A stretch of 64,000 nt of DNA from an uncultured Streptococcus sp. (GTDB lineage Bacteria; Bacillota; Bacilli; Lactobacillales; Streptococcaceae), in the NCBI RefSeq assembly GCF_902463925.1, contig NZ_CABQHE010000002.1:87484-151483 (forward strand). Reading direction: 5' to 3'. Under the pieces are notes generated by a model that was not told the DNA's origin, searched no databases, and worked only from the letters and a program-made list of their open reading frames with translations. This document shows, piece after piece, positions 1 to 64,000 of this stretch (positions are counted from its first letter, which is position 1; the number at the start of each line of letters is the position of its first letter). A program made the position numbers and the translations under genes.

Positions 1-398
1 TCACTAGTCATGTGAATGCTTTCTATAAGGATCACAAGTCTCTCTGGCAGATTGATGATTCTTACGATGGTATTGAGATTATTGATGCGGATAACCGTGC
101 TGAAAGTGTTCTTTCTTTTATCCGTAAGGGTGATAAAGGTGATAAGGGGGATATCCTAGTCTGTGTCTTCAATCTTACTCCAGTGGAACGTAAAGACTTC
201 ACTATTGGCTTGCCAATTGCCGGTATTTACGAAGAAGTCCTTAACACTGAGATGGAAGAGTTCGGTGGTGTCTGGAAGGAAAGAAATCCTGATACCCGTA
301 CCCAAAAAGCGAAGTGGAAGGATTATGAAAATACTCTTAGCTTTACATTGCCAGCTCTTGGAGCAAGTATTTGGCGTGTTAAACGTCGCTTGAAATAA
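1..398 (+). CDS. glgB: 1,4-alpha-glucan branching enzyme, C-terminal end (5' truncated by the window edge)
   Basis: The frame is open from the window start. The C-terminal residues (…[10 protein letters not shown]) are typical of the GlgB all-beta C domain. It lies directly upstream of glgCDAP. Confidence 0.75.
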
Positions 399-588
399 AG
401 GTTAGATGTAAATGTGTACACGATTTGTTTTTCAGAGATGATAGAAAGAAAGTCGCGGTTGAAAGAAGCTTTTGGGCGCCCAAACTATTACTACACTGAG
501 AAACCTACTTTAATTGTCATAATCAGTTTCGACTGATTGTCTTACATTCTTTTGAGGATGGAACTAAAAATCATGAGGGGGACTATTC

Positions 589-1731
589 ATGAAAAATGAA
601 ATGTTGGCTTTGATCCTTGCTGGTGGGCAAGGAACTCGTCTTGGAAAATTGACCCAAAGTATTGCCAAACCAGCTGTTCAGTTTGGTGGACGCTACCGTA
701 TCATTGACTTTGGTTTGTCTAACTGTGCCAATTCAGGAATTAACAATGTAGGTGTCATTACACAGTATCAACCACTTGCTTTGAATAATCATATCGGTAA
801 TGGTTCAAGTTGGGGCTTGGATGGTGTTAACTCTGGTGTATCAATTCTTCAACCTTACTCAGCTAGCGAAGGTAATCGTTGGTTTGAAGGTACCAGCCAC
901 GCTATTTATCAAAACATTGACTATATCGATAGCATCAATCCTGAATATGTTTTGATTTTGTCTGGTGACCATATTTACAAGATGGACTATGACGATATGC
1001 TCCAATCTCACAAAGACAACAACGCAAGTCTTACAGTCGCCGTTCTAGATGTGCCACTTAAAGAAGCTAGACGTTTCGGTATCATGAACACTGATGCTAA
1101 TAACCGTATTGTTGAGTTCGAAGAAAAACCTGAAAATCCTAAATCTACGAAAGCATCAATGGGTATTTACATCTTTGACTGGAAACGACTTCGTAATATG
1201 TTAGTTTCAGCTGAAAAGAACTCAGTTGGTATGTCAGACTTTGGTAAGAACGTTATCCCAGCTTATCTTAAAACAGGTGAAAGCGTCTTTGCTTATGAAT
1301 TTGAAGGCTATTGGAAAGACGTAGGTACTATCGAATCCCTTTGGGAAGCAAACATGGAGTACATTTCTCCTGAAAATGCCTTGGATAGTCGTAACCGTCA
1401 ATGGAAAATTTACTCACGTAACGTGATTGCTACACCAAACTTCTTTGGTGAACATGCTCATGTTGAAGATTCACTCGTTGTTGATGGCTGTTTGGTTGAT
1501 GGAACTGTTAAACATTCTGTGCTTTCAACAAATGCACAAATTCGTGAAGGTGCAGTCGTTGAAGATTCAGTGATTATGAGTGGTGCAGTTATTGGTAAAG
1601 GTGCAAAAATTAAACGTGCTATTATCGGTGAAGGTGCACACGTTTCTGATGGTGTGGAAATTGACGGTACAGAAGAAGTGCAAGTCGTAGGATACAATGA
1701 AGTAGTGGGGGTACCAAAAGATGAAGATTGA
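589..1731 (+). CDS. glgC: glucose-1-phosphate adenylyltransferase
   Basis: 380 aa. N-terminal LAGGQGTRL…P(A)VQFGG nucleotidyltransferase motif. C-terminal left-handed beta-helix (hexapeptide) region. GAGGGGG RBS upstream. Confidence 0.93.
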
Positions 1732-2857
1732 TAAATATTCTGCAATTCTAGGAAATACCGTAGGATTCCATGACATGGATGGCCTGACTGATCAACGTCC
1801 TATTGCCAGTCTACCATTTGGTGGAAAATATCGCCTCATCGACTTCCCGTTGTCTAACTTGGCTAATGCTGGTATCCGTAGCGTCTTCGGAATCTTCCAA
1901 AACGAAAACATCAGTTCTGTCTTCGACCATATTCGCTCAGGTCGTGAGTGGGGCTTGTCTACTCTCCTCAGCCACTACTATCTTGGTATCTACAATACTC
2001 CAGTTGATAGTTCAACTGTTGATAAAGAATACTATCGTCAAATTTTGACCTACCTTAAACGTTCAGGCTCAGACCAGACTGTAGCTCTTAATAGTGATGT
2101 TTTGGTCAACATTGATCTTAACCAAGTTTTCCACCTTCACAATGCAACAAAACAAAAAGTTACTGTAGTCTACAAAAAACTTCCTAAAGAACTCATTTCA
2201 GATGTAAACAGCATTTTGGATATTGATGAATCTGATAAAGTTCTTAAGCATGAGCTCTTCCAGGGTGGGGATAAAGAAGTTTATAATATGTCTATAGACA
2301 TATTTGTCGTGGATACACGATTCTTGATTGAAAAATTGGAAGAAGAAGCTGCTAAAGAAGAGCCACGTAAGCTTCGTTATGTGCTTCGTGATTTGGCAGT
2401 TGCTGAGAATGCTTTTGCTTACGAGCACACTGGTTACCTTTCAAATATCCACTCAGTGAAAGCGTACTTTGATGCCAACTTGGATATGTTGGAATCACAA
2501 AAATTCTATTCACTTTTTGCACCAAACCAAAAAGTTTATACAAAAGTAAAAAATGAAGAGCCAACATATTATGCAGACTCTTCTGAAGTTAAGGTTTCAC
2601 AATTTGCATCTGGTTCGATCGTACGAGGTAAAGTTGATAACTCAGTGATTTCACGTAATGTTGACTTATCTGAAGGATCCAGTATTAACCATTCGATTAT
2701 CTTCCCACGTGTTAAAGTTGCTAAAGGTGCAACAGTTAAATATGCTATTGTGGATAAAGATGTTGAAATCGCTGAAGGTGTTACGATTCGCGGTACAGAA
2801 AACAATCCAGTTGTCATCAAAAAAGGTAGTGTTGTAACAGAGGATATTGTACGATGA
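1721..2857 (+). CDS. glgD: glycogen biosynthesis protein GlgD (non-catalytic ADP-glucose pyrophosphorylase subunit)
   Basis: 378 aa GlgC paralogue lacking the canonical GGxGxRL motif. Overlaps the glgC stop by 11 nt. GGGGG RBS. Typical Firmicutes glgC-glgD pairing. Confidence 0.88.
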
Positions 2858-4284
2858 AAATTTTATTTGTAGCAGCAGAGGGGGCACCTTTTGCTAAAAC
2901 TGGCGGTTTGGGTGACGTTATCGGTGCTCTTCCTAAATCTCTAGTCAAAAATGATCACGAAGTTGCCGTAATTCTACCATATTATGATGTGGTTTCGGCT
3001 AAATTTGGCAATCAAGTTGAAGACCTTGGCTTCTTCTATACAAATGTTGGTTGGCGTCGTCAATATGTCGGTATTAAGAAAATTGTCCGTGATGGTGTGA
3101 CCTTCTTCTTCATTGATAATGAGCAGTATTTCAACCGAGGTACGGTATACGGTGAGTGGGATGATGGTGAGCGTTTTGGCTTCTTCCAAATGGCCGCCCT
3201 TGAGTTGATGGAAAAAGTGGACTTTATTCCAGACATTCTCCATGTTCATGACTATCACACAGCCATGATTCCATTCCTTCTTAAGGAAAAATACCATTGG
3301 ATTCAAGCTTACCAAGGTATTAAGACGGTCTTCACTATCCATAATATTGAATTCCAAGGTCAATTTGACAGTGGTATGCTTGGGGAAATCTTCGGTGTTG
3401 GTTACGAGCGTTATGCAGACGGTACGCTCCGTTGGAATGACTGCCTCAACTGGATGAAAGCCGCGGTTCTTTACGCAGATCGTGTCACAACAGTTTCTCC
3501 ATCTTATGCTGGTGAAATTCAAACACCTGAATTTGGTAAAGGTCTTGATCAAGTCATGCGCATGGAATCTGGTAAGTTGTCTGGTATTGTTAATGGTATC
3601 GATACAGACCTCCTTGATCCAGAAACAGATACTCACATTCCTTATCATTTCTCGGTGGATGATTTATCAGGTAAAACCCAAGACAAGGCAGCTCTTCAAG
3701 AGCGTGTTGGCCTCCCAGTTCGTGAAGATGTTCCATTGATTGGTATTGTATCACGTTTGACAGACCAAAAAGGTTTCGATTTGGTGGTTAACGAACTTCA
3801 CAATATTTTGCAACATGACGTCCAGATTGTTCTTTTGGGTACTGGTTACAGCGACTATGAGAATTCTTTCTCTTGGTTTGGTCATGCTTATCCAGAGAAA
3901 ATGTCTGCCAACATTACCTTCAACTTAGAGTTGGCTCAACAAATTTATGCTGGTTGTGACATTTTCCTCATGCCTTCAGCCTTTGAACCATGTGGGCTCT
4001 CACAAATGATGTCTATGCGTTATGGTACCTTGCCAGTGGTTAGTGAGGTTGGTGGTCTTCGTGATACTGTTGAACCTTTCAACCCTGTAACGGGATCAGG
4101 TACAGGATTCTCATTTGGCAACTTTTCAGGTTACTGGATGGTTAAAACCCTTGAAAAAGCTCTCGATATGTACAAAAATAATGCTGATGCTTGGAAACAA
4201 CTCCAGCACAATGCTATGACTTGTGATTTCTCATGGGATACAGCAAGTTTGGCATATGTTGATTTGTATAAACAATTAGTGTAA
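2854..4284 (+). CDS. glgA: glycogen synthase (ADP-glucose type)
   Basis: 476 aa. N-terminal KTGGLGDV motif of GT5 glycogen synthases. ATGA overlap with the glgD stop. Confidence 0.93.
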
Positions 4285-4614
4285 TCCAAAGGTAACTTTT
4301 CTCGAAAGGGAAAAGTTATCTTCATGTAAAAAAGTTTGAAAGCGTTGTAACTGCAGTTGAAAAAAACAAGATAGTCGCCCAAATCTTGTTGCTAAAGCAA
4401 ATGAGAGAGGAGCTATCTAGAAGTATAACTCTCATTATGTTATCATTAATTTAATTTTTTTGACATTTTTTGTAAATAAAGATGCAGAAACTGAGGTTTC
4501 TAATCTTGACTTTCAAGTTTTGGAAGTTTTAAAGAAATTTCCAGTTCCCTTTTATCTTAATATTCACTCTATAAGATGTGTATCAAAGGTATAGAAGTAT
4601 AAGAAAGGATTTCT

Positions 4615-7020
4615 ATGCAATTCGAAAATTTAACAAAAGAACAATTTATCCGTGATTTTAAAGATACGCTCCATCAAGAACAGTTGATTAGAGTGGCTAA
4701 GGCTACACCAACCGAAATTTTCACAGCCTTGGCTGGTTTGATTCGTAAGTATTACACTGACACATGGATTGAACGTAAGCATGCACTTTCAGACAATCAA
4801 GAAAAGATTGCTTTCTACTTCTCAATCGAATTCCTTCCAGGTCGTATGTTGGAAACTAACCTCCTCAACCTAGGTATTCTTGACCTTGTTAAAGAAGGTT
4901 TCGCAGAACTTGATATCGACTTCCGCGAAGTAGTAAAAGCCGAGCATGACATGGCACTTGGTAATGGTGGTCTTGGTCGTTTGGCTGCTGCCTTCATGGA
5001 TTCACTTGCGACTACTGGTTACCCAGGTTTTGGTAATGGTCTTCGTTACCGTTATGGACTTTTCAAACAACGTATTGTTGATGGTTATCAAGTTGAATTG
5101 CCAGATGGTTGGTTTGGCTCAACAGGGAATGTTTGGGAAACACGTAAAGACCATGATACCGTTGATGTGAAACTCTTCGGTGATGTTGTCCTTGAAAGCA
5201 ATGAAGATGGTCGTTTTGTTCCAACTTATAAGAATGCTCAAGTCCTTCGTGCCGTACCTTACGATGTGCCACAAATTGGTTACCAAAATGGTGTGATTAA
5301 CAACCTTCGCCTTTGGGATGTTGAAATTCCTGAAGAATATGAGTTGGATTACCCAACATTGGAAGCTCGCCGTCGTGTGAAAGATATTACAGCCATTCTT
5401 TATCCAGATGATTCAACGATTGAAGGTAAAGAATTGCGTTTGGTTCAAGAGTATTTCATGACAAGTGCAGGTCTCCAAACCATTATCAAATCTTACCTCA
5501 AGATGGGCTTGCCATTGAAAGATATCCACGAAAAGGTGTCTGTTCACATCAATGATACTCACCCTGCGGTAGCACCAGCTGAATTTATGCGTCTCCTCCT
5601 TGATGAATACGGTCTTTCATGGGAAGATGCTTGGAATGCGACTGTTAAGACAATGAGCTACACTAACCACACAATCCTTCAAGAAGCCCTTGAAAAATGG
5701 GATCAACAGCTCTTCAAACGTGTTCTTCCACGTGTTTACCAAATCATCTTGGAAATAGACAACCGTTATGTAGCTGAAATGGCTGGACGTGGTGTTGTTG
5801 CAGATGTTATCGAACGCACACGTATCGTTAAGGATAACCAAGTACATATGGCTAATTTGGCTATCATTGGTGGTCATTCAGTCAACGGGGTTGCCAAACT
5901 CCACACAGAACTTCTTAAAGAAGATACGCTTCACGACTTCTACAATATTTATCCTGAAAAATTCAATAACAAGACAAATGGTATCGTTCCACATCGTTGG
6001 ACACAAATTGCAGCTCCAGAACTTTCAGCAGCAATTGATGATGTGATTGGTGACGGTTGGCGTAACGACATTCATGAGCTTGAAAATCTTACAACCTACT
6101 TGGATGACAAGGAAGTCTTGAACCAGTTCTATCAAGTTAAGAAGACTGCTAAACAACGTTTGGCAGACTACATCAAGGAAACTACAGGAGTAGAAGTGTC
6201 AACAGATGCTATCTTTGATGTTCAAGTGAAACGTCTTCACGCTTACAAACGTCAATTGCTTAACCTTCTTCACATCATCAAACTTTATTGGGATCTGAAA
6301 GATAATCCAGATAAAGACATGCTACCACGTGTATTCATCTTTGGTGCCAAAGCTGCACCTGGTTATCACTTCGCAAAATCTGTTATCAAACTCATCAACG
6401 AGGTTGCCAATCTTGTTAACAATGATGAAAGTCTTCAAGGCAAACTTAAAGTAGTCTTCCTAGAAAACTACCGTGTAAGCCTTGCAGAACTTATCATTCC
6501 AGCAGCAGATGTATCTGAACAAATTTCATTGGCTTCTAAAGAGGCCTCTGGTACTTCAAACATGAAATTCATGATGACTGGTGCTATTACCTTGGCAACA
6601 CTTGACGGTGCCAACATTGAAATCAAGGACGAAGTTGGCGATGAGAATGTTGTTATCTTCGGTATGGACAAGGACGAAGTTTATGAACACTATGCACGTC
6701 ACGATTATTATTCTCGTGCAGTTTATGAAAATAACCCAGTCATTCGTCGTGTCGTTGATACCTTTGTTAACGGTACGATTCCAAATGCTCAAGCTGAAGG
6801 TACTGAAATCTATGAAGCACTTATAACACACAACGATGAATACTTCCTCTTGGAAGATTTCGCTGCTTATGTAGAAGCTCAAGAGAAAATCGATGCCCTT
6901 TATCGTGATCATGACAAGTGGGCACGTATGAGCTTGGCTAATATTGCTAAATCTCATAAGTTCACTTCAGATGATACGATTACAGAATACGCTAAAGAAA
7001 TTTGGGAATTGAAAAAATAG
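4615..7020 (+). CDS. glgP: glycogen/maltodextrin phosphorylase
   Basis: 801 aa. EASGTSNMKF pyridoxal-phosphate lysine motif. GT35 family length. Last gene of the glg cluster. Confidence 0.93.
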   Translation: MQFENLTKEQFIRDFKDTLHQEQLIRVAKATPTEIFTALAGLIRKYYTDTWIERKHALSDNQEKIAFYFSIEFLPGRMLETNLLNLGILDLVKEGFAELDIDFREVVKAEHDMALGNGGLGRLAAAFMDSLATTGYPGFGNGLRYRYGLFKQRIVDGYQVELPDGWFGSTGNVWETRKDHDTVDVKLFGDVVLESNEDGRFVPTYKNAQVLRAVPYDVPQIGYQNGVINNLRLWDVEIPEEYELDYPTLEARRRVKDITAILYPDDSTIEGKELRLVQEYFMTSAGLQTIIKSYLKMGLPLKDIHEKVSVHINDTHPAVAPAEFMRLLLDEYGLSWEDAWNATVKTMSYTNHTILQEALEKWDQQLFKRVLPRVYQIILEIDNRYVAEMAGRGVVADVIERTRIVKDNQVHMANLAIIGGHSVNGVAKLHTELLKEDTLHDFYNIYPEKFNNKTNGIVPHRWTQIAAPELSAAIDDVIGDGWRNDIHELENLTTYLDDKEVLNQFYQVKKTAKQRLADYIKETTGVEVSTDAIFDVQVKRLHAYKRQLLNLLHIIKLYWDLKDNPDKDMLPRVFIFGAKAAPGYHFAKSVIKLINEVANLVNNDESLQGKLKVVFLENYRVSLAELIIPAADVSEQISLASKEASGTSNMKFMMTGAITLATLDGANIEIKDEVGDENVVIFGMDKDEVYEHYARHDYYSRAVYENNPVIRRVVDTFVNGTIPNAQAEGTEIYEALITHNDEYFLLEDFAAYVEAQEKIDALYRDHDKWARMSLANIAKSHKFTSDDTITEYAKEIWELKK

Positions 7021-7048
7021 GCGATAGCTTATAAATCACAAAAAAGAT

Positions 7049-7085
7049 AACGACTAGAATTGGTCGTTGTCTTTTATTTTTTTAA
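7049..7085 (+). terminator. rho-independent terminator after glgP
   Basis: Hairpin ACGAC-tagaattg-GTCGT followed by a T-run (ttttatttttttaa). Confidence 0.55.
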
Positions 7086-7233
7086 GAAGAGAGGAGTCGT
7101 AGACGGCCAAGTAGCATTTATAAAATGTAGTAGGAGTTTACCCGCAGATCTATCTTAGCCCTTGAAACTTGCACTTGCATATCAAGGTGTTATAATGACC
7201 TATAGGTATAAGTATCAAAAAGGGGGAAAATTT

Positions 7234-7794
7234 ATGGCTTTACGTAGCCAATTAATTACCAAAGAGTTTCCAGAATTAGATAGGGTAGAGCGATTAAACA
7301 ACGAGGCTTTTCCAGAAGAAGAACGTATTCCTTTGAGTGAGTTCTTACAACTAGATGGCCGTGATGATTATCATTTCTTTGCCTTTTATGACGAAGATGA
7401 TTTTGTTGGATTTGCCTCAGTTCTCTACAATGCCAAAGTTTTTTATGTAAGTTTCTTTGCCATTGTCCCTCAAATGCGGAGTCATGGCTACGGAAGTGAG
7501 ATTATTGATAAACTGGTGGACTTTTATGGACCATCGCGTTCTATGGTCTTGGAAGTAGAGCGCTTGGATGAACCCAATGACAATCCTGAGCAACGTGCGG
7601 CGCGTTGGGATTTCTATAAGCGTAATGGTTTTAAGACTTCCAACGCCTTTTTGGAATATGAGGGCTTAAGCTTTGAAATTCTCTATCGTGGCGATCACTT
7701 TGACGAAGAAGCCTACAGAGAGATATTTCATAAGCTTCAGGAAAATGCTTATTTTGATTTTAGTATCAAACATCGTCGCTTGAGTGATTTATAA
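7234..7794 (+). CDS. GNAT family N-acetyltransferase
   Basis: R-x-x-G-x-G acetyl-CoA motif (RSHGYGSEI). The ORF is open from 7162, but the strong GGGGG Shine-Dalgarno sits 7 nt before the ATG at 7234. Confidence 0.7.
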   Translation: MALRSQLITKEFPELDRVERLNNEAFPEEERIPLSEFLQLDGRDDYHFFAFYDEDDFVGFASVLYNAKVFYVSFFAIVPQMRSHGYGSEIIDKLVDFYGPSRSMVLEVERLDEPNDNPEQRAARWDFYKRNGFKTSNAFLEYEGLSFEILYRGDHFDEEAYREIFHKLQENAYFDFSIKHRRLSDL

Positions 7795-7900
7795 AAAATT
7801 GAGTTAAACAGGTACTATTTGGCCTGTTTTTTCATTTGTTTTCAACGTTTGCCAATCGTTTTCAGAATATTTTGTCGTCCTATGCTATAATGGAGGTACT

Positions 7901-9439
7901 ATGAAGAAAGTAATTTTACAGTATTTGGCAAGTGCTCTGACTGTAATCCTCATACTTGGTCTTGTGGTTTTTGATCGGCATCAAAACCAATACTTGGTCA
8001 CAAAGGTCAATGATCCCGAGATTTCCTATATTTATCAGGATTCTCTTGAAAATCTAGACAAACTGGCTCTGAGTCGAGCTGGGGTCATTCAATCCTATCA
8101 ACTCGCTCCCCTGTCAGTTAGGAAGGAAAACGGTAAGCTTCGTCTAGCTCTCCATATCAATCATTCCTATGATATGCAGGTAAATCTTGTCCTTAAGGCC
8201 GATATCTACGGTGATTTATCTGTGGTTGAAGCGACGCCGTCAAAGGCTTTGAAACTGGCTTTGGAGGCTGAGCCTTATCAGAAACGGTTGACCTTAATTT
8301 CCCAAAAGGCAGATGCCATTATAACTCGTGATCACTGGGATCAAGGCATTAAACCGGCCTATGTGGCTCAGGTCAGAAGTAAGATGAAGAAGACTTCTTT
8401 GAACCAGTTGGATAAGGTTCTGCAAAAAATCGATCAAGAAAGTAAGGAAGTGGGCTCAGATACCTATACAGCCTTTTTCCAAGCTTCTAAACTGCCTAAT
8501 CGTGACAAGCTCAATTTGGTTATGGAGCACATGCAGGTTTATGTAGATAAGTATCAGTTCCTTCAATTAGGGAAGTCAGGTTATAAATTTTCCAAGAAAC
8601 TAGAGCCAACCAGTCCTTTTTACAGTTACTTCCGCGAAGCTATTATGGAGACTTATCAGACGGATCTAGGGCTTGGGGTGGATGACTTAGGTATCAAGCT
8701 CCATCTTTTTAGGTCTTGGATTGATAAGCAGTCCATGGACTATATTAGGACCAACTACAAGGGCAAGACGGATTTGGACAAGCTTCTGGCCTACAGCAAG
8801 GACAAGAAGATTCGTCTGGATTATACGACAGGTGCTTCCTACCATAATCGAAGCTTGGGAGACTTTACCTATCCGCAGAACATGAAAATTCAGCTACCTC
8901 AGACCAGTGTCATGGGCCCTTACGGAGTTAGCAATTCCCGTTTTATTGAGTTTATTGTCAATATGGATACAGGGAGATTTGTCTCTGAGTGGAATGTCTA
9001 CAAGAAAAGGAAAGACGACAGCATCGACTCTAATCCTAAGCATTATAAGATTGAAGATGGTGCTGACATTGCCGATACGGACTCTGCTAACTATGGGCTG
9101 TCTAAGGGCTTGAATGCTGACTTACCGGCCTATCTCAATAATAGCCATACCTATCTCGATGTTCGTCACCCTGCTGACAATGCGATTAGACGCAAGATGG
9201 TTAGGAAGTGGAAAAATCCCAAGAATGTCTTAAACGGTGGGCGCTATGCCGATATTGTTAAAAAAGGAGGCTTGAAAGACCTTGAAACATGGAGACAAGT
9301 TAAAGCTGAAGACCGGCTCCAGGTCTACAATGCTTACCTTGATTATATTCGCTCTCATCTTGTGCTTAATGGGTTTGACAGCTTTTACCAAGAAACCTAC
9401 AAGTCCCAAGGTGGAGACAAAAAAGACTGGAACCCTTGA
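7901..9439 (+). CDS. hypothetical protein with an N-terminal membrane anchor (512 aa); family not recognised
   Basis: GGAGGT RBS. N-terminal hydrophobic helix (LASALTVILILGLVVF). The rest is hydrophilic with no motif I can assign. Confidence 0.55.
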   Translation: MKKVILQYLASALTVILILGLVVFDRHQNQYLVTKVNDPEISYIYQDSLENLDKLALSRAGVIQSYQLAPLSVRKENGKLRLALHINHSYDMQVNLVLKADIYGDLSVVEATPSKALKLALEAEPYQKRLTLISQKADAIITRDHWDQGIKPAYVAQVRSKMKKTSLNQLDKVLQKIDQESKEVGSDTYTAFFQASKLPNRDKLNLVMEHMQVYVDKYQFLQLGKSGYKFSKKLEPTSPFYSYFREAIMETYQTDLGLGVDDLGIKLHLFRSWIDKQSMDYIRTNYKGKTDLDKLLAYSKDKKIRLDYTTGASYHNRSLGDFTYPQNMKIQLPQTSVMGPYGVSNSRFIEFIVNMDTGRFVSEWNVYKKRKDDSIDSNPKHYKIEDGADIADTDSANYGLSKGLNADLPAYLNNSHTYLDVRHPADNAIRRKMVRKWKNPKNVLNGGRYADIVKKGGLKDLETWRQVKAEDRLQVYNAYLDYIRSHLVLNGFDSFYQETYKSQGGDKKDWNP

Positions 9440-10007
9440 TAGTGTTCTTGTCGCTAAAAATTTCTATCGTGTAAGGGATGCCTATGCCATCAAGCTCTAC
9501 GGGCAGGATGAGGGGATGTCCTTTGATGTGGCTGGCCAAAGACTTTTTGGATCAAACATTGCTATTAAGGATGGCTTACTATATGGTTCCAGTCTTGGGG
9601 ATTTAACCATTGAGGCTTATTTTCAAGGAGAGGTGTCCTACCTCTTAGAGGCTACCCAGAAGCTCCCAGTAGACAAAAATCGCATAAAAGCTAATCACTA
9701 TAGTCAGGATATTGTTCTGAATAAGGTCTGGTCTAATCTGGAAGGCCAAGAGACCTCCAACAGTATCATCACTCAGTTTCAGGATAAGACCTTACTCAGG
9801 CTGCGCATCAGCTACAACAAAGAGTTTCTTCCCACAAAGATTCAAGGTTTCTACAATAGTCAGACCTTTAATGGCTGGCGGGATCTCTTTTACATAGATT
9901 ATCCTTATAGTGATCAGGAAGCCTTCAATCAGGCTCAAGATGCCTACATACAACACATCCAGTACATGGAAACTCATCCTGAGGAAGAAGCAGGAGAGTT
10001 TGGTTAA
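9282..10007 (+). CDS. hypothetical protein with an N-terminal membrane anchor (241 aa), TTG start, overlaps the upstream gene by 158 nt
   Basis: Perfect AAGGAGG 11 nt upstream of the TTG at 9282, embedded in the upstream coding sequence. TM helix MLTLIIFALILCLMGLTAF. Ends at a perfect palindromic terminator. Confidence 0.45.
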   Translation: MKHGDKLKLKTGSRSTMLTLIIFALILCLMGLTAFTKKPTSPKVETKKTGTLDSVLVAKNFYRVRDAYAIKLYGQDEGMSFDVAGQRLFGSNIAIKDGLLYGSSLGDLTIEAYFQGEVSYLLEATQKLPVDKNRIKANHYSQDIVLNKVWSNLEGQETSNSIITQFQDKTLLRLRISYNKEFLPTKIQGFYNSQTFNGWRDLFYIDYPYSDQEAFNQAQDAYIQHIQYMETHPEEEAGEFG

Positions 10008-10013
10008 TAAAGC

Positions 10014-10046
10014 AAAATCACCTTTATCTCGAGATAAAGGTGATTT
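10014..10046. terminator. bidirectional terminator (perfect 16+16 nt palindrome) between convergent genes
   Basis: aaatcacctttatctc|gagataaaggtgattt, flanked by A/T-rich runs on both sides. Confidence 0.6.
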
Positions 10047-10068
10047 GTTTGCTCCTAAGATTTAAGTT

Positions 10069-12333
10069 TTAGTTTTTATTTGTGGCAACTTCTGGAAAAA
10101 GTTTATCTAGGATTTTAGGAGTGATAGCTTGGCCAGGACCTTCAGCACAGTAGGTGTGCATATACATCGAAGGGTTAAAGTTGAGCTCAATGCAGGTGCA
10201 ATGAGGATTTTCCTTGCTAGCAGGTTGGGTTTTATCTGGAATAATGAGGTCAACCCCACAAGCCCAAGCGCCCATGCTAGTTGCCATAGCTGCAGCCAGT
10301 TCTTGGTAAGAGGAATCCATAGTCTCAGTGACATCAATAGAGTCACCACCCGTAGAAATGTTAGAGTTACGGCGTAGATTGACCTTTTTCCCTTCTGGGA
10401 GAATATCATCAGGTGCATAACCTTGCTGAGTTAACATTAATTGTTCGATATCTCCTAGCTCGATGATTTCAAGTGGTGAGCGGTGATCACGTCCTCGCAA
10501 TGGATTGGCATTTTTCTGAGTGACCAATTCACGAATGGTGTGTTTTCCATCACCGACAACATTGGCAGCAACACGAAGGAGGACAGCCTCACAACGCCCA
10601 TCCAAGATGAAGAAACGGTATTCGGTTCCTGGGATAAATTCTTCCACAAGAACAGCTGTATCTTCTGCAAAGGCAATTTCGAGGGCTTTCTTATAGTTCT
10701 CAAGGCTGGCAGGCTCTTGGAAAATGGAAATGCCCAGACCAAAGTTGGTTGATTTTGGTTTGACTACAATTTGCTTTTCCTTGATAAGAGGGTAGTAGGC
10801 AAGCCCTTGCTCCAGACTGGTAAATTCGTCGCCAGCGGGAACAGGGAAACCAGCATCAGCCAGGATTTTTTTGGTCACGGTTTTATTAGCCATGGCAAGA
10901 GGTACTACATAGTTGTCTTTTGAGGTCATGTTACCATTTTTGACGTACTCAACATGATCTTTATGCCAGAGTTTAAGGAACTGATCCTGCTCATCTAAAA
11001 TCTCAAAATGAATCCCCTTTTGGATGGCATCAAAGAGCAACATCTGAGTGGAGAGTTCCATCTCTTCATAGCCCTTGAGAGCATAGTAGGCAGTCCAGTC
11101 GTAATCATGATAGGCAAGAGCTTTGTCAAGGGCAAAGTCAGCAAGGGACTTGTCTTTGATATGAGGCAGAAGTTGAGCAGCTAGTGTCTGGCTAGGATCA
11201 GCAAAGGCATCTTTGACTTGCTTGACTAAACCTTGATGATAATCACTAAGCCCAAAATGTTGCACCAGTTGGTCCAGAGCCGTCGTAATGTTTTGAGTTT
11301 CAGCTTCAGAAGGTAGAGGCTCTAAAGGATGAGAGAGGGCAACTTTTTCATTTAGCGCGTGACCTTGAGCTAGAGCCTGATCAACATTTTCAGGGGCATC
11401 CATCCAGAGGAAGGCTAGCAGAAGCAGATGTACGGTATCCATGGTAGTTTGGCTAATACCGATACGCTCAAAGGGGTTAAGGTCGAAGTTACGGAATTCC
11501 AGATAGGTGATTCCTTTGTCAAGGAAGGAACGATTAACCTTTTGTCCGCGGAAACGAACAGCCGAGTAAAATTCCTTCTCCGCAATCAAATCTCCTTGTT
11601 CGATATAGTTTTCGATGGCAGAGACATAATCTTCGAGGCTTGCAAAAGATACTCGGATTTCTTCCTTATTGACATAACCATGGTCACTGTTACGGAAGGA
11701 ACGAACGAGTTCTGGCACTTCTTGGTCGAAGAAGCCTTGCTCAGCAACAGGTGCAGCACCAAAGAGATAGGTAATTACCCAACGGTAGCGCAAATAGTTC
11801 TGAGCCAGCTTAAGATAGAGGGCATTTTTGAAAGCAATCATATCAGTCTGGTCACTTTCTTTGAATAGGGCCTCAACCAAATCTTTCCCTAGTTCCATAT
11901 TATAGTGGATACCTGAGATAGCTTGAAGTTTAGTTCCGTATTTTTCGGCCAAGTAGTTACGATAATGGCGTTCGAATTCATTTTCCAGTTGGGCGACTTG
12001 GATTTCTTGGGCCTTGATACGAGGTGGCATGGACAAGGGCCAGAGAAGTTCATCTTTACTGATGGAACGTCCAGCTACATCGGTAATGGCTCCAAGAAAA
12101 CGACGGGCCTCAGTGGTAGATTTAGCAACTGGTGTGATGAGCTCCATTTGAAACTCGCAAAAGTCAGTCTGAATATGGGGGTGGAAACTTCGAGCTCCTA
12201 GGCAAGAAGGGTGAGGCGTATGTGCTAATTTTCCCTGTCTATTGACACGAAGACTTTCGCGTTCAATCCCAAAGTTTGCTTGAAGGATAGGGCTAGTAGG
12301 CTCTAGCTTTTGAAGCAGTTGATTTATAGTCAT
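10069..12333 (-). CDS. gshF: bifunctional glutamate-cysteine ligase / glutathione synthetase (gamma-GCS-GS fusion)
   Basis: 754 aa. N-terminal gamma-glutamylcysteine synthetase region plus a C-terminal ATP-grasp (D-Ala-D-Ala-ligase-like) domain. This is the fusion architecture known from S. agalactiae and S. thermophilus GshF/GshAB. Confidence 0.88.
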   Translation of the reverse strand: MTINQLLQKLEPTSPILQANFGIERESLRVNRQGKLAHTPHPSCLGARSFHPHIQTDFCEFQMELITPVAKSTTEARRFLGAITDVAGRSISKDELLWPLSMPPRIKAQEIQVAQLENEFERHYRNYLAEKYGTKLQAISGIHYNMELGKDLVEALFKESDQTDMIAFKNALYLKLAQNYLRYRWVITYLFGAAPVAEQGFFDQEVPELVRSFRNSDHGYVNKEEIRVSFASLEDYVSAIENYIEQGDLIAEKEFYSAVRFRGQKVNRSFLDKGITYLEFRNFDLNPFERIGISQTTMDTVHLLLLAFLWMDAPENVDQALAQGHALNEKVALSHPLEPLPSEAETQNITTALDQLVQHFGLSDYHQGLVKQVKDAFADPSQTLAAQLLPHIKDKSLADFALDKALAYHDYDWTAYYALKGYEEMELSTQMLLFDAIQKGIHFEILDEQDQFLKLWHKDHVEYVKNGNMTSKDNYVVPLAMANKTVTKKILADAGFPVPAGDEFTSLEQGLAYYPLIKEKQIVVKPKSTNFGLGISIFQEPASLENYKKALEIAFAEDTAVLVEEFIPGTEYRFFILDGRCEAVLLRVAANVVGDGKHTIRELVTQKNANPLRGRDHRSPLEIIELGDIEQLMLTQQGYAPDDILPEGKKVNLRRNSNISTGGDSIDVTETMDSSYQELAAAMATSMGAWACGVDLIIPDKTQPASKENPHCTCIELNFNPSMYMHTYCAEGPGQAITPKILDKLFPEVATNKN

Positions 12334-12520
12334 AGAGTCACCTTTTCATCTAATGTTAGTGTTAGTCTATTATAAATAGGGACAGAAAACAAATTTCTGC
12401 TACGTTTGGTAATGGTTTACGAACATTTATGATAAGTTTGTGAAAAATAAGCAGGTTTTAGAACTATTCTTTATCAAATGTTATAAAATACTTACAAATG
12501 TTAGTGAAATGATATTATGC

Positions 12521-12549
12521 TTGCAATTTTACTCAATTTAACCTATACT
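12521..12549 (+). promoter_or_regulatory. sigma-70-like promoter (TTGCAA-N17-TATACT) followed within about 40 nt by a GC hairpin plus T-run
   Basis: Near-consensus -35/-10 with 17-nt spacer. A CCCTAGGG/GCCCTCAGGGGC hairpin plus TTTTG lies at 12585-12612. Confidence 0.4.
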
Positions 12550-12693
12550 AGTGACATATATATGAGAACGAAAAAATCCCTAGGGTCTGCCCTCAGGGGC
12601 TTTTGTATGCTCTCAAAAAGGGTCTAGCCGTTCTTTTATAGATAAATGATAAGCATAAGACTGTTAGTTTTAAGCTTTGCTCTGCCCAACAGC

Positions 12694-12829
12694 GATGCTT
12701 TCGCCGTGATGATATTCCTATAACTGCAGAGCAGTTATAGGAAGCGGAGTTATCGAGACTTTGGCTCGATAACTAGTCATGGAACGACTGAGTCGGTCGC
12801 TGACGTCCGCCATCACTTAAGAAAGCATC
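12694..12829 (+). other. structured intergenic element: closing stem (GATGCTTTC…GTGATG / CATCAC…GAAAGCATC) enclosing three hairpins
   Basis: Hairpin 1: CCTATAACTGC-aga-GCAGTTATAGG (12717-12741). Hairpin 2: AGTTATCGAG-actttgg-CTCGATAACT (12748-12774). Hairpin 3: CGACTGAGTCG/GACGTC palindromes (12785-12808). Outer 9+6 bp stem at 12694-12713 / 12811-12829. Confidence 0.4.
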
Positions 12830-12877
12830 AAAAAAGAAAAATTTCAAAAGAAAAAAGAATAAAAAACGGAGGTAATT

Positions 12878-14623
12878 ATGTTTCAAACCCTGATCGCCCA
12901 GATAAAGGAATACAAGAAACCCTCAATCCTAGCGTCCCTCTTCATGACGCTAGAAGTTATGTTTGAGATTTCCATTCCCTTTGTCATGGCCAATCTTTTG
13001 GACAAAGGTGTCCAGCAATCTAACATGTCTAACATTTGGCTCTATGGTGGCCTAATGTTGGTCTGTGCCTTCCTGTCGCTTTTCTGTGGGATGCAGTCGG
13101 CACGCTATGCGGCCTTTGCCTCTGCTGGATTTGCCAAGAATCTACGTCAGGCCATTTTCAAAAAGGTTCAAACCTTCTCTTTTGAAAATATCGATAAGTT
13201 TTCAGCTGGTGGTTTGGTAACACGTATGATGACTGATGTTACTAACGTGCAGAACTCTTACCAGATGATTATCCGTGTCTGTGTACGTGCACCACTTAAT
13301 CTGATTTTTGCCATTGCAGCAAGTTTCCTGATTAATGGCGAAATGGCTTGGATTTTCGTTGGTGTGACACTCTTCCTCGGTCTGGTTTTGGCCATTATTA
13401 CCAAAATCGTATATCCTCTCTTTACTCAAGTGTTTGAGGCTTATGACAACCTCAATAACAGTATCAAGGAAAACATCACCAACATGCGTGTGGTGAAATC
13501 CTATGTTAAAGAGCAGGAAGAGACTGACAAATTCAAGAAGGCCTCACGTCGTATTTACAAGATGTTCATGCGTGCCATTCGTGTGGTTGTCATGTCTAAC
13601 CCAGCCATGATGTTGTCTATGTATGCATCCTTCCTCATGATTTCTTGGTTTGGTGCCCATCTTATCGTTGGAGGTAGCCTGACTACTGGGGAATTGACTT
13701 CCATGTTCAGCTACACCATGACCATTCTCATGTCACTCATGATGTTTATGATGATCTTTGTCATGTTGTCTATCTCTATGGCCTCTGTAGAGCGTATCAA
13801 TGAAGTTCTCAACACTGATTCAACCATTGTTTCACCTGAAAATGGCTTGACAGAAGTCATAGATGGTTCTATCAGCTTTGATCATGTGGATTTCTCATAT
13901 ACTGATGAAAATGGTGATAAGACCCATGTCCTCAAAGATATCACACTTGATATTAAGTCTGGTGAGGTTATCGGTATTCTTGGTGGAACAGGTTCTGGGA
14001 AATCAAGTTTGGTTCAGTTGATTCCTCGTCTTTACGATGTGGAAGCTGGTCAAGTTAAGGTTGCTGGCCACGATGTTAAGGATTATGATTTGGATAGCTT
14101 GCGTAAGCAAGTTGCTATGGTGCTACAAACCAACGTCCTTTTCTCAGGGACCATTAAGGAAAATATGCGTTGGGGAAATAAACAGGCGACAGATGAAGAA
14201 ATCATTGAAGCTTGTAAGATTGCCCAAGCTGATGAATTTATCCAAGAGTTTAAGGATGGCTATGACACCAAGATTGAACGTGGTGGAGCCAATGTCTCAG
14301 GAGGACAACGTCAACGTCTTTGTATTGCACGTGCCCTTCTCATGAATCCAAAAATCTTGATTCTTGATGATTCGACATCGGCAGTTGATACTAAGACAGA
14401 TAGTTTGATTCGTCAAGGTTTTGCGTCAAGCCTAAAGGAAACAACTAAGATTATCATCGGACAACGTATTTCATCTATCCAAGATGCAGACCGCATCGTT
14501 GTTATGGATGACGGCCGTATCGATGCTATTGGTACCCACGATGAATTGGTGGCTAACAATGCCATTTATCGTGACGTCTACAAGATGCAAACACAAGGGA
14601 AAGGAGTAGCAGATGCAGAATAA
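12878..14623 (+). CDS. ABC transporter ATP-binding/permease protein (half-transporter, heterodimeric exporter subunit 1)
   Basis: 581 aa. N-terminal 6-TM domain, Walker A GGTGSGKSS, LSGGQRQR signature, ILILDD Walker B. GGAGGT RBS. Confidence 0.9.
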   Translation: MFQTLIAQIKEYKKPSILASLFMTLEVMFEISIPFVMANLLDKGVQQSNMSNIWLYGGLMLVCAFLSLFCGMQSARYAAFASAGFAKNLRQAIFKKVQTFSFENIDKFSAGGLVTRMMTDVTNVQNSYQMIIRVCVRAPLNLIFAIAASFLINGEMAWIFVGVTLFLGLVLAIITKIVYPLFTQVFEAYDNLNNSIKENITNMRVVKSYVKEQEETDKFKKASRRIYKMFMRAIRVVVMSNPAMMLSMYASFLMISWFGAHLIVGGSLTTGELTSMFSYTMTILMSLMMFMMIFVMLSISMASVERINEVLNTDSTIVSPENGLTEVIDGSISFDHVDFSYTDENGDKTHVLKDITLDIKSGEVIGILGGTGSGKSSLVQLIPRLYDVEAGQVKVAGHDVKDYDLDSLRKQVAMVLQTNVLFSGTIKENMRWGNKQATDEEIIEACKIAQADEFIQEFKDGYDTKIERGGANVSGGQRQRLCIARALLMNPKILILDDSTSAVDTKTDSLIRQGFASSLKETTKIIIGQRISSIQDADRIVVMDDGRIDAIGTHDELVANNAIYRDVYKMQTQGKGVADAE

Positions 14624-16481
14624 GAAAAAAGCTAATTGGGGCTCTCTAGCACGTCTTCTACGCTTTTTGTGGCAAGACTACAAACTTTCGCTTTCTATCG
14701 CCTTTGTCCTCATTGTGGTCGCTTCTTTGGCAACGGTCAATTTGACGGCTTCTATTCAGTCCTTGGTTGACGTTTATGTTCAACCCATGCTCAAATCTGG
14801 TAGCCACGATTTTAGACCGCTTTTACGTTTCTTGACTTCGGTGGGTGTTTTCTGTCTTATCGGTGTGATTGCCAACTATGTGTCATCACTCCTCATGGCG
14901 ACGATTTCGCAAGATTCTCTGCGTTCCCTTCGTAATCAGCTCTTTGCTCGTATGCAAAAGCTGCCCGTTCGTTACTTTGATACTCACCAACACGGTGACA
15001 TCATGTCTATCTACACCAACGACATCGATGCCCTTCGTCAGGCCATTGAACAATCCATTCCACAGTTGCTACAAACAGCCATTACCCTTATCGGTGTGAC
15101 AGTAACCATGCTTACCGTGAGTCCTCTCCTTTTTATCGTGGTTCTGGTCGTGGTAGGTATCATGTTTATGGTTATTAAAAATGTATCCGCTAAATCAGGC
15201 CGTTACTTCGGTGAACAACAAAAGAATCTGGGGATTGAAAATGGCTTCATCGAGGAAATGATGTCAGGTCAAAAGGTGGTCAAGGCCTTTGTCCACGAAG
15301 AAGAAAGCATGGCTGATTTTGACAAGATTAACGAGCAACTCTTTGAATCTTCTTACTTGGCTAACCGCTATGCCAATGTTCTCATGCCAATTCTTGGGAA
15401 CTTAGGAAATGTTTCCTTTGTTTTGACCGCCTTGGTCGGTGGACTCTTTGCCCTTAATGGCGTCGGTGGTTTGACTATCGGTGGTCTCATGGCCTTCCTA
15501 CAATTGAACCGTTCCTTCAACGGACCTATTACTCAGGTCTCTCAACAACTTAACTTTGTCCTTATGGCGCTTGCTGGTGCTGACCGTATCTTTGACCTCT
15601 TGGATGAGCCAGAAGAAGTAGACCAAGGTAAGGTCACTCTGGTCAACTACGAATTGGTAGACGGTCAAATGGTTGTGACAGACAAGAAAACCAATCTCTG
15701 GGCTTGGAAACACCCACGTCCAAATGGCGACTACGAATTGGTCGAGTTGGTCGGAAATGTGGTCTTCCAAGACGTTGATTTCTCTTACGATGGTAAGAAA
15801 CAAATCCTTCATGACGTTAATCTATACGCAGACAAGGGGCAAAAGGTTGCCTTTGTTGGTGCGACGGGTGCAGGTAAGACAACGATTACTAACTTGGTTA
15901 ATCGTTTCTACGACATCCAATCTGGTGTGATTACCTATGATGGTATTGATGTCAAGCTGATTGAAAAAGATTCTCTTCGTCGATCACTTGGTATCGTGCT
16001 TCAAGATACCCATCTCTTCACGGGAACTATCGCTGAAAATATTGCCTATGGTCGTGCCGATGCGACACGCGAGGAAATCCTTGAAGCTGCCCGTATTGCT
16101 AATGTGGATTCCTTTGTGCAACATTTGGACAATGGTTATGACACTGTTCTTACAGATGATGGCGCAGGCTTGTCTAATGGACAACGTCAGCTGATTGCAA
16201 TTGCGCGTGCTGCCCTTGCCAATGCACCGGTTCTTATCCTTGATGAGGCGACTTCCTCTATTGACTCTCGTACTGAAAAAATGGTACAAGAGGGGATGGA
16301 CCGACTTATGGAAGGACGTACGGTCTTCGTTATCGCCCACCGTCTTTCAACCATCGTTAATTCTGATGTTATCATGGTTATGGATCATGGACGTATCATT
16401 GAACGTGGTGATCATGATGCCCTTATGGAACAAGGTGGTACCTACTACCGACTCTATACTGGTGGTCTTGAAATTGATTAA
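14613..16481 (+). CDS. ABC transporter ATP-binding/permease protein (heterodimeric exporter subunit 2)
   Basis: 622 aa. TMD plus NBD with GATGAGKTT Walker A, LSNGQRQ signature, LILDEATS Walker B. 11-nt overlap with the upstream partner. Confidence 0.9.
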   Translation: MQNKKKANWGSLARLLRFLWQDYKLSLSIAFVLIVVASLATVNLTASIQSLVDVYVQPMLKSGSHDFRPLLRFLTSVGVFCLIGVIANYVSSLLMATISQDSLRSLRNQLFARMQKLPVRYFDTHQHGDIMSIYTNDIDALRQAIEQSIPQLLQTAITLIGVTVTMLTVSPLLFIVVLVVVGIMFMVIKNVSAKSGRYFGEQQKNLGIENGFIEEMMSGQKVVKAFVHEEESMADFDKINEQLFESSYLANRYANVLMPILGNLGNVSFVLTALVGGLFALNGVGGLTIGGLMAFLQLNRSFNGPITQVSQQLNFVLMALAGADRIFDLLDEPEEVDQGKVTLVNYELVDGQMVVTDKKTNLWAWKHPRPNGDYELVELVGNVVFQDVDFSYDGKKQILHDVNLYADKGQKVAFVGATGAGKTTITNLVNRFYDIQSGVITYDGIDVKLIEKDSLRRSLGIVLQDTHLFTGTIAENIAYGRADATREEILEAARIANVDSFVQHLDNGYDTVLTDDGAGLSNGQRQLIAIARAALANAPVLILDEATSSIDSRTEKMVQEGMDRLMEGRTVFVIAHRLSTIVNSDVIMVMDHGRIIERGDHDALMEQGGTYYRLYTGGLEID

Positions 16482-16487
16482 CATTAA

Positions 16488-16520
16488 AAGAACTCAGGTT
16501 TTGCCTGAGTTCTTTGCATA
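16488..16520 (+). terminator. rho-independent terminator after the ABC exporter pair
   Basis: AGAACTCAGG-ttttg-CCTGAGTTCT followed by TTTG. Confidence 0.55.
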
Positions 16521-16574
16521 TGAAGAAAAGGTTTCTTTTGAGAATTTTCTTATAAAAACGACAGATTTAATGTC

Positions 16575-16860
16575 TTAAATCTCAACTTCTTCTAAACCGA
16601 GTGAGTCTAGTCGATAGATCTTTTGGCAGACTTGTCTGAGATAGTTGACATCATGTGATACTGTAAGAATTACACCTGGATAGTTCTCAAAGAGCTGTCG
16701 GACTTGGGGTTGTGAGGTGGGTAAAAAATTTTGGTTGCTTCATCTAAGATTAGGAGCTGAGGGCTTTCTAAGACTATATGCAGTAGGAGCAGTTTTCCTT
16801 TTTGCCCACCAGATAGGTCAGCGATTGAAGGCACTGCATCCATAAAATGAGACACAAAAA
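16575..16860 (-). pseudogene. ABC transporter ATP-binding protein, C-terminal remnant (N-terminally truncated and frameshifted)
   Basis: Minus-strand translation gives LSGGQKGKL…LLILDEATK, then after a frameshift VSHDVNYLRQVCQKIYRLDSLGLEEVEI*. No Walker A/N-terminus upstream. Confidence 0.7.
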
Positions 16861-16981
16861 AAGCATATTCAGTAGAAACTAAGCTAGCCTGTATCGAATG
16901 GTTTCATTCTGTTCTCAACTCTGAAACCTTCCATCTCTATAATTGAAGAAACTTAACTATAGTATAATAGATATTGTTAAA

Positions 16982-17068
16982 AATGACATCATATTTTATA
17001 ATGAAGCTAGAATTCAACAAAAATTAAATGACCAGTCTCCTGTAGAGTACAGAAAACTGGTCGCATAA
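16982..17068 (+). mobile_element. IS3-family transposase C-terminal remnant
   Basis: Translation …FYNEARIQQKLNDQSPVEYRKLVA* matches the conserved extreme C-terminus of IS3/IS150-group OrfB. No upstream ORF. Confidence 0.5.
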
Positions 17069-17496
17069 GAGGTTTTTCTTGTCCCATTATTGGGGTGCAG
17101 TGCCAGTAGTGGGGCTCTTTTGTGTCTATTGAAAGATGATCTTCACTTACATTAAAGTATTAGATAAAGAATAAAATAAAAGAGATTAGACCAATTATTT
17201 TACTTTGGGATTGTTATTAGTTTAAATTTCAAGAGAATATTTTTACAAATGTTAGAGTCTTTGTAGTTATTTACATGAAAAGGTTTTAGATGTTTTCATG
17301 AAAGAAAAGTATGGTCGCTAAACAATTATTTATATTGATTAAAAATTAGAGAAAATACTTGCCTAAACATTAAAAAAAGGATATGATAGACCTCTGAAGA
17401 AGGTTAATAGATGCATAAAGTGCGTGTTTATCCGATAATATCTTTATTTTTGACGTGCCTTCGAGGTACAATGATTAACAAATAGGAAGTTTATGA

Positions 17497-20400
17497 ATGA
17501 AACAAGCAAATCATGTTGTTGAAAAAGTGACAAAATACGCTATTCGTAAATTGTCAGTTGGTGTTGGACCAGTTGCTATTGGAACATTCTTCATAGCAGG
17601 TGGTCTTTTCGTGTCTAAGCCAGTTTCGGCGGATCAGGTTACTACGGATCCATCGGTACATCTGGCTTATGTTACTGAAAATGAATTGACAGCCGAAGAG
17701 CAGAAGCAAGTGGTTCATGCTATTCCAAAGGCATATCAAAATGATGATACTTTTTATCTGGTCTATAAACGTAAGGGAGATAGTCAAGCTACTCTGCCTA
17801 AGACAGGCAGTTCTGACTGGGCGGCAACAGGGTTAGGACTGACGACAGCAACTTTGGCTGTGCTCCTATTTTCAAAAAAATATCGCAAAAAGAGTATTGG
17901 ATTGGTCTTGATTGGAGCAGCTGGGCAAAGCTTACTTATCCCTCTTGAGGTTCTTGCTTTGCAAAATAAAGAGTTGCAGGCTTATAATCAGAATCTAGCT
18001 GTCTCAGATGAGGCGGACCTAGCTAAAGGTGTTATTACCATTGATGGTTATGAGTATGTCGGTTATTTGCGTTACTCATCTAAGCCTGAGCTTGAACAAC
18101 CTTTGGAGAATACTTTGAAAGGACTTGAGCCATCAAGAGAAGATAGAAACACAGCAAGCCGGTATGAAATAGATAAAGAAATAAGTTGGGGAAAAGGAAC
18201 TCAGGAAGCCGGTCACGCAGGTGAATCCTTTGTTCAACCTGCCAATCTAGAGTACACTGACTCAATCAGTGCTAATGGCACGCAAGAATCAGGTCATGAA
18301 GGCGAATCCCTTGTTCAACCAGCAGTCCCAGAGAACACTGTCCCAGAGTACACTGGATCGATCAGTACCGATGGCACGCAAGAATCCGGTCACGAAGGCG
18401 AATCTCTAGTTCAACCAGCAACCCCAGAGTACACAGGTCCAATTAGTGATAACGAAACACAAGAATCCGGTCATGAAGGCGAATCTCTAGTTCAACCAGC
18501 AACACCAGAGTATACAGGTCCAATTAGTGCCAATGGTACGCAAGAATCCGGTCACGAAGGTGAGGCAGCTGTTCAACCTGCTAACCCAGACTATACAGGT
18601 AAACTGGAAGCCAAGGGTACACAGGAATCCGGTCACAAAGGTGAGGCAGCTGTTCAACCTGCTAACCCAGACTATACAGGCAAACTAGAAGCTAAGGGTA
18701 CACAAGAATCAGGTCATGAAGGTGAGGCTATTGTCCAAGCTGAGAATCCTGTTTATACCCCAGTTGTCGGAAGTATCACAGAGACTGAAACGCAAGCCAT
18801 TGATTATCCTATCGAAGTTATTACTGATGATAACAAATATGTGGATGAAGAAGTTGTTGATCAAGAGGGCCAAAAAGGTAGCCAAGAAATCCATAAAGTT
18901 TACCAAACCATTGATGGTGTTAAGATTGGTGAGCCGACTATTGTGTCAGGTAAGGTTATTGAGGTGCCACAACCTAGAAAAATCCGTCGTGGCAGCAAGC
19001 CTCTAGATGGGACAACGACTGAAGAGTCTATTGTAGAGCTTCCATTTAAAGAAATTGTCCAAGAAGATGATACACTTGAGAAAGGCGTTGTGCAGGTTGT
19101 CCAAGAAGGACAAAAAGGACAAAATAAAATTACCAAGATTTATAAGACCTTTAAGGGAAGTAAGACTGCTGAAGAACCAACTGTTACTGAAACAGTGCTA
19201 GTTCCTGCCCAAGATCGTATCGTTCGCAAAGGTACTAAGATATCTGAAAAACCAGTTCTTACACTGACACAGGTTGACAAGGATGACTTGAGTCGCAGTG
19301 CTAAACTTAGCTACAACTTGACTAATCCAGGTTCAGCAGCTATCACGACTATTAAGGCGGTCCTCAAGCAAGATGGACAGGTTATTCAAACGCTTGATAT
19401 TCCTAGCACGACCTTGACTGCTGACTTAACCAACTTAGCCTATTACAAGCCTTATACCCTTACGACAACCATGACCTTTGATCGTGGCAACGGTGAGGAG
19501 AGTCAGGTTTTGGCAGACCAAACTATCCAACTGGATCTCAAGAAGGTTGAGCTTAAAGATTTTACACGTACAGATTTGATCAAGTATGATAATCAAACAG
19601 AGGTGGACGAGACTCGCCTGACAGCTGTGCCTCAGGATCTGACGAATTACTACTTGAAGCTGACTTCTGCGGATCAGAAGACCACTTACTTGGCAGTGAA
19701 AGCCATCGAAGAAACAACAGTTGGTGGCAAGGCGGTTTATAAGGTAACTGCAGAAGCGGATAATTTGGTGCAACGTGATGCCCAAAACCATTTTGCGAAG
19801 ACTTATAGCTATTACATTGAGAAACCTCAGGCTAGCCAAGCCAATGTTTACTATGATTTTGCTGAGTTGGTCAATGCCATTCAGGCTAATCCATCAGGTG
19901 AGTTTAGACTTGGTCAAAGCATGAGTGCTCGCCACGTCGTTCCAAATGGCAAGTCATATATCACGACTGAGTTTACTGGTAAGTTGCTCAGTGATGGTGA
20001 CAAACGCTTTGCCATCTATGATTTAGAGCATCCATTGTTTAATGTCATCAATGGCGGAACGATCAAGAATATCAACTTTGAAAATGTAGACATCAATCGC
20101 CCTGATCAAAATCAAATCGCGACGGTTGGATTTAACCTTAAAAACAAGGGTCTGATTGAAGATGTTAAGGTGACTGGTTCAGTCACTGGTAACAATGACG
20201 TGGCAGGTATCGTCAATAAGATTGATGAAGATGGCAAGGTTGAGAATGTCGCCTTTATTGGTAAGATTAACTCTGTCGGTAATAACTCGACAGTTGGTGG
20301 GATTGCTGGTTCAAACTACATGGGATTCGTCAACAGAGCCTATGTGGATGCGACTATTACAGCTAATAATGCCAATGCAAGTATGTTGGTGCCATTTGTC

Positions 20401-29257: not shown

Positions 29258-31351
29258 ATGACAGAAAAAATTTCCGTAATTATTCCCGTTTACAATGTAG
29301 AAAATCAACTCCAGACCTGTCTAGACAGTGTCTTGGGTCAGACCTATCAAAATATTGAAATCATCCTTATCAATTATGGCTCAATAGACAATAGTGATGA
29401 CATTTGCCGTAGTTATGCTGCTAGGGACTCTCGTATCCTCTATTTTAAAAAGAATAATGGAGGGCTTTCAGATGCTCGCCATATTGGTATTCGTCAGTCT
29501 AAGGGAGCTTACGTAACCTATGTGGATGCTGAGGATTGGGTAGAGTCAACCTATCTAGAGGAGCTTTATAAGGCACTTCAAGTTCACAAGGCAGATATCG
29601 CAGTAGCTAATTACAGTGTTTATAAGGAATCGGAAGATCTCTTTTATTTTTATATCAAGGATGAAGATTATTACGAACAGGTCTATTCACCCGCTCAGAT
29701 TATTGATGGACTCTTTGAAGAAAGCAATAACATCAATATTGCTCTGATTTCAGCCACTGGAAAACTCTACAAACGTTCCTTGTTTAATGACTTACTTTTC
29801 CCAAAAGAGCATGCAGGAGAAGATGGTTTTTTCAACCTTAAGGCCTATCTCATGAGTGAGCGTACGGTTTATCTCAATAAGGGACTTTATGTTTACCGTG
29901 AGAGTCCAGAGATGCCATCGGCGACTTGGATGCAAGATTGGATGATGACTTTGGTTTATGCTATGGAGGAACGCTTGGCTATTGTTGCTAGCCATGGTTT
30001 CTCTCTGGAAAAATACATGGTTACCTATCGTCAGATGCTAGAGACCTGCTTGAAAAATGTGGAAGAACTAGGTCTCACAGATTCTGAAGCCTATCGCTCA
30101 ATTCAGGAAAAATTCCAAGTTTTGAGCTTGGCTCCTCGACGTTATGAGACTAAAAAGCATGCTATTGTCCTAGCAGCTAACTATGCCTATGTTGACCAAG
30201 TGCTTACGACCATAAAATCTATCGTTTTCCATCATCGCAATATTCGTTTTTACTTGATTAACGATGATTTCTCTCAAGAGTGGTTTAGGGGGCTCAACCG
30301 TCATCTAGCTGCTTTTGGTAGTGAAGTGATTAACTGTCGTGTAGATAGCAGTCATATCAAGCAATACAAGACCAATAGTAACTATGCTAGCTATTTACGC
30401 TATTTTGTGACGGACTTTGTATCTGAAGAGAGAGCTCTTTATTTGGATAGTGACATGGTGGTTACTGGTTCGCTAGAAGACCTCTTTACCCTTGATTTGC
30501 AAGGCCGTTCTTTGGCTGCTGTACGTGACTATGCTATTCAAGTTCAGAATCGTCAGATGATGTTTGATGCAGATTTCATGGTGATTGATATGACCTATTG
30601 GAAGCAATACAACATGAGAAACCACTTGATTGACATGACCAGCGAATGGCATGACAAGGTACCATTTGCCGAGCAGTCAATTCTTAATATGGTTTTTTGT
30701 AACAACTGGTTGGCTTTGTCTTTTGACAACAACTACGCTGTGACCAAGTCTAGTCTAGTTGGCTACCATCTGCCAAATGGTCAAGACTATCCAAAGGTTC
30801 TACACTATGATTCACACCGTAAGCCCTGGTTACCTTTGGCTTGCCAAGCTTATCGTGAGGTTTGGTGGTTCTATGCCCAAATGGATTGGTCAGAAGTAGC
30901 TGGAAATGCTTCCTTACTGCCACTTTCAGAGGACATGCTTTATCCTAAGGGCCGTCCATTTACATGTTTAGTTTACACCAACATTTCAGAAATCCCTCAT
31001 TTGACAGATCTAATCTCGGCTCTTCCTAAGGTACAATTTAAAATTGCCTCACGCCAGCATGTGTCAGACAAATTGGCCCAATTGATTACCTATCCAAATG
31101 TGACGGTTTACTCAGCCATTGCGGGCTTAAATGGGCTAGATTTGGAATTGGTGCGTACTAGTGACCTGCTTTTGGATATCAATCCAGGCAGAAAAGTAGT
31201 GGAAATTCTTGATGCCTTTAGGTTTGAAAACAAACCGATTTTAGGGTTTGAGGACCTCAAGTCAACCAAGCATAACCAACAGACCTACTCAAGAGATCGT
31301 TGGAAAGAAATGGCTGAGACCATCCGCCAGATGCGTAAGAAGAGCCTGTAA
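29258..31351 (+). CDS. bifunctional glycosyltransferase (N-terminal GT2 plus central GT8 domain), Gly-like enzyme of serine-rich-repeat-adhesin glycosylation loci
   Basis: 697 aa. GT-A DxD context SVIIPVYNVE…YVDAED. Second domain with YLDSDMVV (GT8 DxD). Sits immediately upstream of secY2, as the gly gene does in gspB-type loci. Confidence 0.8.
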   Translation: MTEKISVIIPVYNVENQLQTCLDSVLGQTYQNIEIILINYGSIDNSDDICRSYAARDSRILYFKKNNGGLSDARHIGIRQSKGAYVTYVDAEDWVESTYLEELYKALQVHKADIAVANYSVYKESEDLFYFYIKDEDYYEQVYSPAQIIDGLFEESNNINIALISATGKLYKRSLFNDLLFPKEHAGEDGFFNLKAYLMSERTVYLNKGLYVYRESPEMPSATWMQDWMMTLVYAMEERLAIVASHGFSLEKYMVTYRQMLETCLKNVEELGLTDSEAYRSIQEKFQVLSLAPRRYETKKHAIVLAANYAYVDQVLTTIKSIVFHHRNIRFYLINDDFSQEWFRGLNRHLAAFGSEVINCRVDSSHIKQYKTNSNYASYLRYFVTDFVSEERALYLDSDMVVTGSLEDLFTLDLQGRSLAAVRDYAIQVQNRQMMFDADFMVIDMTYWKQYNMRNHLIDMTSEWHDKVPFAEQSILNMVFCNNWLALSFDNNYAVTKSSLVGYHLPNGQDYPKVLHYDSHRKPWLPLACQAYREVWWFYAQMDWSEVAGNASLLPLSEDMLYPKGRPFTCLVYTNISEIPHLTDLISALPKVQFKIASRQHVSDKLAQLITYPNVTVYSAIAGLNGLDLELVRTSDLLLDINPGRKVVEILDAFRFENKPILGFEDLKSTKHNQQTYSRDRWKEMAETIRQMRKKSL

Positions 31352-31445
31352 TCCTTTATTTGGATAAGTGGTCTGAAATTTAGTTTATGTCTCATTTCTA
31401 ACGAAAAATATCAGTCTGTCTATAGGGCAGGAAGTAGGAGTAACA

Positions 31446-32474
31446 GTGAAAAAAATTGGTCAATCGATAATCACAAAACGTGTGTTATGGACCGTCTTTT
31501 TCCTCTTTATTTATTGTTTGGGAAATCGCTTGGTTCTACCGTTTGTGGATTTGAAAAATGCAAATATCTTTGGGGGAGCCATGGCTTCCTTGGGTTTCTC
31601 TAGTGCCATGATGGGTGGGAACCTCAGCTCTATGTCTCTTTTTTCAGTAGGCTTGTCACCCTGGATGTCAGCAATGATTCTCTGGCAGATGTTTTCTTTT
31701 TCTAAGAAAATGGGCTTAAAAAATCTTCCCGTCGAGATTCAGGATCGTAGACGAATGTACTTAGCTCTAGCAATTGCACTTGTCCAATCTCTGGCAGTGT
31801 CCTTGAACCTACCTATCGTTTCTGGGGTTAATGCCGGTCTCGTCGTTTTCATGAATACCATTTTATTGATTGCTGGGACCTTTCTCTTGGTTTGGTTATC
31901 AGACCTTAACTCTCTCCTTGGAATTGGAGGCTCCATTGTTATCTTGATGGCAAGTATGATGGCCAATCTGCCTTATCAAATCATGGATAGCGTTGAAAAG
32001 CTAGGTATTGGTTGGGAGGTTTTGTTTCCTCTGATTCTGTTCAGTTTGATTTTCCTCTATGTTTCAGGGGTTGTGCAGAGGGCTAGGTATCGTATCCCAA
32101 TCAATAAAATCAATATTCATAACCGCTTCAAACAATATTCTTACTTGGATATTATGTTGACCCCAGCCGGAGGGATACCTTTCATGTATGCCATGTCACT
32201 AGTCAGCATTCCACAGTATGTCTTTATGCTGATTCAATTTATCCATCCTGAAAACAAGTGGATCAGTGGTGCCATCAAGGCCTTGACGGTCGGTCAACCT
32301 CTTTGGTTGGCTGTTTATCTGGTCATGCTCTTCCTAAGACAGGTGAGGAAAACTCATCATTATCAATGGTATTTGGTGCTTTGGCATCTGCAACAGGTCT
32401 TGCTTTTCTTGCTAAACGTAAGACAGATGAAGAACGTGAGGACTATTAGTAGTTTAGTATTGCAAAAGATATAA
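31446..32474 (+). pseudogene. secY2: accessory Sec translocase SecY2, truncated after about 290 codons
   Basis: GTG start with AGGAG RBS. Multi-TM SecY-like N-terminal two-thirds. The last ~50 codons (…[16 protein letters not shown]…) look like out-of-frame translation of another gene. No asp1-3/secA2/gtfAB downstream. Confidence 0.7.
32300..32449 (+). pseudogene. orphan 3' end of a gene for an LPXTG cell-wall-anchored protein
   Basis: In the +2 frame relative to secY2: …[39 protein letters not shown]. This is a complete sortase sorting signal (LPKTG, hydrophobic stretch, charged tail). Confidence 0.6.
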
Positions 32475-32507
32475 CAATACTCAGAAAAGCACAAAAAACA
32501 CCTCTAT

Positions 32508-32545
32508 GTTAGATAACAATCTAGCTATGAGGTGTTTTTTATTTG
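32508..32545 (+). terminator. rho-independent terminator
   Basis: ACACCTC…GAGGTGT hairpin followed by TTTTTTATTT. Confidence 0.5.
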
Positions 32546-32676
32546 GGAATGTTGAGGTGGTAGACATTTCTTACTGTATGTCCCATGCTCCAAAGGCTGT
32601 TAAAGAAGTAGCAACTTACGTTGTTGATAACTTTTCAGATGCCGTTACACATTTGGAAAACTTGTTAGATTTATGA
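32539..32676 (+). pseudogene. possible 3' remnant of a Cof-type HAD phosphatase gene
   Basis: Translation …MSHAPKAVKEVATYVVDNFSDAVTHLENLLDL* resembles the Cof/YidA C-terminus (MGNA…VK..A.YVT..N..DGV…LE.LL). No upstream body. Confidence 0.3.
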
Positions 32677-33257
32677 TGTTAACATTCAATATCTAGAATG
32701 AAAGTAGATTGGAACTAAGTCCTAATCTACTTTTTGTTATAACTTGATTGAAGTTGAATAGCTTAGATTTAAAAGAAGATATGGTGGAAAAACATTTCGA
32801 TAAGAACGGTGACACAGCTTCATCTGTTGATAGCATAACTAACATTGAGATGAGGGTAAAGTCTCTAAATACAAGAGGCCAATTAATCTCTCAAATGAGG
32901 AAAAAGCAAACAAAGGTAAGATTGAGGAAACTATCAATATCTCAGACTTCATCGTATCGTTAACGGGTCTAGGACTTGGCCGTAACGGATGTAAGAAGAA
33001 TAAAAAGGTCACAAAGGTCAAACAAGGAAAATAATTAAAAAACCTGAAACACTCAGGCATGCCCAGACAGAAAGAAAATCTCAAGTTGCATAGAGCACTT
33101 AGATTTTTTTGTTAATGAATTGTCTTAAGGTTACGGAAATTACTAAATATGATAAAAGTATGAAAGGACTTTACTTACTTTTACAGCACACATTCGCTTG
33201 TGGTAACATCACTTCTATACTACAATATAGGAGAAGAAGCAATAAGAGGAGAATGCC

Positions 33258-33821
33258 ATGCCGACAGAATATGAAAAAATGATAGCAGGTGATTTTTATA
33301 AACCTAGCGATCCTGAATTACGTGCTTTAGCAGCTAAATCTAGAGAAAAGCAAATGGCCTTTAATGCTGAACCTGACCGTCTCAAGAGGGCAGAGATTGT
33401 CAAATCTTGGTTTGGTTCGACTGGTGACAACCTTGCCATGAATCCTCAGTTCGTTACGGATTACGGTGTAAATATCTATCTGGGTGAAAATTTTTACTCC
33501 AACTGGAATTTGACCATGCTGGATATTTGTCCCATCACTATTGGTGACAATGCCATGATTGGTCCCAATTGTCAGTTTTTAACACCGCTTCATCCGCTTG
33601 ATCCAACTGAGCGTAATTCAGTCATTGAATATGGAGCACCAATTACCATTGGCGATAATTTCTGGGCTGGTGGAGGTGTAACCATCCTCCCAGGCGTGAC
33701 TTTAGGGGATAACGTAGTAGCTGGAGCAGGAGCCGTTGTGACCAAGTCTTTTGGCGACAACGTGGTTCTTGGTGGAAATCCAGCGCGTGTGATTAAGGAA
33801 ATTCCTGTAAAGAAAGACTAA
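33258..33821 (+). CDS. maa: maltose/galactoside O-acetyltransferase (hexapeptide-repeat family)
   Basis: 187 aa. N-terminal Mac domain, left-handed beta-helix repeats (ITIGDN…IGPN…ITIGDN…), C-terminal GGNPARVIKEI. Confidence 0.82.
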   Translation: MPTEYEKMIAGDFYKPSDPELRALAAKSREKQMAFNAEPDRLKRAEIVKSWFGSTGDNLAMNPQFVTDYGVNIYLGENFYSNWNLTMLDICPITIGDNAMIGPNCQFLTPLHPLDPTERNSVIEYGAPITIGDNFWAGGGVTILPGVTLGDNVVAGAGAVVTKSFGDNVVLGGNPARVIKEIPVKKD

Positions 33822-33827
33822 ATGAAG

Positions 33828-33870
33828 TAACTCAAGAATTCTAGATACTTGAGTTTTTCTATTTTTTGAA
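33828..33870 (+). terminator. rho-independent terminator after maa
   Basis: AACTCAAG…CTTGAGTT hairpin followed by TTTTCTATTTTTTG. Confidence 0.5.
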
Positions 33871-33950
33871 AGAATCTATTGACTTTAGTTGATAATTCTT
33901 CTATACTATTAATTGTTAGTTAGCTAACAATATAATTAAGGAGTAATTTT

Positions 33951-34361
33951 TTGGACCATTTTGGACGCTTGTTGAAGCAAGCAAATAACAACATGATGCG
34001 CCACTTTGATCAGTTTGCCCAACAATATGATTTGACTGGAAATCAGATGGCCATTATCGATTTTATAACCAATCATGCTGATCATGAGGTGTTTCAACGT
34101 GACATTGAGCACGAATTTGAGATTCAAAGGTCAACAACAACAGTGCTCTTACAGCGGATGGAGAAGAAAGGCTTGATTGAACGCCACACTTCTTCAAAAG
34201 ATGCTAGGCAAAAGGCGGTTATTCTCACGGATAAAGCCCTTAACATCGCTTCTGCCTGTCAATCTTATCTTCGAAAAGAGGAAGAAGAGTTTGCCCAGCA
34301 ATTTTCAGCTAAAGAGCGAGAAGTCTTTCTCAAAATCTTACAACACTACCGTAATATTTAA
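33951..34361 (+). CDS. MarR family transcriptional regulator
   Basis: 136 aa. Winged helix (LTGNQMAIIDFI…RSTTTVLLQRMEKKGLIER). TTG start 7 nt after AAGGAG. Imperfect palindrome TTGTTAGTTAGCTAACAA in its promoter (33913-33930). Confidence 0.82.
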   Translation: MDHFGRLLKQANNNMMRHFDQFAQQYDLTGNQMAIIDFITNHADHEVFQRDIEHEFEIQRSTTTVLLQRMEKKGLIERHTSSKDARQKAVILTDKALNIASACQSYLRKEEEEFAQQFSAKEREVFLKILQHYRNI

Positions 34362-34386
34362 GTTAATCTAGGAGGAACAAATACTT

Positions 34387-35772
34387 ATGTCAGACGAAAA
34401 AATCTCCACCAAGGTCCTGTGTGCCATCTTTGCGACAGGAATCCTTTCATTTTGTGGAGTAGCTGGTGAAACAGCTATGAACATCACCTTTCCTGTATTG
34501 ATGAAGGCATTTTCAGTCAATACGTCAACGGTACAGTGGGTTACAACCATTTATCTCCTAGTGGTGGCTTGCGTGGTTCCCTTATCTGCCTATCTCAAGC
34601 GCTCGTTTAGGATGAAAACCATCTTTCTGGTCGCAAATCTCTTGTCTATTTTAGGTGTTCTTATCGACTTTATAGCACCTAGTTTCGGCTTTGTTGTTTT
34701 GGGACGATTAGTTCAAGGGATGGGTGTTGGTTTTGCCCTACCTCTCATGTTTAACATCATTTTGGAGCAGGTGCCAAGCCGTAAGATTGGTCTTATGATG
34801 GGGGTTGGTACACTGATTACAGCAGTTGCACCAGCCATTGGCCCAACTGTTGGGGGTCTTCTAACGGCACACTTTGGTTGGCGTTCTATTTTCCTTGTTC
34901 AGTTTCCTATTCTCTTGGCTTCACTGGTTGCAGGGCTTCGCTCGATTGAGCAAAAGAGTGAGGTGCAACGTGAATCTTTAGATATCCTCAGTCTACTGGC
35001 TACCATCTTTCTTTTCTTGGGCTTGATTTTAGGCCTTCATGGAATTGCTGATCATGCTTTCTTCAGTTTCTCAGTATTAGGTTGGCTTTTGATTGGTATC
35101 TTAGGTCTTGTCATTTTGATTTGGCGTTCAACAACATTGGACAGGCCTATTATCAACCTCTCCATTTTGAAAAATCGTAAACTGACCGGTCATATCATAG
35201 CTTTCTTTTCTGTTCAATTGGGATCCCTTGCGATGAGTTTCCTCCTGCCAAACTATGTGCAGTTGGTTAACCATTCGAATACAACTTCTGCAGCCTTAAT
35301 GTTGCTTCCAGGTGCCATTATTGGTGCAGGGTTCGCTCCGTTCTCAGGTATCATTTTAGATAAGATGGGAGCTCGTAAACCGATTCTGATTGGAGCAATC
35401 TTTATCGTACTTGCTCAGTTGCTATTTAGCTTGTTCGGACTCTCTCTTTCAAATACCTTGATTCTCGTCTTTTACATGATTTTCATGACGGGGATTGGCG
35501 TTTCCTTTGGTAATGTCATGACCAATGGACAGAAACAACTGTCACTTGATCAACGCGCCGATGCTAATGCCATCTTTAACACACTCCAACAATTTGCAGG
35601 AGCAGTGGGAACAACGTTAGCCTCTCTAATTGTTGCTATGAGTCAAGCCAATCACAAGATTGACTTTGCGCAAGCAACAGCACAAGGAAGTCGAAACGGA
35701 TTTATGGTCCTATTTGCTCTAGCCATTTTCCAACTCCTTGTCTTAATTAGTGTTGTTAAAAAGAATGATTAA
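34387..35772 (+). CDS. MFS transporter, DHA2-like 14-TM drug:H+ antiporter
   Basis: 461 aa, 14 predicted TM segments. GRLVQGMGVG motif-A-like loop. Paired with the upstream MarR. Confidence 0.85.
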   Translation: MSDEKISTKVLCAIFATGILSFCGVAGETAMNITFPVLMKAFSVNTSTVQWVTTIYLLVVACVVPLSAYLKRSFRMKTIFLVANLLSILGVLIDFIAPSFGFVVLGRLVQGMGVGFALPLMFNIILEQVPSRKIGLMMGVGTLITAVAPAIGPTVGGLLTAHFGWRSIFLVQFPILLASLVAGLRSIEQKSEVQRESLDILSLLATIFLFLGLILGLHGIADHAFFSFSVLGWLLIGILGLVILIWRSTTLDRPIINLSILKNRKLTGHIIAFFSVQLGSLAMSFLLPNYVQLVNHSNTTSAALMLLPGAIIGAGFAPFSGIILDKMGARKPILIGAIFIVLAQLLFSLFGLSLSNTLILVFYMIFMTGIGVSFGNVMTNGQKQLSLDQRADANAIFNTLQQFAGAVGTTLASLIVAMSQANHKIDFAQATAQGSRNGFMVLFALAIFQLLVLISVVKKND

Positions 35773-36133
35773 TAAAGAGATTGAAGCAAAGGAAACATGC
35801 TTTCCCTTGCTTTTTCTTTTCTTTAACCAAGTGCTAATTTTACTGAAAATAATAGTTGGATTTAAAGTTTTTTATCTATAATAGACTTAAAGAAAAACAG
35901 TCTTCGATGAAGATAATAGAAGGAAAGATCAATGTCCTACGGATTGCTTAACGGTTTCTACGAGGAATTTTTCTTCCTAGGACTTTTGACTTCACTTATC
36001 GGTAAGAGGTTTAGAAGTTTAATAGAACCTTCTTGTATAGGGTGAATATTTTGAAGTGCTGAGACATTTTCAATAAAAGCGGGCTCTTTACGAATAAGAT
36101 AGTCAATAATAAGAGGCAAAAAAACAATTATAT

Positions 36134-36375
36134 TATAGGAAGAAATGCTTCGAAAAGGGAATTGGTGAGATTCTTATAGTCTTTATTCATGCACCAATCA
36201 TTGAAACCATAGGACCAGAAGTTGAGATTTTAGCTTAAGTCAACGGAGCTATCGTGACAGCTAAAGAAAAAAATATGCTGGTCAACTCGTTTCATTCAGA
36301 ATTAACAGGTGATACAAAGGTTCATGCCTATTTTATAGAGATGATTAGTCAGTCAAAAAAAAAAGAAAAGCTTTG
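36134..36375 (+). pseudogene. pdxT: pdxT (PLP synthase glutaminase subunit) C-terminal remnant with an internal stop
   Basis: Translation [62 protein letters not shown] matches the PdxT C-terminus (FIRAP.I…VEVLA…IVA..QG..L..SFHPELT.D.RVH.YF.EMV). No pdxS and no pdxT N-terminus. Confidence 0.62.
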
Positions 36376-36546
36376 ATTCAAATTTCATAATTTTTGTTCA
36401 CGCAAAAAATCCAGGACCTGTGCCCTGGACTTAGGAGATTATGAAAAAGAAAAGTTTTAGGATGGTTATAGTATATAAAGCAAAGCCTAAAGTTTTCTTA
36501 AAGTAGAGAAGAAATTATAAAAAATAGGTAAAAAGGAAGTTGGTAG

Positions 36547-37113
36547 TTGGTCGACTTCCTTTTCTTTTTTCCAAATCCTAATAGAATTGTTGCTCATATA
36601 ATTAAAAGAAAGCACTCTATTCGTGTTATCGGTACGGCTTACAGCAATCGTTCAGATTCTATTATCTTTGAAAATGGTAAGGCTCGCTACATCACAAAAG
36701 CAGGCGAAATCGGACGTAGCATCTTTGTCTACAGCCCAGCAACTAAGGCATGGAACTACTTTGATAAAGAAGGTAACCGTGTCACAGGCGTCAGTATATT
36801 GATGGAAATCTCTATTACTTCAAGGAAGATGGTAGCCAAGCTAAGGGTGAAATTGTCGAGGAAAATGGCATTAAGTATTACTATGAGCCAGGCTCAGGTA
36901 TTCTCGCTAGCGGATGCTACCTCCAAGTAGGTGATGACCAGTGGATGTACTTTAAACAAGAAGGTTCACTAGCTATCGGCCAAGTTCGTGCGGACGGTGG
37001 TTTACCTCAAATACTTTGATGAAAATGGTATCCAATACAAAGGCAAGGCCGTTAAGGTCGGCAGTTGTTACAAGTACTATGACGAGGGAAAATTCTCAAG
37101 AAAAAGATCGTGA
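36547..37113 (+). pseudogene. C-terminal glucan-binding (YG / cell-wall-binding) repeat region of a glucosyltransferase or glucan-binding protein, with at least 2 frameshifts and no catalytic domain
   Basis: Three frames together give …AWNYFDKEGNRVTG / QYIDGNLYYFKEDGSQAKGEIVEENGIKYYYEPGSGILASGCYLQVGDDQWMYFKQEG / YLKYFDENGIQYKGKAVKVGSCYKYYDEGKFSRKRS*. These are classic Gtf/Gbp YG repeats. Confidence 0.68.
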
Positions 37114-37160
37114 AAACGGTCTTTTTTTGTACTTCTATTTAGACTTTTTTCGAAATAGTC

Positions 37161-37195
37161 TTGACAGTAGTTTATGAAAAGCGTAGAATCTTTTT
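37161..37195 (+). promoter_or_regulatory. near-consensus sigma-70 promoter (TTGACA-N17-TAGAAT)
   Basis: cTTGACAgtagtttatgaaaagcgTAGAATc. The only downstream coding potential is small overlapping ORFs. Confidence 0.55.
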
Positions 37196-37309
37196 CAAAA
37201 AAAGAATATAGGTGTGCTCACCAAAATAGCATTTTTTCCCGAATTCGATGATAGTTTAAATCAAATGGTTACCTTGAGAAAAGCAGGACTTATTTAGGGA
37301 GTGAGCTAA

Positions 37310-37420
37310 ATGACAAAAAGCAATAACACGCAAAATACGGATATCTTAAACAATATCTATAATCTTATTATAAATCCAGAAACAACTGAAAATGAGAGAG
37401 TTGCTCGTAACGTTTAAAAA
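37310..37420 (+). CDS. small ORF (36 aa) with a good RBS; possibly the 5' part of a frameshifted gene continuing in the 37392 ORF
   Basis: AGGGAG 8 nt upstream of the ATG. MTKSNNTQNTDILNNIYNLIINPETTENERVARNV*. Confidence 0.3.
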
Positions 37421-37637
37421 TGAAATAGAAGTTGGGAAGAAGGATAATGACGAACTTCTTGCAGAATTAAGGAGAGCTATTCAGGCTCTAGCAGTCCGCA
37501 ATCTTTCTAAAGGGAAATCACTGAGTTCTGGAGTGAGTGACTTGAGTAAGACGCTCACAGAATTCCAAGAAAAATCAGAGCGTAACATTAATCTAGCAAG
37601 AGGGTTAACATCACTCGGCAGTTTGTCTTTTAAATGA
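37392..37637 (+). CDS. hypothetical 81-aa protein (helical, charged); may be the continuation of the 37310 ORF after a +1 shift
   Basis: ORF overlapping the 36-aa ORF in another frame. No recognisable family. Confidence 0.3.
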   Translation: MRELLVTFKNEIEVGKKDNDELLAELRRAIQALAVRNLSKGKSLSSGVSDLSKTLTEFQEKSERNINLARGLTSLGSLSFK

Positions 37638-37782
37638 TTTATCTGCTTGTGATGATTAGTAAAATGACCAAAAAGATCACCTGAATTGAACCGACTAAGT
37701 TGTATTCTGTTTTTTGCTATTGATTACTTAATTGAGATATCAAAAAAGCCACTGGTATACAAAACCAATGGCTTTCAACAAT

Positions 37783-39042
37783 TTATTTCTTCTTCCCTAG
37801 TACAAAATAATGGCTAGGGATTTGTTGTGTCAAACTGACGGCGATGGCGATGGTAAATGAGGCTAGGAAACAAGATCGTAGGAAGCTGAGGCCTAGGTCT
37901 GCATTTCCAATCAATAGGAAGTAGATGGCACGGTAGAAGCTCATTCCTGGAATGAGTGGGAACATGCTTGAGGCTAGGAAGACTGTAGCTGGACATCTAC
38001 GGTAGCGGGCCAAAAAGCGTGAGATGAAAGTGACCAGAAGGGCAGGGAAGAGGATGGCTAAGACTTCGTGATGGGTATTGTTCCAAATCAAGAGGTAGAG
38101 GAGCCATGAGCCTGCACCTAGGGTTCCGAGGTCCAAGAAGTATTTCTTAGGCACTCGGTAAAGCACGGAGAAGGCTGCTGTCCCCAGTCCAGCCATGAAG
38201 GTCTGAATCAAGACCTCCTGCCATGAGGTGGACGGTGTAGAGAACATGCCTGATAATTGTTCTGCAAAGGGAAGAATGGAAATCATGGCAAGAACACCGA
38301 CAGAGATAGATAGACAAGTGGAGACCCCTGACAACATCAGGGCTAGACCACTATAGTAGTTGTTCTGGGTGAATTCTCGGATGGCATTAACAAAGTAGGC
38401 CCCAGGAATCAAGATCATCAAGGTTCCCAGGATAATCACGCTACGATGATGGCCGATTCCTAGATAGTAGAGAACATTGGCTGATAAAGCAGCAATGGCA
38501 CTAGAGAGGATAATTTGCAAGAAACTGGTATGAATAAAACGTGAAAAGAGCTGCATACCAATCCCTACAAAAAGTCCCGATATAGCCGCAGCAGTTCCAT
38601 CAATCCAGCCACTTCCAAGGGCTAGCGAGAAGCTTCCTGCACCAATGACACAGGCTATAATGTCCTCTAAAGGACGATAGAAAGTCTTTTGTTCTATGGT
38701 TTTCAGCTTTTGAAAAATGCTTGATACAGGCTGATTTGGCTGCTCTGCCAGTTCACGAGATAGGCGGTTAACTTCCTCGAGTTTGCCCAGATGGATAGAA
38801 GGAGCTGAGGTAGCTAGGACACGAGACTCCTTAAGACCTGAGCGGTTGAGTCCGGAGATCATGAGCCCTCGATTGACCACGTAAGTGGAGAAGTCTCTGA
38901 TGCCAAGAGACTTAGCCATGTGTCCCATAGTGTCTTCAATACGGTAAATCTCAGCACCGCTCTCCATAAGGATACGACCTGCCTGAAGGACGGCATCCAT
39001 TTCGTTTTTAGTTTCTGTCTCTCTTGGGAAATCGATGGTCAT
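37783..39042 (-). CDS. threonine/serine exporter family protein (ThrE-like, fused DUF1212+DUF3815 architecture)
   Basis: 419 aa. N-terminal soluble region plus about 10 TM helices. Typical streptococcal ThrE-family composition. Confidence 0.78.
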   Translation of the reverse strand: MTIDFPRETETKNEMDAVLQAGRILMESGAEIYRIEDTMGHMAKSLGIRDFSTYVVNRGLMISGLNRSGLKESRVLATSAPSIHLGKLEEVNRLSRELAEQPNQPVSSIFQKLKTIEQKTFYRPLEDIIACVIGAGSFSLALGSGWIDGTAAAISGLFVGIGMQLFSRFIHTSFLQIILSSAIAALSANVLYYLGIGHHRSVIILGTLMILIPGAYFVNAIREFTQNNYYSGLALMLSGVSTCLSISVGVLAMISILPFAEQLSGMFSTPSTSWQEVLIQTFMAGLGTAAFSVLYRVPKKYFLDLGTLGAGSWLLYLLIWNNTHHEVLAILFPALLVTFISRFLARYRRCPATVFLASSMFPLIPGMSFYRAIYFLLIGNADLGLSFLRSCFLASFTIAIAVSLTQQIPSHYFVLGKKK

Positions 39043-39367
39043 TTGAACCTCCTTATCGCTTAATTTGTCATTCCATTATAAGGTTTGAATGGTGGTTTTT
39101 CAATAGCTTTGGCGACTAAAATAGGACTTTCTATGAGATTTTTCTTCTGCTTAATGATAGAGGTCAGGAAAATGGAGGTCTTGCCTTTTGCCTTGCTATT
39201 GATAGAGGCAAATGCTACAATTAAATTATAAAATGTATGCGTTTACATATTTTTACGTTCTCTTTCTCAAAAAAACTTGAACTCCTTTGTTTATAGGGAA
39301 AGAGCAATCACAGAAGGAAGCCAATGTAAGTGCAAATAGTTGATACCTTTGAAAAGGAGGCAATCCC

Positions 39368-40357
39368 ATGAAAAAAATTATCAATAAACCTGAAAATGTT
39401 GTGACAGAGATGCTAGATGGCTTGGCTTATGTTCACAGTGATTTGGTGCATCGTGTTGAAGGTTTTGACATCATCGCAAGAAATGAGCAGGTTGCTGGTC
39501 AGGTTGGTCTCATTTCTGGTGGCGGAAGTGGTCACGAGCCAGCTCATGCTGGTTTTGTAGGTGATGGTATGCTTTCGGCAGCCATTGCAGGTGCTGTCTT
39601 CACGTCACCAACGCCTGATCAAATTTTGGAAGCCATCAAGGAAGCGGACCAAGGTGCTGGTGTCTTCATGGTTGTTAAAAATTACTCTGGCGATATCATG
39701 AATTTCGAGATGGCTCAAGAATTGGCTGAAATGGAAGGCATCGAGGTTGCTAGCGTTGTTGTTGACGACGATATTGCTGTGGAAAATAGCCTCTATACAC
39801 AAGGTCGTCGCGGGGTTGCTGGTACTATTTTTGTTCACAAAATCCTAGGTCATGCGGCTCGTGAAGGTAAGTCTCTGGCTGAAATCAAAGATTTGGCTGA
39901 CAAGATTGTTCCTAATATCCACACCATTGGTTTGGCCCTTAGCGGTGCGACGGTTCCTGAGGTTGGTAAGCCTGGTTTTGTCCTAGCTGAGGATGAAATT
40001 GAATATGGTATTGGTATTCATGGTGAGCCAGGTTATCGTAAGGAGTCTATGCAGCCATCTCGCCAGTTAGCTGAAGAATTGACAGGGAAACTCCTTGAAG
40101 CCTTTGAGGCTAAGGAGGGTGAACGCTATGCCCTTCTCATCAATGGTATGGGTGCGACACCTCTTATGGAGCAATATGTCTTTGCTAATGATGTAGCAAG
40201 CATTCTTGGAGATGCTGGACTAGATGTAGCCTTTAAAAAATTAGGTAATTACATGACATCGATTGATATGGTAGGTCTTTCATTGACGCTCATGAAGATT
40301 GAAGATGACGCTTGGCTTGAAGCTCTGGAGAGTCCTGTTAAGACCATTGCTTGGTAG
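39368..40357 (+). CDS. dhaK: dihydroxyacetone kinase, DhaK subunit
   Basis: 329 aa. GGGSGHEPAH…motif of Dha-binding subunits. GGAGG RBS. Confidence 0.9.
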   Translation: MKKIINKPENVVTEMLDGLAYVHSDLVHRVEGFDIIARNEQVAGQVGLISGGGSGHEPAHAGFVGDGMLSAAIAGAVFTSPTPDQILEAIKEADQGAGVFMVVKNYSGDIMNFEMAQELAEMEGIEVASVVVDDDIAVENSLYTQGRRGVAGTIFVHKILGHAAREGKSLAEIKDLADKIVPNIHTIGLALSGATVPEVGKPGFVLAEDEIEYGIGIHGEPGYRKESMQPSRQLAEELTGKLLEAFEAKEGERYALLINGMGATPLMEQYVFANDVASILGDAGLDVAFKKLGNYMTSIDMVGLSLTLMKIEDDAWLEALESPVKTIAW

Positions 40358-40388
40358 TCTGACATGAAAACTAGAAATTAGGTATATT

Positions 40389-40964
40389 ATGGATAAAACA
40401 GTTGCAGTAAAATGGATGCAAGGCTTTGATCAAAGGGTTGAAGCAGAAAAAGACCACTTGTCTGAATTAGACGGTCCTATTGGCGATGGTGATCATGGTG
40501 CTAACTTGGCGCGTGGTATGGCGGCAGCCATTGAGGCTATTAACACTACTGAACCACAAAGTGCAGCCGAAGTTTTTAAGGCAGTGTCTATGGCCTTGAT
40601 TAGTAAGGTTGGTGGTGCTTCAGGTCCTCTTTATGGGTCTGCCTTTATGGGTATGATGAAGGCTGAACAAGCTGGTCAAGATTTGACAGGAGTGCTTGAG
40701 GCAGGACTCGAGATGATTAAAAAACGAGGCCATGCACAAGTTGGTGAAAAGACCATGGTGGATGTTTGGCATCCAGTTGTTGAAGCTGTCAAACAAGGTC
40801 AACTCACCAATGATGTCATTGATCAAGCTGTTCTTTCAACCAAGGAAGTTGCGGCTACCAAGGGGCGTGCCTCTTATGTAGGTGAGCGTTCTATTGGTCA
40901 CATTGATCCAGGTTCTTATTCATCTGGTCTACTCTTCAAAGCCTTGATAGAAGCGGAGGGCTAG
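40389..40964 (+). CDS. dhaL: dihydroxyacetone kinase, ADP-binding DhaL subunit
   Basis: 191 aa. DGDHG…GASGPLYG motifs of DhaL. Confidence 0.9.
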   Translation: MDKTVAVKWMQGFDQRVEAEKDHLSELDGPIGDGDHGANLARGMAAAIEAINTTEPQSAAEVFKAVSMALISKVGGASGPLYGSAFMGMMKAEQAGQDLTGVLEAGLEMIKKRGHAQVGEKTMVDVWHPVVEAVKQGQLTNDVIDQAVLSTKEVAATKGRASYVGERSIGHIDPGSYSSGLLFKALIEAEG

Positions 40965-40967
40965 GAT

Positions 40968-41342
40968 ATGCCAGAACTTGGAATTGTTATTGTGTCCCAC
41001 TCTGCGGATATTGCTAAAGGTTTGGTGAGTCTGATTCGTGAAGTCGCTCCAGATATCCCTTTGACGGCTACAGGTGGTCTGGAAGATGGTGGCTTGGGAT
41101 CTAGCTTTGACCATGTGCAAGTGGCTGTGGATAGTCAGCCAGCCAACCGACTCTTGGCCTTTTACGACCTAGGCAGTGCTCGTATGAACTTGGAAATGCT
41201 TGAGGAATTTTCAGATAAGGATATTCTCATTCAACATGTCCCCCTTATTGAGGGGGCCTATGCGGCTGCAGCCTTGCTTCAGGCAGGAGCGAGTGAAGTT
41301 GAAATCTTATCTCAGATTAATGAATTGATTATTCAAAAATAG
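40968..41342 (+). CDS. dhaM: PTS-dependent dihydroxyacetone kinase phosphotransferase subunit DhaM (EIIA-Man-like)
   Basis: 124 aa. IVIVSHS active-site histidine context. Immediately follows dhaKL. Confidence 0.85.
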   Translation: MPELGIVIVSHSADIAKGLVSLIREVAPDIPLTATGGLEDGGLGSSFDHVQVAVDSQPANRLLAFYDLGSARMNLEMLEEFSDKDILIQHVPLIEGAYAAAALLQAGASEVEILSQINELIIQK

Positions 41343-41356
41343 AATAAAGGAAAACT

Positions 41357-42340
41357 ATGACAAAGCAAATTAAGTACAACTGGGCTAGTCTTGGAACTGG
41401 CGTTATTGCTAATGAATTGGCACAAGCTTTGGAGGCCCTAGGTGGTAAACTCTATTCCGTTGCCAATCGTACCTATGACAAGGGGGTAACCTTCGCTGAA
41501 AAATATGGCATTGAAAAGGTTTATGAGGAGATTGACCAAGTTTTTGAAGATCCTGAAGTGGATATTATCTATATCTCAACGCCTCACAATACGCATATTA
41601 ATTACCTTCGCAAGGCCTTAGCAGCTGGCAAGCACGTCCTCTGTGAAAAATCTATCACCCTAAATAGTGAGGAATTGTCAGAAGCTATTCAACTCGCCGA
41701 AGAAAACCATGTTAAACTGGCAGAAGCCATGACCATTTTCCATATGCCTATCTATCGAAAACTCTCTGAAATCGTGGAAAGTGGTAAGTTAGGCCCACTT
41801 AAGGTTATCCAGATGAACTTCGGTTCTTATAAAGAATATGACATGACCAACCGCTTTTTTAATCGTAACTTGGCTGGTGGAGCTTTACTTGATATCGGAG
41901 TTTATGCCCTTTCCTTTGTACGTTGGTTCATGACGTCGCAACCGACAGAGATGGTTTCACAGGTTAAATTAGCTCCAACTGGTGTTGATGAACAAGCGGG
42001 TATTCTTCTTACCAATGCAGAAGGGGAAATGGCAACGGTGACGCTAAGTCTTCATGCTAAACAACCAAAACGTGGCACTATCGCTTATGACAAGGGCTAT
42101 ATCGAACTCTACGAATACCCACGTGGGCAAAAAGCGGTCATCACCTATACGGAAGATGGCTCACAAGAAGTCATCGAAGCAGGAGAAACTGCCAAAGCCC
42201 TCCAGTATGAGGTCCTAGACATGGAAGCAGCCGTCTCAGGTCAAGAAAATCATCTTTATCTCAACTATAGTCGAGATGTCATGGAGCTCATGACCCAACT
42301 CCGCAAAGACTGGGGCTTGGTCTACCCAGAAGAAGAATAG
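41357..42340 (+). CDS. Gfo/Idh/MocA family NAD(P)-dependent oxidoreductase
   Basis: 327 aa. N-terminal Rossmann fold (LGTGVIAN…), EKS(P) catalytic-region motif (LCEKSIT). Confidence 0.82.
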   Translation: MTKQIKYNWASLGTGVIANELAQALEALGGKLYSVANRTYDKGVTFAEKYGIEKVYEEIDQVFEDPEVDIIYISTPHNTHINYLRKALAAGKHVLCEKSITLNSEELSEAIQLAEENHVKLAEAMTIFHMPIYRKLSEIVESGKLGPLKVIQMNFGSYKEYDMTNRFFNRNLAGGALLDIGVYALSFVRWFMTSQPTEMVSQVKLAPTGVDEQAGILLTNAEGEMATVTLSLHAKQPKRGTIAYDKGYIELYEYPRGQKAVITYTEDGSQEVIEAGETAKALQYEVLDMEAAVSGQENHLYLNYSRDVMELMTQLRKDWGLVYPEEE

Positions 42341-42357
42341 TAGCTTACCGATTCACT

Positions 42358-42390
42358 CAAAAAGACTCAGTTTTTGCTGAGTCTTATTAA
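42358..42390. terminator. bidirectional rho-independent terminator
   Basis: AAAAAGACTCAG-ttttt-GCTGAGTCTT with A/T runs on both sides, between convergent genes. Confidence 0.6.
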
Positions 42391-42391
42391 T

Positions 42392-43585
42392 TTATTTAAA
42401 ACTAAACCCCTCATAAACGAGCTCAGCCTTTGGATTGTTTGCCGTAAAGGTTTTAGAAAATGCTTCCATCATTTTCACTGGACCACACATAAAGACAGTT
42501 GTGTCATCAGTGAGAGGATAGTCAGTAAAGTCCAGATAACCATCTACTTGACTATTGATAGTGTGAAGTTTGAAATTTCTATTTTTTGCAGCATATGCAG
42601 TTAACATCTCCTGATAGACAGCATTATGCTCACCTGTATAGGCGTAGTAGAAGTCGACATTCTTATCAAGGACTGGATTTTCACGGATATAGGAAATGAA
42701 AGGGGTGATGCCGATACCACCTGCAATCCAAATTTGCTTGTCACGACCTTGATTTAGCAACATATGACCATAGGCACGGTCGATTGCTACAGGACTTCCG
42801 ACTCTGAGCTCCTTGTAGATTTGTTTGGTATGATCACCTGAAGCCTTAACGGTAAAATAGATAATATTGTCATGTCCACCTGATATAGAGAAAGGGTGAG
42901 GTGCCTTCTCAAAACCATCTTGAAGTATCTTAATAAAGGCAAATTGACCAAACTGATAATCCATTGGACGTGTTAACCTAATGGCTATTTCCGTTGTATC
43001 ATGGTTTATACGTTTTAAGCCCACAATTTTCCCACGATTTTTAAAACCAATAATTTGGTAAAGGAAGATGATATAAAATCCTGAGCTTAAACCAAGAATA
43101 GCGAAGCCCCCAACTATCAAGGATAAGAGACTTGGCTTAGTTAATACTTGTCCCAAAATCAAGTAGACATGGAAGAGACCAAAGATATAGGCTAAGTAAA
43201 CCAAACGATGAAGCCACCGCCAAGTTTCATATTTGAGACTTTTACCAAGAAAGGCCAGAACCACAATAGCCAAGAAAGTATAAATACCAAGGTTTCCTAG
43301 CTGACCAGCCAGACGGGAACCCCATAGACTCCCCATACCGATGTTGTGGAAAACTAGAAGAACAACTGATAAGATGGCAAGAAATTTGTGGACAGCGTAC
43401 ATTTTTTCAATTCCGTTAAAGAGTTTTTCTAAAATTCGTAATCGAGTTGTCAACATAAAAGTCCATGATAAGGTTGTTAAAGCTAGACCAGGAGCGACGA
43501 AGTTTGTCATGCCCCTTGCTAGCCAGGCGTAGACCGTCAGAACAATACTTACGGTTAGTAGGAGAATTCCTTTATATGATTTCAT
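42392..43585 (-). CDS. NOX-like ferric-reductase-domain flavocytochrome (6-TM haem domain plus FAD/NAD(P)H-binding dehydrogenase domain)
   Basis: 397 aa. N-terminal about 6 TM helices with paired histidines. HPFSISGG FAD-binding motif and a C-terminal NAD-binding fold. Same architecture and size as the bacterial NADPH-oxidase homologue described for S. pneumoniae. Confidence 0.72.
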   Translation of the reverse strand: MKSYKGILLLTVSIVLTVYAWLARGMTNFVAPGLALTTLSWTFMLTTRLRILEKLFNGIEKMYAVHKFLAILSVVLLVFHNIGMGSLWGSRLAGQLGNLGIYTFLAIVVLAFLGKSLKYETWRWLHRLVYLAYIFGLFHVYLILGQVLTKPSLLSLIVGGFAILGLSSGFYIIFLYQIIGFKNRGKIVGLKRINHDTTEIAIRLTRPMDYQFGQFAFIKILQDGFEKAPHPFSISGGHDNIIYFTVKASGDHTKQIYKELRVGSPVAIDRAYGHMLLNQGRDKQIWIAGGIGITPFISYIRENPVLDKNVDFYYAYTGEHNAVYQEMLTAYAAKNRNFKLHTINSQVDGYLDFTDYPLTDDTTVFMCGPVKMMEAFSKTFTANNPKAELVYEGFSFK

Positions 43586-43834
43586 GTAACCTTCTTTCCA
43601 TTATTACCAATTGGTTGTAACTGATGTCGTTACATTTTATCTTATAATAGATTTCCTGTCAAAAATAATTAATTTTTTGAAAAAAAGCTGATAGTGATAT
43701 AGTAATCAAGGTATCCAATACTTTTGAAAAGGCAAAATGATTGTCAAGAAACGTTGATTTAATAGTCGATTATCTTGTGAAGGCGTTTCGAAAAGTGTAT
43801 ACTATAAGTAGAAGATAGGAAGAGGAGATACTTA

Positions 43835-44179
43835 GTGGCTAGTATTACAATAGAAGCTAGTAAGGTGGCTAGAAAGAGTCCCATTCGAGTAGACACTAGT
43901 CTTGTCGGGACGGTTTCAGGTGTGGAAGCAGTGACTGTTTCCCTACCGTCATCAAAAGCCCGTTTGCGTGTTGGTAAATTGGGTTACAAGTCCAATACTA
44001 TTACTGTGGAGGATGGACAAACCGTTCGGGTTACTAGCAATTTTCTAAATCGTTTCATAGCGATAGCTCCATTGCTTCTCTACCTTTTTGAAGGTCGTTA
44101 CCTCCCACTTGTTGCTGTCCTATCTACTATAATTTTGCTTTTTAGCTTACCTTTTCTCAAGTTAGAAATCGTAGGCTGA
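43835..44179 (+). CDS. hypothetical small membrane protein (114 aa, GTG start)
   Basis: Own TTGTGA-N17-TATACT promoter and GAAGAGGAGA RBS. C-terminal half is hydrophobic. No family recognised. Confidence 0.4.
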   Translation: MASITIEASKVARKSPIRVDTSLVGTVSGVEAVTVSLPSSKARLRVGKLGYKSNTITVEDGQTVRVTSNFLNRFIAIAPLLLYLFEGRYLPLVAVLSTIILLFSLPFLKLEIVG

Positions 44180-44399
44180 TTAGAATCGGGAGTGGCTTAG
44201 CCCTCTGTTTGATATCTTTAACTCATTTTTTCATAATAATGCTAGGCCACTCCCTTTTTATTAGGAACGGGTTGAGACGAAAAATTAGTTATCAAAAAGG
44301 TAACTCGATAGAGTTTCCCTTTTTTCTTTACCCAACTAAATGCAATTCTAAAAGACCTCAGTTGCTAAAACTGAGGTCTTTGAAGTTTCTAGTGATTTA

Positions 44400-45884
44400 T
44401 TACTTACGATACAATTTGTCGTATTGATAGTAAGGGTCGAAGGTCACATTGATACCAAGTTTACGGAGAACATTTTTGTCTTCATCAGTAAGAATGATTG
44501 TCGAGTGAGCTTCAGAACCCTTAAGGTTACCAAGTTCCTCCATGGCACGCGCCGCATCCGCATTGTTGGCAGCTGTGATGGCCAAGGCAATGAGGATTTC
44601 GTTGGAGTGGAGACGAGGATTACGACTCCCCAGATGGTCAACTTTCAGTCCTTGGATTGGTTTAACTACCTCAGGCTCGATGAGTTTCGTTTTCTTAGTA
44701 ATGCCTGCAGAAGTCTTGATAGCGTTGATCAAAGCAGCAGCAGTTGGACCAAAGAGTTCTGAATTTTTACCAGTGACGATTTGGCCATTTGGCAATTCGA
44801 GGGCAAGAGCAGAACCACCTGTTTCTTCAGCCTTAGCACGTGCTGCAACGACCACTTGACGATCTTCAGGTGTGATACCAAGATCGTTCATTAGCAATTC
44901 AATCTTCTTGACAGCAGTCTCAGGAACACGTTCATTTTTGAAATCAAGTACAGTTTGATAGTAGCGACGGATGATTTCTTGTTTAGAAGCTTCTTTGGCA
45001 GCCTCATCATCTGTAATGGCAAAACCAACCATGTTAACACCCATATCTGTAGGTGAAGCGTAAGGTGACTCACCAAGAATGCGTTCAAGCATACGTTTAA
45101 GGACTGGGAAAATCTCGATGTCACGGTTGTAGTTTACTGTAGTTTTGCCATAAGTTTCCAAGTGGAATGGGTCGATCATATTGACATCATCAAGGTCCGC
45201 AGTAGCAGCCTCATAGGCCAAGTTGACTGGATGATGAAGTGGCAAATTCCAAACTGGGAAGGTTTCAAATTTAGCATAACCTGACTTGATACCATTGATT
45301 TGGTCGTGGTACATGTTAGACATACATGTCGCCAATTTACCAGAACCAGGACCAGGAGCAGTAACGACGATAAGGTTACGGCTAGTCTTGATATAGTCGT
45401 TTTTCCCCATACCTTCAGGAGAAATGATATGGTTCATATCCGTTGGATAGCCCTTGATAGGGTAGTGGATGTAAGATGTGATACCATTTTTTTCCAGTTG
45501 GTTACGGAAGGCATCAGCCGCAGGTTGACCTGAATACTGCGTAATAACAACAGAACCTACGTAGATATTGAGCTCGTTGAATTTATCAATCAGACGAAGG
45601 ACCTCTTGATCGTAGGAAATGCCAAGGTCACCACGAGCCTTAGAGTGCTCGATATTGCTAGCATTGATGGCGATGACCACTTCGACTTGATCTTTGAGCT
45701 CTTGAAGGAGCTTGATTTTATTGTCAGGTTCATAACCAGGAAGGACGCGGGCAGCGTGGAAATCTTCCAACATCTTTCCACCAAACTCCAAGTAGAGCTT
45801 ACCGTCAAACTGGTTAATACGCTCCAAAATATGGTTGCGTTGCAGATTCAAATACTGTTCAGAACTAAAAGCTTGTTTCTTCAT
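44400..45884 (-). CDS. UPF0371 / DUF1846 family protein
   Basis: 494 aa. Length and sequence character of the conserved streptococcal UPF0371 protein. Bidirectional terminator hairpin (AGACCTCAGTT…AACTGAGGTCT) just downstream. Confidence 0.8.
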
Positions 45885-46192
45885 AAATAAAAATACCTCT
45901 GAAAAAAATTATATCAAATGCCGAAGGTAAATGCTATTAGCGACGGACGATTTATTGGAGAAAAAGAGGTGACAGTCAATCATGAAACGTATTTTTTATG
46001 ATAGTCCTTTAGAGTTATTATTTAATTGGAGTTCTCATCTCAGCAGTTAGATTTTTAGATAATAATCACTTTAGAATATTTAATTTCATAAAGGTTTCAC
46101 ATTTGTCGTCTATAATTAGGATAAGAAAAATGAAAGAGTCCTCATTTATCTTTGGTGTAGCTGAGGGCCAATGTCTTAAATGGAGGTGGAAG

Positions 46193-47452
46193 ATGGTTCT
46201 CTTACAACAGGCAACTGCTTATATTTTTCGCAAAAAAACGCGGAATTTTATCCTTTTTCTTATTTTATTTTTGATATTATCTTGCTTGTATTTTTGTTTC
46301 TCTCTTATGCAAGTTGGTGGAGGAATGGAGGCACAAATCAGGAAGTCAAGTGGGGCAAGTTTTGATCTGGTAAGTAAAGAAAGAGGCAGTGCCTTTTCCT
46401 GGAAAGAGGGGGAAAAGATTAGTCATCTATCTGATGTTATTTCAACGATACCTCAATATGTAAGTCCGGTGCGGCTTATCGATAAGAAGGTAGTTACAGG
46501 AAAACAAACGGTGGAACGTGATGATCTTGATAATGAGGCTAATCAAGCCTTGGGAGCTACTTTTACTAAGGAAACAGGCCAAAGTGTTGATTTTAGGAGT
46601 GGTGCTTTTAAACTCCTTAAGGGGAAGCACATATCTGGTAAGGGGCAAATTATGATTCATGAATCGCTTGCTAGGAAAAATAAGCTAAGCGTCGGAGATA
46701 AGCTGACCTTGTCCAATTTCCAGATGACTGAAAGTGGAGCTAGGGAAATGACCTTTAATATCGTTGGCATTTTTTCTGGCAAGAAGGAGGAGACATTTAC
46801 TGGAATGTCCTCAGATTTAAGTGAAAATCAAATCTTCCTCCATTATGACGATGGTAGCCAACTGCTTAATTTGACTGATAAGTTAGTGACAAAATTATCC
46901 TTTGGTATTAAGAATCCAGATAGAATCAATCAAGTCATTAAACAAGTGGAACAATTGAATATCGATTGGAATCGTCTACGTTTAGACGAGGACCATAGGG
47001 CTTTTGACTCCTTGAAGGAATCGTCTAAAGCGTTACAAGGAATCGTCAGAACGATGATGATTAGTTTAATTGTTACAGGAGCAGGGATCCTCTCATTTTT
47101 AATGGCACTATGGACGCGTGAGCGAAACCATGAGATAGGCATTCTTTTAGCAATTGGGAAGAGCAAGGGACGCATTTTTGCTCAATTTCTTATGGAGATA
47201 TTGTTGGTGTCCCTTATGTCTTTGCTACCTGCCCTTGCTATTGGACGGCTACTAAGTCGACTGTTTTTGGAAGAATTTATAGGACAGCAAGGACAGCAGC
47301 AGGCTCTTCAGTTATTAGATCAAATTCCTCAGGGACTACCTTTAGGCCAATCTTATCTAAGTCTTCTAGTCTTGGTAATATTATCGCTCGGTGTGACAAC
47401 AGGTCTCATTTGGCGCAAAACTCCAAAAGAAATCTTATCTAATATGAGTTAA
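46193..47452 (+). CDS. ABC transporter permease, FtsX-like (Vex1-like)
   Basis: N-terminal TM, large extracytoplasmic loop, C-terminal 3 TM. GGAGGTGG RBS before the ATG at 46193 (the ORF is open from 46103). Gene order permease-ATPase-permease-RR-HK matches pneumococcal vex123-vncRS. Confidence 0.78.
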   Translation: MVLLQQATAYIFRKKTRNFILFLILFLILSCLYFCFSLMQVGGGMEAQIRKSSGASFDLVSKERGSAFSWKEGEKISHLSDVISTIPQYVSPVRLIDKKVVTGKQTVERDDLDNEANQALGATFTKETGQSVDFRSGAFKLLKGKHISGKGQIMIHESLARKNKLSVGDKLTLSNFQMTESGAREMTFNIVGIFSGKKEETFTGMSSDLSENQIFLHYDDGSQLLNLTDKLVTKLSFGIKNPDRINQVIKQVEQLNIDWNRLRLDEDHRAFDSLKESSKALQGIVRTMMISLIVTGAGILSFLMALWTRERNHEIGILLAIGKSKGRIFAQFLMEILLVSLMSLLPALAIGRLLSRLFLEEFIGQQGQQQALQLLDQIPQGLPLGQSYLSLLVLVILSLGVTTGLIWRKTPKEILSNMS

Positions 47453-47467
47453 GGAGAAAGGAACACT

Positions 47468-48100
47468 ATGTTAGAACTCAAAAATGTTACGTATAGTTAT
47501 CAAAATAAAAGTGAAGCTATCCTCTCGAAGGTGAATTATCGTTTCGAGAAAGGTAAATTTTATAGTATTATTGGGCAATCTGGAGCGGGAAAATCGACCT
47601 TACTTTCCCTTTTGGCAGGTCTTGATTATCCCAAAAAGGGGCAGGTCCTGTTTAATGGAGAAAATATCAAGAAAAAAGGCTCTAGTTATCATCGTAGACA
47701 CCATGTTGCGCTTGTTTTTCAAAATTACAATCTCATTGATTATCTTACACCTTTAGAAAATGTACGACTTGTTAATAAAAATGCCGATAGGAAGATACTT
47801 TCTGAATTGGGATTAGATGAAAAACAAATTAATCGAAATGTCCTACAACTTTCAGGTGGACAACAACAACGTGTAGCTATTGCGCGGGCTTTGGTTTCAG
47901 AGGCTCCAATTATCTTAGCAGATGAACCAACAGGAAATCTAGACGAGGAAACTGCGAAGGATATTATTGCTATCCTTAAAAGAATGGCCTTAGATCGCCA
48001 AAAATGTGTCATAGTTGTTACGCACAGTAAGGAAGTTGCTCAGGCATCTGATGTGATTTTAGAGTTGAAGAAGAAACAACTCATAGAAAAGAAAAAATAA
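47468..48100 (+). CDS. ABC transporter ATP-binding protein (Vex2-like)
   Basis: 210 aa. Walker [18 protein letters not shown] signature, ILADEPT Walker B. Confidence 0.9.
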
Positions 48101-48113
48101 AGGAAGGACTCTT

Positions 48114-49490
48114 ATGTTTCGAAACGCTTTTGCATATATTACACGAAAATGGTCAAAGTCACTATTACTGTTAATTATTATTCTTTTAATGAGTACTTTT
48201 AGTTTGTTAGGACTTGCTATGCGAAGTGCAACCCAAGAAGCTGCATCCAAGAGTCTAGGGTCAATTACCAATAGTTTTTCAATGCAGATTAATCGTAACA
48301 CGAATCCTGGAACTCCTCGAGGGGCTGGAAATCTTAAGGGAGAAGATATTAAAAAGATTAGTGAGACTAAAGGGATTGTTTCGACTATAAAACGGATAAA
48401 TGGTATTGGTGATTTACTAGGTTATGAGATTATCGAAACAGAGCAAACGCTACAGAATCAGTCGCCAGAACGTGCTAAAAATTTTAAGTCTACCTTGATG
48501 TTGACAGGAGTCAATGACTCATCAAAAGAAGACAAATTTGTTTCAGGTGCTTATAAACTAGTTGAAGGAGAACATCTAACCGATAAGGATCATAATCAAA
48601 TCTTGATGCACGAAGGTTTAGCTAAAAAGAATGGTCTTAAAGTAGGAGATAAAGTAAAGCTTAAATCTAATCTCTATGATGCTGATAACGAAAAAAAGGC
48701 TGATGAAACAGTAGAAGTGACTATCAAAGGTTTATTTTCTGGTCAAAATAAAGCAGCCGTTACCTATGCTCAGGAGTTGTATGAAAACACCCTCATCACT
48801 GATCTAGACACAGTAGCAAAACTCTATGGTAATACTGTAGAAACTGCCACTTATGAGGATGCTACTTTCTTTGCTAAAGGCGATCAAAATCTTGATTCCT
48901 TGATAGCAAAGATTAAAAAGTTGAATATTAACTGGTCCCTCTACGATCTTGTTAAGAGCTCGTCAAACTACCCTGCTTTACAGAAATCTATTCTTGGGAT
49001 GTATCGTGTGGCAAACCGTATGTTTATTGGAAGTCTCATTTTTACAAGTTTATTGCTAACCCTTCTGTTAATTTTATGGTTAAATGCTCGTCGTAGAGAA
49101 GTTGGTATCTTTTTGGCCTTGGGACTTAAAAAGACACAGATTGCGGGTCAATTTTTAATAGAATTGCTGATGATTGCCTTACCAGCCTTTCTTTTGTCAT
49201 ATGGTTTAGCTAGTTTCTTTGCCGAAAAAGTTGGTAATACAGTCCTTTCCAATGTAACAGAGGGTATCAATAAGCAAATGACCAAAGAATCTCTAGCTGC
49301 AAATCTTGGTGGAGGGGCTGAGGCAGAAAGCTTCAGTAAGACTCTAACTCAGATTCACATGACAGTCCAACCTAAGCAACTTTTGGTAGTCATTCTAGTC
49401 GGTGGATTTATTTTAAGCTTAGTATCTTTGATTTCTTCTCGCTGGCTTCTTCACAAGAAACCCAAGGACCTTTTAGTTGATGTTGAATGA
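48114..49490 (+). CDS. ABC transporter permease, FtsX-like (Vex3-like)
   Basis: 458 aa. Same topology as the first permease. N-terminus MFRNAFAYITRKWSKS parallels the first permease. Confidence 0.85.
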   Translation: MFRNAFAYITRKWSKSLLLLIIILLMSTFSLLGLAMRSATQEAASKSLGSITNSFSMQINRNTNPGTPRGAGNLKGEDIKKISETKGIVSTIKRINGIGDLLGYEIIETEQTLQNQSPERAKNFKSTLMLTGVNDSSKEDKFVSGAYKLVEGEHLTDKDHNQILMHEGLAKKNGLKVGDKVKLKSNLYDADNEKKADETVEVTIKGLFSGQNKAAVTYAQELYENTLITDLDTVAKLYGNTVETATYEDATFFAKGDQNLDSLIAKIKKLNINWSLYDLVKSSSNYPALQKSILGMYRVANRMFIGSLIFTSLLLTLLLILWLNARRREVGIFLALGLKKTQIAGQFLIELLMIALPAFLLSYGLASFFAEKVGNTVLSNVTEGINKQMTKESLAANLGGGAEAESFSKTLTQIHMTVQPKQLLVVILVGGFILSLVSLISSRWLLHKKPKDLLVDVE

Positions 49491-49561
49491 TAAGTTTGCT
49501 GCATCTATAAAAAACGGTATAATGGAAGAAAGAGACCATATATAGATTAAAAGGATAATGC

Positions 49562-50215
49562 ATGAAGATACTAATCGTAGAAGATGAAGTCCTGATTCGA
49601 GAAGGGATGAGCGACTATCTCATGGAATGTGGCCATGAGGTCTTTGAAGCAGGTGATGGCCATGAGGCCCTGGACCTCTTTTACAGGGAGATGCCCGATC
49701 TTGTCTTGCTGGATATCCAGCTCCCAATCCTCAATGGTCTGGAAGTCCTCAAGACCATCCGAAAGACTAGCTCGGTCCCTGTTTTGATGCTGACGGCCTT
49801 CCATGACGAGGACTATAAGTTGACAGCCTTTGGAGAGTTGGCAGATGGCTATCTAGAAAAGCCCTTCTCCTTGTCTCTATTGAGAGTCCGTATCGAAGCT
49901 ATTTTTAAAAAGCTCCAACCTTCCCGGGTTTTCACATATGGAGATGTGCGGGTGGATTTTGAGAGTTATACCGCCAGCCTAGCTGGGCAAGCTATTTCCA
50001 TGAACGCCAAGGAATTGGAAATCTTGGAATACCTGCTCCAGCATGAAGGCAAGGCCAGGACCCGATCTCAGATCCTTGATGCCGTCTGGAAGGAGACTGA
50101 GGAGATACCTTTTGACCGGGTGATCGATGTCTATATCAAGGAACTACGAAAAAAACTAGAGCTGGACTGTATCGTTACGGTACGCAATGTCGGCTATAAA
50201 TTGGAGAGACCATGA
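49562..50215 (+). CDS. OmpR-family response regulator (VncR-like)
   Basis: 217 aa. Receiver domain with DxxxD…D (VLLDIQLP), C-terminal winged-helix trans_reg_C. Confidence 0.9.
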   Translation: MKILIVEDEVLIREGMSDYLMECGHEVFEAGDGHEALDLFYREMPDLVLLDIQLPILNGLEVLKTIRKTSSVPVLMLTAFHDEDYKLTAFGELADGYLEKPFSLSLLRVRIEAIFKKLQPSRVFTYGDVRVDFESYTASLAGQAISMNAKELEILEYLLQHEGKARTRSQILDAVWKETEEIPFDRVIDVYIKELRKKLELDCIVTVRNVGYKLERP

Positions 50216-51516
50216 CCAAACGGAGTATCTTTGCAAAGATCTTTCTGATCACCTTTGCCCTATTTAGTGGCTTAGTCATCCTTCTACACGCTTCGGTTTA
50301 CTTTATTTTCCCATCGACCTATATCGAGTCCCAGCGCCAGACGATTTTGAAGAAATCACAGGCCTTGGCTAAGAGCTTCCAAGGCCAGGAAGAAGGGATT
50401 GTTGAGTCGGTCATCGAACTTTATTCCAAGACTAATGATATCAAGATATCTATCAAGGGCAAGGAAAAACAAAATGCCATAGAGGTCAAGGATGACCTAC
50501 TCGTAAACCCTAACAGCCAGAATAATTCCCTGGTCATTGAAGAGCAAAAAATTCAGACTAAAGAAGGACAAGACTTAACCTTGCAATTCTTAGCGACCGT
50601 CGATTCGCAAAAGGAAGCGCGAGATATCAGTCTGGGCTTTCTTCCCTATACACTCCTTGCTTCTTTTGTTCTGTCGTTGATTGCATCCTATCTCTATGCC
50701 CGCATGATTTCTGCTCCAATCCTTGAGATCAAGCGGATGACCAAGCGGATGAAGCGCCTGGATCGGACAGCCAGTCTCCCCATTGACTCGCAGGATGAGA
50801 TCGGCGTCCTCAAGCAACACATCAACGACCTCTATCACCACCTTTTAGAAGTGATAGACAATCTAGAGCAGCAGAAACAGGAAAATCTGAAGTTGGAGCA
50901 GATGAAAGTCGAATTTCTAAGAGGGGCTTCGCATGAACTCAAGACGCCTCTAGCTAGCTTGAAAATTATCCTAGAAAATATGCGAGATAATATTGGTCGC
51001 TACAAGGATCGGGACCGCTACCTATCGGTCTCCCTCGATATCGTCGATGAGATGAACCAGATCGTCCTGGAAATTCTGTCCCTATCTTCTGTCCAAGAAT
51101 TAGGTGGTGAAAAGGAGTGGATCCAGTTAGATGATCTGGTAAATCGCATACTCACTCAAAATCAAGTGTTGGTTGAGACTCGCTCCCTATCAATTGAAAA
51201 TTATCTTCCGATAACTAGTATTTTCATGAATTTAGCTATTTTGAAATTGGTTCTCTCAAATATTATCAGTAATGCCGTCAAGCATTCTGATAAGGGTGGA
51301 GTGGTTCGAATAGCTTTAGAAAATGGAGGAACCGATTTTGTCATTGAAAATACAATTGTATCTAAAGAAAATACTTCAACTAAAGCTCAATCTAAGAAAG
51401 AAGGAGGATTAGGACTTTTTGTGGTCAAATACCTTCTAGAACATGAGGAACTTAGTTATAGATTTGAGGAAAGTCCTACGGGTAGGCGCTTTGTTATGGT
51501 CTTGCCCAAAAAGTAA
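50212..51516 (+). CDS. sensor histidine kinase (VncS-like)
   Basis: 434 aa. Two TM helices. H-box ASHELKTPL. ATP-binding N/G boxes. Overlaps the RR stop (ATGA). Confidence 0.9.
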   Translation: MTKRSIFAKIFLITFALFSGLVILLHASVYFIFPSTYIESQRQTILKKSQALAKSFQGQEEGIVESVIELYSKTNDIKISIKGKEKQNAIEVKDDLLVNPNSQNNSLVIEEQKIQTKEGQDLTLQFLATVDSQKEARDISLGFLPYTLLASFVLSLIASYLYARMISAPILEIKRMTKRMKRLDRTASLPIDSQDEIGVLKQHINDLYHHLLEVIDNLEQQKQENLKLEQMKVEFLRGASHELKTPLASLKIILENMRDNIGRYKDRDRYLSVSLDIVDEMNQIVLEILSLSSVQELGGEKEWIQLDDLVNRILTQNQVLVETRSLSIENYLPITSIFMNLAILKLVLSNIISNAVKHSDKGGVVRIALENGGTDFVIENTIVSKENTSTKAQSKKEGGLGLFVVKYLLEHEELSYRFEESPTGRRFVMVLPKK

Positions 51517-51552
51517 AAAGCGACGGTTAAGGTATTAACTATCGCTTTTTTG
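51517..51552 (+). terminator. rho-independent terminator after the two-component system
   Basis: AAAAGCGA-cggttaaggtattaacta-TCGCTTTTTT. Confidence 0.6.
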
Positions 51553-51665
51553 TATTGTTAAAATAATTAAAGGCTAACCTTACATTTCAACTCTATTGTT
51601 TTTCAACATTACCAAAAATTTAAGGAGTCTGGAGTATAGGTCATTGAAATGTTTTAAACAATAAA

Positions 51666-51679
51666 AGAAAACGATTGCA
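51666..51679 (+). promoter_or_regulatory. candidate catabolite-responsive element (cre) upstream of dexB
   Basis: AGAAAACGATTGCA fits WGNAANCGNWNNCW at every constrained position. Confidence 0.45.
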
Positions 51680-51699
51680 TAAATTCTGGAAAAATGTAA

Positions 51700-53358
<1,659 letters not shown>

Positions 53359-53486
53359 AAAGAATAATGGTTGTCAACTAATTATTGGCGACCATTTTTT
53401 CTATTCTTTCCCCTTACTTAACTCAGGTTAGTCCTAAAGTCTAGAATTATGTTATAATATAGAAAAATAAGAAAAAGGTAAATTTT

Positions 53487-54488
53487 ATGGCAATCTTAGT
53501 TTTAGGTGGGGCTGGTTACATCGGTTCTCACATGGTGGATCGTTTGGTTGAAGCAGGGCAAGAAAAAGTCGTTGTCGTGGATAACTTGGTGACTGGTCAC
53601 CGTGCGGCAGTTCATCCAGATGCTGTATTCTACGAGGGGGATTTGGCGGATCAGGACTTTATGCGTAAGGTCTTTAAGGAAAATCCTGATGTCGATGCGG
53701 TTATTCACTTTGCGGCCTATTCACTTGTGGCTGAGTCTATGGAAAAACCACTTAAATATTTCGACAATAACACTGCTGGTATGGTGAAGTTGCTTGAGGT
53801 AATGAACGAATGTGGTGTCAAATACATTGTTTTCTCATCAACAGCTGCGACTTATGGTATTCCTGAGGAAATTCCAATCCTTGAAACCACACCACAAAAC
53901 CCAATCAATCCTTACGGTGAAAGCAAGCTCATGATGGAAACCATCATGAAGTGGTCAGACCAAGCCTACGGCATCAAGTATGTCCCTCTTCGTTACTTTA
54001 ATGTAGCAGGAGCTAAGCCTGACGGTTCTATCGGTGAGGACCATGGTCCTGAAACCCATCTCTTGCCAATTATTCTCCAAGTGGCTCAAGGTGTGCGTGA
54101 GAAAATCATGATTTTTGGTGACGACTACAATACTCCAGACGGAACTAATGTTCGTGACTACGTGCATCCATTTGACTTGGCAGATGCTCACCTTTTGGCA
54201 GTGGAATATCTCCGCAAAGGCAATGAGTCAACAGCCTTCAACCTAGGCTCTTCAACAGGATTTTCAAATCTGCAAATCCTTGAGGCAGCTCGCAAGGTAA
54301 CAGGTAAGGAAATCCCAGCTGAGAAAGCTGATCGTCGTCCTGGTGACCCAGATACATTGATTGCATCCTCTGAAAAGGCTCGTACGGTACTAGGCTGGAA
54401 ACCACAATTCGACAACATCGAAAAAATCATCGAAAGTGCCTGGGCATGGCATTCAAGCCATCCAAATGGGTATGATGATAGAGATTAA
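53487..54488 (+). CDS. galE: UDP-glucose 4-epimerase
   Basis: 333 aa. GGAGYIGSH Rossmann motif, YxxxK catalytic region, NVAG. Confidence 0.93.
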
Positions 54489-54621
54489 TCATAAGGAATA
54501 GAAGCTCCATCTGGTCACAAACTACCACTTGGAGTTTTTCTCTACACATCGTAGTGAATCTTTGCATTTTTATCTTATATCTTTTAAGATAATTCTGTTA
54601 CAGATTGAAAAGGAGAACAGG

Positions 54622-55464
54622 ATGGAAACATATACACTTTCAAATGGCGTTGCGATTCCTAAAATCGGTTTTGGGACTTGGCAAATTCCAGAAGGGGAAG
54701 AAGCTTATAACAGCGTTAGTCTCGCACTTAAGGCTGGTTACACACATATTGATACAGCGCAAATCTACGGTAACGAGGTTTCTGTAGGTAAGGCGATTGC
54801 TGATAGTGATGTGGCGCGTGAGGATATTTTCCTAACTACAAAACTTTGGAATGACAAGCACGATTACGAATTGGCTAAAGCCTCTATCGACGAGTCACTT
54901 GAAAGATTAGGTGTGGATTATTTGGATCTTTTGCTCATCCACTGGCCAAATCCTAAGGCTCTTCGTGATAATGATGCTTGGAAGGCTGGCAATGCAGGCG
55001 CTTGGAAGGCAATGGAAGAAGCCTATAAAGATGGTAAGGTGCGTGCTATTGGTGTATCTAACTTTATGCAACATCATCTTGATGCTCTCCTTGAAACGGC
55101 TGAAATTGTGCCACATGTTAACCAAATTCTCTTGGCTCCAGGTTGTGCTCAAGAAGATCTAGTTGCCTATTGTCAAGAGCGTGACATTCTTATTGAAGCT
55201 TACAGCCCACTAGGTACTGGTAGCATTTTTGGAAATGAAGACGTCGAAGCAGTAGCTGAACGTAACGGAAAATCTGTTGCTCAAGTTGCCCTACGTTGGA
55301 GCCTTCAAAAAGGTTTCTTGCCACTACCTAAGTCAGTGACACCAAAAAATATCGAAGCTAACTTGGATATCTTTGACTTTGATTTGTCAGAGGAAGATAT
55401 GGCAGTCTTGGATAAGATTCAAGGCATCAAGACTCAGGATGATCCTGACACAGTTAATTTTTAA
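54622..55464 (+). CDS. aldo/keto reductase (YtbE/YvgN-like)
   Basis: GFGTWQ…IDTAQIYGNE…IHWPNP signature. AAGGAGAACAGG RBS before the ATG at 54622 (the ORF is open from 54529). Confidence 0.85.
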   Translation: METYTLSNGVAIPKIGFGTWQIPEGEEAYNSVSLALKAGYTHIDTAQIYGNEVSVGKAIADSDVAREDIFLTTKLWNDKHDYELAKASIDESLERLGVDYLDLLLIHWPNPKALRDNDAWKAGNAGAWKAMEEAYKDGKVRAIGVSNFMQHHLDALLETAEIVPHVNQILLAPGCAQEDLVAYCQERDILIEAYSPLGTGSIFGNEDVEAVAERNGKSVAQVALRWSLQKGFLPLPKSVTPKNIEANLDIFDFDLSEEDMAVLDKIQGIKTQDDPDTVNF

Positions 55465-55567
55465 TAGGATAGAGGCAACTCGTGAGGGTTGCTTTTTCTA
55501 CTGTGTGTTCCCGAATTTGCTATAATAAAGTTATCCTATCAATCACTATTAGAAGGGAAGTTATGTT

Positions 55568-56254
55568 ATGGAATCGCGAAACCTTCTTCCTCAAAATACG
55601 CGTCTGATGGCTAATTTGTTGAGTTTCTCAGGAGGGGCTTTGGATGTCTTTTGTCATATGTACTACCATAGTTTAGTTGCTACACAGACTGGGAATATCC
55701 TTTTGTTGGTCGCTGACTGGCGAAACAGTAGTATGTACTATAACTTATTGCGTTGCTTTTCAATCTTTTTCTTTTCTTTAGGCTTTCTTTTTGGCATGTG
55801 GTTTAAAGATCAACGTAAGAATGCTTATTGGCGAGTGTATGGTCTGCTTCCACTTTGTGTCATGACAGCCATCCTGCCTTTCCTACCTTCAAATGCCTTG
55901 ATTGAGCTCCCGATTATCGCTTTTTCTGCAGGTATCATGATGAAGACCTTTACTGGTAGTCAGATTGAGAATCATCCTTTCGTGATTTTTATGACCTCAG
56001 GTAATTATCGAAGGATGTTAACAGCCCTCTATTATGCCATTCAGGGAAGCGGTGATCAGAGAGAATATCGTCGTCAGGCTGTCAATTATAGCTTTGTCGT
56101 AGGGAGCTTTGTCGTTGGTGCTATTGTCGCAGCTGTTCTGATGCATTATATCCAGATTTGGTCAATCTGGCTAATCACACTCAGTCTCATTACCATCATG
56201 GTTTACTATTCCTCTGAAGTGAAACGTCTAGGACTCAAGGAGACCAATCTTTAG
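55568..56254 (+). CDS. YoaK/DUF1275 family membrane protein
   Basis: 228 aa, about 6 TM. N-terminal LLSFSGGALDVF motif region characteristic of DUF1275. Confidence 0.65.
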   Translation: MESRNLLPQNTRLMANLLSFSGGALDVFCHMYYHSLVATQTGNILLLVADWRNSSMYYNLLRCFSIFFFSLGFLFGMWFKDQRKNAYWRVYGLLPLCVMTAILPFLPSNALIELPIIAFSAGIMMKTFTGSQIENHPFVIFMTSGNYRRMLTALYYAIQGSGDQREYRRQAVNYSFVVGSFVVGAIVAAVLMHYIQIWSIWLITLSLITIMVYYSSEVKRLGLKETNL

Positions 56255-56345
56255 GCATTTTGTAGCAAATATTTTTGATAACAATTGTCTTGTGTTATAA
56301 TTTTGGTTACATTATTTTCATTTAATCAAAAAAAGGAGACATCAG

Positions 56346-56978
56346 ATGCCTGTAGTAAGCAATGATTTTTCAGATATTGTATATAACCGTCGTTCTATTC
56401 GTAACTTTGATCCATCTGTTAAGATTCCGCGAGAAGAACTGTTGGAAATCCTAGATAAGACAGTTACGGCACCATCATCAGTCAACATGCAACCATGGCG
56501 TTTTGTTGTTGTTGAAAGCGAAGAAGGTAAAGAAAAATTGAAACCTTTTGTCAGCTATAATGGGGTGCAAAATGAAACATCATCAGCCATGGTCCTTATT
56601 TTTGCTGATTTGAAGAGTCAAGAAAGAGCTGAAGAAATCTACGGTAAGGCTGTTGCTCAGGGAAAAATGCCTGAAGAGGTCAAAGAAAAACAATTGTCAA
56701 GCATTGTACCAATGTATGAAAATGCTCCTCGCGAAATGATGAATGAAATTGTCCATATCGATTCCAGCCTTGCTGCTATGCAGTTGATGTTGGTTGCACG
56801 TTCTTATGGCTATGATACCAACGCCATCGGTGGCTATAAAAAAGATGGCCTTGCCAAAGCGTTTGGACTTGATGAAGACCGTCATGTACCTATCTTAATT
56901 ATTGCTCTCGGGAAAGCCAATGAAGAAGGCTTTGAGTCTGTTCGTTTGGACGCCTCTGATGTGACAACTTTTGCATAA
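56346..56978 (+). CDS. nitroreductase family protein (NAD(P)H-dependent, FMN)
   Basis: 210 aa. RRSIRNF…APSSVNMQPWRF hallmark N-terminal motif. Confidence 0.85.
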   Translation: MPVVSNDFSDIVYNRRSIRNFDPSVKIPREELLEILDKTVTAPSSVNMQPWRFVVVESEEGKEKLKPFVSYNGVQNETSSAMVLIFADLKSQERAEEIYGKAVAQGKMPEEVKEKQLSSIVPMYENAPREMMNEIVHIDSSLAAMQLMLVARSYGYDTNAIGGYKKDGLAKAFGLDEDRHVPILIIALGKANEEGFESVRLDASDVTTFA

Positions 56979-57167
56979 TAGATAATCGACCATAGGTCTC
57001 GGAAGTGGAGACTTATGTTTTTTTTGTATTAAGAGATAGCTAAGTGTTTTTAGCAATATTGGGAAGTTGCTGTAATCTAGGATTAAGGTAAGGCCTCTCT
57101 CTTTGTGCTATAATGAAGAAAAACGTTGAATTTAAAGTTTACTTTTGCCTTTTACTAGGAGTCTTTT

Positions 57168-58460
57168 ATGACAAACTATTTGGTTCAGAGGTTTCTCTGG
57201 TTTCGTGAGCGAGGCTTTGTCCAGATTACTCAGAAGACCTTGGTTTCGCTCTTTCCCTTCTTTCTGTTTTCAGGAATTATTCGGGTGATTTCACTATCTG
57301 TTTTTTCAGAGCTTGGTTATATTAACCAGCTGTTTTCAGTTTCAGACTGGTTACCAGCCTTTAAGATAACTGGTCAGGTGCTCAACAATCTTTCCAGTTT
57401 TCTTGGTGGTTTAGCGGGTCCCTTGTCAACCTACTTTGCAGGAAAATACACGGCTGGTCACTACGGTAGAAGTACTGGAACGGCTGGAGTCACGTCTCTT
57501 TTGGTTAGCCTGATTATAGGTTCGCAGGAACTGTTGCTGTCACCGCTAAACGATGGCGTCCAGACACGTATCAATTTACCAGCTTCGATTAATATTATGC
57601 TGGCTATCTTCGTGGGTTATCTGGTTGGCCAGATTTTTCGCTTTTCAAGAGCTAGTGATGATCAGATTGTGGACAAGGACTATATTTATCAACCTAAGAC
57701 CGTTCGTCCCATTTTTTTATCACTCATTTTAGCCATTAGCCTTAACATTCTCTTTGTGATTGGAGAGCAGGCTAATGTTTTTCAGACGATTAGGCAGTTC
57801 ACCTCTACCTTTACTGTAACTGATAACCATCTATTCTCAACCTTTATGATGGGACTTTTGAACACTTTCTTTGCTTGGGTTGGAAATAGTCAGGCTTTTG
57901 CCCTAAATTCTATTGCCGAGGATAGTTTTGCCTTGGAGAATTTGACCTATGCCGTCTCCCACCATACGACGACTGGACTTCCTCACCTTTATACGCTAAC
58001 AAATCTTTATCATAGTTACGGCTTGGTTGCTGGTATTGGATCAGGTCTGGCTCTCTTGGTAGCTCTACTCTTAAAATCAACCAGCTTTAAGGATAAGAAG
58101 GTTAGTCTTCTTAGTGTTTTCCCTAGTCTCTTTAATAATGGGACTCCCTTGATGGTAGGGATACCGGTCTTACTAAATCTGGTTTATCTAATTCCTTTTC
58201 TTCTAGCACCTATGGTCAATATGGGAATAGCAACGGTGGCTTTGGCTACTCGCCTCATGCCTGCGGCGGTTTACCCTGTACCAGATGGTACGCCGAGCCT
58301 TTTTTACGCCTTTATTGGAACGGGTGGTAGCCTGAGGGCACTTGCTGTTAGCCTGCTCTGTTTTGCGGTTGATGTTGCAATCTTTATTCCCTTTGTTCAT
58401 CTGTCTAATAAGGTGCAACACGGTTTGAAAGAGGAAGGAGAAAGCAATGAAGTTCAGTAA
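57168..58460 (+). CDS. orphan PTS EIIC-like membrane protein (lactose/cellobiose family), possibly degenerate
   Basis: 430 aa, multi-TM. C-terminal DGTPSLFYAFIGTGGSLRALAVSLL resembles the conserved (V)GTPWTTP…ATGGDWRA region of Lac/Cel EIIC. No IIA/IIB neighbours. Confidence 0.55.
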   Translation: MTNYLVQRFLWFRERGFVQITQKTLVSLFPFFLFSGIIRVISLSVFSELGYINQLFSVSDWLPAFKITGQVLNNLSSFLGGLAGPLSTYFAGKYTAGHYGRSTGTAGVTSLLVSLIIGSQELLLSPLNDGVQTRINLPASINIMLAIFVGYLVGQIFRFSRASDDQIVDKDYIYQPKTVRPIFLSLILAISLNILFVIGEQANVFQTIRQFTSTFTVTDNHLFSTFMMGLLNTFFAWVGNSQAFALNSIAEDSFALENLTYAVSHHTTTGLPHLYTLTNLYHSYGLVAGIGSGLALLVALLLKSTSFKDKKVSLLSVFPSLFNNGTPLMVGIPVLLNLVYLIPFLLAPMVNMGIATVALATRLMPAAVYPVPDGTPSLFYAFIGTGGSLRALAVSLLCFAVDVAIFIPFVHLSNKVQHGLKEEGESNEVQ

Positions 58461-59310
58461 AAAAACGAAGTTGGCCTTTATCCTTGTGGCGGTCTTTCTC
58501 ATTGGTTTGGCTGTTCCGTCTTATAGTTGGACTAGGAAAAATGTCAAGGAAATCGAGACTTTCTATAATTCAAAATTGTCCCCTATTATCATGATTCCAG
58601 GGAGTTCCGCTACAGAAAATCGCTTTGATGGCTTGGTACGTAAGCTCAATCAAGATCGTCCTGGAGCTAAGCATAGCCTCCTAAAGGTCAAGGTTTGGAA
58701 CAATGGTCGTATCACCTTTGAAGGAAAAATCAAGAAAAATGACAATGAACCTATTATTGTTATCGGATTTGAAAATAACAACGACGGCTACAGCAATATC
58801 AAAAAACAAGCCAAGATGATGAATCAGGCCTTTGAAACCTTGCAGAATAAATACAATTTCAATAATTTCAAAGGTCTGGCCCATTCCAATGGTGGTTTGA
58901 TTTATACAGACTTTATTGAAAATTATCTGAGTGATTATGATGTTAAGATAAACTCACTCATGACTATCGGGACGCCCTATAATTTCACTGAAACCAATAT
59001 CAAAAATAAATCGGTCATGCTTGCGGATTTCATAGCTGGTAAGAAGAATATTCCGTCCACCCTACATGTCTATTCAGTAGCAGGGACTATCACTTATGAT
59101 TCGGATGAGTTGGTGCCTGATGCTAGTGTGTCAGCTGGAAAATATATCTATCAGAACCAAGCAAAAAGCTATACTGAAATTACGGTTACAGGTGAAGATG
59201 CTCAACATTCAGATTTACCAACAAATGATGAAGTAGTGGAACTGGTCAAACAACATATTGAGGGGCAGGGTGTCCGTAAGAAACAAAAGACCAAACTAGA
59301 GCCTCAGTAA
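58447..59310 (+). CDS. alpha/beta hydrolase, DUF915-like (membrane-anchored)
   Basis: 287 aa. N-terminal TM. GLAHSNGG nucleophile elbow (GxSxG). Strong AGGAAGGAG RBS. 14-nt overlap with the upstream gene. Confidence 0.72.
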   Translation: MKFSKKTKLAFILVAVFLIGLAVPSYSWTRKNVKEIETFYNSKLSPIIMIPGSSATENRFDGLVRKLNQDRPGAKHSLLKVKVWNNGRITFEGKIKKNDNEPIIVIGFENNNDGYSNIKKQAKMMNQAFETLQNKYNFNNFKGLAHSNGGLIYTDFIENYLSDYDVKINSLMTIGTPYNFTETNIKNKSVMLADFIAGKKNIPSTLHVYSVAGTITYDSDELVPDASVSAGKYIYQNQAKSYTEITVTGEDAQHSDLPTNDEVVELVKQHIEGQGVRKKQKTKLEPQ

Positions 59311-59494
59311 GTGAGAATAATATAGCTTATCAGTTCTAGTTGTTTATCATCAAACATAATCAGATAGAGGCTATAATGGTCCTATCTTTTTTAGTGATAA
59401 GATTGACTCCTCAAGCTGTTGTAACTTCTTGTTTTACAACTTGTTTTTTGTTATAATCAAGTAAAATAGCAAAGAAGAATGAGAGGTCCCAAAT

Positions 59495-59944
59495 ATGCAA
59501 ATTCCAAGTCGCTTTACCATTGCCGTTCATATTTTGACTCTTATAGCACAAAATAAGGGAAATGAAACTAAGTTAACCAGTGACTTTATGGCTGGTAGTG
59601 TGGGAGTTAACCCTGTTATTATCCGCAAAACCTTGTCTCAACTAAAGAAAGCAGACTTGATTTTTGTTCAAAGGGGAAGCGGAGGAGCCACGTTAGCCAA
59701 GACGCCAGAGGAGATTAACCTTTTGCAGGTTTATCGTGCGGTGGATTGCATCGGTCCAAGTGGCCAACTCTTTAGTTTTCATGACAATCCTAATCCAGCT
59801 TGTCCAGTAGGACGAAATATTCATGGGATCTTGGACCAAAGCCTAGAAGACGTTCAAATGGCAATGGAAAAAGAGCTTGAAAAGAAAACTTTGGCTGGTA
59901 TTTTAAAGGATGCTAAGGGCAACTGGAAAGAAACTGGAGCTTGA
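59495..59944 (+). CDS. Rrf2 family transcriptional regulator (no obvious Fe-S cysteine triad)
   Basis: 149 aa. Rrf2 HTH (SDFMAGSVGVNPVIIRKTLSQLKKADLI). Confidence 0.82.
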   Translation: MQIPSRFTIAVHILTLIAQNKGNETKLTSDFMAGSVGVNPVIIRKTLSQLKKADLIFVQRGSGGATLAKTPEEINLLQVYRAVDCIGPSGQLFSFHDNPNPACPVGRNIHGILDQSLEDVQMAMEKELEKKTLAGILKDAKGNWKETGA

Positions 59945-60080
59945 TTTTTAGACCTCAGTCTATAAGAAATCGAAAGCCATTCGGTTTCTTTTTTTATTTG
60001 CGAGTTGTAATAATTGACATTACAATAAAACTAAGTGTAATATTGCCATATAAAAAATTACAACACAGGAGAAAAATCAG

Positions 60081-60330
60081 ATGACATACGATTACAATAG
60101 TAAGATTTGTTTAGCGGAGGCAGTGCTAAATGTTAAGGATTTGGCTCGTCAGACGGCCTTTTATACACAGATTATAGGTCTTGAAATCCTCTCCCAAATG
60201 GAAAAAGAGGCTATCTTGGGAGCTGGAAACTCCGTGCTCAAGCACCATTTGGTCAAATTGTAGCACCAGCAGGAGACAAAGACTTACAAACAGAAGGTCG
60301 TTTCAAAGTTTTTGGTGACAAGTAATTACT
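60081..60330 (+). pseudogene. VOC/glyoxalase-family protein, N-terminal fragment
   Basis: AVLNVKDLARQTAFYTQIIGLEIL is a typical VOC beta-alpha-beta-beta-beta start. The ORF stops after 60 aa, and glyoxalase-like sequence continues out of frame. Confidence 0.5.
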
Positions 60331-60749
60331 TTAACTCGGGCAGTCAGTTTGACGATTGGCTGTACTATGACTAAACATTATCAAAATGATAAGACAAAAA
60401 AGTAGCAGGATTGAGAAATCTTGTTATTTTTTCTATCCTAAGACCAGTTACTAGATAAATTATAAATGAAAGCTAGAATTTGAAATTTGAAACCCTTTTC
60501 AGTTTCATAGTGTTTTCTAATTTAAATGATCCCAATTTACTAAAACCGCAGAATAATGGACAACTAAAGCAAAGTTTTGTGCAGTCGGTTTTTGATAGAT
60601 ATAGCCACATGTTAGAAAATACTTGTTACGAAATCTTAATCTTGAATATGCTTTTTATTAATAGAGGTATAAAAACACAGAAATAGCTCTATTTTTGTCC
60701 TGTAGTATGGTATAATAGTGCGGTATTTCTCAGAAAATGGAGTATAAAA

Positions 60750-62135
60750 ATGAGTATTTTTCGTAAAAAGAATGTCGGTTTGGCTCAAACCGAGATGAAA
60801 CGGCATCTGACCCTTAGGGATGTCGTCCTCTTGGGGATTGGTGCCATGGTCGGAACCGGTATCTTTACCATTACTGGTACCGCAGCATCAACCTTGGCAG
60901 GTCCAGCCCTGATTATTTCGGTTTTGATTTCAGCCGTTTGTGTGGGTATGTCGGCTATTTTCTTTGCTGAGTTTGCCTCACGCTATCCATCGGCTGGTGG
61001 CGTTTATGGTTATCTCTATGCTTCTTGGGGTGAGTACCCTGCTTGGATGGGCGGATGGCTTACAATGATCGTTTTCATGAACGCCGTGTCTAGTGTTGCC
61101 TCTGGTTGGGGAGCCTACCTCAAGGGACTCTTGGCAAGCTTTGGTCTACAGCTCCCCAAGGCTATCAGTGGCCCTTTTAATCCGAGTCAGGGAACCTATA
61201 TTGACCTATTGCCAGTCTTGGTTTTGGTGCTTGTGACGGCTCTCCTCCTCATGGATTCCAAACAAGTCCTTCGTTTGAACTCACTCCTAGTGGTGCTTAA
61301 GTTCTCTGCCTTGGCGGTTTTCATCCTGGTTGGTCTTTTCCATCTTAATCCAGACAACTGGGCTAACTTTGCACCATTTGGCTTTGGTCAAATTTATGGT
61401 GGTAAGACGGGGATTATAGCAGGTGCTTCTCTCATGTTCTTTGGTTTTCTTGGATTTGAATCCATCTCTATGACAGTAGATGAGATTAAGGAACCGCAAA
61501 AGAATGTTCCTCGAGGTATTGTTCTTGCTTTGATTATCGTCGCTTCACTTTATGCAGTGGTTTCATTAGTCTTGACGGGAGTTGTCCACTATACCAAGTT
61601 AAATGTCGATGATGCCGTAGCTTATGCCCTTCGCTACATTGGTGTGCCATGGGCAGCCAATTATGTATCGGTAGTTGCTATTATGACCTTGATTACGGTA
61701 TGTATTTCAATGGCCTACGCCCTTAGCCGTATGGTTTATAGCTTGGCGCGTGATGGATTTCTTCCACAAACTTTCCAAAAGGTTTCAAAGACTAATAAGG
61801 TTCCACATCATGCGACACTTTTGACAGGCGTATTGTCAGCCATCTCAGCAGGTGTTTTCTCCTTGGCCAATATGGCATCCTTGGTTAACATTGCGACCTT
61901 GGCTTACTTAGTTCTCTTGGCTATTGCCCTCATTATTCTTCGTAAGGACAAGGGCTTGCCACAGAAGGATGAGTTCAAGGTTCCATTTGTTCCGGTCTTG
62001 CCTATTATTTCAATTATCGTCTGTATCTCCTTTATGAGTCAGTACAGTTGGCAGACATGGTTAGCCTTTGGTATAGCAGTGCTAATTGGTTCAGTTATCT
62101 ATGCCTTTTACGGTTACAAACATTCTAAGTATTAG
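60750..62135 (+). CDS. amino acid permease (APC superfamily)
   Basis: 461 aa, 12 TM. N-terminal LGIGAMVGTGIFTITG consensus of APC amino-acid transporters. Extended -10 (TGgTATAAT) upstream. Confidence 0.9.
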   Translation: MSIFRKKNVGLAQTEMKRHLTLRDVVLLGIGAMVGTGIFTITGTAASTLAGPALIISVLISAVCVGMSAIFFAEFASRYPSAGGVYGYLYASWGEYPAWMGGWLTMIVFMNAVSSVASGWGAYLKGLLASFGLQLPKAISGPFNPSQGTYIDLLPVLVLVLVTALLLMDSKQVLRLNSLLVVLKFSALAVFILVGLFHLNPDNWANFAPFGFGQIYGGKTGIIAGASLMFFGFLGFESISMTVDEIKEPQKNVPRGIVLALIIVASLYAVVSLVLTGVVHYTKLNVDDAVAYALRYIGVPWAANYVSVVAIMTLITVCISMAYALSRMVYSLARDGFLPQTFQKVSKTNKVPHHATLLTGVLSAISAGVFSLANMASLVNIATLAYLVLLAIALIILRKDKGLPQKDEFKVPFVPVLPIISIIVCISFMSQYSWQTWLAFGIAVLIGSVIYAFYGYKHSKY

Positions 62136-62138
62136 GAT

Positions 62139-62175
62139 GAAAATGGTAGAGCCCTTTTGGTCTACCATTTTTTGA
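62139..62175 (+). terminator. rho-independent terminator after the permease
   Basis: AAATGGTAGAGCC-cttt-TGGTCTACCATTT followed by TTTTG. Confidence 0.6.
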
Positions 62176-62732
62176 TATTTGGAGTAGAGATAGACTATCT
62201 CGCAATTTGGTTTTGGTGGTACAAAAGACAGTAACTAGCTCACCTTTTGCCTTATATGCGGTTAGCTAGGTCCCATTGCCCAAGTAAAATACCGTTTGTA
62301 TTATTGAAACAACTAAAGTTGTGGTTCTTCCTTTTAAACAAGTTAGCGTTGATCATGCATAGAAAGAAAGTGAAGGAGATTGAAGCCTAGCTTACTGGTA
62401 AAATATTCATGAAAATCTCTTTAGCCAATGCTTGCATGAGTCAGGAACGACGTTCAATAATGAAGGGGTAGTTGTTTTGGAAGAGTTTAGAGTTATCTAG
62501 CCTAGAGATCGAAAGTTCCTAATATCTTGGGGCTTTTTTACTTTAAGGAAAGATTAACTTTTCTTAAAGTCTTGTCTTAGCTTCCTTTGTCCTTAAAGGA
62601 AACAAGTATTCTCGTAAGAAATTTCAGTTTATAAAACAAATGATAGATTGTAAAATATAGTGCAACAAAAAACTCATAGCGTTTCATTGTGTAAACTGTA
62701 AGTAACCACACAAATAGAATCCGAGAAAAACT

Positions 62733-63282
62733 ATGAGCTACTCTCATCTTACCATAACCGACCGAATAAAGATGGAAACCTATAAAACCATCTATAACTG
62801 GCTCTATGCTGGTTTGATTGATCTGGATTTGAGCGTCCTTCGTCGTAAAGGAAAAAGTCGACAGCCCAAAGAAACAGGTGGAAGATTTAGAATTGGTACA
62901 CCAAATACCAAACGTCCCAAAGAGGTCCGGGATAGTGAAACTTTTGGCCGTTGGGAACTTGATACTGTGGTGTCTTCCAGAGGCAAAAGCAAAGGGTGTT
63001 TAGCGACTTTTCTGGAGCGAAAAACGCGCTTTTACTTAGCTTTCAAGATACCAGATAGAACAGCCAAATCCATGTTTTCAGCCATCGAACAACGCGGACG
63101 CCTATTCATCTTGGTAGAGAGGAAGCAATGAGAACGCAAATGGCTTACCAAGAGAATATTTCCCAAAGAAAATGGATTTAGCCACTATCTCTGATGAGGC
63201 ATTGAACAAGACCAATCACCGACCATGAAAATATTTAGCTTACAGAACTGCTTGTGAAGCTTTAATGGATGAGTTAGAGTAA
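62733..63282 (+). mobile_element. IS30-family transposase remnant (internal deletion, frameshift and stop)
   Basis: …FGRWELDTVVSSRGKSKGCLATFLERKTRFY… (DDE region). After a frame change, ENANGLPREYFPKK…ISDEALNKTNHRP*KYLAYRTACEALMDELE* (IS30 C-terminus). The N-terminal HTH is mostly missing. Confidence 0.75.
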
Positions 63283-63840
63283 ATGTTGCACTTATTCTTG
63301 CAATTTATCGTTTATTTTTATAATTAGGCCTCATGCATCTCATCATATAAGTACAAGAATAATTACAAGAAGTTACTATCGGTTACCGCTACACATATTC
63401 TTTTACAAAAAACACAACCTAATTCGTCATTTTTGTCTCCAAAAGCATGGATGTTAACGATGATGTAAATAAAGATATTCTTAGTATCATTATTACGGAT
63501 AATATTCGTCTAATTATATTAACCTCTCTTAATGATATTTCTAGAGGTCCAACCTTTTGAAATTTGATTGTTCTTCTCAAAAAGTGATTTCACTTTGAAA
63601 TGTACTCAGTTTGTCGCCAAATTATCTATTTCTGTTTTATATTACTATTTATATCTGAATTATTTACCTTTTCGATTTCATAAACTTCAAATCTTAAATT
63701 GCTTGTTAGCTTTGTATTTTATAATTGAAATTGAACAAAAATCTCTTCCCATCTTTATATATTGAGTTATAATTTCATAAATTTTAAATAGATTGAAATC
63801 ACTAATCTAGTTATTTATAATCTAGATTAGAAGGAGGTAT

Positions 63841-64000
63841 TATGTTTAAATTAATGGATGTCACTCTCAGAGAAGGTAGCTATGTAGTAAATAATACATT
63901 AACTAAATCTGAATCAAAAAAATTAGTTCATGAACTTAACAAAGCAAAAATTGACTTAATTGAAATCGGTTATCTAGGTAATATTTCTAAGGATTCTGGT
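63841..64000 (+). CDS. 5' end of a gene for a DRE-TIM-type metallolyase (HMGL/4-hydroxy-2-oxovalerate-aldolase-like), truncated by the window edge
   Basis: AAGGAGGT RBS. MFKLMDVTLREGSY… resembles the DxTLRDGxQ start of pyruvate-carboxyltransferase-domain enzymes. Sits in a strongly AT-rich segment. Confidence 0.4.

Follow-up and report, generated by a model that had tools for sequence, protein, structure and literature searches.

How does a streptococcal locus come to keep an intact glycosyltransferase gene beside a broken secY2 and an orphan LPXTG sorting signal, without the rest of an accessory Sec (aSec) and serine-rich-repeat (SRR) adhesin system? The locus lies in a stretch of 64 kb, here called the window and analysed over its full length; its features are collected in Table 1. 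A preliminary description had proposed a deletion running from inside secY2 to the 3' end of a downstream LPXTG gene, probably an SRR adhesin gene, and the homologies found on the two sides of the join agree with this on both counts.

Table 1. Features of the locus, with positions in the window
Feature	Position	Strand	Evidence
Promoter-like site TAGAAA-17-TATAAT with TG, upstream of the glycosyltransferase gene	29111..29139	+	Consensus scan, 10/12 matches
Intact GT2+GT8 glycosyltransferase, 697 aa	29258..31351	+	Pfam, NCBIfam, PDB matches
secY2 5' remnant, codons 1–296 of 408	31446..32333	+	NCBIfam SecY2 models, nucleotide homology, tblastn
Hybrid ORF, 342 aa: SecY2 residues 1–296 plus 46 out-of-frame adhesin-tail residues	31446..32474	+	
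Probable deletion junction, 10-bp microhomology CATGCTCTTC, one copy retained	32324..32333	+	Three-way alignment of window, intact secY2 loci and intact adhesin ends
SRR adhesin 3' remnant, last 41 codons (HALPKTG..., hydrophobic helix, ...EDY) and stop	32324..32449	+	Pfam, nucleotide identity
Intrinsic terminator of the former adhesin gene	32493..32547	+	12-bp-stem hairpin and U-run, RNA fold -29.4 kcal/mol, z = -3.5

The secY2 frame is indeed broken, although after codon 296 and not at about codon 290 as first placed. The hybrid ORF matches the SecY2 models NF009082 (E 1.3e-96) and TIGR02920 over its residues 1–297 only, covering about positions 1–294 of the 406 model positions, and an intact 408-aa S. 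vestibularis SecY2 used as tblastn query aligns over residues 1–297 at 92%, with nothing beyond. Compared with a full-length SecY2 (about 400 aa, 10 transmembrane segments), the last 112 codons (297–408), or about 27% of the gene, are gone from the C-terminal end. The hybrid ORF retains its start codon and ribosome-binding site.

The adhesin remnant is read from 32324 in the +2 frame, out of frame with secY2, to a stop at 32447–32449, and has neither a start codon nor a signal peptide of its own. Its sorting signal, noticed previously together with the terminator behind it, matches Gram_pos_anchor (Pfam, E 1.8e-9) and TIGR01167 (E 6e-8); the LPXTG motif itself is complete and attached to no secreted protein, the only in-frame start giving a 63-aa ORF that lacks a signal peptide. 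The remnant is 96.7–98% identical in nucleotide sequence to the ends of intact SRR adhesin ORFs in contigs L082, L161, and L175, and the same tail closes a long serine-rich ORF in these three and in L083, L085, L148, and L177, followed by the same terminator, a small HAD-like remnant, and maa. Of the parts of an SRR adhesin (long signal peptide, SRR-1, binding region, long SRR-2, LPXTG anchor), the anchor alone remains in the window; the orthologous adhesins in L161, L175, and L148 have all of them, with the signal peptide MFFRRNEGQYRE...KSGKHW, 31–38% Ser, and the same tail. A protein database search with the 42-aa tail returned short fragments only, as SRR genes are seldom predicted correctly by gene callers.

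The terminator, which now stands directly after the hybrid ORF, has the same sequence as that following the intact adhesins in L082, L161, and the S. salivarius-type L089. Downstream of it, the claim that only further gene remnants follow holds for the HAD-like remnant and was overstated for the rest, since intact maa, marR, and an MFS gene come next. The HAD-like remnant is older than the deletion and unrelated to it, as it is also present downstream of intact adhesins.

The genes between these two remnants are known from intact relatives. The left flank of the window, from sbcD through secY2, is 94% identical to S. vestibularis ATCC 49124 (L002) and 88–90% to S. salivarius loci. Intact loci encode, in order, SecY2 (408 aa), Asp1 (523), Asp2 (512), Asp3 (148), SecA2 (791), GtfA (502), GtfB (450), Asp4, Asp5, and GtfC; gtfC is followed by one SRR adhesin gene and maa, all in the same orientation, and the suggested comparison of synteny supports the proposed deletion. 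This colinearity was obtained via a metagenome scan with Maa: L161 and L175 each carry gtfB, asp4/5, gtfC, one SRR adhesin gene, and maa in a row on a single contig, and overlap L002 by 2.3–2.5 kb at 96–98% identity. The intact map from secY2 to maa is thus a composite of L002 plus L161 or L175, no single contig spanning the whole, and yields a deletion size of 16,694 or 16,916 bp. The 10-kb downstream flanks of the genome loci end inside gtfC and hold no match to the adhesin tail; searches with the L082 adhesin binding region and the GtfC N-terminus gave fragments on short contigs only and no walk across the intact locus. The context of P0002, considered as the ancestor of the window, was rejected, being of S. 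salivarius type with several tandem SRR genes and then GH70.

Tblastn of the L002 proteins against the 64-kb window found no match to asp1–5, secA2, gtfA, gtfB, or gtfC, and secY2 only as the stump, in keeping with the reported absence of asp1–3, secA2, and gtfAB. Within the window, a functional accessory Sec locus is therefore short of SecA2 and Asp1–Asp3 (plus Asp4 and Asp5), and the priming pair GtfA/GtfB, present in the intact L002 and L008, is likewise missing.

The published loci of S. salivarius JIM8777 (SrpA/SrpB/SrpC) and S. vestibularis F0396/ATCC 49124 occupy the same site beside sbcCD and share with the window the 697-aa first gene and, at 92% aa identity, the 5' part of secY2, while the window lacks 16.7–16.9 kb, from secY2 codon 297 into the adhesin. 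Its gene order agrees with the published locus tags (PMC5826255; PMC6973325), which in JIM8777 run asp1 = 1467, asp2 = 1466, and secA2 = 1464 (PMC5826255), then srpA, srpB, and srpC = 1458, 1457, and 1456 (PMC6973325 supplements). The adhesin tail and terminator of the window are orthologous to those of the last SRR gene of this cluster. S. salivarius has three adhesin genes and then a GH70 gene, whereas the ancestor of the window would have had one adhesin gene and then maa; in S. vestibularis F0396 there is a single SRR protein, of 2281 aa, whose repeat motifs are the same (PMC6973325 supplements).

At the junction itself, left-flank homology ends at 32333 in all ten intact S. vestibularis and S. 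salivarius loci compared, and right-flank homology to the intact ends (adhesin, terminator, maa) begins at 32324. The shared CATGCTCTTC occurs in both parents, at secY2 codons ~293–296 and at the adhesin codons for S-H-A-L-P; it is found in the intact secY2 alleles L001, L003–L006, and L059 and in the intact adhesin ends L082, L083, and L085, with a single copy in the window. The chance of a 10-bp identity at a random join is about 1e-6, which excludes a chance overlap; about 40 other 10-bp matches exist between secY2 and the deleted interval, and hence there is nothing special about this pair. A short repeat in both parents, one kept copy, and colinear flanks, the marks of microhomology-mediated deletion, are all present. 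As in RecA-independent illegitimate deletion, one 10-bp direct repeat is kept and the intervening DNA is gone, although about 17 kb is a large distance for slippage between 10-bp repeats.

Judged from sequence comparison, the window is very probably the scar of an illegitimate, microhomology-mediated deletion in S. vestibularis. The ancestor would have had the order glycosyltransferase, secY2, asp1, asp2, asp3, secA2, gtfA, gtfB, asp4, asp5, gtfC, one SRR LPXTG adhesin gene, terminator, and maa, and recombination between the two repeat copies, the second just before the adhesin LPKTG, would have removed the end of secY2, every further gene for export and priming glycosylation, and the adhesin gene except its last 41 codons. 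The glycosyltransferase gene and the secY2 stump would now be co-transcribed up to the old adhesin terminator, and the deletion allele may move between strains via natural transformation and homologous recombination. Neither an accessory Sec translocon nor an SRR adhesin would be made from the locus. A deletion in one step is likely, although short of proof.

A two-step origin would lead to the same end product and leave the reading as a deletion scar unchanged. Here, a different deletion (type B), seen in L124, L128, L132, L136, and L176, joins secY2 nt 942 to the SRR-2 repeats, also at a 10-bp repeat, AATCTCAGAA, which occurs 5–8 times in the SRR-2 repeats of intact adhesins; it would have come first, leaving some 0.5 kb of SRR repeats besides the truncated secY2 and the tail, and a second deletion of ~0.6 kb, between copies of TAG[T/C]CATGCTCTTC by then close together, would have followed. 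The type A haplotype (that is, with the junction of the window) of L096 fits this, as it differs from type B by only 3/530 nt downstream, the last 123 bp of its secY2 remnant being about 3% divergent, and its junction CTAGCCATG... is the expected product of such a secondary deletion. However, the haplotype of the window (CTGGTCATG..., S. salivarius-like over the last 133 bp) differs by 13–15% from all type B alleles seen, none of which lies on its background, so that for the window we regard two steps as possible but rather unlikely. That the join is a mis-assembly caused by repeats deserves practically no credence: SRR genes are repetitive, short-read assemblies break there, and chimeras are present among the contigs (L103 carries high-GC foreign DNA in its upstream part), but the join is a unique 10-bp overlap, far below assembler k-mers and outside the SRR repeats, and the concern, raised at the outset, is answered by the identical junction in at least 10 independent assemblies (L081, L084, and L096–L103 besides the window), whose samples and processing pipelines differ (ENA, NCBI, Logan, and a public metagenome contig collection).

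The opposite direction of change, in which the window would be ancestral and its relatives would have gained the island by insertion, can draw on the behaviour of aSec–SRR loci as accessory genomic islands in several streptococci (PMC6973325). Yet two-thirds of secY2 and the last 41 adhesin codons, fused out of frame, cannot predate the genes from which they come; an insertion needs target-site features and complete genes on both sides, neither of which is seen; and in both S. vestibularis and S. salivarius the glycosyltransferase–secY2 flank has a syntenic position beside sbcCD, which makes a gain exceedingly improbable. Nor is the hybrid ORF likely to be a functional new protein, e.g., a truncated SecY2 that keeps a role. 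Its preserved start signals and the low dN/dS between remnant alleles (0.18) might suggest one, but the latter fits differences inherited from intact alleles, as not all remnants resemble the same intact secY2 allele; the 46-aa tail results from out-of-frame read-through and is not conserved, a further stop within it shortening the commonest metagenome variant (P0021, 23 contigs) to 307 aa; and the partners SecA2 and Asp1–5 are absent from the window. We consider such a function very unlikely, and the hybrid ORF is probably non-functional.

The deletion scar is not confined to the window. Since type B is a different deletion, found in five other contigs, loss of the locus recurs, and loss alleles are common in S. 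vestibularis. The secY2 remnants of L096–L101 are 100% identical, while the adjacent glycosyltransferase alleles are up to dS 0.26 apart, which points to spread by recombination. The same junction is also found on haplotypes only 85.7% identical over the 133 bp adjoining it; a single recent event does not predict this, and either recombination reaching as far as the junction or multiple origins would account for it. The flanks of type A junctions are mosaic and compatible with a single or a repeated origin. For relaxed selection on the secY2 remnant, dN/dS is uninformative: the branch of the window carries 15 synonymous and 8 nonsynonymous changes and that of the intact L002 carries 16 and 7, so deleted and intact lineages look alike, and recombination with intact alleles confounds dN/dS both here and as a measure of continued selection on the glycosyltransferase. 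As there is no nonsynonymous excess, loss of function is inferred from the anatomy of the locus, not from decay.

The glycosyltransferase, which had been described as an intact 697-aa GT2+GT8 protein, bears both domains: Glycos_transf_2 at residues 6–179 (E 2.8e-32) and Glyco_transf_8 at residues 303–525 (E 4.5e-33; both Pfam), with a DAED motif in the GT2 and a DSD motif in the GT8 domain, as read from the translation. Its C-terminal region is GtfB/Gtf2-like (NCBIfam GtfB-like match, residues 571–684; residues 570–672 to PDB 5e9t, Gtf2, 5e-9). Residues 3–285, the N-terminal third, resemble S. parasanguinis GalT1/dGT1 (5hea, 5e-57), and residues 299–675, the C-terminal half, resemble S. pneumoniae GlyE (5gvv, 2e-60; PMC10709319). 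The protein would thus qualify as an elongating glycosyltransferase of SRR glycans (GlyE or dGT1–GalT1 type), an activity predicted from these matches; in contrast to both relatives, it fuses the two catalytic modules, GT2 then GT8, in one chain, and it has lost its linked substrate and linked priming enzymes.

The glycosyltransferase is identical in sequence to WP_303950389.1 of S. vestibularis, its 697-aa ortholog lies directly upstream of secY2 in L001–L008 as the first gene of the aSec locus of relatives, and wherever a deletion-bearing contig covers the gene, it is intact. The apparent 5' truncation in L103 is due to the chimeric assembly and not to decay. The former aSec operon transcript presumably started at the promoter-like site, which does no more than match the consensus; the region has no more such sites than shuffled controls.

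Natural decay of aSec/SRRP loci in commensals has been reported before: Latousakis et al. (2019; PMC6973325) describe commensal Lactobacillales strains with incomplete aSec clusters and pseudo-SRRPs, that is, SRRPs split or without anchors, and S. vestibularis appears there solely among the species whose SRRP is intact. Most of the decayed loci in that survey have a frameshifted or split SRRP gene or a cluster missing some genes, whereas the window represents a deletion of the whole pathway. It is a well-resolved example of a familiar type of gene decay, with no new mechanism or system; what it adds is the precise position of the breakpoints, their microhomology, and the spread of such a deletion in the population. 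The junction sequences (CTGGTCATGCTCTTCCTAAGACAGG and variants; GAGCAAATCTCAGAATCGCAATCAG) can serve as strain markers for metagenomics, typable by PCR or k-mers.

Repurposing of the retained glycosyltransferase is speculation; its retention is a natural experiment on other substrates of an SRR-glycan glycosyltransferase. An unlinked GtfE/GtfF priming system is described in S. salivarius. It is conceivable, if doubtful, that loss of aSec/SRR is recurrent and selected in S. vestibularis, independent microhomology deletions of types A and B, the former possibly repeated, being anchored within one ~60-bp segment of secY2 and spreading by transformation, and that the glycosyltransferase is kept under selection, extending glycans on other surface proteins primed by unlinked GtfE/GtfF.

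In the closely related S. salivarius, adhesion and colonisation depend chiefly on SRR adhesins and the SecA2/SecY2 system dedicated to their export (PMC5826255, PMC6973325). Among the S. vestibularis-like strains of human metagenomes, a sizeable share have clean null alleles of this whole pathway, with at least two junctions, and these alleles are natural knockouts for studies of niche adaptation, e.g., loss of adhesion or of immune visibility.

The GT2+GT8 glycosyltransferase (GT) and the broken secY2 gene noted in the preliminary description are both recovered by domain searches (see the table), with both GT domains matched and the SecY2 models stopping at residue 297. The complete sortase signal that had been read in the +2 frame at the break, with a terminator beyond it, is recognised by two models and followed by a strong hairpin. 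The reported absence of asp1–3, secA2, and gtfAB holds for the 64-kb window, where a tblastn search with the accessory Sec (aSec) proteins of an intact relative gave no match except the secY2 stump. As to the source organism, the GT shares its entire sequence with WP_303950389.1 of Streptococcus vestibularis, and the last 27 C-terminal residues of the adhesin tail are identical to "hypothetical protein [Streptococcus vestibularis]".

Features of the locus and of other genes in the window (window positions)
Feature	Position	Strand	Evidence
GT ORF, 697 aa	29258–31351	+	GT2 domain, residues 6–179 (E 2.8e-32); GT8 domain, residues 303–525 (E 4.5e-33)
Hybrid secY2 ORF, 342 aa	31446–32474	+	curated SecY2 models NF009082 (E 1.3e-96) and TIGR02920; residues 1–297 only, of ~406 model positions
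Complete sortase signal, then stop	+2 frame from 32324	+	Gram_pos_anchor (E 1.8e-9); TIGR01167 (E 6e-8)
Terminator	32493–32547	+	hairpin with U-run, -29.4 kcal/mol, z -3.5
56-aa ORF, HAD-like remnant	32506–32676	+	weak match to C-terminal end of Cof-type HAD hydrolases; Hydrolase_3 positions 220–247 of 255 (E 0.016)
1940-aa surface protein	17497–23319	+	YSIRK signal, G5 domains, M26 IgA1-protease N- and C-terminal regions (E 2e-205); weak LPXTG-like match near N-terminus
Transposase remnants	~23323–23995	+	HTH_21, rve_3/rve_2; gene calls on identical contig L081; between protease gene and sbcD
Short ORFs 3′ of MFS gene	36547–37113	+	choline-binding-type repeat at 36988–37113; Choline_bind_3 (E 5.7e-5)

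The further statement that the next DNA holds only gene remnants is overstated, as the HAD-like remnant is succeeded by intact maa, marR, and MFS genes. This remnant also lies 3′ of intact adhesins in contigs L082 and L161; hence, it is older than the deletion. Between the adhesin terminator and maa, the window differs from L082–L085 by a ~55-bp indel (window ~32800–32860). The short ORFs beyond the MFS gene may be what is left of a glucan-binding or GH70 protein; S. salivarius-type contigs have a GH70 gene 3′ of their serine-rich repeat (SRR) genes. Some related contigs (L100) carry lacZ in place of the M26 protease gene.

For the left flank, one genome per species was scanned, and the 5′ part of secY2 turned up in the salivarius group. 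From sbcD through secY2, the window is 94% identical to the intact locus of S. vestibularis ATCC 49124 (L002) and 88–90% identical to S. salivarius loci. Homology to the window ends at 32333 in all ten loci; here, secY2 encodes 408 aa, directly preceded by the same 697-aa GT and followed by asp1 (523 aa), asp2 (512), asp3 (148), secA2 (791), gtfA (502), gtfB (450), asp4, asp5, and the start of a Gtf3/GtfC-like gene.

The right flank was sampled through contigs encoding the exact Maa protein of the window, which form two groups. In the deletion-bearing group, L081 matches the window at 100% identity through the junction, which L084 shares. In the intact group (L082, L083, and L085), homology to the window starts at 32324, and the end of a long serine-rich ORF, with SESQSVSNSESASTSASV-type and SVSSSLSESLKTS-type repeats and then the C-terminal tail, lies directly 5′ of the same terminator, HAD-like remnant, and maa. 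Published tables assign the same repeat motifs to S. salivarius SrpC and to the only SRR protein of S. vestibularis F0396, 2281 aa in length (PMC6973325 supplements). In S. salivarius-type contigs, the last SRR gene alone has both tail and terminator in common with the window, and earlier SRR genes match in the coding tail only. Contigs with an intact adhesin end beside maa are 97.6–99% identical to the deletion-bearing contigs in shared DNA, which makes this a presence/absence polymorphism within one species.

In a three-way alignment at the breakpoint, intact secY2 reads TATCTGGTCATGCTCTTCGTTCTAGG, the adhesin CGTGGTAGCCATGCTCTTCCTAAGACAGG, and the window TATCTGGTCATGCTCTTCCTAAGACAGG. The sequence CATGCTCTTC is common to both parents and kept once in the window (32324–32333), which is the signature of microhomology-mediated deletion. 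Together with the overlapping ends of left and right homology, this supports the proposed deletion from inside secY2 to the 3′ end of a downstream LPXTG adhesin gene. A metagenome scan with Maa yielded contigs L161 and L175, each holding, in one orientation, gtfB, asp4/asp5, gtfC, one SRR adhesin (~1,860–1,950 codons; start MFFRRNEGQYRETERVTRFKLVKSGKHW), the same terminator, HAD-like remnant, maa, marR, and MFS gene. As the tail ends long serine-rich ORFs in these two contigs and in L082, L083, and L085, the lost gene is indeed an SRR adhesin, as had been suspected. L161 and L175 overlap L002 by 2.5 kb (95.7% identity) and 2.3 kb (97.7%), respectively; the joined maps give a loss of 16,694 bp (L161) or 16,916 bp (L175), sizes that are approximate, since SRR repeat number differs between strains. 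The same order is seen in S. salivarius JIM8777, with locus tags 1467 (asp1), 1466 (asp2), and 1464 (secA2) (PMC5826255), and 1458 (srpA), 1457 (srpB), and 1456 (srpC) (PMC6973325).

The window's junction (type A) recurs in L081, L084, and L096–L103, from different samples and assemblers, and so is not an assembly artefact. A 307-aa variant (P0021) with one extra stop in the out-of-frame tail is found on 23 contigs. Five contigs (L124, L128, L132, L136, L176; e.g., L128 8532–9293) carry another deletion (type B), in which secY2 is kept 54 bp longer, to the equivalent of L002 10939, and joined directly to SRR-2 repeats, leaving 0.5–1.4 kb of these and the LPXTG tail. Its microhomology is another 10 bp, AATCTCAGAA, with 5–8 copies in the SRR-2 region of intact adhesins. 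Since the two junctions differ, the aSec/SRR pathway was lost at least twice. Separately, L181 (1366–2200) has a collapsed first SRR gene directly after gtfC, with a signal peptide broken by stops, a few SRR repeats, and its own LPKTG tail, and a second, intact SRR adhesin 3′ of it; within this group, SRR genes seem commonly to undergo internal collapse.

The history of the type A junction admits three readings. Immediately left of the repeat, the window has CTGGT, L084 has CTGGC, and L096–L103 have CTAGC, and the last 133 bp before the junction (window 32201–32333, L096 10756–10888) are only 85.7% identical, the window here resembling S. salivarius-type secY2 alleles (96–97%) and L096 resembling L003 (94%). 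The first is a single origin, with later recombination reaching up to the junction; recombination is clear from the secY2 remnants of L096–L101, identical to one another beside GT alleles differing by up to dS 0.26. Alternatively, the junction may have arisen stepwise, when a type B allele lost a further ~0.6 kb between imperfect 14-bp repeats TAG[T/C]CATGCTCTTC; this fits the near-identity of the L096 haplotype to type B alleles on both sides (~97% over the final 123 bp of the remnant, and 3 of 530 nt differing downstream). Recurrence of the type A deletion would require a coincidence, two independent 17-kb events at the same repeat pair, as secY2 and the deleted interval offer ~40 further 10-bp matches. 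The identity of the feature is unchanged under any of these histories.

For the secY2 stump, 15 synonymous and 8 non-synonymous codon changes fall on the window branch, compared to 16 and 7 on the intact L002 branch; by this comparison, no decay of the stump is visible yet. A dN/dS of 0.18 among remnant alleles is expected if they were inherited from functional ones.

The N-terminal third of the GT matches the C-terminal domain of S. parasanguinis dGT1 (PDB 5hea, entered as "Putative glycosyltransferase (GalT1)"; E 5e-57). Residues 299–675 match PDB 5gvv (E 2e-60), S. pneumoniae GlyE (PMC10709319), and residues 570–672 are similar to Gtf2/GtfB in PDB and NCBIfam matches. By homology, these matches point to an enzyme elongating SRR glycans. 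In every deletion-bearing contig that spans the whole gene, the GT ORF is complete at 697 aa (seven distinct full-length sequences; L176 contains just part of the gene). The pairwise dN/dS is ~0.1, a value in which pre- and post-deletion selection are inseparable and which recombination with intact strains confounds. A 5′ truncation of the GT in L103 was ruled out as decay: L103 (1–6165) and L109 (1–3000) are chimeric metagenome assemblies of high-GC, actinobacterium-like sequence fused to Streptococcus DNA. In S. salivarius, unlinked GtfE/GtfF prime SRR proteins and many other surface proteins (PMC5826255; PMC6973325), so other substrates for the retained GT are conceivable. A 118-aa partial "glycosyl transferase [Streptococcus thermophilus]" (P0035) falls in the same 90%-identity cluster as the retained GT, a hint that at least part of the gene persists in S. 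thermophilus too.

The observation in the preliminary description is thus confirmed, and its interpretation as a deletion scar supported. Cases of pseudo-SRRPs and incomplete aSec clusters in commensal Lactobacillales are already on record (PMC6973325), in a catalogue where S. vestibularis figures solely as a species whose SRR protein is intact. We looked in the literature for a description of this deletion and found none; the feature is a precisely mapped new example of an already known kind of gene loss. Its overall interest is modest, and its value lies in naturally occurring null alleles for a major adhesion pathway and in evidence that the loss of this pathway recurs and spreads in a human commensal.
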